Assembly: GCA_037447605.1 (NCBI GenBank)
Contig: CM074809.1
Span: 2,780,689 to 2,844,688 of the forward strand
DNA: 64,000 bases
Origin: Zygnema circumcarinatum SAG 698-1b
Lineage: Eukaryota; Plantae; Zygnematophyceae
Direction of reading: 5' to 3'
Shown: positions 1 to 64,000 of the stretch, one piece after another
How the letters are laid out: each line of letters begins with the position of its first letter
Position numbering within the stretch: position 1 is the stretch's first letter
Program-made: the position numbers and the translations under genes
Notes under the pieces: model-generated
The model's database searches: none
Told to the model about the DNA's origin: nothing
What the model saw: the letters and a program-made list of their open reading frames with translations, nothing else

Positions 1-191
1 TCGCGACTCTGCGACAAGATTCACTGACACTCTGCTCAAAAGTATTCGAAGTTTGAACGATGAAGTGGCCGGTTGAGCTTATGAATCGAGGCCAGTTTGT
101 GAAGTCAAAACACTTTCATGTGATGTCGACATCTCACACCATGACTCATTGAAATACGGTTGGAGCTCCCTAAATGGTGGAAGTGCCGTGG

Positions 192-1509
192 CTAAGCTTC
201 TTCCATGCACATCGCTTGCAGTGTCATCCAAAGGGACGACATAGTTCCAACCTGGACAAAGTAAGGGACTTAGCAAGTTGACGCCTACTAAGGCACTTCA
301 TACAGACAACTCGGGCATACAAGTCGACCTCACTTGTTTATCAGTTGCATGGAGTCTCGCACGTGCCTTCTCAGAATGCGCTCTCCCATGAAACATCAGT
401 AAAAGCCTCGTGACTTCTTGGAACATTTTCGGGAATAGTTTATGGGTCTTAGGAGACCAGAGAAGTGGAGGAGCATTAGTCACTGAGTACACAGAATTGC
501 CTGCAGCAGGTGGAAAAAGTATCTACAAACGAGAAGAAACATCGGTCAGGAAAGCATTCTAAAATGCTACTAGGCATTGTTCTAATGAATCACTTGAAGG
601 AAACCACTTACAAAAAATGCAGTGTTCATTCCTCAGTGTGTAAAAAAACCATAAATGAAATGGTGGAGTGGTTAGGTCAGCGTAGTACTGGGTCGGAGTT
701 CATCCAGTTTGAGATATAACTGAAAGGTATCGAATAAAGACTTCAACGTTGAATGGCACTCGTGAAGTTCGCCACTTAAAATGAGGAGCTGAGACTACTT
801 CAATAACTTACCGAGCATCCTCCCACCAGTCGTCTCTCCTCAGTCAAGCTGTCGATGAACAGCCACGGGTGCGTGACGTACGTCTGCACTGGCCATGACA
901 TTGCAGGAGGAATGTCTGTGTACGGGACCTGCAGGCAAAAATTAAATCCCTCGACCGCAAATTATATATAAAAAAACAAGAAATAAAAAAGGACAGCTCT
1001 ACGTCCGCCTTCCGTATACCTCATTCGCCTCTGTTACTATCGTATTTATTTCCTTAGTTCAAACAACAAGGATGTACACTTTGCTCTGTCTTACTCCTCC
1101 GTGAAAGCGAAAACTGTGACGAGCCTGAATTTCAGAAAATACACATTGAATTCCATGAGTCAAAGCAAGAATCTAACCCGTACAAAACGATACCAGGAAA
1201 GTAAAGGTTCACGAAAATTCCACCAGGCAGGAGCGCTACCTTGTCCTATCCAGACAAGCGCAACTTCTTCACATACCAGAATTTCTGAAAATGCAGGCCA
1301 ATGCATCCTAAGCACATTGCACGCATTCCTCCCCGGAAACATCCACATCGTTCCCCCTCACTCACCCGCTTCCCGCAGTAGTCGAGCCACACCGCCTTCA
1401 CGGGCGAGAGAGTGGCGTTGTATATGGTGATGGCCACTCCCTCCTCGCTGTGCATCGAGCACACGAGCCTCCCCTCGGCGTCCCTCTCCTCCTCCTCCCT
1501 CCCCGCCAT
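192..1509 (-). CDS. von Hippel-Lindau (VHL) beta-domain protein, ~172 aa, 5 exons
   Basis: Exons 1509-1366, 928-812, 719-689, 500-334 and 251-192 join in frame through GT-AG introns. The product contains VCSMHSEEGVAITIYNATLSPVKAVWLDYCGKRVPYTDIPPAMSWPVQTYVTHPWLFID, which aligns by eye to the VHL beta domain ([59 protein letters not shown]), followed by LWSPKTHKLFP. An in-frame upstream ATG at 1545 is an alternative start. The last exon is the least certain. Confidence 0.8.
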
Positions 1510-1589
1510 CGCCCCGCGCCACCACCACCTCCTGCGTCGCTCCATCTCCTCGCCATGGCGCCCCCCACTGCTTCCAAGTTCCCATCTCA

Positions 1590-1810
1590 CTGTTCCGTAC
1601 AATGTATCGCCACAACTGACACTACCTCGATACGATAGGAGATGATAACGGTACAGTATGTGTTATCAAACCGTACAGTCCTTCGCAGGGCACCTCACCT
1701 TAGGTAACAGGATTTGCAGACTTACAGGACCCCTCCAATGTACGGTTTCGTATGTACGAACAAGTCGATTGTACCGTACGGATATGAAAAGGGATAGCCG
1801 TACAGGTTTG
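1590..1810. promoter_or_regulatory. GTAC-core cluster in the divergent VHL-like/SAFE1 promoter (putative SBP/SPL/CRR1 sites)
   Basis: Eight GTAC cores in ~210 bp (near 1597, 1651, 1673, 1740, 1754, 1771, 1776, 1800), several as CCGTAC or GTACGG. They lie between head-to-head ATGs at 1509 (-) and 1941 (+). Confidence 0.55.
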
Positions 1811-1940
1811 GATTACCGTAGCGCGCTTAGCGGCTAAGTCCCAAGGCTTCCCCTTCGCTCCTCCGCCGCTAGGAGGCAGGGGAGAGAGGGCGAGGGAGGG
1901 ACGGAGGGAGGGAGGGAGGGGGAGAGTTTGCAGGGGAGCC

Positions 1941-4900
1941 ATGGCGGCCATGGCCGGAGCGAGCTCCCTGATAGGGGGATTGAAGGCTGGGCCGAATGTG
2001 GTTCGGCAGAGCATGCCGGCTGGTCGGCACTGTTCTCCATCAAACGGCTTTCCATTGGTGGAGCATCAGTTGCCTTGTTTGCCGCGGCTTGGTGAGTTCA
2101 ATTGAGAGTCGAATTTGAGATATTGTCAAGGAAATTAAATTTTTGTCTTCAGAGGCCGCTTTACTGCGTTAGTGAGAGCGGTAAATGCTTAGGCTTGCAA
2201 AGGGTTAAGCCTTCATTCGTAGGTCTTGATGGGAATCAGGAACTATACACGTTGTGGCAGCAATGTATTTGAAATTTGATAGTGAGTGGTCGATGCAGAC
2301 ATGTTGTGACTTGATCAGCACTTGATCAGCAAGGTTGAACTCTTGCATCTCAAGTTCTAGCGACCCTCCTCCCCACGTTTCTAGTTGCTTCGCTGAATGT
2401 ACAAGAAACGTGCTAATGAAGGGAAATTTCTCATATACTGTCAAAAATAAATGAATCAATGCAATGTGAGTGTTCAGATTTTTGCAAAGGTGCATAAGCT
2501 GCTCCCTGCCGGCGCACTTTTGCAAAGACATTCTACCACATTTTCTTTTTTCATCTGCTGCACGATTTGCTCTTCTTTTTTTTTTCTTCGATTTGCTCCT
2601 CTCCTTCTCTGCGCTTCCGCCTCCTGCCTCTTCTTTCTGCTTTTACCCTACTTTATTTCTCGCCTTACGATCGTCACTCAGTCCTGCTGCTTGCCTTCAT
2701 ATCTTCATACTCCAATTTCCCTAATGACATTTGTTTCTCGAGTACACATCTCCTCGCCTGTCCTTCTTGGTGGTCTCCTTCCTCCTGCTACTACACCGGG
2801 CTCGCTTTCCCATTTTCCTTCTCATTATTGATCAATGTTTCTTCGCTCCTTTACCTGACTTCATGTACTAGCGAGAGCAGTCATTGCACTGGATCTCTTT
2901 TCTTACACTTCACGTTTCACATGTTTGATCACCAGCAGCCGTCAGCTCAACATTCCGACATTGCAGGAAACACGCGAGAATGGCCTTCACTATTAGGGCT
3001 TCCTCATCGGGAACTTTGACCACAGGCCCTCAGAACGACAAGCATGAAACGGAACTCCCAGGGCGTAACCTCTCTGCTATTCATCATGAAGATGACCTTT
3101 TGCAGTGGATGTTAGAGCAGGGATTGCCGCCGTCTAAAGTTGCTCTTGAAACGAGGCCGGGTTATTCCTCCAAAGGCAAGCCCATACATCACGTGGTGGC
3201 CAGCGAGGAGCTAGTGGTGAGCATACCTGTGCTGTCTGGCGAAACACGTAAAAGAATAATGCTTACTGACTGGCAGACATTGCTTTCATTCACCGGTCAG
3301 TGATTGACATTCTAACAAGCCATGAAATTGGCTGTGCTGTGGACGTTGAACCCAAAGGAGAGGCTCAGCAACTATGAGTTCCGTATTTTCTTACCGAGAA
3401 GCATGGGTTGCTGGCCAATGGCCATCAAGCATTGATTCTTGCAATCTTGGAAAATAAACAGAAATGCAGTTGTGCACCAGTTTTTTTCGTTTTTTAAGAC
3501 AGACGTAAAAAAGTTATTCAATGGGAAGACATTGTTGCACGCCGTTTCTTTCGCTCACACCTTCACTTCTTCAAAACTTCTCTTGATTAACTCTTCGTTT
3601 CATGAAGCTCTGTTGTCTATTATCATTAGTAAATTTTAAATGTTGTTCCCCAGGTTGAGCTGTTTCGGCCTCATGCACACTTCTTGAAGAAGTTCGATTT
3701 TAGTAATGATCAACTTCTTTGCATTACCTGCAATGTATAATGAGTTCGAGGTGTAGGGGTACACAAACGAGGTCCAAAATTGCGAGTTTTCGCTTAGATT
3801 CAAATGAACATTTAGAACACATGAGAAATTTAAAGATTTCTAATGAGGTTGGGAATTGGCTTACAGCCTGGAGATGTTGTGCTACGAATCCCTAATCACT
3901 TAGTCGTCACGTTGGAGCGTGTACTTGGGGACGAGACTATAGGTGAACCCGGTTCAGACCTTGTGCATGTATATCATTTTTGCATTCGTATGTATATGCT
4001 GTAGATATACACATTCAAGACCAGAGAAGAATGACAGTAAGTTGTATGTTTGGCAGTCGAGGATACGCCCAACGGAAGTGTTTTAGTGATGTCTTGTTGT
4101 TGTGATGGCCGTGTATGGCGAGTAGACTTGGAAGAACTCGAATTTCACATTCATGCAGTTGTTGCTCGACTTAGTTGTGAATGCATGTACAGGGCATGGC
4201 TCTGTCATTCTGTATGACAGCGACTTAAAAGTACTTTGTGGGCATCATGGCATGGGTGGCATACAGCGGAACTTCTCACAACAAACAAGCTATCTGAACT
4301 CGCATGTCTGGCGCTTTACCTTATGTACGAGAAGAAACAGGGGAAGAAATCCTTCTGGTATCCATTCATCCATGAGCTTGACAGACAAAGAGGGCGAGGA
4401 CAGCTAGCAGTGGAGTCTCCACTGCTGTGGTCGGCGGAAGAAGTGGAAGAATACTTTGAAGGCAGCCCCATGAAGGTGACACCTCTTTATCCAGTTTGAG
4501 TCTGAGGAGAAAGTGACCAGACCTCATGGCAGCTCGCATTGCAGCAAACATACATGAATACAGTTGATTGCCCATGTCCACATAGACAAAAACTACCATT
4601 TCTATCGTCAACTATGCTGCTTCGTGTGTGCTTGTTGTGCGTGTGTGTCTCTGTGTTTGTCGTTGCGGTATCCTCTGTGGCTGTCTTGGTGTTCTCCTTG
4701 TTAGTACGAGGTACGGGACAGGCTTTATCGTCACAATCTTGATGCCATTTTCATTTTGCGTCCTCCTTGGAGCCGGAACTTGCATTGCAGCTCCTTCCTG
4801 TTTGTCTTATGGTGGAGGAAGTCCATTCACAACTCAACTCAATATTCTTATGTCTCCTCTCACCTAGAGGACTTTATACTTTATCGTTTGCGGCTATATC

Positions 4901-7373
4901 AGTTGAATCATGATCGACTTGTTAAATGTATTAGGGATTTGTTGTGTTCGCCACTGTCTCCTCGACCTGAAACCCTTTCATTTGCTATTTTTATTTTTCT
5001 CCCTGCAAGCGTGTGGATGACTGAGCAATAATAAAGTGATGTTAATCGCAGACTCTGATTAATGAGAGACTCAAGGGTATTGAGCGCGAGTATGAGGAGC
5101 TGGACACAGTTTGGTTTATGGCCGGCTCTCTATTCAAGGTACGGTCTTTCCAACACTAGAGAAATCCTTTTGAAGGTGAAACACGTTATGTAGTCAAATC
5201 TACAATGAGAGAAATGAAATGCATATGGCTAAGGATATAATCAAGTCAATCGTCGTGCTACGGTGTTGCAGTAGAGTTGTGGCGAGCAAAGTGCTGTTGA
5301 CTTTTGAGTTTGGACAAAGCCAGTGTAACTCACGAAAGATCTGACCTTGTGAGTAGGTTCAGATTGATTCATCTCCGGACTGCTGAACAAATACATGGCT
5401 AGGAAAGGCTCTCCCAGCTGGGCAAAGGAAATGCGTACTGGGAAAGAGGAACATAAGCCTTTATGCCAAGGATCAATGGAGTTCATTGTAGCAGAGCAAG
5501 ACAAACATGTGTTACTTCAGAAGCGAGTCTTTAGGCAGATGGCACAGGTAGTATTCTGAGAGGATACATTAGCGAACTGAAATCGAGGGGTTGGGTTTTG
5601 CAGCAATATCCCTTTGACATCCCCACGGAAGCCTTTTCATTTGAAATCTTCAAACAGGCCTTCGTGGCAGTACAGGCGTGCGTTGTGCACCTGCAGGTGA
5701 GCCTTAGCCATTTCTACCTAATGACACTCTGCTGTAATGAGACTGCTCAGCTTGATGAAGTATGTTGGCATGACTACGATCCTTGATGACTTCTCGATTT
5801 TAAATCTCATGGCAGGGAGTGAGTCTTGCACGCCGCTTTGCTCTGGTGCCTTTGGGGCCTCCGCTGTTAACCTATCGCAGCAACTGCCGAGCAATGCTTT
5901 CTGCGGCTGATGGGCATATCCAGCTTGCAGTAGATCGCCATGTGAAGGCAGGGGATCCCATCTACGTCTGGTGAGCCTTCGTCCGCTGTCCTCCCTATGG
6001 ACGGCTTTTGCCTTCTCCTTCTATGGTCGTGCAAAGTCTTTTCAAACAGAGAGGAAGAACTGAACAGGAATGTGTCTTTTCTGTCTGTATATGACAGGTG
6101 CGGACCACAACCGAACGCTCGACTTTTGCTCAATTATGGCTTTGTGGATGATGACAACCCGTACGATCGTCTGAGCGTTGAGGTGAAGTTCACATCCTCG
6201 CTTCAGCCCTTTCCTTATGGAGGGTGCATCGCTGTTTGTATCTGATGGGACTGCATTTCGTGGACAACAGGCAGCCCTAGATCCCAATGATCCGCTGTAC
6301 CAGAGGAAGCGTGCCATTGTGCAAAAGAACGACCTTCTTACACAGAACGTCTTTCAGGTGTGAAGCCTGTGATGGCACCTTGGGCTATACTAATGTGCGA
6401 CATTCTTCTATTAACGCTCCTTTGAAACAGTTTTTCGCATTGCAATTGGTTCACTTCTATGTCTGTGGCCTACTCTTAGGTTCTGTAACTTTGAGTTAAT
6501 GTGATTGCTTGAAAGTCTGTGCATTGAATCACCTGTTGTTCATTTTGTTCAATGTAGATTCACAAGGGTCGAGAGAAGGAGGCGGTGGCGAGTATGATGC
6601 CTTATCTGCGACTGGGGCATGTCACAGACCCTCTGGAAATTGAGGCAGTTAGTTTTGCCCAAGGACCTGTCTGCGGGGTATGTTATTGCCTATCTATCGG
6701 CCCCTTCATTTGCCTTCTCTGCAATTTTCCCCTCGTCTATATCCTATTTAAAACGACCTGTTCTGGTTGAGTATTCAGCTTCGGAACTTCCCACAATAGT
6801 TTTCTTATGCATGTTGAATCTGTTGACCTTCAGGTTAGCTCCTGCAACGAACGAGCAGTGTTTGATCAGTTGGAAGTGTTCTTTGAGAAGCGGCTACAAG
6901 GTTATGGCAGAAGCTGCGAGGAGGATGACGCAGTGGTGAGTTTTGTTCGCTCGGTTGCTTGACATCATGTGTGCCGGTGTAGTTCTACAGAGGCCTATAA
7001 TGCATGACAAGAACAGCTACCTTTAGCTGCTAACCTACCTGCTTATTCAGCCATAGTAAAATCGTGGTCATGGTTGAACTGAATAAACAACCTGGCACAT
7101 AGAAGATGATGTGTTCTAACCATTAACGCAACATCATGTGAAAGTCAACACGAAACGTGGCATACAGGCCATGAACTGAATTCGAGTCCTGCGGATATGC
7201 AGCTCGCAGATGAGAACACATCTCCAAAGAAGATGGTGGCAACAAAACTGTTGCGGATAGAGAAGGAGATATTGAAGAGCGCTCTGCAAAGCGTGCGGGA
7301 CATGCAAGCGGAGTTTCCCCAAGCAGACCAGGCTGGACCGTGCACGGGTACATTCATGCCCACATTGAAATAA
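1941..7373 (+). CDS. SAFE1: Plastid SET-domain / Rubisco LSMT-like protein, SAFEGUARD1 (At5g14260)-like, 12 exons
   Basis: Exons 1941-2091, 2936-3216, 3867-3942, 4267-4475, 5052-5138, 5604-5696, 5816-5970, 6098-6182, 6271-6357, 6558-6677, 6834-6935 and 7203-7373 have consistent phases. Transit-peptide-like N-terminus MAAMAGASSLIGG. Motifs ELLTTNKLSELACLALYLMYEKKQGKKSFWYPFI, QYPFDIPTEAFSFEIFKQAFVAVQ, ARRFALVPLGPPLL and CGPQPNARLLLNYGFVDDDNPYDR match the recalled At5g14260 sequence. Confidence 0.9.
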
Positions 7374-8229
7374 AGTCATAATTTAGGGCGGCAGATTCAC
7401 GCAAGTTTCAACCATGTATGTACCATCAAAGCAGGTGGTTGCGACAGGCTTCCTCGTGGGATTTAGGGTTATTGTATGGTTGAGTAGTCTGGGTACGGTC
7501 ACCTTTTCATCATGGCGCATAATTGTAAGTAAAAGTTTTTTGTTTCTGTATTCAACCAGTCAACGAGATGGTGTGCTTCTTGCTTCAGATTGTAGTCTGT
7601 GCCATCCCTTAAATCTCCTCTCATCACTTCTCATGGAACATGTCTCTGCCACCTTGAGGTGCTTGCCATCCGCTTCTTCCAAGGGTGTTCGCGCCTTTCA
7701 AGTTCAGATTTGGTAGCTGCATCAGATATCTTGACGCGTGGGAGTGAGAAAATGTGCGTAACGGAGGCCGGTCTCCTTGCAAGTGTAGTGGAGGACCCTT
7801 TAGATTTGTGAAAGAATGGAATAGCTCGCGAGTCTCCTGGAGTCTCGTACACCTAAGACGACCCATGTTGTCGTTGCAATCCTTGCCTGGCGAACTATGC
7901 CTGATTTGGTGTTTTCGAGCTAGTGCGTGCTCAAGGACTTACCTGTGTCATTTTGGCTGGTTTCTTTCCTCGTGTGGCGGCTCAACCTAAAAGGACACTT
8001 GTCCAGCCGTGGGTTCCATACTGCAGGGCACCCAACGTTTTCAATATCTCCCAACCCGTACATATCTCACAAGTATTCAACCGGGGTCCTAATATACCGA
8101 TTCGTTGTAGTATGACTCTTCGCATTGGACTGTAGGAAGTGCACACGAGATCTTCAGATGTATTGGTAAATTATTAGCGCATAGATAATCTGACAGTGTC
8201 ATGAGAAATGGGCGTAAAATACAACACAG

Positions 8230-9245
8230 GTCGACCATTGGTTGGGAAAACATTGGCGAACGATTGCCCAAGCATTGCCAATTGTTGGCTTGGCCATGGT
8301 TGGCAACCATTGGCAACCATTGGTTAAACCCTGTTTACTGTTTGCGAGCATTGGCGTACTAATGGGGGGCGTCAACCTTGGAAAATCTTCCGTTACAGTA
8401 TGCAAAGCAGCAGTATCCGTACATTTGATACCAAAACCAATACAGTACTTTGATGAGACGCGTCTTAGCCATTCCTAATCAATTCTCTTCCGTAAATCAT
8501 TCCCAAGTTAGAGAAAGATCTTGGGACAAAACACTGCCAATTCTGATGTTATTTCAGTGTACGAGAAAAGAGAAACCCAGAGGAGAAAGAGAAGAGGGGA
8601 GAAACTTCTGTAGCGGTTGTTTTAAGATTGACACCCCCTAACGGGCCTAACGGTGTGCAGCCGATTCCAACGGTTGGTCCAATTTGTCCGACCGTTGTAG
8701 CACAACACAGATCGGAACTCTGGATCGACCCTTGGAATGGCTGCGATCCATGGTTGGCATTGTCAATGGTTCGAACCATTGGTTAGGGATTTTTCAATTT
8801 TTATATTATTCTTTTCACAGCGCACTCGATGGTAACTAAGCTGTCTAATGGCTTAGGCACACTGCGTTCACCTAATGTTGATACTTGAGTTCGAATCTGC
8901 CAACAGGCTTGTAAATTCCTCTTTCTAGGTAATGAGGTTCCAATCATTGCCAGTGTTTGGAAGCCATTGGATGCGTCCAATGGTTGGCAAGCATTGCCAC
9001 CTGGTGGAACCACGCATGGGTGGGCCGTCCAACCATTGGCATATCCCATTGGCCACCAGCAAGGGTCTGAACCATTGGATTGAATGGCATCCAGCCATTG
9101 AATAAATGATGTTGCCATTGATTGGAACGACTAGCTGGAAACCCCGGCTAACCATTGCCAATGGTTGCAACCATTGGTTCCTCAAGGGTTGCCAACCAAT
9201 TGTTGCGAACCATTGGTCCGCCAACCATTGCTAACCAGCGGTTGG
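8230..9245. mobile_element. Non-autonomous transposon-like element with ~20 dispersed (A)ACCATTGG / CCAATGGTT motifs and an internal imperfect inverted-repeat pair
   Basis: Dense reiterated aaccattgg/ccaatggtt motifs at 8233-8330, 8745-8785 and 8940-9235. An imperfect 17-bp inverted repeat, tggggggcgtcaacctt (8363-8379) and aagattgacacccccta (8624-8640), resembles hAT-type TAGGGG(G)TGTCAA termini. No transposase ORF and no clear TSD. Confidence 0.5.
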
Positions 9246-9249
9246 TCAT

Positions 9250-10675
9250 GCGCTCGCCCGCCCTCTGGCCGGAGAACGGGCGACGGCGGACGTGCGCGCC
9301 GACAAGCGCCGACGCCGCCCGGCCGTCGGGGCGGCCGCCTCTGGCGCCACTTGGGGGGGAGCGTACGGACACCCGCCCAAGGGTGACGTATACCGTACGA
9401 ATTCTTCATTACTCATGACGTATCCGGTACGAAATTCTGACTGTGCATGACGTCGTCATGATTCGGCGCGATCCTCCGCGGGGGCGCGGCGGCCCCTAGG
9501 GGTCTAGGACCTGCGGCGGAAAAATATGTCGGAAAATTTGTCTGCGACGGCGATTGCTGTTTTTTTTCAAGGACCGCTCGAGCGATGACGCGCGGGACCG
9601 ACTGCCTGCCCAAACGAGCCGCGCGAGGGCGAACTGGCGCCCGCCCGCCAGCGCGGAACGAAACCGAAAGGGGCAGGGCGGGGGCCGCGCTGGCAGAGGG
9701 CGCGCTTCCCATTGGCCTGTGCGCGCAGGCCGCACGGAGATCCGCCGTCTGATTGGCGGAGGATGGGGAATGTGACACTTGGCAGAAAGCTGCTAGAGCA
9801 GAATGTTTCATCGTCGCCACGTGAGTCGGTCCGAAAACTTTCCAAGGAGCGGTCCGATCGCGCCCTCCGTACCCGCCCTATTATTGGTCCCATTTTACGG
9901 CGAGCGCCAGCCGTAGAATAATAACAATTGAATGAAGCAAAAGTTGGGGCCCGACCGAGTTCGTTACTCGGAAATTAATTATTTCACCCGCACGTTTTGT
10001 TGACCGCGGGAAAATAAAAAAAACTTTAAGTCAAACGCGCCGACCACTCCGCCACGTGTCGCGCTCTGACAGGCATTCGCTGGGCGGCAGAGGACTCCGG
10101 GTTCCCCCTGGCCGCGGCGTCACGTCACGCTCTGGTAGATCCTGTCTGGCACCCACATGCGGAATGGCTTCTACACCGTTCGATCTAGATTCAGGCGCAT
10201 CGGGACCGTCCCTTGCACATGCGCCAGATCCAGGGCGTACTGACAGCGTCCCCCGGGCGGGCGGGCGGTCAGGCGGGCGGGCCCGGGCCTGTGCGGGCGC
10301 CCGGGGAGGAGCGAGGGCGGGGCAGGAGGGGGAGGGAGCCAGAGGATTAGGGTTGCGGCCCGGCCCGGGAGGCAGGGAGGCAGGCAGGCAGGCAGGCGGA
10401 GGGGTGGGGCGGGGCGGGGGGGAACAGGGAAGCGCATGGTCATGCGTGAATGCGCACATTGACATTGGAGGGAGGTTCTTTGGAGATATTTTGCTATGCG
10501 GGGCGGAGAGGCGGGTTTCTTGTGCTTCTTGGAAGGGCTCCGCGCTTCTTCCGATCATTCAGGGAGAAATGGGCACTCTGGAGCACATGTGGAGCTGGAA
10601 GGACGAAGTGGCCGACTCGGCCACGGTGGCGGACGGAAGAAGTCCACTTACTCGAGTCAACTGTTGATTTTTGGG
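9250..10675. promoter_or_regulatory. GC-rich promoter island and probable 5' leader exon of the receptor kinase gene
   Basis: Sharp rise in GC/CpG content, with CCAAT/ATTGG boxes, TGACG motifs (palindrome CATGACGTCGTCATG at 9446-9460), ABRE-like GCCACGTGTC at 10051 and a (GGCA)n tract near 10372-10395. Splice donor GG|GTGAG at 10675/10676. Confidence 0.5.
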
Positions 10676-11696
10676 TGAGCCATGCTCGAGAAGCTGTTCT
10701 TTTAGCTCGGAGGCGGGCTGTTTTCATCCCTGTGTAGCTTAGAACAGATTGTTGGCAGCAGAAAGGGCTTATTTTTCCCTCAGGAAAGCTGGTTTGTTTT
10801 TTTTCTGATACGCAACATATTCGAATCCAAAAGTGGACTATATGTGGCTGGAAGTCGACGTAGGGCTTGATGCAATACAATGTTCTAAAGGCATAAAATC
10901 TGATCCAATATTTTAGCCTTTACCTCTGCAAAGTCAATGCTGAGGCGAATAAGCTGAAATATATGCTGAAACTGGACCTTGAACCAAATGACAATGATAT
11001 TGACTAATGACAGAAGATGACTAATGATAATGATGGAGCCAGCTGAATACACTCCACCAAGTCTGTTTAGGGTTGGCACGTAACATGACTCATAAGGAGT
11101 CAATTGTTGCTTTGAGGTTAACTTCCGCAGACATGGCAGTGATGTGAGAGGCAACATTCTGTGGCAGACGGGTGTCGGTGTTGTCTTGCATTTGTGATCA
11201 GCAGGGCTGAGGAATGGCGCTACTAGCTGGGTGAACTGCGAATTGTTCAGTGTAGATTGTTGGTGAGGTTATGGATTGTTTTTAGTGGAATCGGTATTGA
11301 GGATTTGTGTCAAGCCAACAATGCTAAAATTCAAGCAGTTAAGCAGTTCCTCGATCACGAAAAATAGAGTTAGGCGAAGCATGTTTGGCAGGTTTCGTGG
11401 AGAGATGCTGAAAGGTGGTCTAATGGTTGAGATAGAGGGAAGTAGCTCACTTGAGGTAAAGTACTCCCTAACTGAAGTGGAGCATTTTGCCAAAAAATAG
11501 GCTATAAGTTAATGACGCATTTCTTTTGAGGCAGGCCGGGTGATTATTCGACTCTCTCTGAGAGATAAGGCTCGTAGTGTGGCGAGGCACGCATTAATAT
11601 GCAGGGTGGACGATAAGTTGGAATTCTTACAGAGCGGTAGCTAGTTATCTGATGCTTTGGACAATACATCGAGTGTCAGCTGATGGATCTGCTGAG

Positions 11697-14600
11697 ATGA
11701 GGCTCGTGAGGCTTTTAGAGGGATGGAAATATGACCTTTTACTATTTGCCTTGTCTCTGCGCCTGTTTCAAGGTAGGAGGGAAACAGCATCAAAAAGTCA
11801 AGGCCTTAATGGGAGTGGAGCCAGGATGTCGCACTCCTCTGCTGTCATTCAAGTTGTTGGGCAGTGTTCTGACAATGCAGCATTTCGATGTTCACTGCAG
11901 GCTTATGATCCTTTTTGAAGCAACCATTGGCACCGCAGACATGAACTGGGATCATAGCAGAGGGACTGCTGTTGCTATCGATGTAAGTTGCTTCTCAAGC
12001 ACCCTCTCGCCATGTTGATCGCTGGGCAGATGTCCCTGTTTGACATTCCTGATTGTGTTTGCGCCCTGAGCATCTTTTCGACGATGCTTCAAGTTGAGTA
12101 ATTTGCAAGACAGCGACGATGCATCTTCCGTGTTCATTTCTGCACCACCTGACGCGGAATCCGTACTTTTGCCGTGATCGCAGGCCGATCAGTCGCTGAG
12201 GGCAATCGGGGAGCATGGACCCTCTCCCAACCTTCTACTGTTTTATAGTGTGGAGTCAGGCACATGGAATGAGGCTCCTCAGCCACATTCAGAAGTGCCA
12301 TTGGAGCAGGATGTTGGCCCTCCTCGCAGATCATTGTCATCTCAACAGAGTGCACCGCCTGATGCACCTGATGTCTCCCCCACAGCGTTTTCACCTGTGG
12401 AGACACCCAGCAGCCCATTATCTTTCTCTCTCTCGTCCACCGATGCACCTGCCTCTGCCCCTTCCGCAGATGTATTCCCGCCACCATTTCCACAACTCAG
12501 TCCAGCTACCAACTCACCGTCCCCCATAAACGACGACTTTTCTCCTCCGACACCATTGGTCAGTCCCGTGGAAGTCCCTGGTGTACCCTCCTCTCCTGCT
12601 TTTGCGCCCCCTCCACGACGAGTCCAAACGTCAAAGAGCGTGTCTTCCTCTCCTCCGCCTCTCCATCCCCCTTCAAGACTCACCACCCCAACTCCTGTCC
12701 CACCTCGTGGTCCTCCTTCTGCAATGTCCCCCTTTCCCTCTGTTTCCCCTCCCGCTCCTCTTGAATCTCCACCTTCTACTTCTCCGCCGGCACCTTCCTT
12801 TCCTACTTCCCCAGCTCCACTTTCCCCTTCTGCTCCTCCTCCCTCCGTTCGCCCTTCCACTCCCCCTACTGCGTTTCCTTCGTCTCCCCCTCTCCCTTCC
12901 ACTTCCCCCTCCGCATTTCCGCCTCCTCCTATATTCTCTTCCCCTGCGTCTCCCCCGGCCTCGTCTCCTTTACCTTCGATTTCACCTTCCTCTCCCTCTC
13001 CACCTCCTCGTACTCCTTTTGCTCCTTTCCATTCCCCTCCCCCTTCGTCCCCTCTCCGTCCCCCACTTTTCCCTCCTCATCTTCCGCCCCTTTCCCCTTC
13101 TCGCCTCCCTCCCCATTCTTCCTCCCCTTCTCCCGTGCTTTCTTCTCCTCTCCCCCCTTCTCCCCAATCCCCTCGTCCCCCGTCCCGTCATCCTGTCCCT
13201 GCCCCTGGGCCTTCCGTTTTCCCTTCTCCTGCCCCTTCCTCTTCGTCTTCCCCATCCCCTTTCTTTTCCCCTCCCTCTCCCTCTACCCCTTCCCCTTCCT
13301 TTTCCCCTCCCTCTCCCCCTACCCCTTCCCCTTCCTTTTCCTCTCCCCCTCCCTCTTCCCATTCTTCTCCTTCTCCTTCACCCCCTTCACCTCATCCCCC
13401 TTCCCCGCCTCCTCCTTTTTTCTCTCCCCCTTCACCTTCTTCCCCTCCCCCTCCCTTTTCCCCGTCCCCTTCCATTTCCCCTTCCCCTCCCTCTTCCCAT
13501 TCTTCTCCTTCTCCTTCACCCCCTTCACCTCATCCCCCTTCCCCTCCTCCTCCTTTCCTTTCTCCCCCTTCACGTTCTTCCCCTCCCCCTCCCTTTTCCC
13601 CGTCCCCTTCCTTTTCCCCTTCCCCTCCCTCTTCCCCTTCTTCCCCTTCTTCTTCTCCCCATTCCCCTTCTTCTCCTTTCCCTTCTCCCCCTTCATCGTC
13701 TTCCCCTCCCCCTCCCTTTTCCCCGCCCCCTTCCTTTTCGCCTTCCCCTCCCTCTTCCCATTCTTCTCCTTCTCCTTCACCTTCTTCACCTCATCCCCCT
13801 TCCCCTTCTCCTCCTTTCCTTTCTCCCCCTTCACCTTCTTCCCCTCCCCCTCCCTTTTCCCCGTCCCCTTCCTTTTCCCCATCCCCTCCCTCTTCCCCTG
13901 CTTCCCCTTCTTCTTCTCCCCATTCCCCTTCTTCTCCTTTCCCTTCGCCCCCTTCATCTTCTTCCCCTCCCCCTCCCTTTTCCCCGTCCCCTTCCTTTTC
14001 GCCTTCCCCTCCCTCTTCCCATTCGTCTCCTTCTCCTTCACCCTCTTCACCTCATCCCCCTTCCCCTTTTCCTCCTTTCCTTTCTCCCCCTTCACCTACT
14101 TCCCCTCCCCCTCCCTTTTCCCCGTCCCCTTCCTTTTCCCCTTCCCCTTCCCCTTCCCCTTCCCCTTCCTTTTCCCCTTCCCCTTCCCCTTCCCCTTCCC
14201 CTTCCCCTTCCCCTTCCCCTTCCTTTTCCCCATCCCCTCCCTCTTCCCATTCGTCTCCTTCTCCTTCACCCTCTTCACCTCATCCCCCTTCCCCTTTTCC
14301 TCCTTTCCCTTCTCCCCCTTCACCTTCTTCCCCTCCCCCTCCCTTTTCCCCTTCCCCTTCCTTTTCCCCTTCCCCCTCCCTTTTCCCCTTCCCCTTTCCC
14401 TTCTCCCCTTCCTTTTCCCTCCCTTTTCCCCTTCCCCTTCCTTTTCCCCTTCCCCTCCCTCTTCCCCTTCTTCTACATCCCCTTCCCGTTCTCCCCCTTT
14501 CTCTCCTCCCCATTCGCCTACTTCCCCTCCCCCTCCCTTTTCCCCTTCCCCTTCCTTCCTTCCCCTTCCCCTCCCTCTTCCCCTTCTTCTTCTCCCCATT

Positions 14601-17600
14601 CCCCTTCTTCTCCTTTCCCTTCTCCCCATTCGCCTACTTCCCCTCCCCCTCCCTTTTCCCCTTCCCCTTCCTTTTCGCCTTCCCCTCCCTCTTCCCATTC
14701 TTCTCCTTCTCCTTCACCCTCTTCACCTCATCCCCCTTCCCCTTTTCCTCCTTTCCCTTCTCCCCCTTCACCTTCTTCCTCTCCCCCTCCCTTTTCCCCT
14801 TCCCCTTCCTTTTCCCCTTCCCCTTCCTTTTCCCCAGCCCCTTTCCCTTCTCCTTCGCCTTCCCGTTCCCCTTCCCCTTCCAATTCCTCTTCCCCTCCTT
14901 CTGGCCCAGCCCCATCCCGTTCCGAGTCCCCTTCCCCTGCGTCGTCCCCTTCCGCCCCCCCTTCTCCTCTCTCTCCTTCCCCTGTCTCTTTTCCTGCCTC
15001 ACCCCCTTTTATTACCTCATCCCCTCCTCCTGCCTCGGCCCATTCCCCTGCTCCTGCCCCTGCCCCTGCTGTGCCCGGTATCCCTCCCCCTTTTCCTGCA
15101 TTCGCCCCAACCCCTTACCCTGTTTCTCTCTCACCGCCCCCCTTGGAGCCTGCCACTTCGCCCGGTCCATCTCCCTTCACAGTTGCGCCTGCCCCGTCTC
15201 CAAGCATCGTCACCCCAACCATGCCGCCCGGCCTATCGCCAAAACCGTCCTTCCACCCCTATCCAGCTTCAGGGCCTTCACCTGTGCCCTCTCTAGCAAA
15301 CCCAGCTGCTGCTCCTGTGCCAACTGAAGGCTCTCCATCGCCTATTGAAGCACCTTCACCAGCTGCTTCTCCCATTGTGGCGCCTTCAGCTGGGCCAACA
15401 CCTGCTCCATCTCCTTCTAATGAAGCGGCAGCCCCTTCACCAGCACTCGCTCCATCTTCGTCTCCTTCACCAGGTTTGTCCCCTCCATCTCCTGCCAAAG
15501 GGGTTCCTTCTTCTTTTCCACCTCCCAATCCAGTACCTGCCTCCATCTCACCGTCCATCCCACCCCCATTTCGTCCATTGAAGCCCACAATCCCAAGTTC
15601 CGGAGTTCATTCACCACCACCACCCCGTTCATCATGGTCTCCACAATTGCAGTTCCCTCCGCCATTCTTTCACCCTCCAAGCATTGCCCCACCCAAATTC
15701 CCATTCACCCCCCCTCACCTGTTTATCAGCCCTCCATTCCACCGACCTCCTAAGCCCAAAGGTATGTCTGCTTCAAGTAAATTCATTATCTTTGCAAATG
15801 AGACTTAGTCTCCAATAGATTTGTCTTCAGATAGTCCAGATCTTCCTTCAGCGTTTGGACTGCTATTTCCCCCGCAGTATCCATGCTGCAGACTCTGCGG
15901 GTATGGATCTACTGCAGCGAGCATCCAGTTCCATGGACTGCACTTGAATACCTTTTGAATAAGAGCTTTTTAATGTTTGTGGTAAAAGGCCTTCAATGCC
16001 GCTTCCTCTATTCCTCCTAGATTTGTGCAACTATATCAAATCTGAGTTGTCTCACAGGTTGCAAGACTTTGAACGTAATTGAACATATGCAAATGGAGCT
16101 GACTATAGCTCAAACGATAACGCTTGGATTGTATCTGCCCTATCAGTTATTTCGTGTAAACCTGACGAAGTCTGGCAACGTCACCGCACCTGCTTCTTTG
16201 TTCCGCTTGAATGTAGCGTCAAGTTCACCCGATAGATTTTGGAAGAAGACTGGTTTATCTGCTATACATTGGGAGGAGCGTACTGCATTTTTCTGTCTTT
16301 TTGTACTAGATCTGTATTTGGTGGATGGGAACGGTGGGCGTTGATTCGGAAGGAGAGAAGGGCGGCAGGTTGGTCGGAGAAGGATGAGAATGAGATGAAG
16401 TGAAGTCTCTCCTTGTGCCGTTGTTCTGGGTGGACAAGACAATACTGCTCAGTTACTGTGATCATGGGCATGGTAGATTCTCGAGACGGATGTTTTATCT
16501 TGCAGTGGGCTCTTTCTTAGTGCTTATCCCAGTTAATATTGGAGGCTATTTTCCTGGAAGCTTGCGTCTTCGGATACGTCAGTTTATGTTCTGAAGTCAT
16601 TCCTATTCTTGCAGATAGTACCCCCCCCTCGCCAAGCTTGACACCTGCAACCCCCTTTCCAGCGCCGTCTTCACCTGCTGTGTTACCGCCGGAAGTGGCT
16701 CCCGTGCCCTTCCCAGCTCCTTCCCAACTTCAACCTCCACCTATTCATCCCCCTCTGCGCCACCCTCCCCCAGCACGTGCGCCGTCACCATCTCCTGCAG
16801 ACACCCCACTCCCTTCCCCTTCCGCTGTACCTCCTCCATGGCATCCTCAAACCCGTCCCCCTCAGCGTCCTCCTCAGCGTCCTCTCCAGCGTCCTCCTCA
16901 GTATCCCCTTCATAGTCCCCCACTGCCACCTCGACGGAATCCCCCTCTGCGTCCCCCGCAGAGTCCCCCACAGCGTCCTCCACGGTATCCCCCTCAGCGT
17001 CCCCCAAAGCGTCCGCTTCCACCACCATCTCAGCCAGCTTCCGAGCCCGCCTTTGGTCCAGTTGACCCGCCGTCTGTGCTTCCCCCGGGACACGCTCCGT
17101 CTCCTGCAGCACCTTCACAGTCACCACTATCTCCACCAAAACTACCACCAGCAGATTCTCCTGCCCCATTAGGTGTCCCTATCCCACCTCCCGCGGATGC
17201 TCCTTCACCATCCCCTGCGGATGGGCCATCTTCAAAGCCCGAAGAGGTGAGGCCCCCTCCTGGGGGGAGCCCTGCACCCTTCAGCCCGCCATTGCAGCCA
17301 CCACCCTCTCCCGTACCTATCACCAGTCCTGCTCCGCCACCCTATCAGACTCCTCCGAGTTCTCCCCCGTCCCCTCAAACTTCCCCCTTGGCTCTGCCGC
17401 CACCTCCTCCCGACACGAGATGTGAGTCTCTGTTCTCTGTGTGGCAACGAGCAACTGCGTCTCTGCAATCTTCTTAGTGTGTTTGTACGTATCGCCTTAC
17501 TAACTGGGACTGATCTGTGCTTTTGAATTATTGGTGGCCAGCCTGTCCGGCATGCAACGAGACACAGTACATTCCGCCTGAAGGAGCATGCAGATGCATG

Positions 17601-20600
17601 GATCCTATGGTCGTTCTACTCACTTTCCTCACAGAGTTCGATGTCTTCAATGCAAACTCACTCAAATTTGTGAAGGAGATGGCTGCCGGGCTCATTTTAG
17701 AGCCGCCTCAAGTGGTGGTATGTTTGCTTTCTCACAATGAAGCCCCTCCATTGACAAGAGGGCGGGCAATAGGCTCCTCCTGGCTGCTGCCAATATTGGT
17801 AAAATACGATTCCATTCATACCTACATTCGATGCTTGGGTGGGAGAGCATGCAGGTATCCAATGTGCAGTATAAGGTGTACCCAACATCCTTCTACGTAT
17901 GGCTGTGGTTTGTTCCTTTAGATGGAACTAAGCTTAACCACTCAAAAGTGATTGACATAGCGACGCGTCTGCGGAACCATCAAGTTAATTTGGATCCCTT
18001 GTTTGGGACCTATGAAGTGGAGTATACTGTGAACCCAGGTAGGGTATGAGGAAGCTCAACCTTGCTGCTGATTTCATGTGCATCTAAAATATCCTTACTT
18101 GCACCTAACTGCACTTCTGCCCAAACCGTGTCTTGTAATTGAATTGGCCTCCTCTGCAGGCGACAAAGTCCCCCCTCCTCCAAGTCAGTCGGGTGCATTG
18201 GCACCATCTGGGGCAGTCGGAAATTCGAGCAAGAATGCAACAAGTGTTGAAGCTGGCAAGAATCGGAGCATGTCCGGTGTTATCATCGCCATAGCAGTCA
18301 TTGTGCCAACTGTAGGTGTAGCTCTCTGTGGTCTGGGAATGTGGCTGTTCTCGGTGTACCGCCGGGACAGGAGGGAGTGGGGAGGGAGAGGGGTAGACAA
18401 TCTGGAAGGCGCATATGCTCCGCCATTGTTTGATGATGCTTCAATGGAGCAGGCGGTAATCGCCCGTCAAGGTGAGTCTCCAGACAGCCCATTACTCTTG
18501 TCACTCTCCACAGGCCTTGTTTCTTATCTGCACCATTTTCTCAGTGCTGCTTGAAAGGAAACTGCTTGCAGTACACCAATCTCCTGCAAGACAGAAAGGA
18601 ATGAGGTTTTTGAGCATTGGAATGGACTTGTAATTTTCAGGCCCTGTTGTTCGGGAGTCTCCGGAGCAGACTGCACGGGAGGCAGACCTGTCTCTCAGAA
18701 TCGCTGCTCTCTCCAATGCTCCTACACAAACTTACTCCTTAGCCCAACTAAAGCAGGGAACTCGCAACTTCAGCTCGGCAAACCTTTTGGGTCAGGGAGG
18801 TTTCAGCCGGGTATACAAGGGACAGTTAGAAGATGGCTCAGTAGTTGCAGTGAAGGTGCTCATCCAGGGTGATAGGCAGGCTGAAAAGGACTTCCTCGCA
18901 GAAGCTCACATGCTCAGCTGCCTCCACCACAAGTACGTCTACCTTCCCCTCAATAACCATATGGCTCTACCCTCTACTTCCGAATGGAGTGCCCTAAGAC
19001 CCCTTTTCTGAGTGCAGGAACTTGGTGAAGCTTCTTGGAATCTGCCACGAAGGTGGAGTACGGTGCCTTATTTATGAGCTTGTACCGAATGGCAGTCTTC
19101 ATTGGCATCTCCATGGCCCTGATTCGGGCGTTCAGTTGAGAACATCCCCAAAGAGGGATGCGCTCAGCTGGGAGACCAGGATGAAGATTGCTCTCGGAAC
19201 AGCAAGAGGGTTGGCGTACCTCCACGAGGATGCCAATCCTCATGTCATTCACCGCGATTTGAAAGCTTCGAACATATTGCTGGAAGAGGACTTCACACCA
19301 AAAATTTCCGATTTCGGATTGGCTAGGGAGGACGGAGTCGTTGTTTCCCACAGCGTGAAGATGGTGGGAACCTTCGGGTGAGTGCCTGAAGATCGATGGT
19401 TTATCAACTTCCTTCATCACTGTGTATAGGAGGCTCAAAAGCTGTCAACTATAAAGAGCTTGAGAGTCTTATACCGTAAGGATCCGATTGAGTCAGTGTT
19501 TGGGTGGAAAGTGTGTCTGTCCTTTATTCCCCAACTCATGAAATGAAACAATTTGGTGATGGTTTGCAGCTATGTCGCACCAGAATATGCGATGACTGGG
19601 CACCTCCTAGTGAAGAGTGATGTCTATAGCTATGGAGTGGTGCTGCTTGAGCTTCTTTGTGGGAGACGGCCTGTTGACATGAGGGCAGCACCCGGACAGG
19701 AGAGTCTTGTCAACTGGGCTCAGCCTCTACTTGCAAGGTGAAAGACTTTTTGTCCTTGCCCTGATAATGTTCCAGTCCAATTCCATATTCTTATAATGCT
19801 TTGAAGCTCGTGGCTGGAGGAAAGTCTATGCTATGTTGAGGGGTTTGTGCGAGGAAGTGACATTTCCGAAGGGGCGTGGGTGCAGCAAGGAAGGCTTGGA
19901 GCATCTTGTGGACCCCTCCTTGAAGTCAACATGCCCCATGTCAAGCCTAGCACGGGTGGCAGCCATAGCTAGCATGTGTGTGCAACCCAACGCAAGCCAT
20001 CGGCCGTTCATGGGAGAGGTTGTGCAGGTAAGTTGGGAAGTGTTTGGTTGCCAAAGAATAGACTCATCCTCCCAGTGGCTCCTGCACTGCTGCGAAATGC
20101 CTTCTTCAGAATACTAATGGTGATTTGTGGGCCTGTAGGCACTGCGCCTTGTGTACAATGATGCAGAGAGCGAGTCCGACAGGAGGTATGTCTTGTCCCT
20201 GATACGGAGCTTCTGCTCGCAATTGCCAGCTATTCGTGCTCTGAGGGATTGCAAGCGAAGAAGTCAGGTTCTGATTGACCTTTTTGTAATGACTGTGCAG
20301 CATGGAGTCTACACGAGCCTTGATGAGTTCCGAGTTCAGCATTCTGCTCCCTGAAGAGCCCGATCCAGCATTTGGGTTCACTTCCAAAGAACTGGCAGCA
20401 ATGCCGCCTCTTCTTCGACGAGGTATCCAGAACTTAGAATCAAGGTGAGCACACACACTTACTCGTTTGCTTCCGAACATCGCATGCTGAGCTTCTCGAT
20501 TCTGCCGACTGATTCCTGCTGTTGTGACACTGCTCGCAGTGGCGAAGCATCGAATGGCAGCGGCTGGAGGTGGCAATCGGGTTCAACGGACAGCCGGACT

Positions 20601-20651
20601 TCACCGGAAACAGTGGGTGCATCTCAGGTTTGTGTTTTAGCTCGTCAGTGA
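11697..20651 (+). CDS. Proline-rich (extensin-like) receptor-like Ser/Thr kinase, ALE2/At5g56890 family
   Basis: Signal-peptide-like exon 11697-11772. Further exons: 11921-11982, 12184-15761 (Ser/Pro repeats, apparent frameshifts near 14370-14565), 16615-17421, 17542-17717 ([25 protein letters not shown]2-type ectodomain), 17855-18038, 18160-18471 ([26 protein letters not shown]), and kinase exons 18641-18932, 19018-19377, 19570-19737, 19886-20027 ([67 protein letters not shown]). The 3' exons 20139-20185, 20301-20444 and ~20540-20651 are less certain. Confidence 0.88.
13330..14820 (+). repeat. Coding tandem array of 138-nt (46 aa) and 123-nt (41 aa) Ser/Pro units
   Basis: The marker ctcttcccat recurs at 13353, 13491, 13752 and 14013 (periods 138, 261, 261) and again near 14240 and 14690. 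Units read [13 protein letters not shown](P/S)[32 protein letters not shown] and [35 protein letters not shown]. Confidence 0.85.
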
Positions 20652-22391
20652 AACTGTGGACAAGGAGACTCGTTGGGTGAAAACCTGTGAAAGGCCCGTT
20701 CGAAGGTAGACGATGCTTAACCTCAAGGTGGTACGCATGCAGGGCTCGTCAAACTCGACATCTGGTGCACAGAATATTGAGGGACTGCAACCGAAGATTC
20801 CTTCAATATCTAGGTGTGCAAATCATATCATCCTGTGAACTTATTGACCATTCCCAGTACATATCATGTTTTGTCCCCTTCTCCTTCCCCTATCCCCCCT
20901 TCCCCTTCTCTCGTCTCGCCTATTCTCCTTCAAGAACAAACGGCACAGTTCTATTGTTTTAATTGGTCATTGTTGGGGCACAGACCCACGGGATCAACGG
21001 CAAGGGAACTGGACCCACTAATCGACTTTGAGAGGTGAACCTTTATGGGGGGGAGGGGGGGGGGGGAAGGAAGGGGGGAGGGAAGAAAGGGGGGGGGTGT
21101 TGTGCCTTGGAGAGAAGGGAGGGAGCCCCGAGCGGCCGCCCGCCATCGGGCCATGCGGGGCTCCTCGCCCAACCGCGGAGCAGCTGTAGGCTTCGCCAAG
21201 TTTTAAATTTTTTAGGTCCTTGTAGCATTAGGGATGGCATTTTAGGTCAGTGTTTCGATTTTAATATTTTGAAATAAACCGTTAGGTAGGCAGAATGACT
21301 GCAAAGCGAAACGCTTTGCAGCCTTTTCGAAAGAATTGGTAAGCAAGTTGTTGCTTTGCCTACAAGCGACCTGTCCTGTTAAGGGCAGCAATGCAGCATG
21401 AAAATTAATGATTTTTTTTCGCTATAAACTAGGTTAATATATCGTTATTTATATGGACCGCAATTAGATCCCCTTTGCTGATCTGCTATTTCAAGCATTT
21501 CCGAGTCGGGACCCCTTTGCAAATGCCTGCACTGCATGCCAAACCAAAAATGCCTGTAGGGAGTGACGGGCTGTGCAGACGGCCACCGGCACATTTGAGA
21601 ACCGCTGTCCCTCCCTCCCTCCCTCCCTCCCTCCCCGCCTGCCTGCCTGCCCTGCCCCCCCGCCCTCGCCCCTCTCCCCTCCCCCATCCTTCCTCCCTAC
21701 CTCCCTCCATTAGGGGGTATCAGACTTGAACATTTTCCGACCAGCGTGAGAAGGGTTCCAATTTTGCTGTACTTCTTTTCGATTCCGGACTTGTAATTGG
21801 ACTTGGTGTGTGACCGCGGCCAAAGGTTGAACTTCCATTGAAATTTCGGATCCATACAGCCACTCGGAGTCCCGGTGACTGTCCGATTCCGAGGAACGCT
21901 TTTACAATTTGTCACGCTCTGTTTCCGGCGCGAGCTGTCCACCGTAATCTGATCCCCCCAATTTGGAAAAATCGCTAAAATTTTCGGAATGTCGCTAGCG
22001 AGCCGACCACTCCAGATCGGAAACGTTTGGGAGGTATGGGAGAGGTGGACGGCTTCAAAGTTGTTGGAAGCGGATAGGCGTTGCATGGTTTCTTTGTGCC
22101 ATTTTGAAACCAACTTGAGCACAAACAAAAAAAAATGGATGGGCATGGCCTGCAGGATGCCTGGGAGTGTGCTGATGGTTGAACGTTTTTAGCAGCATGA
22201 GCCGAATCCTACAGAGTCAATCCTTTTCTCAAAGAGAACAAGTGTGAAGTCCTGCAGCCGATATGGCAGATGCTCCGAAAGTCCTGACAAGTAAATGTGA
22301 CTGCTCCAAGCTTCCCATTGCAGCACGCGGAACTCTGAAAAAATCCCCATTTGATCCCCATAAATCAATATCCTTATTTTGCTCACTGAAA

Positions 22392-25300
22392 TCAGACGGG
22401 CGTGGTCTTCTCCCCACAGCCTCGAGCAAGCGTTCGGGTATAGCTTGGCTTCTGCATTTCCACGAGTCGTGAAATCTGCGGCAGCATCCAAAGGTAAAAG
22501 CTTCAGATTTGTCTCTTTTTTGAAAGGTCGAGCTCAGATGCTCAAGTCCAAACAAAATTTAGATGCTCCAAGGAAGCACCAAGGGATGCGAGGGAAGCTC
22601 AAGAAGGGGCTTAGTCTAAACGTACTGCTCGTCTGAATGCAAACTCTTCCTCTCTCCCGGACAGCTGTCGCTCGATAGCTGAACGCTCATGTTGAGATGA
22701 CCCTATGGGTGCCACGCCGCCCTCCACTCCCACATTTCTTCGAAGTTTACCTCCTTCCACTGCAGTTTCAAACTGTAGGCTGCCCAGCAGAAAGCAGAAG
22801 TGAGCCCAGATTCATTATTCATGGCTTCACAGATAAACCACCCACAAAAGTGTTAACAGTCCTCTGGCAAACGCCAATGTTACTTCCTTTCCTGTTCCTG
22901 TCAAAGGGTTTGCATCCTCGGATTCTTCTCTTACCTCTCAAGGTCCACGAGAGGGCCCTCCTCATGGCCCAAAAACAGTTCGTCTGGAGGAGCGGCTGCG
23001 GTGCATACGAGACAACGCCGGAAGTTGTAAAGTTCATCAATGAGAGTGATAAATCGTCGAGCCTGTCTCCCGAAAACACAAGAAACCAGTTTGTGGATAA
23101 GTCGTCTTGGCTACTCAAACATCTAGCGGTTGCTTCGGGGAAATGAAACCCGCTTTCGACGGTGTCTGAGTCTGTAAGAGAGGCTTACTTGGTCGCGAAT
23201 TCGCATACTCATCGATGGGATGTCGGTTACAAAAACTGTGTGGTATTGTTGAGCCAAAGCAATGTAGTCCGCTGCCCCGACCTGCATCCACCCCAAGCAT
23301 AATATACATCAGCTGTTCTCCCTCTTCCCACCACCCTTCTCCGCCCTCCCTCCTCTCCCTTCTCTTCCCTCCCTCCCTCCCTCCCTCCCCAATGCCCTCC
23401 AACACCTCACACGTTACCGGACGATTGCAGAGGTCGTCAAAGGCAAATCGTGCGATCCCTCCACAGTTTCGAGGAACCTGCAAAGTCCTGTGGTTTATTG
23501 AAACCCAAAACCCCCTCTCCCCCGGCATGAGAGAGAGCCCAGCTACCATCTGATTCTATGAGAAAGAAAGATACCCATTCACACTCAGCAGCCACACAGC
23601 CCCCCCTGCTCTCGGGCGCACCTCCTTTCATCATCCCTCTCTCCGAGCCACCTGCCTGCCGAACATGACGGTAATGCAGCGTCTCTCCTCCTCTTCGCAC
23701 TTCCCCTTCTCTCTCTCAATCTCTACCGCCTGCTGCCATAACTTCTCTACCTCCTCCTGCGACCGTTCATTCAAGGGCCAAAAGTATGTGGCGGCGGATG
23801 CGTCCTGCAGCCCCAAAAAACCCAAAAGACCAACCTTAAATATGAGTAGTCAGGGTTCAGAGAGCCCTACTACTGCTGCAGCAGCAGCAGCAGACTGTGA
23901 GAGCAGAAGAAGTAGCCCCTGAGCCCACCTGCTCTCCTGTCTGTATGCGGCGGTAGTCCGTATCGCTCTGTATGTGGAGAGGGCGACACTGCTGCTCTAA
24001 CTGCCGCACGAACTGCTCAAAGAGATGGCGCTGCAGCCCATCCTGAAATGCAGACAGAAGGAATCTGGTCATGCATTTGACCCTCCTTACAACGACAAGT
24101 CATTGACTCATCTAAAAAGTGACAGGAAACAGATCCTTCAGTCAGAATGTCGATCAAGTGAAGGTACTGCGACAAACTCTGTTTGAAGTATGCTTCCCTT
24201 TACAGTAGCCAAAATGCTAGTATTCGAATGGAATGTAAGCTTTTCCACGTCGACTTCTTCCCCTCACCTTGTTGAGATGGCGAGGTGGCCTGTTGGAGGT
24301 GGCAACCAGCACCACTCCCTTCTCCATGAGACGGCCGAGAAGGCGCGGGAGAGCCACTGCAGTGAATACGTCCACCACCTGCACACGTGGCATCTCCTCG
24401 GCTGACTCATTAGGGCCATTCCGCTAAGAAGCTGCTCACACTCAGCTCGTCAGTATGGAGCTTACTAGTAAAGCAGAGCATTAAGTGTCCGTACAAATTG
24501 AAGCCAGGAATAGACATTAGGTTACTTGCTGAACTTGGATACCAATAGGCTATGGGAGTGAAGGGAGTGTGGCAAACAGCTACCGTTGAAGGCAACTGTA
24601 AGCCTTCCTGACTAGATCGTCGTCTTTCAAGTACACATCGATTTCCCAAAGCAAAAAACGTCGTGTTCAGTCTGGTTTTCGGAAGTTATCAAAATGCAGG
24701 ATGCACCCTCGCAACGGTAAGTCTTTTCAAAAATCAGGTGTTTCCATTCCCGTCCCCTCCCGGCCTCTCTCCTTCCACTGAGGACACATAGCACCCCCCA
24801 TCTGCTCTCCCAAGCAGGGCTTTAGAGCCATGCCTGAATCTCATCAAAGCAGAGAAGGCTAGCTCCATAGGCTTCCTCCTCTCCTCCCATGAACTCATTC
24901 ACAACCGCATCTAACACATGAGAATGCAGCCCTCCCACTTCATCTCCATCCTCCTCCTCTTCAAAATGTGACTCTCTCTCCTCCTTACGGCGCTTCCTCT
25001 CCCTCCTCTGTTGCTGCTCCTGCCAGTGGCGGTGCATGCGCTGATGCAGCTCAAGCATGGCCTGCATGCCCCCCTCCCCTCTCCCGCACCTCCGCCATTC
25101 ACAATGGTCCTGCCACCACGCACAGAAGGGTACGGGACAACGGAACTCACAGCATGGAAATGCAGTCTTCGCCGTCTGCCGACGATGTTTTCGGCTGTCT
25201 CGAAGAGCAAGTCCATGAGGAGAGTCTTTCCTGCAACGTATCCGAGATGGCACTCGCATCACACATCTTACTTCACAATCCCTCTCTCTCCCTCTCTCTA

Positions 25301-27472
25301 CCTCCCCACCCCCGGTCACGTTCTTTCTTACTTCACCTTCACCCACATTACAGTCAGCAGCGAGGTCCACTTACCACAGCCGACATTGCCAAAGAGGTAA
25401 ATGCCTTGAGGAGGGAGAGGAGGGAGAGGACGGGGAGGGAGAGCTGCGTCAAGCGCCTTCTCTCTCTTCAGCTCCCGCACCATTCGGCCGGGCCCTCGTT
25501 CGACCCTTCTCTTTCTGAATAGCTCTCCCATCCCCTTCTCACATCAAACCACTCCCTCAAGCACGAAGATGTCCACCATGAATTTTGTCCTGAACTACAA
25601 AGCGCAGACTTGGACTTAATGGCAATGGTACAGCTCATCATTTGTAGAATCCTTTCCCCCACCCAGAGAACACAAAAAGAGAATTCTCCATTGAGACCTC
25701 GACCATCGGCAGCAAACAAAGCAGGTCCATCCTCACCGAAAGAGCCACCGAGAGAGGGAGTGTTTCTGTGCTTCTCGTTGTGCCCTCTCTGCTCTCTCTC
25801 TCTCCATCTCCTCCGCCAGCATCTGCATTCGCAGCAGCTGACGCTTCGACAGCCATTCGAGGAGTCTTGTCTGCGAGCAGGGAAAGCGAGAGAGAGAGAG
25901 AGAGAGTCTGAGCGAGCGAGGGGCAGATAACCAGCAGAGCCTCAGCATGAGTACTCGAAGGGACAACGGTATGCCGTTTTATTCAGTTGCCACATTTCAC
26001 TTCTTTCTTCATTTCAATCAACTTTGTTATTCATTTTCATTTTCAATTCTGTCCGACTACTGTAAGGGGGGTTCAATGTGGGTCATCTTCATATTGCTGA
26101 GTACTCCTTTTAATCAAGATGATTAACAACCATCGTGGTTCTGCCACTTCGGGACTGATTTGAATTTCCTGAAATTCCAATTAGAAATATCTAGTCCGTA
26201 AGTGATATACTCAGGGAGCAGGCAGGAAAAGCTCTCGGGGCCCTCACTTGATGTTCCTTCATTCGCTGGTGATGCCCCACAAGCTCTTCAGTGAGCACGT
26301 CCATGGCTGCGACAACTTGCCTCTGTGCAGGATCGTCCCGAAGTACGCCGCAGCTAATTAGCTGCATATAGCGTTGCAGCGTAAACTTTTGAACGCCTGC
26401 TCCTTGCATTCACCACCCCGAGGTTTCCCTCACGTAAAGAGTTTAAATTGAATCTCGTAACAGCATGCCGCCTCCTTTGCAAATGCCCTTACACAAGGCT
26501 AGCACGTGCCACAGACCAGGTTGGTCACAGATCATACCCCTGAGCCCTCTACTCCGAAAGCTAAGCTATTCAAGGAGAGAAGGCAGAGTCAATCTCAGGC
26601 TCATGTGCCAGGCACAGGAGCATTTGTTTGCTGCCAAACCTTCGTACCATCTACCGCTTGAAACTGAAGCTATGTCAACCCTCACAGAGGGACAGAATAG
26701 TCCGTAATCTGGCTGTCAGGGCGTCTGCCTGTGTGCAGCTGTTCGGATGCGTGTTACGTATTGTGGTCATTTTTTGCTAGAGGTTCAGACTCGATTCTGA
26801 AAGGGTCCGAAGATGGCGGTTGTAGCGGATCAGCAGACGGTAACTTGTATGTCATGAATTGGCTGTCTTAAAACCATATTTCTTGCTTCTTGCCCAGTTA
26901 GAACCCATCGCAAAAAATGCAATATTTAAACCTGGGGTGCAACAATGAATGTGATGACAAATGACAAGGCTGCCTGCAATATTTAGTGTAAAATTGTCAT
27001 TGCATGATCGTTCGTAAAGTGATGAGTAGAGAGGGCAGTGATGGTTCGAATCTCGACATGTGGTGGTGCTCGGTCGACCAATTTGGCAAACTACCATTCA
27101 GCGCTCCTTGATCCCGCCACAAGAAAGCAGACGACTGGAAAGGCTGTGGAAAACGTCACTTCTCAGTTCTCTACGCATCAAAAGCTTGTTAAACACCAAG
27201 AAATTTCAAGATCATTCCTTTGCTTCGTTTCCCTTCGTAAGGTTCAAGATTCAAAGTCCATGAGCGCTATTGTTCCCAGGCCCCTCCCGTCTTTGCAGAC
27301 CTGTAACTTCCACAGGCGCGCTGCTTGTCGAGCGAGAACGAGCTTGCCATGGTGGCGGAGAGATCCAACAGCTCCATTGGTTGGGTTTCAAAGGAGGAGC
27401 TCCGAGCAGATGCCGCACGAAACGCGTGAGGATGCTGCCACTGCCCTTTGCCAGGTGGAGCGGAGCCGCCAT
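22392..27472 (-). CDS. AFG1L: AFG1-like (lactation elevated 1 / ZapE family) mitochondrial ATPase
   Basis: Presequence-like exon 27472-27301 (MAAPLHLAKGSGSILTRFVRHLL). Walker A PQGIYLFGNVGCG|KTLLMDL (exons 25514-25375 and 25230-25151), RLHFHA, Walker B LLCFDEIQ|VVDVFTAVAL...VLVATSNRPP, DGLQRHLFEQFV, TVMFGR, ARFAFDDLC, FITLIDELYN. Last exon 22475-22392 is ISRLVEMQKPSY...*. Confidence 0.88.
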
Positions 27473-27597
27473 GGCTGCTCAGAGGCTCTGAGATCGGCTG
27501 TCGAAGGCCACCCTCACCGAGAGGGATTATGCCGCAGCGCCAGTTTCCCTCCCAGCGCTGCTCAAAGGGGAAGGGGCAAGGGGGCGAGGGAGCGAGG

Positions 27598-27668
27598 GGC
27601 AGTCGGGAGCGACAAGTCAGGAGTTAGCCATGAGTCAGGAGCTAGTCGGGAGTCACGAGTCAGTCAGA
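27598..27668. repeat. Degenerate ~10-bp AGTC(A/G)GGAG tandem repeat upstream of AFG1L, followed by (CATG)4 at 27686-27701
   Basis: gcagtcgggagcgacaagtcaggagttagccatgagtcaggagctagtcgggagtcacgagtcagtcag lies ~130-200 bp upstream of the AFG1L ATG. Confidence 0.5.
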
Positions 27669-28227
27669 GGCGGTCTCCTTCGCTCCATGCATGCATGCAT
27701 GCCTTGGGGCCCCCCTCGCATGTTCCGATAGACTCTGTCGTGTGGTGAGCGCGTGGGGGCGTGGGGATGACGATGCGGCAGCCCGTGTTCATCGACATAT
27801 GGCCTGAAGGTGCTATGGAAAAGCCGAACGAGCAGTGATCGATGAAATTTCAGCTTTTCTACTCAGTGTTCCATGTACCCAACTGGCATATGTGCGCCAA
27901 GGACAGGCTAGTTCAGTGTGTTTCTGCTCTTGTCGCCATTGAAAGGTGGCATTTGAAAGGCCGGTAGTAGAGAAAGAGCGTTCCGACGAGCAAGAGTTTG
28001 AATTTAATGAGAGGGCCAGGATATGCAGCATGTGTTACCGAGGGGCAGGATGTTGGGCGATGCTTCTCTAATCACTGTGTGAATTCAATGGACATCTTTC
28101 AAAGCCATCCATGGAGTGTGGGCTGCCGTGGTAAAGATTGATGGGAAACAGTGACAGGTCGTGCAGGTGAGGGCTTTTGAGTCTGCTTGGAGCTTCACTC
28201 GACCACTCCACTTCCAAGCGAACAAAG

Positions 28228-31045
28228 CTATGGAAACGTGCTCCCTCTGACAGAGCGGATAATTGCTCGCACTCGTTCTTCTGAAGTCACCATTATCTCG
28301 TCATCGCTAGTAACTCTGCATAGCATCTCCCATCCCAGGCTGTAGACTATGAGATTCAACCAAATCCGAGAGCAGAGAAAAGACTGCGAGTCATCTGCGA
28401 GTTGTCAGTGTTGGGCAACTGTTGAATATAGTTTATGCTGACTCGGCCACAGACAACATCCCTCAGACTTTCCCCTGCACTCACCCCGGGACTGAGAAGG
28501 AGCATCTAGAATTGCTGCCCTCCATCTTTATCGAGCGGACAACTCGTGCTGAGCCGTGCAGCTCATGCACTCCCGTGTTGTGCACAATTTCTGCCGCATT
28601 GGCCTCGCTTACCCCACCTGCTCAGAGGCAGGCTATCAGGTGAAGCCTAAACAACAAGGGTGGCCAATCAATGGCCTGCATGATAATGCATGCACCGTGA
28701 CTGGGAGTGATGGTGGAGGCCGCCGGCCTGCAGTGGTACTGACCGCCAGGCATGACTGACAGACGACCTCGAGCTGCCTCTGCCAATGAACGAATGAGAG
28801 GGATGCCCTGCATTGCTGTCTGCTGCTGTCCAGAGGTGAGCAGTCTGCGGATGCCCAACTCTGTCAGCACCTGCACACATTTTCACGGCAATCAAGTATC
28901 AATTTAGCTCTTCCTCACACTCCATGGCTCACCTGTACAGGAGTGACTCACAGTTATCAGCGTGCAGACATGATTGACAGACAGCAGCACAGGAATGGCA
29001 GCAATAGCTTCCTAGGAAGGATCAGGAGCTTTCGACTCCCACCTCGAGGGCACTCATAGGGTCTGTGGCCATATCGAACGCCCGATGAAATGTCACATCC
29101 AGCGACATCTCTGTGCAGATGGCCAGCAAAAACTGCAACTGCACTGCATCACAACCCGGAGAGAGCTGGAGACAGATGTATTCTACGATCGTTTGGAAGA
29201 CACTAAATCTCTTAGAGCCTCCCCCGCAGCTGCTTTATTAGCATGAGGTGAATTCATGAATACGGGAGGAAACGTTACCGGACCATTTGTCCAAATGCTT
29301 GAGCCCTTACTTCCACAAGGACCCTAATGTGCTCTTACCCTCTTAATGTCCACGTCTCCTTTCGATGTAAGCAGTCCCAGAACCACTCCTTCAGCCCCCA
29401 ATTGCTTGGCTATGCGAATATCCTCTGACATCACCTATTCCCATGTGTGAACGACAAGGGAGGCAGCATGTCACACCTCTCCTGAAAATTTCAATGATTT
29501 TTAATCAACATAAGTGTCTGTGGCCCATCTGATCAGCACTCTGCTTGCTAATGTCTTTGTAAACATTGGCTCAACATCCAATCAACCTGCCTAGCCTGCT
29601 TGTCATGCTTCTGTCATTTGTGTGGAAAGCATGCAAAATCTCTATCTATTTTTCTGTAGAGAGTGCCGAGATTCGGCGTTGTGACTCCCTCCAGCAGGAC
29701 GCCACGAAGCAAGTATGGGCCAAGCTTCTGGGAAGGGCTATGCTTTATCCCCAATGAATTTCCTAAGTAACCTTAAAACATCCCTCATTCTTCAGTCGTT
29801 TTTTTTTTTCAATTCGTTGAGGACATGAACTAGTTGATGTTGGCCATAACAGTACCCTTGAACAGCTATAAACTGTAAGTGCTTCTGTCAATTGAATGCA
29901 GTACGAAGCGCACCTTCACTTCCTCATCCGAGTACACGAAGTTGCCTGCTCGTGGCCTGATGAGCACGTGGATTGGAATGTGTACGCACGCTCTAACCAC
30001 CTTTAGCACTGCATCGGCCAATAGCCCTATTCATCTGTACTGTCGTGAACAGTAAGATGGATAAGGTCGAACCAGGAGGGGAGGACAATGAATTGGAGAC
30101 CGTGACGAGGTTAGGCGAACCGACTAATTACAAACGAAGAACCGCCGGATATAGGAGGGGATCTGGGGGGAGAAGTGGATGTGGGAGAGGAGACGAACAA
30201 CGAAGCGGGAAATGAAAGAGAAGCGTAAGAGGGCACGACCGAGTGGTGAAAACACTGCACACTCAGACATCGGCAGAAAAGAGAGTAGACGTGCAAGCTC
30301 TCAAGAGCTCCTCCAGGCTACTGTGCCTGATTAAAACGAAGCTGTGATATCTAGACAGTCGATTGCAAACATGTTAACTTAGTCCTTTTGCTCCTGGTCA
30401 GCCAGGATGTGGTCTGTATGCTTGTCATTGAATCTTGTCCATCAAGCGCAACGGCCAGAGCTCACTGCCATAGCTGCAGGTAGTGCCTCCTTCCAAGAGA
30501 TTTGCGCACAGTTCCAATCGAGATGCGCCGCCTGCTACCTCAAGCCAGTCAACCACGCGTTCACAAGGGAATGCTTAACTGCAAAAAAGTAAATGCAATG
30601 CCATATTCGGTGTTCAAACTGACGGCTTAACAAGGTGGAAAGAAGTTCTCAAAAGGTCTTCATCCTGCTTTCTCATTCCTTTTTCAACCAATTTCGACAA
30701 TAACTTGTTTTGGACGAAAAAGTCAAACATGGATACAGCCTTTGACCTAAGGAATCCTTCACAATTTTCCCGCCATGGTGACGAAACAATGAGCGCTTTG
30801 GCTACAGTGATATTCCTTCCTTCTTTCAACCATTCCCATACTTGATGAATGATGCCTTGCTGAATGATCAGACAACCTGACCAGGTTCTGAGCCTAAAAC
30901 TTCTCCTTCCAGTACATTCTAAAAGCGACAAAGCAGTTCATGCAGCCAACAGCTGTCAGCTTTATGGATCCTCTGTCTCTTTCCCACCTCTCTCCGCCGC
31001 CATGGCTGACTCCACGGAGTCCACGCATGCCTCGAACAGCAACAT
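28228..31045 (-). CDS. CUTC: Copper homeostasis protein CutC, 252 aa, 8 exons
   Basis: Exons 31045-30988, 30531-30466, 30008-29914, 29434-29339, 29138-29043, 28870-28744, 28617-28485 and 28315-28228 total 759 nt in frame. Motifs LFEACVDSVESAMAAERGGASRLELC, IPIHVLIRPRAGNFVYSDEE, GAEGVVLG, DVTFHRAFD, RLLTSGQ, VMPGGGV and ELHGSAR. Confidence 0.93.
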
Positions 31046-33250
31046 GCCACGTGGCCGGCAGCACCGCCAGCCAAAACGTAACCCTAATTTTCCCGCTCCC
31101 TGGCCCTGGCCCTGCGCCCAGGCCCCCGGGGGCCTGGCACGTGCGACAGGCCCGGCCTGGCTTCTCATTGGCCCATCGCACGCGTGGGGTTTCGGCGCCA
31201 GCCTGCGGCACTCGGCAAGGCGGGGCCGCCAATCAATGCGGAAGCAAGGCGCCTGGACGGGACGGGTCCAAAGTACCGTAGCAGAGGCGGTTGGCCGTAC
31301 GCCAGTACGGCCACGGCGCTCAACTCCGTACGTGGATGCGACACGCGGACGGCGAAGATTCACCCGGTCGGCGGGGCGGGCGGGTGCCGTACGGCCTGCG
31401 TGAGCTGTCCGACGCGGCCATGCTCAGATTGGCGCCGACGTACGAACGTACGGACGGATGGACGGACGGACTTGCGGGGATGTCCGTACGCCGCAGCCCC
31501 GGATTCCCGTCGGATGAGCCAGCGGGAAGGGACTGCAAAGCGGAGAAAAATCTCGTTTTTCCGAGGGAGGGGGGGAGGGAGCGTACGGACTGGCCGCAGC
31601 CGGCCGGCAGTCGTACTGGCACGAGTATACAAATTTACATTTACGAACCATGTTTTGTCGTGTTCTAGTTGCGGTACGGTGTGGGTGGGCATGCCGGGGA
31701 GCCCTATCATAGTCTCGTTTGTGCAGAGGGAGGATGTGGCCTTGATCTCACGATCGCGATGAGGCCGTCGTTTCTGCACTGTGCAAGCCGATGAGAGTTC
31801 GCCAAAAAGCGTAAAGCCAGATCCGGCCAATCGGATACCTTTCGCGCCTTGGATTTTAACATGGGCCCAAGAAGAAGGACGCGCTCGGCGCCGCCCGCCA
31901 CGTCGACCGGAGCACGATGGCCGCCCGCACCGACAGCTCGCCAATCTTAAAATTGATATTCCCCTTCATTGTAAATTTTTCGACCAATGGCGTGCGCCCT
32001 CCCCCAAACGATCCGCCCATCGCCGCCGCCCATCCGCACCGTCCAAACGTATTGCTGCGTGTGCCTGCCCAGCCGCACGGGGGCCGCGCCAAGTCGCCAG
32101 CCTTCTATGTTGCCGATTGGTGTTTTCCGCGGCGTTTTTTTACCGGGCCAACTGCTGCCCCGCAACGGCCGTCCTTTATGGGAGGCGAACATGTCCCCCC
32201 GCTCCCAACTTGCTCGCGCCATGCGAACCGGGCGTCCCCCATAACAGCGAAACGTACGGCGACGGTTCCCCCACACGTGCGAGCGACCGCGACCTCACCC
32301 GAAGTCCCTTCGCGGGCCTCCCCAGTCCCTCCCCGCGCCGTGGCCGCCCACCCGCCCGCCCGTCCGTTACGGATCATTGGCTTCCATGAATGCGAATGAT
32401 TACATGCGCCGCCTCCGGCTGGCGCCCGCCCTCCACAGTGCGCCCGCCCGCCTGCCCGCCCGCCCGGGCGGCGCGGGCCCCTCGAGTCGCGACCCGGCCC
32501 GGCCCGGCGTGGCCGCCCAATCATGCGCGCGACAGGCCCCGCCGTCGGCCCTTCCTGGATCCCTCCGACCCCCTTTGGCGCGACGCGCGGCGCGCCAGCT
32601 GGCGAGCACTGTCGCGCGCACCGGAAAGTCGCGGCCGCTCGTCGCGACGCGCGTCGGCCGTACCCTCGCAACCACCGCGGCGGTTGCACGCCACGTGCTG
32701 GCCACCGACGTGGCGCGCTCTGGAGCGCTCTCAGGCCGAGTCGCGACGATGCCGATGTCGGTGTATCTGCGGGCTGGCCAAGCCCTCCACCCCTGACGTC
32801 ATGGTTATGACGTCATCCGCGGAAACGAGCGCCGTTTGGCCTGCGCGCCCGGGGGCGGTCGGCCCGCGCGCCGACAGGCGAAGGCCACGTGGCCGTCCGC
32901 CAGCTGGCGCGCGCCCGTTTGGCCTGTGCGGGGCATGGCCGAGTTATGGCGGCCCGCCGGCCGCCCGCCCGCCCTGCGCGCGCAACATACATGCATACAT
33001 ACATACACCGCGCGTGATGTGATGTGTGATGTGATGTGTGATGTGATGTGATGTGATGCAGGGCGGCGCTGCATCACCTGGCTGCCTGCCTGCCGCCCAA
33101 TAATGCGCCCCCCCCGCCTCCCCTCCCCTCTCGCAGACACGCTCGGCGCGCCTCCCCGCCCCGGCCTGCCTGCCTGCCTGCCTGCACGAGCGCAGGACTA
33201 AAGGGCTCAGGGCGCAGGGCTCAGGGGTGAGGGCCCCCGGGACGGGAGCC
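31046..33250. promoter_or_regulatory. GC-rich bidirectional promoter island between CutC and HD-Zip II
   Basis: Eleven GTAC cores in 31273-31677. Perfect G-boxes GCCACGTGGC at 31046-31055 and GGCCACGTGGCC at 32883-32894. Tandem TGACGTCA at 32794-32801 and 32808-32815. CCAAT boxes, and a (GATGT)n-like tract at ~33016-33058. Confidence 0.6.
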
Positions 33251-35670
<2,420 letters not shown>

Positions 35671-36829
35671 TCTCTCGTAGGCCACGCGCTGGGGGTAGCC
35701 ATAGGTCGTCGTTTTTTCCGCCAGGGAGCAATGTACTTTGTGTTCTTTATTCTTTTTGGCCGATGTGGAACTGGTAGGAAGGTGATGGGGATGATATCCT
35801 TTCAACATGTATCAGTGCGAAAGCGAGTCTGCAAGTGGATAGTGTAGAATGTACAGAGCAAGTAGAGACTTTCTGGGGAGAATGCTCCCTTAGTTCAGAG
35901 CTTGCTGGGTCCTTTGGAAGGTCTTCACGTGCCGAAAATGGCATCGTAGAGCATCTCCGAGAATGGCAGTGCAGGGCTGCTTGGCTGGCCCCCGGCTATC
36001 GGAATATTAATTCATTCGTTTTCTGTACCTGGCGTTTGGACGAGGTGGGGAGAGAGGAGAGCGACGCGGTAGAGTATTGTGAATACGATGTCAGTTTTGC
36101 TTAGGGGGAAGTGGCGAATTCTGCAGAGGATGCCAAAGGCCGTGTAAGAGTAGTCCAGGCATCTAACCCTCACTTGACGAAGTTCGAGTGATGGCTGGAT
36201 GTAGAGGTAGGAAGCTGCTGTCCACGTATTTGCTGACGCCTGGCTGGTGACCAGTGTTCCTAAAAGCTGTGAATTGGTGCCTTTGTGTGAAGGGGGTCTG
36301 TGGTTGGCAGATGGCTGTATGGCATGGGATGGAAAATAGCATGTCGCTATGTGTCTGTCTGTGAGGAATCGGACGTGATGGTTGGACAGCATGTTGAGGC
36401 GACTCGTGTTTGCTTTATGAAATGGCATTGCATATGCAAAGCGGCCAAGCTCATATTCTTCCAATTGTGTGTTCTGGCATATTTTTGGAAGAAACATGAA
36501 CCCACGTAGTGGAATTACTCGAACTCCAACATTCAAGGTAGTTCGTTTGAAATTGATTTCTACTGTATGAGTTTTCAATGGCGGGGGGAGATGTGTGTGA
36601 TGCTTCCGTTCAAATGAAGATCTTATTTGTGACTGGTTGAACATTTGAACAATCAAATCTAGGACAGACGGCTTCATTTTCTGAATCGTGATTCGCACAT
36701 GGTGGAATCTGTTTTAACATTTGGAACAGCTGCGAATAAACTTCCAAGCCTCTCAACCTCGTGTTCAATCGACTTGAATTAATGCTGAAATGTTCGACAA
36801 CGTGAATTGAAGGTGGACCGAGGCTGCGA

Positions 36830-38700
36830 GCACAATGCTGGGCGGGACGAAGCATTGCCAATCATTGGCGGATCACGCCGCTGTGCAGAATCCCCTCCCC
36901 GGCCCGTCCGTCACAGTCCCACAGTACGTCGCGATGCCCTCTCCGTACGCGTCAGTTCGGTCATTCCGTACGGCAACAACCGGATCGCCGTCGCGCTCTA
37001 ATGTTCGGTTCAGGACATGAACCTGCTGACATGTAGCCGTACGGGTCACGGCGTACGGAGGACATGGTTGTTTCGGCGCCGTACAGCGACGAAGCACGCG
37101 TTTCTGACCAGCCGTACGATACGGCAGAGACAGTACGGCCCAGCGCTCTCTGGGCGAGGTCGGTGGGCCTGGCGGCGCGCCGCTGAGGGACAGGCGATCG
37201 CGAATCGCGCGGCAGCCAATCGCCGCGCGCAGCCGGATTTGGAACAACGTGGCAAGTGCGCCACTAGGCCGTACACAGATCGCGATCCAGCCAGCTGGCG
37301 TGTTGAGCGGCAAATTTGTCGCATCCAATCGGAACGAGCCTGGCCACGCCACGCGGCGCGGACCCGTTGGTGCTCGGTCGGTCGGGGCGGACCGCGGGAG
37401 TGTGGCACGTCTCGGGCAGTGCAAAATATTTCGCAGGCAGCCACAAAACACCAGAATTTGTTTCGCAAAGTGCCACGCGGACGCCACGTGGCACTTTGTC
37501 GTTGGCGCAGCTGGCCATGGGGGCGCCCCTCCTGCTTCCGTCCGGCTGGCACCTGCGGGGGGCGCGGGACGGGTGGAAAACCTTGGGTCCGAATGCTGGA
37601 AAACTCGCCCCCTCAGTTTCTAACCTCACAGCTTCAACCAGTTGACAAAAGTTGGACCATAAGAACGCAGCCTTAGGCTGAGGGTGAGTGGTTGGATATC
37701 AGGGGAGAGAAAGAGAGAGAAGGTGTAGCATTGGTCTCACGATGTCGATGCTATCAAGTGTACATTGGCAAAATCATCAGGGGAACCACGAGGAACTGGA
37801 TCAGGATCAACATCGTACGGAGTTGAGGAGAACGGTGGAATGATGGTGTGGGGTCACCATGTCAAATGACGAAGCAAGAAGCATGGAATAAAGTCGTTCG
37901 AAGCTCGCAGCAAAAGAGTTGACGTCACATGAGTATCTGCTCCCACGGCTCACAGGAATTACCAATCGCCATCGCAAAGAGACAGCAGCAGCAGCAGCTA
38001 GCACAGGGGAGGGGATGCAAGCGAACAAAACATCAAATGAAGCCGTGGAGTAATGGAAATATCGATTGATTCTGCAGCTCGACCCGCGCGCCCTTGTTAA
38101 GGCCACATCGTAGCAGCAGAGCGATACCGTGCATCATGCATGCATGCATGCATGGATTGATCATCATCATCATCATCATCATCCCGCCCCGCACGGATGC
38201 CTGCCCGCCCAGGGCAGGGCAGGAGCCGCGCAGGACAGGACGCGCGGCCACGTGTGCCCCCCCCCCCGGATTGGGCGCCGGGGCCGCGCAGCTATGGCAG
38301 CGCGAGGCGCGCTAACGACAAGATGTTGTCCATTGCCAGGCCGACCGCCGCCGGTTTACGCCACGTGGCATGCATGGTCGGTGCCTCGCTCCGAGTGCGC
38401 GTCCACGGGCGGGCGGGCGGGCGCGGTTCGAATCCTGGCAGGCGCAGCGGGACACAGTTGCGTGCCGAGCATGGAACTCTCCGTACAGTCCGTCCGTACA
38501 TCACCGACAGCAATCCCCGGTGACCTTCGCGGCTGCTTCCGGGGTGAGAGGGAGGGCGGGCGGCGCCGCGGGGCCTTTGCGGGCAGTTGGTCCTCGTGGT
38601 TCCCGGTCATTATTTCGTCCATGTGCATGTATGTGATGGATGGATGGCACCATCGCCATCGCGAGGCCAATGCCACGTCCTTCTCGCGATCGGTTCTCTT
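36830..38700. promoter_or_regulatory. GC-rich regulatory island between HD-Zip II and the RTN4IP1-like gene
   Basis: Nine GTAC cores in 36924-37274 plus two near 38485-38500. GCCACGTGGC at 37483-37492 and 38360-38369, CAATCATTG at 36859-36867, (CATG)5 at 38135-38154 and (ATC)n at ~38158-38183. A plus-strand donor-like GG|GTGAGT at ~37683. No credible ORF. Confidence 0.5.
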
Positions 38701-39444
38701 TGTCCTTAGGTCCTTTGTGACCGATTGCTTTGGTTACCCAAGTTGATTTTGTCCATGGACATTTTATGGCCTTGCCATCGAGCGATCAATGCTATTCTAT
38801 CTTTAGAATGAAGGGGGAAAATGGCATTGATCTCACAATGGCGATGCCATCAAATGTACACGGACAAAAGCAACATGGGGAACCATGAGGAACTGGTCGC
38901 AATGGACCTAAGCACAAAAGAAAAAAGCTAAGAGCTATTCTATCTTTAGTATTTACTGAAGAAAGAAAATAAGTCTGTTTCATTGTTGCAAGTGAGCCTG
39001 CCATATTGCCATGCCCCCCGGTATTGGCAGGTTCTTGAAGTCGACACAATCAACGCCGTATGATCAAACTGTGCCTCGCTGAAGTGCTTGCTGCTGCAGC
39101 AAGTACGGTAAGCCCTGATCAAGGAATTAAACACATCAAGGTCAAAGCAGGCGATTATCAGAAAACTGAGAAAGCGTAACAAGGCAGAAAGTGACATGCG
39201 TATGTCAGCACGAAAGGGGCCTGTTCCTGCTGTATTCACCAAGAAAACAATCAGCAATGAGAATATGCACTGAGACGACATGTGCGGTGTAGCTCGTCAG
39301 ACAACTGACTTGTTCCGAAGCTCTTCTGCATGTGGGAAAGCTTTCTGATTCCTCTTAAGAATCTTTTGTGGAAGGCAGTGTGACGTGCAACGGCGTTTCG
39401 TGTGAAGGAGAACAATGAAGAAATCAGCAGTGTGTTTGGCAGAG

Positions 39445-42400
39445 ATGGGAGCATGGATGCTGCGAACGCAGGTCAAAGGCCATGTTCTGATCGTGAGCTC
39501 AATCTCCACGACTCTTAAGCTTAGAGCACCTCATACTGTTGCATCACGCCTCTGAGTGCAGCAAGTGAAGGTAGGAGGAAAATATTTTTGTAGTCCATTA
39601 CTTGAAGAGACGCCACGAGAAGCTCGTAAGCTGGTAAAAGTGTCCCATTAGCTGCCAAGACATCCGTGAGATGTATCGTTTAGCAGACAAGGAAGCCAGG
39701 ACCATTATAGATGTTGGTCAGCTCTGATAAATGAGTATAACCAATTGTCTTGCTCACAGCTGCTGATAACGCTTTAAGTCTTGTACATGAGAGCGCATGC
39801 TTGGTTGACTTCAAGTGCACTCGCAGGACTATCATCAGCAGCATTGAAGCTACTGACTGATTGGTGTGTGGCATTATTGGTAACACTAATGCTGGTCGAC
39901 GCAAACCACCCCAGGGCTGCAGACGAGCATCAACTTGCACATCTGTATTGTTGCGGTGTTATGGCCCTCCAGAACGACTGGAGGTTGAAAGTGACACTCC
40001 AATACCTGAGCCTGCACCGAACGAGGTGCTTGTTCGAGTCAAGGCGGTATCTATAAATCCATTGGACATGCGGGTGAGCGGAGCCTTTTGAAACTTCACA
40101 CTTATACAACAACATCGTACCCTTTGTTTGACGAATAGCTCTGTGTTCCAGCAGCATGAGATACGAGATGGGTGTGGATGGTCTTCATGGCTTTGCAGAT
40201 GAGGGAAGGCTATGGCAAGGCCCTATTCGAAACCCTTCTCCCAATTGTCCTGGGACGAGATTGTAGTGGCGAAGTTGTCCACACTGGCAAGCTTGCGAAG
40301 GGTCGCTTTACGGAAGGACAGGAAGTCTTTGGAGCTCTTCATCCCACCGCTGTTAGGGGGACCTACAGCGAGTATGCAATTTTGGAATGGAACCAGCTCG
40401 CATCAAAGCCTGATTCTCTATCCCATGTGGTACGAAGATAGAGAGGGTTATAACAGTACTCGGCCCTCATTTTTTATATGAATCATATGGCGGCTTTTAC
40501 AACTTCATGCATTTCCAGGAACAGTTTGGCTAAAAGAATGCTCTAAAGAGAAGTGAGAGTTAAGCCAGTGTTACATATGGCCATCGAGGACGCAGTTATT
40601 TGGTCTTGCCCAAGTCCTTGAACACGTTTAAGCAACCAGCGAACTTTCTTCAAGTGGTCTTGTTGTTCAGTCACATCTTGAGAAGGGAGTGTCATGTCAG
40701 GATTTGTTCGCAGAGGTGGAAAAGCAAGGCCAGATTTCTGGAGGGGATGTTTTTGCCAAGAATTGCGTAGTAGAGGTCAGCACGAGGGAATAAGGGGCTC
40801 AAAACAGGCACCTTCAGGCGAGTTTCCTGCTATGAAAGTCATCGTAATGTTGAATTTTAATGCTGAACAGGAGGCAGCTGCCATTCCCTTTGTTGCGCTA
40901 ACAGCATGGCGAGCTCTGATGGACATCGCAAAAATCAAGAAAGGGTAGGCAGATTCTAGTACCATTTTACTGCAAAGTCAACGAGTTTCTAAGTTGTGAT
41001 GAAGTGTAGGATTTTGAATGGCTATTGTAATCGTAATAAGAACAGGAGCTGCTCCAATATTCCAATATAGCTGGCTCAACTTCAATATGGTCATTTCTCC
41101 AACCAGTATCGCATATAAGTGCACTCGTAGGATTTAACTGTGGCTGAGCTCTCTCCTGGTCGCATTCTCTTTGCCAGGCAGCGAGTGCTTGTTGTAGGAG
41201 GCGGAGGGGCAGTGGGCCTCGCAGCCATACAGCTCGCCACAGCGCAAGGCAGTTATGTTGCCACCACCTGCGGCAACAGCGACATGGAGGATGTCAACAA
41301 AGCGGGTGTTGATCAAGCAGTACACTACGCATCTCCGGTACCTTCGCTTTGCTCGTTTGAGACCTGTCTGAGAAGATGCTGCTTCGCTCAATAGCGTCTG
41401 CTGAGATTTCACGACTGCTGTACGACAATGGAGACGTCCTCCTCATGTTGCAACACTTCAAAACGTCGCTTGGCAATTCCAGATGGAAGGAATATGGACT
41501 TCTTATTAGTTGCTTCACGATTGTTTAGTCTGGTTTTTCAAAAGTCAAGCTCTGACTCGTGCAGGGGTCTGATGGTATCTTTTCGATGCTGGTCAGACAT
41601 TGCAGCAGGATTTGGAGGGGAGGTTTGATGCTGTACTGGATACCATTGGAATAGCTGAAACAGAGGCTACTGGGATTGAACTTCTCAGACGAGGCGGCAC
41701 ATACATGACTTTACAGGTACTCCTTAGAGAAAAAAAACCGCATGCAGTGTGACAGATATGTGTAAAAGCTTACACACGGGTGCATGGAGGGATTGTCAGG
41801 GGGAGTTCGTGACGTACATGGACAAGTATGGGCTGGCTGTTGGTGGAGCCATGGCAGCTGTGCGGCTTGCTGAAAAGCAGTTCCAATATAAAAAATCTCA
41901 CGGGATTAGTGAGGCATCTCCACCCTACTGGTCCGATTGTACTTTAGCTAACGAATAAGAACAAATTCGGGGAGAGGGAGGCACGTGGAGAGTTAAGATG
42001 AGGAAGGGGGAGAGGCACGTTTAAGTAGAGAATGGGAGATGGAAAGGGGAGCAAGGGGGAAGGAGGAGGTATGGGAAGGGAGGGAGGGAGAGGGGAACGG
42101 GAAGTGAGAGAGGGAGAGGGAGAGGGAGAGGGGGAAGTGGAGGGGAAGGGGGAAAGATGGGGGCAGAGGTTGGAAGGGGGAGGCGAGGAGGGAAGGGAGT
42201 GGGGGAGGGCAGGGGGAGGGGAAACCTTTCTTCCCCCGTTGCGCTCCTTGCTCACATCTATTTCAATGCTTGTGCATCTGCTGGTGCGTGCTTTTCATTG
42301 AAAGCACCTATTTTGCTTTGTGTTCCCTGTTAATGCGAAGTTTATGTCTGCTGCAGATTACTCGTGGGCCGTGATGCGTACCGACGAGGAGGGCCTCCAG

Positions 42401-42556
42401 CACATCGCCGGCCTCGCCCGTGGAGGGCGGCTGAGGATTCCTGTGGGCAAAGTTCTCCCTTTGACGAGTGCGGCAGAGGCCCACACTTTGAAGGAGCGCA
42501 GGCTGGTGAGGGGCAAAGTTGTGTTGCAAACCACGCAGGAAGGGGAGTCCATTTAG
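39445..42556 (+). CDS. RTN4IP1: Reticulon-4-interacting protein 1-like mitochondrial NADPH:quinone oxidoreductase (MDR/GroES-like, At3g15090 family)
   Basis: Secure exons: 39915-40073 (PAPNEVLVRVKAVSINPLDMR), 40199-40429 (LGRDCSGEV, VFGALHPTAVRGTY), 40871-40944 (AAAIPFVALTAWRAL), 41178-41337 (VLVVGGGGAVG), 41597-41716 (FDAVLDTIG), 41800-41908 and 42357-42556 (MRTDEEGL...RGKVVL). The start at 39445 (MGAWMLRTQ) is only a guess. Confidence 0.87.
41965..42225. repeat. Polypurine (G/A-rich) tract in the last RTN4IP1-like intron
   Basis: ~260 bp composed almost only of G and A with many GGG/GGGG runs. Confidence 0.75.
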
Positions 42557-43673
42557 AAAGGACTCGCAAAGGGAAGAACGGCAATGTACAGCTTTCTAAC
42601 AGATGCATCTCCACAATTGTTTCAGTTACGAGTTTATTCCCTTCTATGCTATATAACGCAAGGGACCCCCCACTCTTATCTGCACGTTGCACCATGTATA
42701 TTTTCATTTGTTATAAAATGTTCAAAGTGACTCTTAAGAAGATTTTTGCGGTAAGGCCTTTTAAGTCAGACAAGCGGGTTATTTGAAGAAAGTGGCTGGC
42801 AGATGTGGAGCCCCATTGTGATGAGTATCCAGGCTCTGACTATGTCAGTTTTTTTTCCTTTGCGGAAGAGGTTCCAAGAAAAGGCACATCTTCTATGGAA
42901 TGAACGGACTGGAAAAGTTGGTTTACAAATGTTTTGTGCCTGCATCCGGCAAAGTTAGGCATCTCCACTGCTTCTTGTCCTCATAATATGGAGGGTTCAA
43001 TCGAAGAAAGTTCTATACATCCGAATCCGTACATCGACCCGGTTAAAGTTCGGCTGTTCAAAATGTTTAGCCTGGCCGGTTTAAACTTATCCAGCGGTGT
43101 ACGTCGGCGGATTTTCATACGATCTACATCCGAATTAAGTACGATTGATTTCCGAGTTTCATACCGTTGACTGAAAACGTCTACACGCTGGCTATTCAGG
43201 GTTCCATAGATCCCGTTCTGCCAATTTCGTACTGGTACCTACGTTAAGCTTGCACGCTCTAATAGATACAAACCTCCTGAGAGATGGAACCTGCACGACG
43301 TCGCGTGACTGCTTCTTTACAATGCAGAATATCTCCATGGATGCTTCTGACACAACTGAGAGGCCGAACTTGACAACGAGACAAAGCTAAACTTTCTAAC
43401 CACAGCGGCTTCATAATGCTCTCTGTCAGCTATATCCTCCCACGCCTATGTACCGTACAATATGCCTCTCCCCTTCTCTATCACCCCACCTCTCCCCCCT
43501 CTCCCCACTCCCCATCTCCTCTACCTTAACATTTATTTACAAGATAATACAGCTCTGATACAGCGAGCTTTGCTACAAGTGGCTGGAAATACCGACAACA
43601 CGCCCACGAAAAGTTTCGGCTCCGTAACTGGAACACAAACTGGGCCGAAACACGAGTCTGCTATAATCAGCCT

Positions 43674-46600
43674 TTAGGCAGATGTTTTTTTCTTTGATCC
43701 AAACGCCCGGAGCACCTCCGCTGAGAAGTGATCGCGCACTTTCTCACGCTTCCGTCTCTTCATCTTCACCCACGCAGGCTCCTGGAAGCCGAGAGTAAGC
43801 ATAGAAAGGCATCAGTCTTAGCGTTAGGATCAGGCAGAAAGAACAAAACTGTAACAAGACCACGTGCTGACTGCCTTCCTCATCGACAGATGTAAAGGAG
43901 TTACAAGTTACCAGGAGATATTGGATAACACCGAGTACTAGCACTGAGGATAGACGGCTGAGGACTGTGGAAAGACGGCAATGATACATTACCCTGGTAG
44001 GTGATCACAGGCTCTCCCTTCAGTCAAAAGATAGCAAAGCCAAGAAGAGGACGAGTGTAAAACTGTAGACTCACCTCCGGAATGAACCAGGCTATACCAT
44101 GGCGGGCGAGAAGCAGCATGTGCTCGAGCAGCAGCATCATCAGCAGTCCGGGGTGGATGTACCACTTGCCCTTATCGTACATGTAAACCACAAGGACGCA
44201 GTTGCTCACAATGGCTACTACGCCAATGTACTGCCCATCAAATCCCCCACAGCAAGCACAAGGAAGCAAGTCTCAGCAAGCAGGAGATCAGAGCTTTTGC
44301 CCCAAACCAATTCAGGAGATCTGCCAATCTCCTGCAATCTGCAACGTACACTTCTACGGTCCACCTCTTACCAGCCTTTAAGCAAGCTTGGTAAAGATGA
44401 AACAGCATAGAGAAAGACTGTTGGGCATTTCCGAACAAGGTTAGGGGGGAAGGCGCACTTGGAATATGGTGAGCCAAGAGCCAATGGAGGCAACTTTGTG
44501 TGGCACAGGTCGACGTAGCGTGGTGAGCAATTTGAAGGAATCAGAATGGACCTCAATCAGATTATTCTGCAGCCAAGATAGCACAAGATGGTCCACGAGC
44601 AGTAAGTGATGGACAAGCAGCTCGTCTGCATTCACGATGCGGATCCTTCCTACTCGTGACTCAATTTGTCGGAAAAAGGGGAAACGAAGTACACACTCCC
44701 CTCCCTTCCTTCCCCACCTTCCCTTACCAGGATACCCTATGCACTAGTTTGCTGATATGAATCTGAGAAAGCCTTGAAAAGAGTCAGCGTGTGTACCAAG
44801 AGCGAGAAGACCCCCACAAGGGGAAAGCAACAGGCGAACATGGTGACCATCCCAAACTGAAGAGCGAGCTCCAAGAAATCTGAAGCCCTCCACATGGCAG
44901 ATCACAGCCATTAAATACAGTTGCCATACAGAAATCATAACCCTCTTGACTGGGATAGGTCACATGAACATTCTATTGCTAAGATAGGGATGCACCAGAT
45001 CTCGCGATTCTCTGTCCTCACATGCTATGATCTCCCTTTAACAGATACAAAGTATAGAAACAGCTGAACCTCACGTAGCTGAGCATCCAGATATCCATGA
45101 CATAATATGGACTATACAAGCAGAACATACCATCAAAAACCCCATCATAGCTCCCACCCCCCACGCTTGCCACATATGGCAGCATGAGATACTGACGTTC
45201 CACGTCAGATGGTCTCCGAGCCACCTCTGCGATATTGCCATCTTCCTTCTTCGCATCTCGTTCCGCCCTGCATCAGCCATTCACAAAAGCTTTCTTAAAG
45301 CAGAAACTGTGAGCCTTCGTGTGCAATCTTGCAGACATAAAAGCGAATCTGTAGAAAATCGCGGCAGCCGTTAACCAATAAAGAACAAAAATCGAAAGTC
45401 AACCCTCGAGGCACCCGTGCACCGTACTTTAAAGCATTATATCGATTGTAGCGATACTTCAAGTAGGGCAACAGGCTCTCAGTAATGTTGTTCAGCACCT
45501 GCAATAACCACCCTAGCCACATTCAATGCTAACTTTTTTAGGCCGATCTGCATTACAAGAATTGTTTGCTGCTATGCCGGCGTGCTGGAATTGCAACTAT
45601 ACTGTCTTGAAGAGGGAACATTGTCGTAACATAGACTGAAGAGACCAAAGACCTTAATATATTTATGCTGGAAGTTGCTTCAGTTCTGCACCTGGGAGAC
45701 AACGAGACGTCGGAAAAGAAACTGACGAAGCGAAGTGAAGTCTCTGTGAACCACCGCCGTGTAGATCAGACCGAAGAATGACTGCACAAAGTATATAGCA
45801 AATACCTGCCAACCCCATTTCCGCTTTCTCAACTGAGGGGCCATACGCAGAACCTAGTCGTATTTTGGCCTAGTCTGCAGTCAAAATCAGGACAAGCTAC
45901 CTCCACCCTCCTCAAGCCAAATGGTGGATGAGATGCCCTCGCCACTGCCTTCTTCCCCCCTTCTTCTTCCGCCACCATTTATTGCAACGAAGGACTCACT
46001 TTGGTAACAAGAGCGTCCGCAGCTGCTTCACCGCTCACATACCGTACTCGGCCATTGAGCCACATCCCAAGCTCGCCTCCCGCAGTGGTAAGCTGTCCAA
46101 CTACAGCGACGTAAATCACTGTGAGAACGTACCTGCATGGCATGGCAGAACACCATTAGGACCTTCTCTTCATCATAGAGGAGTCCCCAAAGCTGGCTAC
46201 GTGCTCCCAAGGCAAAGGGATAGGGGACACGTCAGAAACTTTACTTTTGCTCGGACCAAAATTATGAGGTCCTACATGGGCTTCACTGTGCAGAATGTAA
46301 GCTTCAATACCGCTATGCTAAGTAATGCAATGAACTGAGGGCCACTGCATGGAGGGGCTTACTGCAAGAAAGTATAGTGTGAAGTTGCATGCAGAGAGTA
46401 GTGGTAGAGGGCTTCCAGCGGCAGCTGCACCACTACCACTGCCAACAACGCTACTGCGTTGCTCCACAGACTCAGAATGCGGCCGGTCCACTCCTCCTCC
46501 TGCAGCTCCCAGGAGGATTGAATCTCTCCCACATTCGTCAGGAGGGAGTCGAAGTTTTGAATCTCTTTCACCTGCGAAGGGCTCCATGCCTTATCTTGCA

Positions 46601-49600
46601 CGTTGATCTCGTCCTCATCCCCCGTAATCTCCCACCTGGATGTGCGTTAATGATACACATGAGATTCCACCTTGACAAAATTCTGCAGATAATTGTGTTG
46701 ACATCTCCTAGGATAAAACAGACACCGTGACCTTTCTGGAGAGGAAAAGGACTTGACAGGAAAAGGACTCAGCATCATATGATTGCATGCATGAAATTTC
46801 GCGTTATCTAGCACCTTCTTACCTTCTTCTTTCTTCTACTGAGTTCTGACACGGGCTCTTCCAGAGTTAATGCCACGATAAAAGGTGCATCACGTTTCTT
46901 AGACGTATATGCATAGAGAAAATTAGTTCCTAGAGTTATCTTGCTCTATTAAGGCACCTCTCCATAAGCTCCACGTTTCTCCTTTTCCAAAACTGCAGAA
47001 AAAATACTGCCCAGAGAACAACAACAACCCCAAACGCTGGTGGAACTGCCACATGGAAGCTCCTGCACTCCACATTCGATCCCCAGAACAACAGCAACAG
47101 GAAACGAATCAGCCTACTCATGTGGGAAAGGTGATTGCTCCATCGCTTTGAGAACTTGCCACTGTTCAATGAATCGCAAGAAATGAGGAGATGAACCCCT
47201 CCGGCTTGTAGAACTCACCCCCAGTTTTTGAAATATGCAAAGAGGCCAATGCATGCAAGGAACCACAGCCATGTCGTGTACATGCCAAGAAAAGCGAAAT
47301 AGATGGCCACCTGCACTTCCCATTCCATTTAACGCACAAAGAAGGAATGCGTCACGAGATTGAGTATTCTTCTAGACGCGCCTACATCCATCATCCCTAT
47401 TCACGTCCAAACGAAAATACTTAAACTATGGGGTAGTGAGACAACAACTAACTCCAGACTAAACGGAATTTGCTGCGATATCACTGACGAAATTAGATAT
47501 GCATCGAGAAAAATCGCATCTTGAAGGAACAATGAAAGTTGTTGGCGGTTGCAGGCAAGTAAGAGCAGTCAATGACTCGCTTTTCTATAGCTTAGCTTGT
47601 ACGACTGAGAATAGAAACCCTACAACCAGTGGCTAAATGGACTTTCCCTAAATACATCCAGATCCTGAAGACCCTGACACATGAGTCAAAGCTTCAGAAC
47701 TCCCTTAGTAAAAGTTGGACCCTCACTCACTATATGCGAATGTTCACATGGTTCAGTCCACCTTCTCAGTAACTATGTCTACCGCTGGACACGATAGAGG
47801 CAAGTGCATTGTCTGGTTTCATGCATCACTTCTCATGCTTTATGATAGTGAGAACACACACCGGGAAAGCTAAAGCATCAAAATTAGCCCCACCACCCAT
47901 GCAAGTCTCACCTTGACGCCAAAGTAGGCGCAAATATCATCAAGTGGCTGACTCAAGCTGAGCCAATTGAAGCACCAATCATGAAGGAGCTTTTTGCGCA
48001 GAGGCTCCACTGCAGCACATACATGCCCCATGGAATTGATTCTTGGGGGTACCTGTTTCTTTTTCGAATAAGATTGAGATTTCTACCTTGATAAAGTGTG
48101 CATGAAACTTTTCCATCCGCACATACTTTGATATATAGCACAATTTCTTCTTACACAATTCTCTCGCCACCCAAACTGCCTTAAGGCGTATTCTTCCCTG
48201 AATTTCTCAAGCTCGTTTGCCAAGTTAAAACCTGTCCGCGTATGCAGAGCTTGCATAGTTCTCACCATGCAGTGGAAAGCACTCTTTGATGAAGCCTTTC
48301 TTCTCAAGCAGCGGCACAAGGGGCACTTCTGGTTCAATGTCCAGCTCTCCCTCCGGTTCACCGGCCAATTGCACTTTCACTGTTTTCTCACTGTCAATAG
48401 CCTGCAGCAAAGAGAACGGAACGGCTATGGACAGCTCGTCATTAATTCGGCCCATAAAACTACATGCATAAGTCCTTTAAAATTGCCAGTTTTGAGATAA
48501 AGATCGTAAGTAGCATCATACTGCGTGGTAGATGATGTTGTGCAGGCATTGGTAACGTTCCGTCCAATTGAAGAGCTGCCCATTTGGCTGCCGGACAAAC
48601 ATGTGTTGGTCTTCCCATTTGAATACGGCCGCTAAGCCTACCCTAGAAAAGCCCCTTCAGCTTAGAGTCTGTATCAAAACTTCTCCATTTCCAGAACCAT
48701 GCTCCATTACTGGCTTGCACCAACCACCAAGTAGCACTGACTCTGCCTCAGTTCCATGAGCGATGAGAGCAGTTTGATGCACCAAAAAAATCTGGTACAT
48801 TTGATAGATTCGCTGCCCGAGATGTCTACATCAGATTGCCAGAATCAAGAAAACCATGTTTTCTGAGAATCATGGGAGCAAAGCATTGAAGCATTGAAGT
48901 TAAACTCATCTCAGGAAATATTTTACTAGAATAAATGATGATAAGCAATGGTTCTCCCACTTCTACAGGTCCTGGATACCACTGGGTAGATGGGAGAATT
49001 TTTGGTTTAATGGGGCCAATCGTATTTGATCACTCCTGTAAGCGTACCAAGTATAGTGGCTTTTCGGAGCTGCAAGGATTCGGCAGCGAGTCCCACCACC
49101 TTCACGCCTGCCCCTATCTGCAATGACATGTTCATCCTTAGAAGGCTTCCACTCGCTCTGAACTTACACCATCCCCTTCGGAAAAAAGGACGAGAGGATA
49201 AATCATACCTCTATGAATTAATCTCCTTTATGAATGGTGCACAAAGCCCATCAGCCTGTGCTCTGAATACCAGCCATACGCTTCAGGTAGCAGCAAACAA
49301 CTGTTTACATTGCCCAACACACTACTCTTACAAAAAAAGTGACTTTGCTGGGAGCCAATCACGGGCTCCTTCAGTGAACCTTATGGGCTTAATCCAATAA
49401 CACAACTTGCAAACTTGGCTGCAGCTGCGTGTACCTTATGACGTCATGCACCCTTGAAATTATTGTTAACTCAAATACTCCTGTACATACTTCAAAGGTC
49501 GGTTTTTCTTTTCTTAATTTTTTTTTATCTCCACTTTAAAGAGAATTAAAGTGTGCATAATTGTTCGCACTGAATAGGCCGTTTTATTCGAGCGAAAATG

Positions 49601-50158
49601 AAAAACCGAATTGCACAACATAAAGTAACAACAATAACAAAGTAAATCATCTCAAAAGGTTTTATTTTTAGTCTGCATGCATACTGCATACCACACGCAT
49701 GCAAAAACAGTTAGAAAAGTTCAAAATCTTTAAATCCTTACTCTAAATAGCAGCTGTGGCTTCTATGAACATCCACATATACGCCTTTCACTTCAATTCA
49801 GTTGATGAGTTCAACCCTGCGTGAAACTCTACAAGAATTTGGCCACAAGCTTTACGGCAAAATACCTTCGACAAGCTTACCGACCTCCCCTCCATCTACA
49901 AGCTTCCCAAACCTCCTGTTCCAGCGCTGCTTCCGCTTCCAATCTCACCTTGAGAAACATCTCCGTATTGCTCCCCTCCACCCTCTCCACAACCAACTTG
50001 GCCGCCTTCAGGCTCCTCTCTAGCAGGTCCCCGGGATCCTCCCCTTTCCCGGCCCCTTCCAGCCGCTTCTTGCAGACAACCGCCACTTCCAAGTACAAAG
50101 GATCGTCAGGAAAATCGTCTCCAGGACCCTGCGCTCCCTCGGTGTGAGAGCCTTCCAT
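43674..50158 (-). CDS. Anoctamin-like (TMEM16/ANO10-type, At1g73020 family) membrane protein
   Basis: First exon 50158-49949 (LYLEVAVVCKK...VVERVEG..MFLK). Downstream exons read [116 protein letters not shown]..EH and EPAWVK. Stop at 43676-43674. Confidence 0.92.
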
Positions 50159-51030
50159 TGTTGCGGCGAATAGCCACAGCCCTTAACGGAAGGGCGCTCC
50201 CGACTGATTGAATCCCCCCTCGAGCAGGAAGCGAAATTGTACTGCTGCTCCGGAAGCTCATTCATTCAGCTTCCGCCCTCCGCGGGATTTGCGAGCTCTC
50301 GACATACAGTAAGACTTTTGGCAAGCTAAGAGCGCTACATCCCGCGGCGGTTCATGACTTAGACCATTTTGCTGCACACTGGCACTCACTGCAAGTTGAT
50401 TGTTGATTACTTGATGAAGTTCCTTTTTCTCAAAGCCAGGTGATGGGCATCGTCTGCCGTATTATGTTTTAGAGGTCATGCCATGTTGGAATCCCGTTTG
50501 ACATGTCAAATGTGGTCACTGTCAGATGTTCCCTGATGTGGCCCATGTATTCTCTCTGTCTTCGTTTGTGCTTTTTTTTTCTCGGTCCTCTCGTACCTCC
50601 CTCTTTTTATCAGATGCAGAAGTCATACCAATCGCTTCAGGGTCTAAATGCAACGACAATCACAGAGAAGGAACGGACGGGGAGAATCAAGATTTACAGA
50701 GCAGTCACATGCAACTTCTGCAGAGCATGGCAGGAGACGAGATGTGCTCAAATGAACTTTATTCACCTAATGATTGGATGAAACGTGTAGTGTACAACGT
50801 CGGCACATCATTTAAGAAGGTTATGAATACCAAAACCTCTAAACCTCTAAGCCTCTAAACGTTAGTAGAAGACTACAATGGAGACTACAACGAACATCGA
50901 TAATAAGAGGCTCTTGCTACCCTCAGAGAAGACCACTGCACATTATTGGTCCTATCCAGTGTGGCAATTATTTGCAGTTCCAATTGACCCCATGAAACCA
51001 TTTATTCCTCCACTTGTGCTTTGCTCGGCA

Positions 51031-54000
51031 TCAAAGCTTCAAGACAGGCGCAGATTTGGAATGATCCAATTCCTTGGCGCCACCACTGACCATCTCCCAC
51101 CCATGCCGCCGTCCATAATGGTATATTTCCAAAAGCTGCAGAAACAAAAGACAAGGAAGCGGTGCAACCACCAGAATCACATGAGCTTAGTCACACTAAT
51201 GGCTCTATGCGAATTGCACAACTGTGGAGCACCAAGGACTTAGCTTGGACAGAGGACAAAGGACAGAGAATTCACAATGGCAAACAATGAACACGGAACA
51301 GAAATGCACAAGGGACGACTTTTTTAAGATGCTCTTTCAAGGGACATGTCTTTGCCTTCTCCTGAAACTCTCCGCTTGCCACCAGCTGCTGATACTTGTC
51401 ATACAACCGCAGCGCCTGTATCCCACACCCCACACCCATAATCCATGATGTTTGGCGAGCCTATTTTTTGCAGCATGGAATAGGTTTTCAGTTAAATCAA
51501 ATCGGCCTAACTTAGGAACACATTACACCTATCATCAATAGGGAAAGTGGAATACCATGCAGAGAAGAAGAGGATTTAGGTCTCCTCAGTAAGCAAAGCC
51601 TAACGGGAGAAGTAATCAATGAAGCTGAACCAGTCAAAAAAGCATTGAAACTAAGCCAGATAACAGGAAGTTATTGAGTCGAAAGCATTGCAGCTTGAAC
51701 TTCGAGTATGTTCCACCAGGTGGCCATACCGTACGGGCGTCCTCAATACTGTCGTGAGTTTCCTTTTGAATATCAATCTGCACATCATGACCCTCCAATT
51801 CCCCCACTCTGCTCATAAGTCTCGGATGCCCAAGAGAAAGAGAGCAGGCACCTGTTGACTGAAGAACACAAGGCCATAGAAGAACCCAAACAGCAAAAGT
51901 TTTCTTCAAGCACATCTCACAACAAATTGCAAGAGTGTAGGGGAATCATGAGGGCTGCCAGACTGCTCACAGTGCGTAAAGAAAATTGAGCACACCTTGA
52001 GGAGATAGGATGCAAGGAAGCGCAACGATAGCTTGCGTTGCCGCTTAAGGTGAAAAAGCTCCACGGTGTCTATCACCTGTCCGAAACAATACCATTTCCC
52101 GCTATAGAGTGCATTGACAACATATGGAGGGAATCAGAACCTTCGATCCTATGCTGCCTTATTCATGGTCGGATAAAGCAGGCATGCACCGCATCTCACC
52201 TGCTCTTGCGGTACAACTATGTTGACTATACGAAAGTCCTTCTTCAAGCCGTGGCCAACAAAACGGCAACCCATGTCCACCTGCATGCCCGTGCTGACGG
52301 TAAGCTGTCACACCTTTGCACTACAGACTTTCATATAGAAATGCTTTAAAAAACTAGGAATAGGCGTGCAATAAAGCTTGCAACAGTCACTGACCAAGTA
52401 GCGCAACTTCAGATAAGCCTTCTTCATGCTTGTCAAATGATGTTTGGAAACACCCTCATCCTGTATCCTCCCTTCCCACCCCCCCCCAGCACATGAATTC
52501 CCGTAGCAACCAGTTCCGCGCCATCAACAGCTATAGCGATGTTACGCATTTTACAAATGTTACACATTATTTACACGTGGCAGAAAGCTTATTCCATCCA
52601 ACTCTGCCAATGAGTTATCACCAGTCAAGGTGGAGGCTTACAAGGTCTCCATGTTGCAAGCCTGAATAGCGTGTGAGGTAGTCATATACTGGCTCTACCT
52701 GCGAGGGAATTGCATTAAATGTGTCAGCATTCATGTCAGCCTCCCCGACACGTGTGCTCACTGTAGGTGCATGGTTCAGTCAACATTCCCAAGAAGAAGA
52801 AGGGATTGACGTGACACAGGAGTGCGAAAAACTTGAGCTGAGTCATTTTCCTTAATGAAATTTCATTTTTCCTAACGAGAATTTCACATGCATTTAGCTG
52901 AGGGAATCACGACAAACCGTACGGATGTAGTCATCAATGCAACAGATACCCGCATTAGGGCCCTCTCCTCGGACCTGCCATCCAATAATAACCGTTGGGC
53001 ATCATACTGTAAGCCAGAGCTTACAACCAGTACTGGTGGCAGAGACTACTTATTCATCGCCAGATGCAGTTAACATTTGAAGTAAATGAGAGGGTTTACG
53101 CACCACGCTAACCCGAGCCAAACCTAGCCGAGATGGCCGCTGCACATACTCGCTACCATCATCTCGAAAGCTCTGCAATAACAGGATGAAGGGAAGCGTT
53201 CTTCAAACAGTAAGCTTGATGTCCCCATTCTCGAAAAGAATGGAATTTGCATTGAACTACAAGAAAACGATGCCGCATCGGGCCTTAAGGTATAAAAACA
53301 AAAAACTGTCTTCTGGGGCATGTTGATCATTGACCAAAACCATCGCTTTCTGCAATAGAGGCCGCTGCCGCTGGTCTGTTATGAAGCTCAAGCCTCAGCT
53401 CAGCTGCCTGCAGTACTGACTTGACAGAAACCCGCATATTCTATGTTAACTCGTAAGCACTGGGCATGATTGAAGATAGCTCACCATTTCAGGAGCCGAA
53501 AGAGCTACAAACTCGGAATCTATGCCCAGAAGCATACCCTGCAGCCGGCTATCTGTCAATAAGCAAACTCGTTCATTCCCCTCATGAACAAAAGGTTGAT
53601 AGCACCGTGCCTCACCATAGCAAAGCATGTCATAACAATCTTCAGCTGAAGTTCCTCAGAGACGCAAAATTGTGTCCTGAAACTGGCTAGCAGGCACGTA
53701 ACTGCCTGCCTGCGATCTACTCACATCTCCTGCAACAATTCTACAACACATACAACATATACATTAAACATTGTACATTAAAGTACACTGCATGGATGGC
53801 CCTTGAAGAAGGATGCCCACATACAGGTCTGGGCGGCTCCCGCGGCAGCTCGAGAGGCCAGAAGGAGCGCGCTGCCTCTGCGCGGGTGGGCTCCGTCACA
53901 AGACGCTTGAACAGCTCGTCGGGAATGGGAGAGGGCTGCGAGTGCAACTGAACCCACCACACTCTTCATCATCAAACAAGAAAGCTTTCTGTAGTAGGGA

Positions 54001-56864
54001 CGAGGTTTGTGGTTGAAGGGCATATCGGGCAATCATTGTGTGTGGTATAGTCTCAACAGCTAACATTTCCCCATTTTTACGTTGCTTCATAAATCGTGAC
54101 ATTCGTGCGCCTCACCTGCAGTGTGTTCCAACTGCGTCTCTAAACATGAAGGATCTACATACTCATAATTCTCTACCTTTTCCTCAGTAAAGCCCAACTT
54201 CCTGCCCTTCACTCAAGCAGCGACCACCACAGCAAATGCTGACGGGCAACACCGCTTAAGAGGGATATTTGCAGCTTAGGCATGCTCAGCAGGTCAAGGT
54301 ATGGCAAAAGCTCACTGATGAGCGAGAGGTTGCGGGCAATGATATCTCCAGCTGCAGATTTCGCGTTGAGTCATCTCCCCGCAGCAAGTGGACACGCGTG
54401 TACTGCAGAAAGCACGGGATTTTCCGCTTCCCATAAAATGTCACCTAGAACCACGCCCATCCCAAATTCGTTGTTATATGACACGAATGACATGAATCAT
54501 CCAATCATTTGTTTTTTAACGACAATGCAGGAAAAGCGAAAAGACACAGGCATAGAAAGAATCCCTAGTAGCGTCTAGTTCATTATCGTTGCTTACGGAA
54601 CAAAACAAAGCATTGGGTACAAAGGCAAAACTAACGCTTAACAACGGTGAAGGTATGAATTTACAAAGGAACACAACACGGACTTATCTCCAGACCACTT
54701 GACACAACAAGAGAGAAAGACTACGGACCACTTCCTGTGCCCCAGTTGGCGTGATGCAGAAGTCATTGAACAAAACCCAGTCTCCGGCCCCATGCGAGCC
54801 CCTTGAATCGGACCGAGAAAGCCCCACCCTCGGACCATTCCCTTCTGCAACCTGTCCCTCTCCTTCAGACAGGCCAAGAGGGGCAGCAGGACTTGAAGTT
54901 GTCCTCATCATTCTTCCTTCAGAGGTCCATTCCCCCGACCCCACCACCTTCTCAACCCCTGCCGCCATAGGGGAAACGACTGGGAGGGCCCCACTAGGGC
55001 TACCCTGAGACACTTGTTGGGGAGAGCTGCCTCCCGTTGTTGTTTCAGACTGAGCTGTAACAGGAAAGGAGGAGACATGGAGAGGCGAGACTTGGGAGAA
55101 GCTTGGCCGCCGCTGGATACGATGACCTGAGGGAGTGAGAGGGGGAATTCCAGGGGAGGGAGTGCCGCTGTTTGCGGGGGGGGAGAAGTGAGGAGGGGCG
55201 GAGTGGGACTCTGCATAGCCAACTGGAATCTGCAAAAAGCAGCAGATAGCAAAGCTGAAGGTGCTTGAGTGGCATACAAGGAAGTCATTTGCTCTATTGA
55301 GGCTTCTTCCTTCTAATAGGCTACTTGTGAAGATGGGTGAGCACAAACCTTGACGTGTGCCACAAGGTGGCCTTCATAATCCAACTCCACCTCGTCGCCA
55401 TCATCGTGCACATAAGCAATCATGGCTGTCAATTCGTATGAGCCTCGAATGGCCCCTTTTTCCAGGTCTTTAGAAATGGTAACACCCATGGATGAAAATT
55501 CCTGACAAGCAGAAACTTACGAGTCTCAGCAAGCGGAGCCCATCTGCTGTAGCAATTCCATGTATGCGTAATAAATCCACACAAAAGCGGATGAATAACC
55601 GAGAAACGAAGGTTGACTGCTTGCTCGACTCCGTACACTGCTGTCCCATTTGCTTCACACCATTTTGGCAGCGAAGTTGAGCTCAACTACCTCTGTTACT
55701 TTCACACCGGAGGAATTTAGCTCAATGTCTATGTGGAAAGGCAGCCATTGTTCGGACCCCAATGCTCCGGATGAGGTCCGTGTGATGACGGAATCCGGGA
55801 CACGATCTTCCTTCCCGGGCTCTGTGTGCCAAAAAGATAAGTCTTCATCATTTCGAACGCCGCAATGTACAAGGAGTGTTTGTGGCAGGCTGGTGGGAGT
55901 GCGCACCTGCAAATTCGCTCAAGACACAACTCAGAAATCAAAGGTACTCTCATACTAACTCAGGACCACATACCTCGTTGAACATTTCAACCCCTTGTCT
56001 TCCATGCTATCATCATGATAGCTTCATATGCTGTAAACCTCCGGTCTTTAGGACTGTCCATTCATTTTTATTTTCACAACTCTTTGGGTAATGTTTAGTT
56101 TGACTGACTTGCCTGCGAAAGGAGCTGATAGCTGCGGCAGGCCTGACACCATGCCCGTACATCTTCCTGCCGGTGCAGGCTACGCTGCAGAATGTCTGCA
56201 AATCGCAGCCTTGAGCCAGCTCTTGGCGGAGGATACTGCAAAAAAAAGAAAAAAAAAATTAAAAAAAAAAAAAAAAAAAAATGAGTAAAATGACTTCCCA
56301 GTTGCACAGTAACGACGTGTAACAGCAGACTAATGTCAATGACTAATGTCACCAGAGTAATGACTGAACGAGTGCTGTAGCTACAGAGATTTTTTTTTGT
56401 TGCTGAGGAGAGAGGGGAGCAGGTCCACCTGGAGGTCTAGCTGCAGAACATGCCGCTCTTGAACAGGAGACTCGTGAAATGCACGCAGACACTGCACAGA
56501 TCGTCAAATGAAGGGAGCATTTGAGTACGTAGATAAGGAGTCCTTTATGGATCAGAGTGGATACCATAATTACAAACTAACCCGAATTGTCACTTCAGCA
56601 CAAAAAACGAAAACGGACGGACTCAGTAAGCAGGTTTATCTAGTGTGTCGCTACGTCATCGGAGGACTTTCCTCGTCTCTGAACGCTTCTTGAAGCGAAG
56701 AGAGAACCAATGATATCTATCGAAACTGGATAGAATCCGATCCCAAGTTCGCAATACCTGACCCAGTGTCGGGCCAGATATTCACTTCACTATTGAATCA
56801 ACGAGCACTTATAGACACCCAAACAGGAGTGAATAAACCGATTCCCCCTCTCCCTCTCTTCCCC

Positions 56865-56908
<44 letters not shown>

Positions 56909-59900
56909 TATTTCTCTCTAACTTTCTTGCCCCATGACAAGAGTCTGCGTGCTTTCTTTCCCCCACGACCGCCAGCACCCTCTTGCCGCTCTCTCTCGCC
57001 CTCTCTCAGCCTCTCTCAGCCTCTCTCAGCCTCTCAGACACGTGCGAGGCGCCCGCCTTAGTGCGCGTCGCCACCGCCGTCCCGAACAGTGCGTCCACCA
57101 CCGACTGCTGCGGACCCTCCTCCGCACTCACTTCCTTGTGAAGCTGCAACACCCACTCGCAAACCCCAACTCCTGGTCAGTCCTCCAACAAACACATGTC
57201 TCAATCTTGGAGCTAATTCCATTGCACTTTACTCCAGGCATGCAGACACACTTCCGCAGCTTCCAATGCTAAAGTGTGGACTCCCTGTTCAAAAGAACCA
57301 TACTTAACAATCAATGAATTGGTCAACGTATCTGTCCGCTCAGTTCTCCATTCCGATTTGATGTTTGTAAGACGTTTCAGACTGATGATCTGGTAGCAAG
57401 AGAGGCAAGGGCTACCTGCTCCAAGAAAAAGCATGAAAGACGCTGAATGCGCTCTCCCAGAGGCTTGCCCTCATTGCCCTCCCAGTCATCCATGAGACCC
57501 AATGCCGCCGCCTCCGGCATTTGCCTCAGTGCACGAATAAGATTCGTTGGCTGCCAAAACCCAATGCTCTAAAAGTCTGTGAGGAAAATCAAGCATAGAA
57601 CCTGCCAGCTTGGAAACACGTGCATGTTGCAAGGTCGAAAGAGGGGGGTACAAAAAATAGAAGAAGCCGTAGAAAGAGAGGATTTGACTAAAAGAAGGAA
57701 TAGAGGGAAAAGGGAATCAAGTAGCAAGAACTGGGGAGGACGAGGAGAGGTGGAAAATGCCGTCCCACCTGACACGTGCTTCTCTCTGCCAGTGCAAGCA
57801 TGTGCAGCACAAAGCCAAGCTCACACGTGAGGCAGAACTCGCGCTCACAAACATGTCCCGTGACCATGTCCTTGAGCTCTGGAGTGAAGTATAAGACCTG
57901 CAGGAAAATGGGTTTGTTATCCCTTAAACTCAAGTTCTCTATCCTCATTCAAATAAGCCTTCATCAAAGGAGCTACGGCAAATGAAGAATTCAGTAGCAA
58001 AAACACATAAAAAACAATTTGCAGCCAGGGATGCAAAAGGACTACCAGCATGCATGGAGAAGTAGCAAACGCAGCTGAATTCTCAAGTGCTACAGGACGC
58101 TTAAGCTCAAAGGTTAGAAATGCTAACGGGCATAGTTCTCTCTATTCGCTTTAAGTCGAAGGTGCTCTCACCTGCAGCAGAGCATTGATGTGGCTGTCAG
58201 AAAAGTCATTCTCAAGCCCAGCAAAGCGCGTTCGATTGTAGTAGCTAAAATCGAACTCCTCGAATTTCGCTGACTGTGACTGCTTGATCTCCACGCGGCG
58301 ATACCCTTTGGGCAACACTGGTTTCGGAGCGTTATGGCTGCCTCGCGATCCCACTAAAGAAGGATTGGCTCCATTTTGTGCACCTCCCTTTATGTCATCC
58401 CCCTGTCATTTCCCTCTTGCACCTCAAAATTAAGAGCTACGTGCGCAAACTCGCCTTATGCCAAAGCTCCAAACATTCATTAAGAAATGATCCTGCTTTG
58501 TGCTTTGTGCTACAGCGAAGCCCATGAAGAGGTTGAGAAAGGAAACAGAACATGTGCTAATCACTAGCTCATGCGTGCACAAAAAAATCTCGAAAATTTG
58601 GCTGTAGTCGCCAGCTGCAACCTACCACGTTCAATTTTTGCTTTAAGGGTGTCCTTACTCAGACTTCTGAGACTGCTGAGAAGGGCATCCTTACCTCACA
58701 AACTTGCCGCCTGTTGCGTAAAGCAGCGGTTGCCTCCAGCGCAGCTGCATATGACATTCCTCTCCGCCATTGAGGATTTTGCACATAGCCGACAAAGTCC
58801 ACCACACTCATGGCCTCCTGCAGGCTGCCATCGATTGTCCTCGGAGGCAGTCCGACTCGAAGCATCGTATTGGTGTCTAGCACAGAGAGGGCCACATCTG
58901 TAGCCTCTGGTCTGCACAGATACCTCAGATGCCAATTCCAATGGCGACAACAAGAGCACAATTGGTCCACTGCCTCAAGAACTTATGACATGGGTTTTCC
59001 AAGAAATTCAAAAGTGGCAGATGCCATACTTGCGACAAAGTACTGACCTGTATGCCTGAGAGAAAGAGTCGTGTTCGTGCAAAGGCAGGAGAGGAGGTGG
59101 AGGTGATGGACTAGGCAGCTCAAGTGGGTGGGAGAACATGCTGACGGGTGCATCCTCCCTACTGCTCCACAAATGCACAAATCCCGCCGAGTCTCCGAAG
59201 GCGAGCAGCTCCCCAGATGACGACACGTCACAGGCCAGCAAAGCAGCTCCATCACAGTCAACCTGCCCACATTTCGAGGTCCTATCTACTGTGAAATTCA
59301 GTCATAGAAAAGGTAGCATTGTAGAATGTAACGTCATTCCACAGCAATACCGGAGAGCAACATTGGCAGTATAAGCATAATATGAAGAATATAGCGATAC
59401 AACACAGCGTGTATCAGTCAGCATCATACTTTCCTGCAGAAGATATTTGACAGGTAGACGAAGTACGACTTCAATCATCAGCAATTCGAGTACAGCTTGT
59501 AGACACCTCACCTGATAGCTCTGAACAGCAATACCGCCAATCTGCACATCAGTCAGCATTATAGCGCCACTCGCAGAGGCGATCAGTAGAACTGATGAAA
59601 ATTTAGGCTGAAACCGGACGACGCTCGGTCCTGGAGGAAACGGAATATGTGTAAGCGCTCGGACAGCTTGCCTGATATCAAAGACCTGCATCAGCCATAC
59701 CCATGCAGACACATTAGAAGAAAGTAATTTCCTCATCTGATATGATATCACAAAATCTAAAGAGCATGTGTGCGCTAAATAATGAAGAATAAAGCAAAGC
59801 ACCTTGATGAGAGGATCGCAGAAAATGCGACCGCTTCGTTGCGTTAGTCCACAAGATACAAGCAAGTCACCCTTCACGTCTAGTGCTTGCACAGGCCCTG

Positions 59901-62436
59901 CATACACAAAGTATCAGCTTCACAGGTGTCCTCACATGTTGGAGGACGGAATTAAACATACAAACAAAAGCAGTTTCTCTATCTCTACCAATGGCAAACA
60001 AGTAACCACCCGATTGGCCGATAGTCTCTCCTCCTTTGAGCTAGAAGGTCCTATCTAAAGCGAACGATACTACAGTCACTGTGGTATGGAAAAGCAGGAA
60101 ATAATATCGGTGGCTTGTCTCACCCAGATGAGCCTCTACAGTGCTCTCCACTCGCATGGTGCGCACATCCCGCAGTGACAGTTCTCCTCCCACTCCTCCA
60201 CAGGCCACAACGCGACCATTACTGCGCAGCACTTCCACTCCCTGACCACCGCTCTCCTGCCATTCACACAATCCAAGGGATTCAGAATGCTGCCTGGACT
60301 CTAAAACGACTTATTTCATTAGAACAAGGTGAAAATTCAAAGTACATCGCAACCAGGAGACCTTACTTCGGACAAAACCCGCGCGGTTGGAAGGTCAAAA
60401 ACTGCCACTTTGCCACTTGTATGGCCTAGCAGCACGCGTGATCCACCGATCCTCTCCCATTCCACACAACGCAAATCAGCCGCAGGCTCTCTGCTTGGCA
60501 ATACAGAACAAGAGCATAAAACTGACTGCATTGTCAGACTCCTCGCAATCCTCAAATGTACACTTCCTACTACCAGAAATACAGAAGACTCGTGACGCGT
60601 CTCCGCCAGACACATTCTCACAGCAGTTCGGCAGCATCTTGACTGTAAAAGAATTCCAGCTCCTAAGACAATCAACTCTGAAACAACCATTCAGGAACAC
60701 TCGTCATATACTTCGCTGTCTAACATCTGGATCATCAAGGTAACCTGCACAAAGATGCAAGACCACATGCCATCATGATACTTTTTATAATAATTTATCA
60801 TGATAATCATAACAGAAAAAAATGTGAGACTTAAATAACACATTACCTGTATGTCATGATTGGAAGACCACCACGGGCATGCAGCTGCAGGGCATCAGCG
60901 CTGGCTGAGAGAGGTCCATTGGCAGTCACAAGCAGCCCTCTTGTGAGCACGGGTTGAACATGCGCCTTCCACTCCGCGTAACGGTCCAATGAAGGACAGG
61001 CGTACCCTTGCACGGCTCCCTGCCAGACCCAATAGTAGTCATAATGGAATTATTGTGTTTCATAAGACATTATCTAGCATTCATCTGGCATGTAACTTTC
61101 ACAATATGTTGAACATTTTTTAAAATGTTGAGCATTTAATAGACAGACAAAGAAAAGCTGATTGAATTGCGAAGGAAAATGAAAAGGACCAAAAGCTAAG
61201 CTAGAGCATTAGTTGCCATTGACAATTGGATGCGAACTATAGACATGTTTATGAGACTCAAGCAGGCCATCTCATTGATGAAAGGGATCAGTCCTGGATT
61301 CTCCGAACAATTGATTGTTAAAGGTAGATTAACTTCCATCCGCATTCGCCATACCAATTGACAGTTTCAACGAAATATTTGAGTTTAGTGAACCCATCTG
61401 TTCAATTGACGTTTTCTTCATCCTTCTTTTTATCCAATGGAATGAATCTAAAATTCCGCTGTTAAACGCTTACTCCCAAACAGCTCCATCTTAACACATC
61501 TACACTAAATATCAAAAAACATATGTGCGCTTTTTTTCACCATCAACTCACAATTAATGATCTGTGCCATGGTACAAATTTCATTACCTTCATTCCACAT
61601 TTCCAGGAGTTTCAAATAAAAATCGTCAGTTCAACGGCTGCGAGAGCGATTTCTTATCATAAAAACACCGTTCGCAAGTTTGACTTCATTCTGTTGCTGA
61701 AGTTACACCGGGAAACTCACTTCATGAAACCAATGTTCAGAGAAAATAGTTCTTTCCCTGTTTCATTAGTTTGGTGGCTACTCTTCTGCTGCTCCATTAT
61801 CAGATGGAATTACATGTTCTTACATTTCCTTTTCTTTTTCTTGTATAATCCACAATGGTTGAGACACTTACAAAGGCTTCGTAAGGAAAAGTGAAAGATT
61901 CCAGTTTGCAAACCAATTGTGTCCAATTATGAGCAATTTCTGGCACCTTAGGGACGACATTACACTGCATGAAGGTCCTCCACTACATTCAATGCAGTTT
62001 ATTTGTGAAACCCGTGATCAGTTTCTCGATTGGGAAAAAGCGAAAATTGGATGAAACTTAAGCGTCAAGAGATTTCGAACGATTGTGTCAAGATTTAGTC
62101 TTTGATGAAATCCGCAAGCTTTCGGAGAAACAAATACCGAAAATTAAACCAAAATCTCTCACTCTTGCAATATGAAGAGTGCACCACCAGCGACGTATCA
62201 ATGTTGTAGTGAAGGTTTGAAATAAATATAGAGTGTACGGCTTTCTGATAAAAATGCTAAGTGATGCCACACATTCCCCAGCGCGCGAGGCAGCAGAAGC
62301 TAAGGCCATGGACGCCCACCCCGCTCGAGCCCGTCCAGAGCAGCTCGTGAGCAGTATCGAAGGTCGCAGCGCACACGGCCTCGTCGAGGCGGTGCTGCTG
62401 TGTGGAGGAAACCTCGAACAAGCCCTCGCTCATCAT
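51031..62436 (-). CDS. PAN2: PAN2 poly(A)-specific ribonuclease catalytic subunit (WD40 + pseudo-USP + DEDDh nuclease)
   Basis: First exon 62436-62320 ([14 protein letters not shown]). WD40 exons ([37 protein letters not shown]). [53 protein letters not shown]. Nuclease [79 protein letters not shown]. Stop at 51033-51031. Confidence 0.95.
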
Positions 62437-62636
62437 GGCGCCTGCTCCAGCCCTTTCTACCCTTCTACCTCCCTCCCTCCCTGCCTTTTTCCCTTCCTCC
62501 TTCCCCCTCCCCTCCCCTCCCCCTCCCCTCCCCCCTCCCCTCCCCCTCCCCTCCCCCTCCCCCTCCCGACTTCCGACTTCCCGAGCGTAGGGCCTTAGCT
62601 CTGCCGGGCGACTTGGCTTGCGTGAAGGCCCTCTAC

Positions 62637-62670
62637 ATTTAAGGGATTCCGTACACGGAATCCCTTAAAT
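62637..62670. other. 34-bp near-perfect palindrome upstream of PAN2
   Basis: ATTTAAGGGATTCCGT-ac-ACGGAATCCCTTAAAT: 16-bp perfectly complementary arms with a 2-nt spacer. Confidence 0.9.
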
Positions 62671-62844
62671 ACCATATATACTCTTGGCCGTCCATTAGAA
62701 AATATATATAGGAAAAATAGGAGAATTCTACTGCACCCCCGCGTTTTGGCTTTCGCACCCCCCTTTTGAAAATTTTGCCTGCCCGTTTTGGTTACCCCCC
62801 TGTTTTGAATATTTCGGGAGGGAATATTTTTCCCGCCCCTCCGC

Positions 62845-63640
62845 TCCTCCCTTGCCCTCCTCCTCCTTCCCCTCCCCTGCCCTCCCCTCCCTTGCCCTCC
62901 CCTCCCCTCCCTTCCCCTCCCCTGCCCTCCCCTCCTTGCCCTCCTCCTCCTTCCCCTCCCCTGCCCTCCTCCTTGCCCTCCCCTCCTCCCTTCCCCTCCT
63001 GCCCTCCCCTCCCTGCCCTCCCCTCCTCTGCCTTCCCCTCCCCTGCCCTCCCCTCCCCTCCCTTCCCCTCCCCTGCCCTCCCCTCCCTTGCCCTCCCCTC
63101 CCCTCCCTTCCCCTCCCCTGCCCTCCCCTCCCTTGCCCTCCCCCTCCCCTCCCCTCCTTCCCCTCCCCTGCCCTCCCCTCCCTTGCCCTCTCCCCTGCCC
63201 TGCCCTCCCTTGCCCTCCCCTCCTCCCTTCCCCTCCTGCCCTCCCCTCCTTGNNNNNNNNNNNNNNNNNNNNNNNNNNNNNNNNNNNNNNNNNNNNNNNN
63301 NNNNNNNNNNNNNNNNNNNNNNNNNNNNNNNNNNNNNNNNNNNNNNNNNNNNCCTCCCTCCCTTCCCTCCCCTGCCCTCCCCTCCCTTGCCCTCCCCTCC
63401 CCTCCCTTCCCCTCCCCTGCCCTCCCCTCCCCTGCCCTCCCCTCCCCTCCCTTCCCCTCGCCTGCCCTGCCCTCCTTGCCCTCCCTCCTCCTTCCTCCTG
63501 CCCTCCTCATGCCCTCCTCACCCTTCCCTCCCTCCTTGCCCTCCTCCTCCTCCCTTCCCTCCCCTGCCCTCCTCCTTGCCCTCCCTCCCTCCTTCCCTCC
63601 TGCCCTGCCCTCCTTGCCCTCCCCTCCTCTTCTCTCCTCT
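62845..63640. repeat. C/T-rich low-complexity satellite (CCCCT/CCCTG/CCTTG units) spanning an assembly gap
   Basis: Reiterated ccctcccct(t)gccctcccctc units. The Pro-rich and Gly/Arg-rich ORFs here are by-products of the repeat. Confidence 0.85.
63253..63352. other. Assembly gap (100 N)
   Basis: Run of exactly 100 N inside the satellite, the usual placeholder for a gap of unknown size. Confidence 0.98.
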
Positions 63641-63674
63641 TCTCGGTTTGCAATGTCCATAAATGCCATCAACT

Positions 63675-63779
63675 CAGTATGAGACCCGCGATGAGCTCGT
63701 ACAAGTCGTCACCGAGCACTACAAGCACGAAGGAGTTCACATCAAGATCGGCAGATCGGCAGACGTTTCAGCAGTTTAA
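63675..63779 (+). mobile_element. Possible degenerate Mutator/FAR1-type transposase N-terminal fragment
   Basis: The reading QYETRDELVQVVTEHYKHEGVHIKIGRSADVSAV* resembles the F-x-S-x-x-E-L...Y...G-F-x-I-x-I-x-R-S start of MuDR/FAR1 domains. It is out of frame with the nearby ATG at ~63653 and stops early. Confidence 0.25.
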
Positions 63780-64000
63780 TCGTGGGAAGGCTCAAGTGAG
63801 GGTCATCAAAGTTAGAGTGGGGCGTGGAGTGGGAAGGTAGGTGGCAAGTGTTAGCGTAGGATAGTTAGGTTTGTAGCACGCTAAATTACTTGGTAGTACG
63901 TTATTGGTGTGCTTTTAGTTGAATAGAATTGTCATACAAGTATTGTTTCACAGGATATTGGTTTGGTAGAATTGTAGTGTTCAAGTTTTGTAGTGGGGTG

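Follow-up and report, generated by a model that had tools for sequence, protein, structure and literature searches.

Does the plant lineage possess a receptor of the animal VHL type? The PHD-VHL pair, by which hydroxyproline is written and then read, is commonly regarded as having arisen in animals, and oxygen sensing in plants is ascribed to a different route. The question is raised by a gene at the left end of a 64-kb stretch of DNA from the alga Zygnema circumcarinatum (64,000 nucleotides, referred to throughout as the window). From the letters of the sequence, an initial annotation had described the product as a VHL-like protein with an intact hydroxyproline pocket and a BC-box in its last exon, and had suggested that it might be an animal-like ubiquitin-ligase adaptor.

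Gene structure and transcription

Three exons of the gene lie inside the window on the minus strand (Table 1). They have GT..AG borders, each ends in phase 0, and jointly they code for 150 residues. Seven public runs from three studies match the stretch, and transcript contigs from four of them, belonging to three studies, were aligned to window positions 1-2200. Both exon joints, 926/928 to 1364/1366 and 522 to 812, were found in all four runs (three studies). The contigs skip 929-1365 and 523-811 exactly at the GT..AG borders, and the runs, which carry no RNA label on record, are therefore taken to be of spliced-RNA origin. Contig depth over the exons is 85-590, of similar order to that of the neighbouring gene, while introns 1 and 2 are covered by low-depth collinear contigs only. 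Translation probably begins with the ATG at 1509, because the RNA contigs extend to 1525 (giving a 5' UTR of at least 16 nt) and because the N-terminus aligns with the start of a homologous protein, P0005, which is described below.

The product of exon 1 has an acidic N-terminus, in which a signal-peptide-like stretch is absent, followed by the first strands of a VHL β domain; the window protein is probably soluble and either cytosolic or nuclear. Exon 3 supplies the last β strands (from ILFPP onward), a conserved motif following the β domain (the post-β motif) and a variable linker.

In one run, X5, an exon-depth contig joins a foreign 29-nt 5' end to an AG acceptor at 1470/1469 within exon 1 (minus strand, 1468-1470). 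The variant is in frame and has the alternative N-terminus MEDTAGDTEA, followed by LVCS...; the 29-mer was not found in the window, and this 5' end may stem from an alternative first exon, from a difference between strains or from a chimeric assembly.

Table 1. Features of the VHL-like gene and its promoter, with positions counted from the first nucleotide of the window.
Feature	Position	Strand	Remarks
Promoter GTAC cluster, 8 cores	1597..1803		mostly CCGTACA/TGTACGG; shared with divergent plus-strand gene starting near 1931
Exon 1, coding part, 48 aa	1366..1509	minus	start ATG 1509-1507; donor GTGAGT at 1365; RNA joint to 928
W41 codon	1389-1387	minus	exon 1; equivalent to human W88
Intron 1, 437 nt, GT..AG	929..1365	minus	skipped by exon-depth contigs in 4 runs; acceptor ends AG
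Exon 2, 39 aa, VHL β domain core	812..928	minus	both junctions confirmed by RNA; donor GTAAGT
Y51 codon	922-920	minus	exon 2
T64 codon	883-881	minus	exon 2
Y65 codon	880-878	minus	exon 2
H68 codon	871-869	minus	exon 2
W70 codon	865-863	minus	exon 2
Intron 2, 289 nt, GT..AG	523..811	minus	joint 522 to 812 in 4 runs; acceptor ends AG
Exon 3, 63 aa	334..522	minus	donor GTGAGG, used at 333; RNA collinear match stops at 334
Conserved 31-residue post-β motif, residues 104-134	382..474	minus	consensus APPLLWSP..HK.FP..F.....LLLM.H.R
First part of intron 3	1..333	minus	contig depth 5-12, against 85-590 in exons
Final exon proposed by the initial annotation	192..251	minus	ends TLQAMCMEEA, then stop; intronic in the dominant transcript

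The VHL β domain and its pocket

The Pfam VHL profile (PF01847) matches exon 1 over profile positions 1-32 with 13.3 bits, and exon 2 alone over positions 35-68 with 24.5 bits (E 2.9e-5), the latter above the gathering score of 21 bits. A search of the PDB sequences with the 39 residues of exon 2 matched 24 distinct sequences, and every one of the 24 was pVHL, aligned with no gaps. The assignment of a VHL-like β domain in the initial annotation is borne out by the exon 2 match and by these PDB hits. A local HMM built from 14 other VHL-β sequences gave 74.4 bits with the spliced product over residues 14-97, running smoothly across both junctions; the share of exon 2 in this score is partly circular, since the 14 sequences were retrieved with exon 2, and the share of exon 1 is not. 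The domain ends within exon 3, with ILFPP at the position of human ELFVPS, and the HMM alignment continues through residue 97.

The residues that form the hydroxyproline pocket in human pVHL map onto the window protein without gaps: W41 corresponds to W88, Y51 to Y98, T64 to S111, Y65 to Y112, H68 to H115 and W70 to W117. The earlier description of the pocket, with serine 111 replaced by threonine as the one change, stands, and the exon junctions have been confirmed by RNA.

Relatives of the window protein

An exhaustive HMMER search with exon 2 against 1.84 billion representatives found 19 proteins at E<=0.001. The closest relative, P0005, is a protein of 239 aa attested only by transcript contigs, from five runs; its ungapped alignment with the window protein spans 139 residues at 49% identity (E 8e-49). 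P0005 matches the Pfam VHL profile with 51.6 bits and the pVHL chains with E 6e-7. A word-index protein search gave no match for the exon 1 ORF, and for P0005, alone or aligned with the window exons, it returned only P0005 itself. Among the other HMMER matches, P0014 is an animal-type VHL with a BC-box directly after the domain and P0018 has a tandem double VHL-β domain; the remainder are multi-repeat or multidomain proteins with 1-10 VHL-β copies, some of them with N-terminal signal-peptide-like stretches. Six of these proteins (P0001-P0004, P0006 and P0009) are 1700-2000 aa long and have up to ten tandem VHL β domains, each with the signature W..Y..TY.THPW; we found no mention of this multi-repeat architecture in the literature.

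A feature search of the ESM Atlas likened P0005 to a 294-aa cluster of Pfam-VHL "hypothetical proteins" with a score of 0.97 (216/256 features) and to a 224-aa Pfam-VHL cluster with 0.87; the commonest phylum of both clusters is Chlorophyta. A green-algal VHL-β family is already present in the databases, in line with the caution voiced in the initial annotation that the domain as such might already be known, and we found no publication on these green-algal proteins. A shape search of the same resource recovered the domain in animal VHL, in PUB-VHL proteins of diatoms and, in bacteria, fused to DPP IV/S9 peptidases, to ATLF/M90-type domains and to SH3_3. A fusion of SELENOM with pVHL in Aureococcus has been described in a paper on algal selenoproteins (PMC7539508).

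Structure prediction was carried out on P0005, and the evidence for the fold concerns this homologue rather than the window protein itself; MAFFT had misplaced the exon 3 fragment and part of exon 1, and the folding alignment did not include these two rows. AlphaFold2 modelled residues 21-80 of P0005 with pLDDT >90, and the C-terminal half, after about residue 82, with pLDDT <60. When the model was compared to the PDB with Foldseek, the top 50 matches were all pVHL chains, superposing at 1.0-1.2 A over 62-65 residues with 28-30% identity. P0005 is thus predicted to have the pVHL-type β-sandwich fold.

An alignment of 16 VHL-β domains, bacterial repeats included, shows how widely the pocket is kept: the residues at Y98, H115 and W117 do not vary at all, and W88, P116 and a threonine at 111 are nearly invariant. 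Threonine, not serine, is the usual family residue at position 111, and P0005 has phenylalanine at the position of Y112. As judged from these aligned sequences, an intact pocket is a hallmark of the whole VHL-β family rather than a sign of special closeness to animal pVHL, and part of the conservation may be structural. Relatives across the family share the pocket, and its value as an indication of HIF-like oxygen sensing is weakened by the occurrence of the same residues in bacterial repeats.

The breadth of this conservation bears on an alternative in which the protein would be a general binder of proline-rich peptides, or a scaffold, linked neither to prolyl hydroxylation nor to oxygen, its pocket being kept for the stability of the fold. 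We consider this unlikely. It would suit the secreted multi-repeat and peptidase-fused proteins of bacteria, in which HIF-like signalling is implausible and the same residues are kept nonetheless, and it would suit the substitution at Y112 in P0005; but serine or threonine at 111 and histidine at 115 persist with few or no exceptions among the aligned sequences, which, judging from pVHL structures, would exceed what fold stability demands of solvent-facing pocket residues.

The C-terminus and the proposed BC-box

The exon-depth contigs of all four runs depart from the window at position 334 into one shared sequence, the in-frame translation of which continues as KGPASPVKRL after exon 3; one contig runs 796 nt past exon 3. 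The 30-nt RNA continuation beyond 334 is absent from the 64 kb even when three mismatches are allowed. For the neighbouring gene, which served as a control, the corresponding loose end could be placed in the window, at 2939. Over positions 1-333 the only coverage is by collinear contigs, at the depth level of introns 1 and 2, and this together with the off-window continuation of the RNA identifies 1-333 as the first part of intron 3. The rest of the coding sequence, in one or more exons, and with it the real C-terminus, lies past the left edge of the window.

The final exon that had been proposed, at 251-192, is consequently not the one to which the dominant mRNA is spliced from 334. Its letters were correctly reported: TLQAMCMEEA and a stop are present at 224-192 (the motif itself at 224-195), in phase 0 and behind an AG at 253-252. 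Their use as an exon is not seen in the RNA, in that the joint of 334 to 251 occurs in none of the contigs of the four runs. Across all six reading frames of the window the BC-box pattern turns up 34 times by chance; for the 333 nt that follow exon 3, the expected number is 0.09. TLQAMCMEEA is a chance match in an intron of the dominant mRNA, a statement that concerns this mRNA, as the contigs cannot rule out a rare isoform using 251-192.

No BC-box, of consensus [STP]-L-x3-C-x3-[AILV], was found, with either the strict or the relaxed pattern, in exons 1-3 and the next 10 RNA-derived residues, nor in the full-length homologue P0005; conservation of the box in a homologue, which might have been expected, is thus not seen there. 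In P0014, the positive control, SLKDVCAWKI stands where the box is expected. KLFPKMFQEV, which has the spacing L-x3-M-x3-V, was considered as a BC-box at the canonical position and rejected, being not conserved: P0005 has YFPENFRKK there. Pfam searches at E<=10 gave no match to the VHL_C alpha domain with its Cul2-box (PF17211) for exon 3, P0005 residues 85-239 or shorter pieces; none to the SOCS-box for exon 3 or the C-terminal pieces of P0005; and none to the F-box (PF00646/PF12937, about 45 residues in three helices) for exon 3 or any piece of P0005.

A receptor of the pVHL type, to which a last exon at 251-192 of the dominant mRNA would contribute TLQAMCMEEA for docking Elongin B/C, is accordingly very improbable. 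The DNA does contain the decapeptide, preceded by an AG and in phase 0, and the consensus is fitted; against it stand the splicing of exon 3 to a site off the window in four runs, the intron-level depth of 1-333 and the number of chance occurrences of the pattern. In pVHL and in P0014, moreover, the BC-box adjoins the β domain, and here it would follow only after some 60 extra residues; P0005 is without one; and vascular plants are reported to have no Cul2 homologue (PMC13223302). With the BC-box intronic and with no BC-box, VHL_C, SOCS-box or F-box detected in the exons or in P0005, the proposal of an animal-like ligase adaptor is not upheld.

A conserved motif after the β domain

What follows the β domain in exon 3 is instead the 31-residue post-β motif. 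Identity to P0005 is 61% in this motif, compared to 52% in the β core and 6% just after the motif, and the drop from 61% to 6% indicates that the motif is under constraint. It occupies the place of the BC-box helix of pVHL, has no BC-box match of the strict or relaxed kind, and is helical, with low confidence, in the P0005 model. No family was found by Pfam at E<=10 for five pieces of the C-terminal half, the motif included; a PDB sequence search with the C-terminal half returned only chance-level rows of ankyrin and toluene monooxygenase, and the ESM Atlas feature search with residues 98-140 gave nothing usable. Near its C-terminus, P0005 has a single helix resembling the first helix of an F-box, LPWDLLFHIIRL, of the form LPxDLLxxII; one such helix does not make an F-box.

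These two elements are the ground for a further alternative, a cullin-RING receptor of a non-VHL-box kind, in which the post-β helix, the F-box-like helix seen in P0005, or both would bind Skp1 or another adaptor. In its favour, the most conserved segment of the protein sits where pVHL has its adaptor-binding helix, P0005 has the LPxDLLxxII helix near its C-terminus, and a synthetic fusion of the SLY1 F-box with the VHL β domain is functional in Arabidopsis (PMC13223302). Yet no piece matched the F-box, SOCS-box or VHL_C families of Pfam at E<=10, and the helix is one where three would be needed, fails the relaxed first-helix pattern at its last position and lies in a low-confidence part of the P0005 model. 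We consider such a receptor unlikely.

Promoter, neighbouring genes and the rest of the window

The gene shares its promoter with a divergent neighbour, and the eight GTAC cores found there within 204 bp (Table 1), where the window averages 0.86 per 300 bp, tie for the highest density in the window; only two other places, at about 31.2 kb and 36.9 kb, are equally dense. We take cores of the CCGTACA/TGTACGG form to be of the site type of SBP-domain proteins, CRR1 and SPL7. In Chlamydomonas, CRR1 acts in the response to copper as well as in that to hypoxia, so the cluster could link the VHL-like gene to oxygen status; three GTAC clusters in 64 kb may equally represent a general promoter element.

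The divergent gene lies on the plus strand at 1931-2091 and from 2939 onward, with the ATG of its first exon at 1941 and RNA splicing from 2091 to 2939; its exon 1 encodes an N-terminus rich in Ser, Ala, Gly and Pro that resembles an organelle transit peptide. At about 12200-15800 there is a 3.5-kb polypyrimidine (CT-rich) tract of low complexity, with nested periods of 6, 36, 138 and 261 nt, a GC skew of about -0.7 and long spurious ORFs. On the minus strand, at 59305-59907, an ORF fragment has a weak match to the PAN2 N-terminal domain (27.9 bits) and probably belongs, as one exon, to a gene for the PAN2 deadenylase. Pfam searches with ten long ORFs of the window gave nothing beyond this PAN2_N fragment, and Rfam and tRNA scans of the window gave no match.

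A proposed function

This analysis yields a solid domain assignment and corrects the gene model; evidence for an animal-like ligase it does not provide. We put at roughly 60% the reading that the gene is an expressed member of the VHL β-domain family in which a lineage-specific C-terminal part replaces the alpha domain of pVHL, and which acts as a peptide reader with an output other than a BC-box. The parts of this reading differ in strength. That the gene encodes a real VHL-β protein without a VHL box is held with high confidence; that the protein reads proline or hydroxyproline peptides, as its pocket residues suggest, is about an even bet when taken by itself; and a coupling of the window protein to ubiquitin ligation is doubtful. 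The gene product is a VHL-β protein of variant architecture, probably serving as a hydroxyproline or proline-peptide reader.

In the preferred reading, the β domain would bind a short extended peptide by burying a proline or 4-hydroxyproline between walls formed by W41, Y51 and W70, with T64 and H68 placed so that they could hydrogen-bond the 4-hydroxyl. The fusion of VHL-β domains to proline-specific peptidases (DPP IV/S9) fits a portable module for binding proline or hydroxyproline peptides. Since the protein has no signal peptide, its ligand would be a cytosolic or nuclear protein, which might be hydroxylated by a cytoplasmic enzyme of the PHD/PhyA type. On the output side, the post-β motif, being more conserved than the domain itself, is the best candidate, together with the C-terminus beyond the window; motif and tail would dock a partner, possibly a cullin-RING adaptor.

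The several threads can be drawn together in one scenario, which we offer as a speculation of low probability: green-lineage algae that keep a cytoplasmic PhyA-type hydroxylase would also keep a cytosolic hydroxyproline reader for Skp1 or another PhyA substrate, feeding an SCF-type ligase through the post-β motif and the C-terminal helix, with the GTAC promoter tying expression to copper or hypoxia signalling. If this were true, there would be an oxygen-dependent writer-reader pair outside animals that operates without Elongin and Cul2, and a natural precedent for the engineered sensor that fuses an F-box to the VHL β domain.

The wider interest of the preferred reading is that a candidate reader module is present in the plant lineage as well, uncoupled from Elongin and Cul2. 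Should hydroxyproline be bound, this would point to a cytosolic target of prolyl hydroxylation in algae and would offer a hydroxyproline-binding part of plant lineage for synthetic oxygen sensors.

Comparison with known systems

Human and animal pVHL, the VHL-box receptor of CRL2 (PF01847 and PF17211), resembles the window protein in the sequence of the β domain, in the fold predicted for P0005 and in the identical spacing of W88, Y98, S/T111, Y112, H115 and W117. It differs in what comes next: searches of the transcribed exons of the window gene and of P0005 revealed no VHL_C, BC-box or Cul2-box, and the window protein has after its β domain another, lineage-conserved motif and a longer tail. 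To our knowledge, no HIF is known in this alga.

Plants are described as lacking a Cul2 homologue, so that pVHL cannot plug into plant ligases, and the solution adopted in the same study was to fuse an F-box to the VHL β domain (PMC13223302, 2026). The resulting SLY1(F-box)-VHL-β chimera in Arabidopsis is like the window protein in placing a VHL β domain in a plant-lineage cell without Elongin/Cul2; it is unlike it in being synthetic, with a bona fide F-box and with human PHD3 and HIF-ODD as its companions, whereas the window protein has no demonstrable F-box (PMC13223302).

The green-algal clusters of the ESM Atlas (294 and 224 aa) are similar to P0005 in size and domain content, as judged from their features and descriptions. 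The bacterial repeats and fusions, the diatom PUB-VHL proteins and the Aureococcus SELENOM-pVHL protein have the same β domain with the W..Y..TY.THPW signature; these non-animal VHL-β proteins are secreted, multi-repeat or enzyme-fused, whereas in the window protein one domain stands between an acidic N-terminus and a helical tail of its own.
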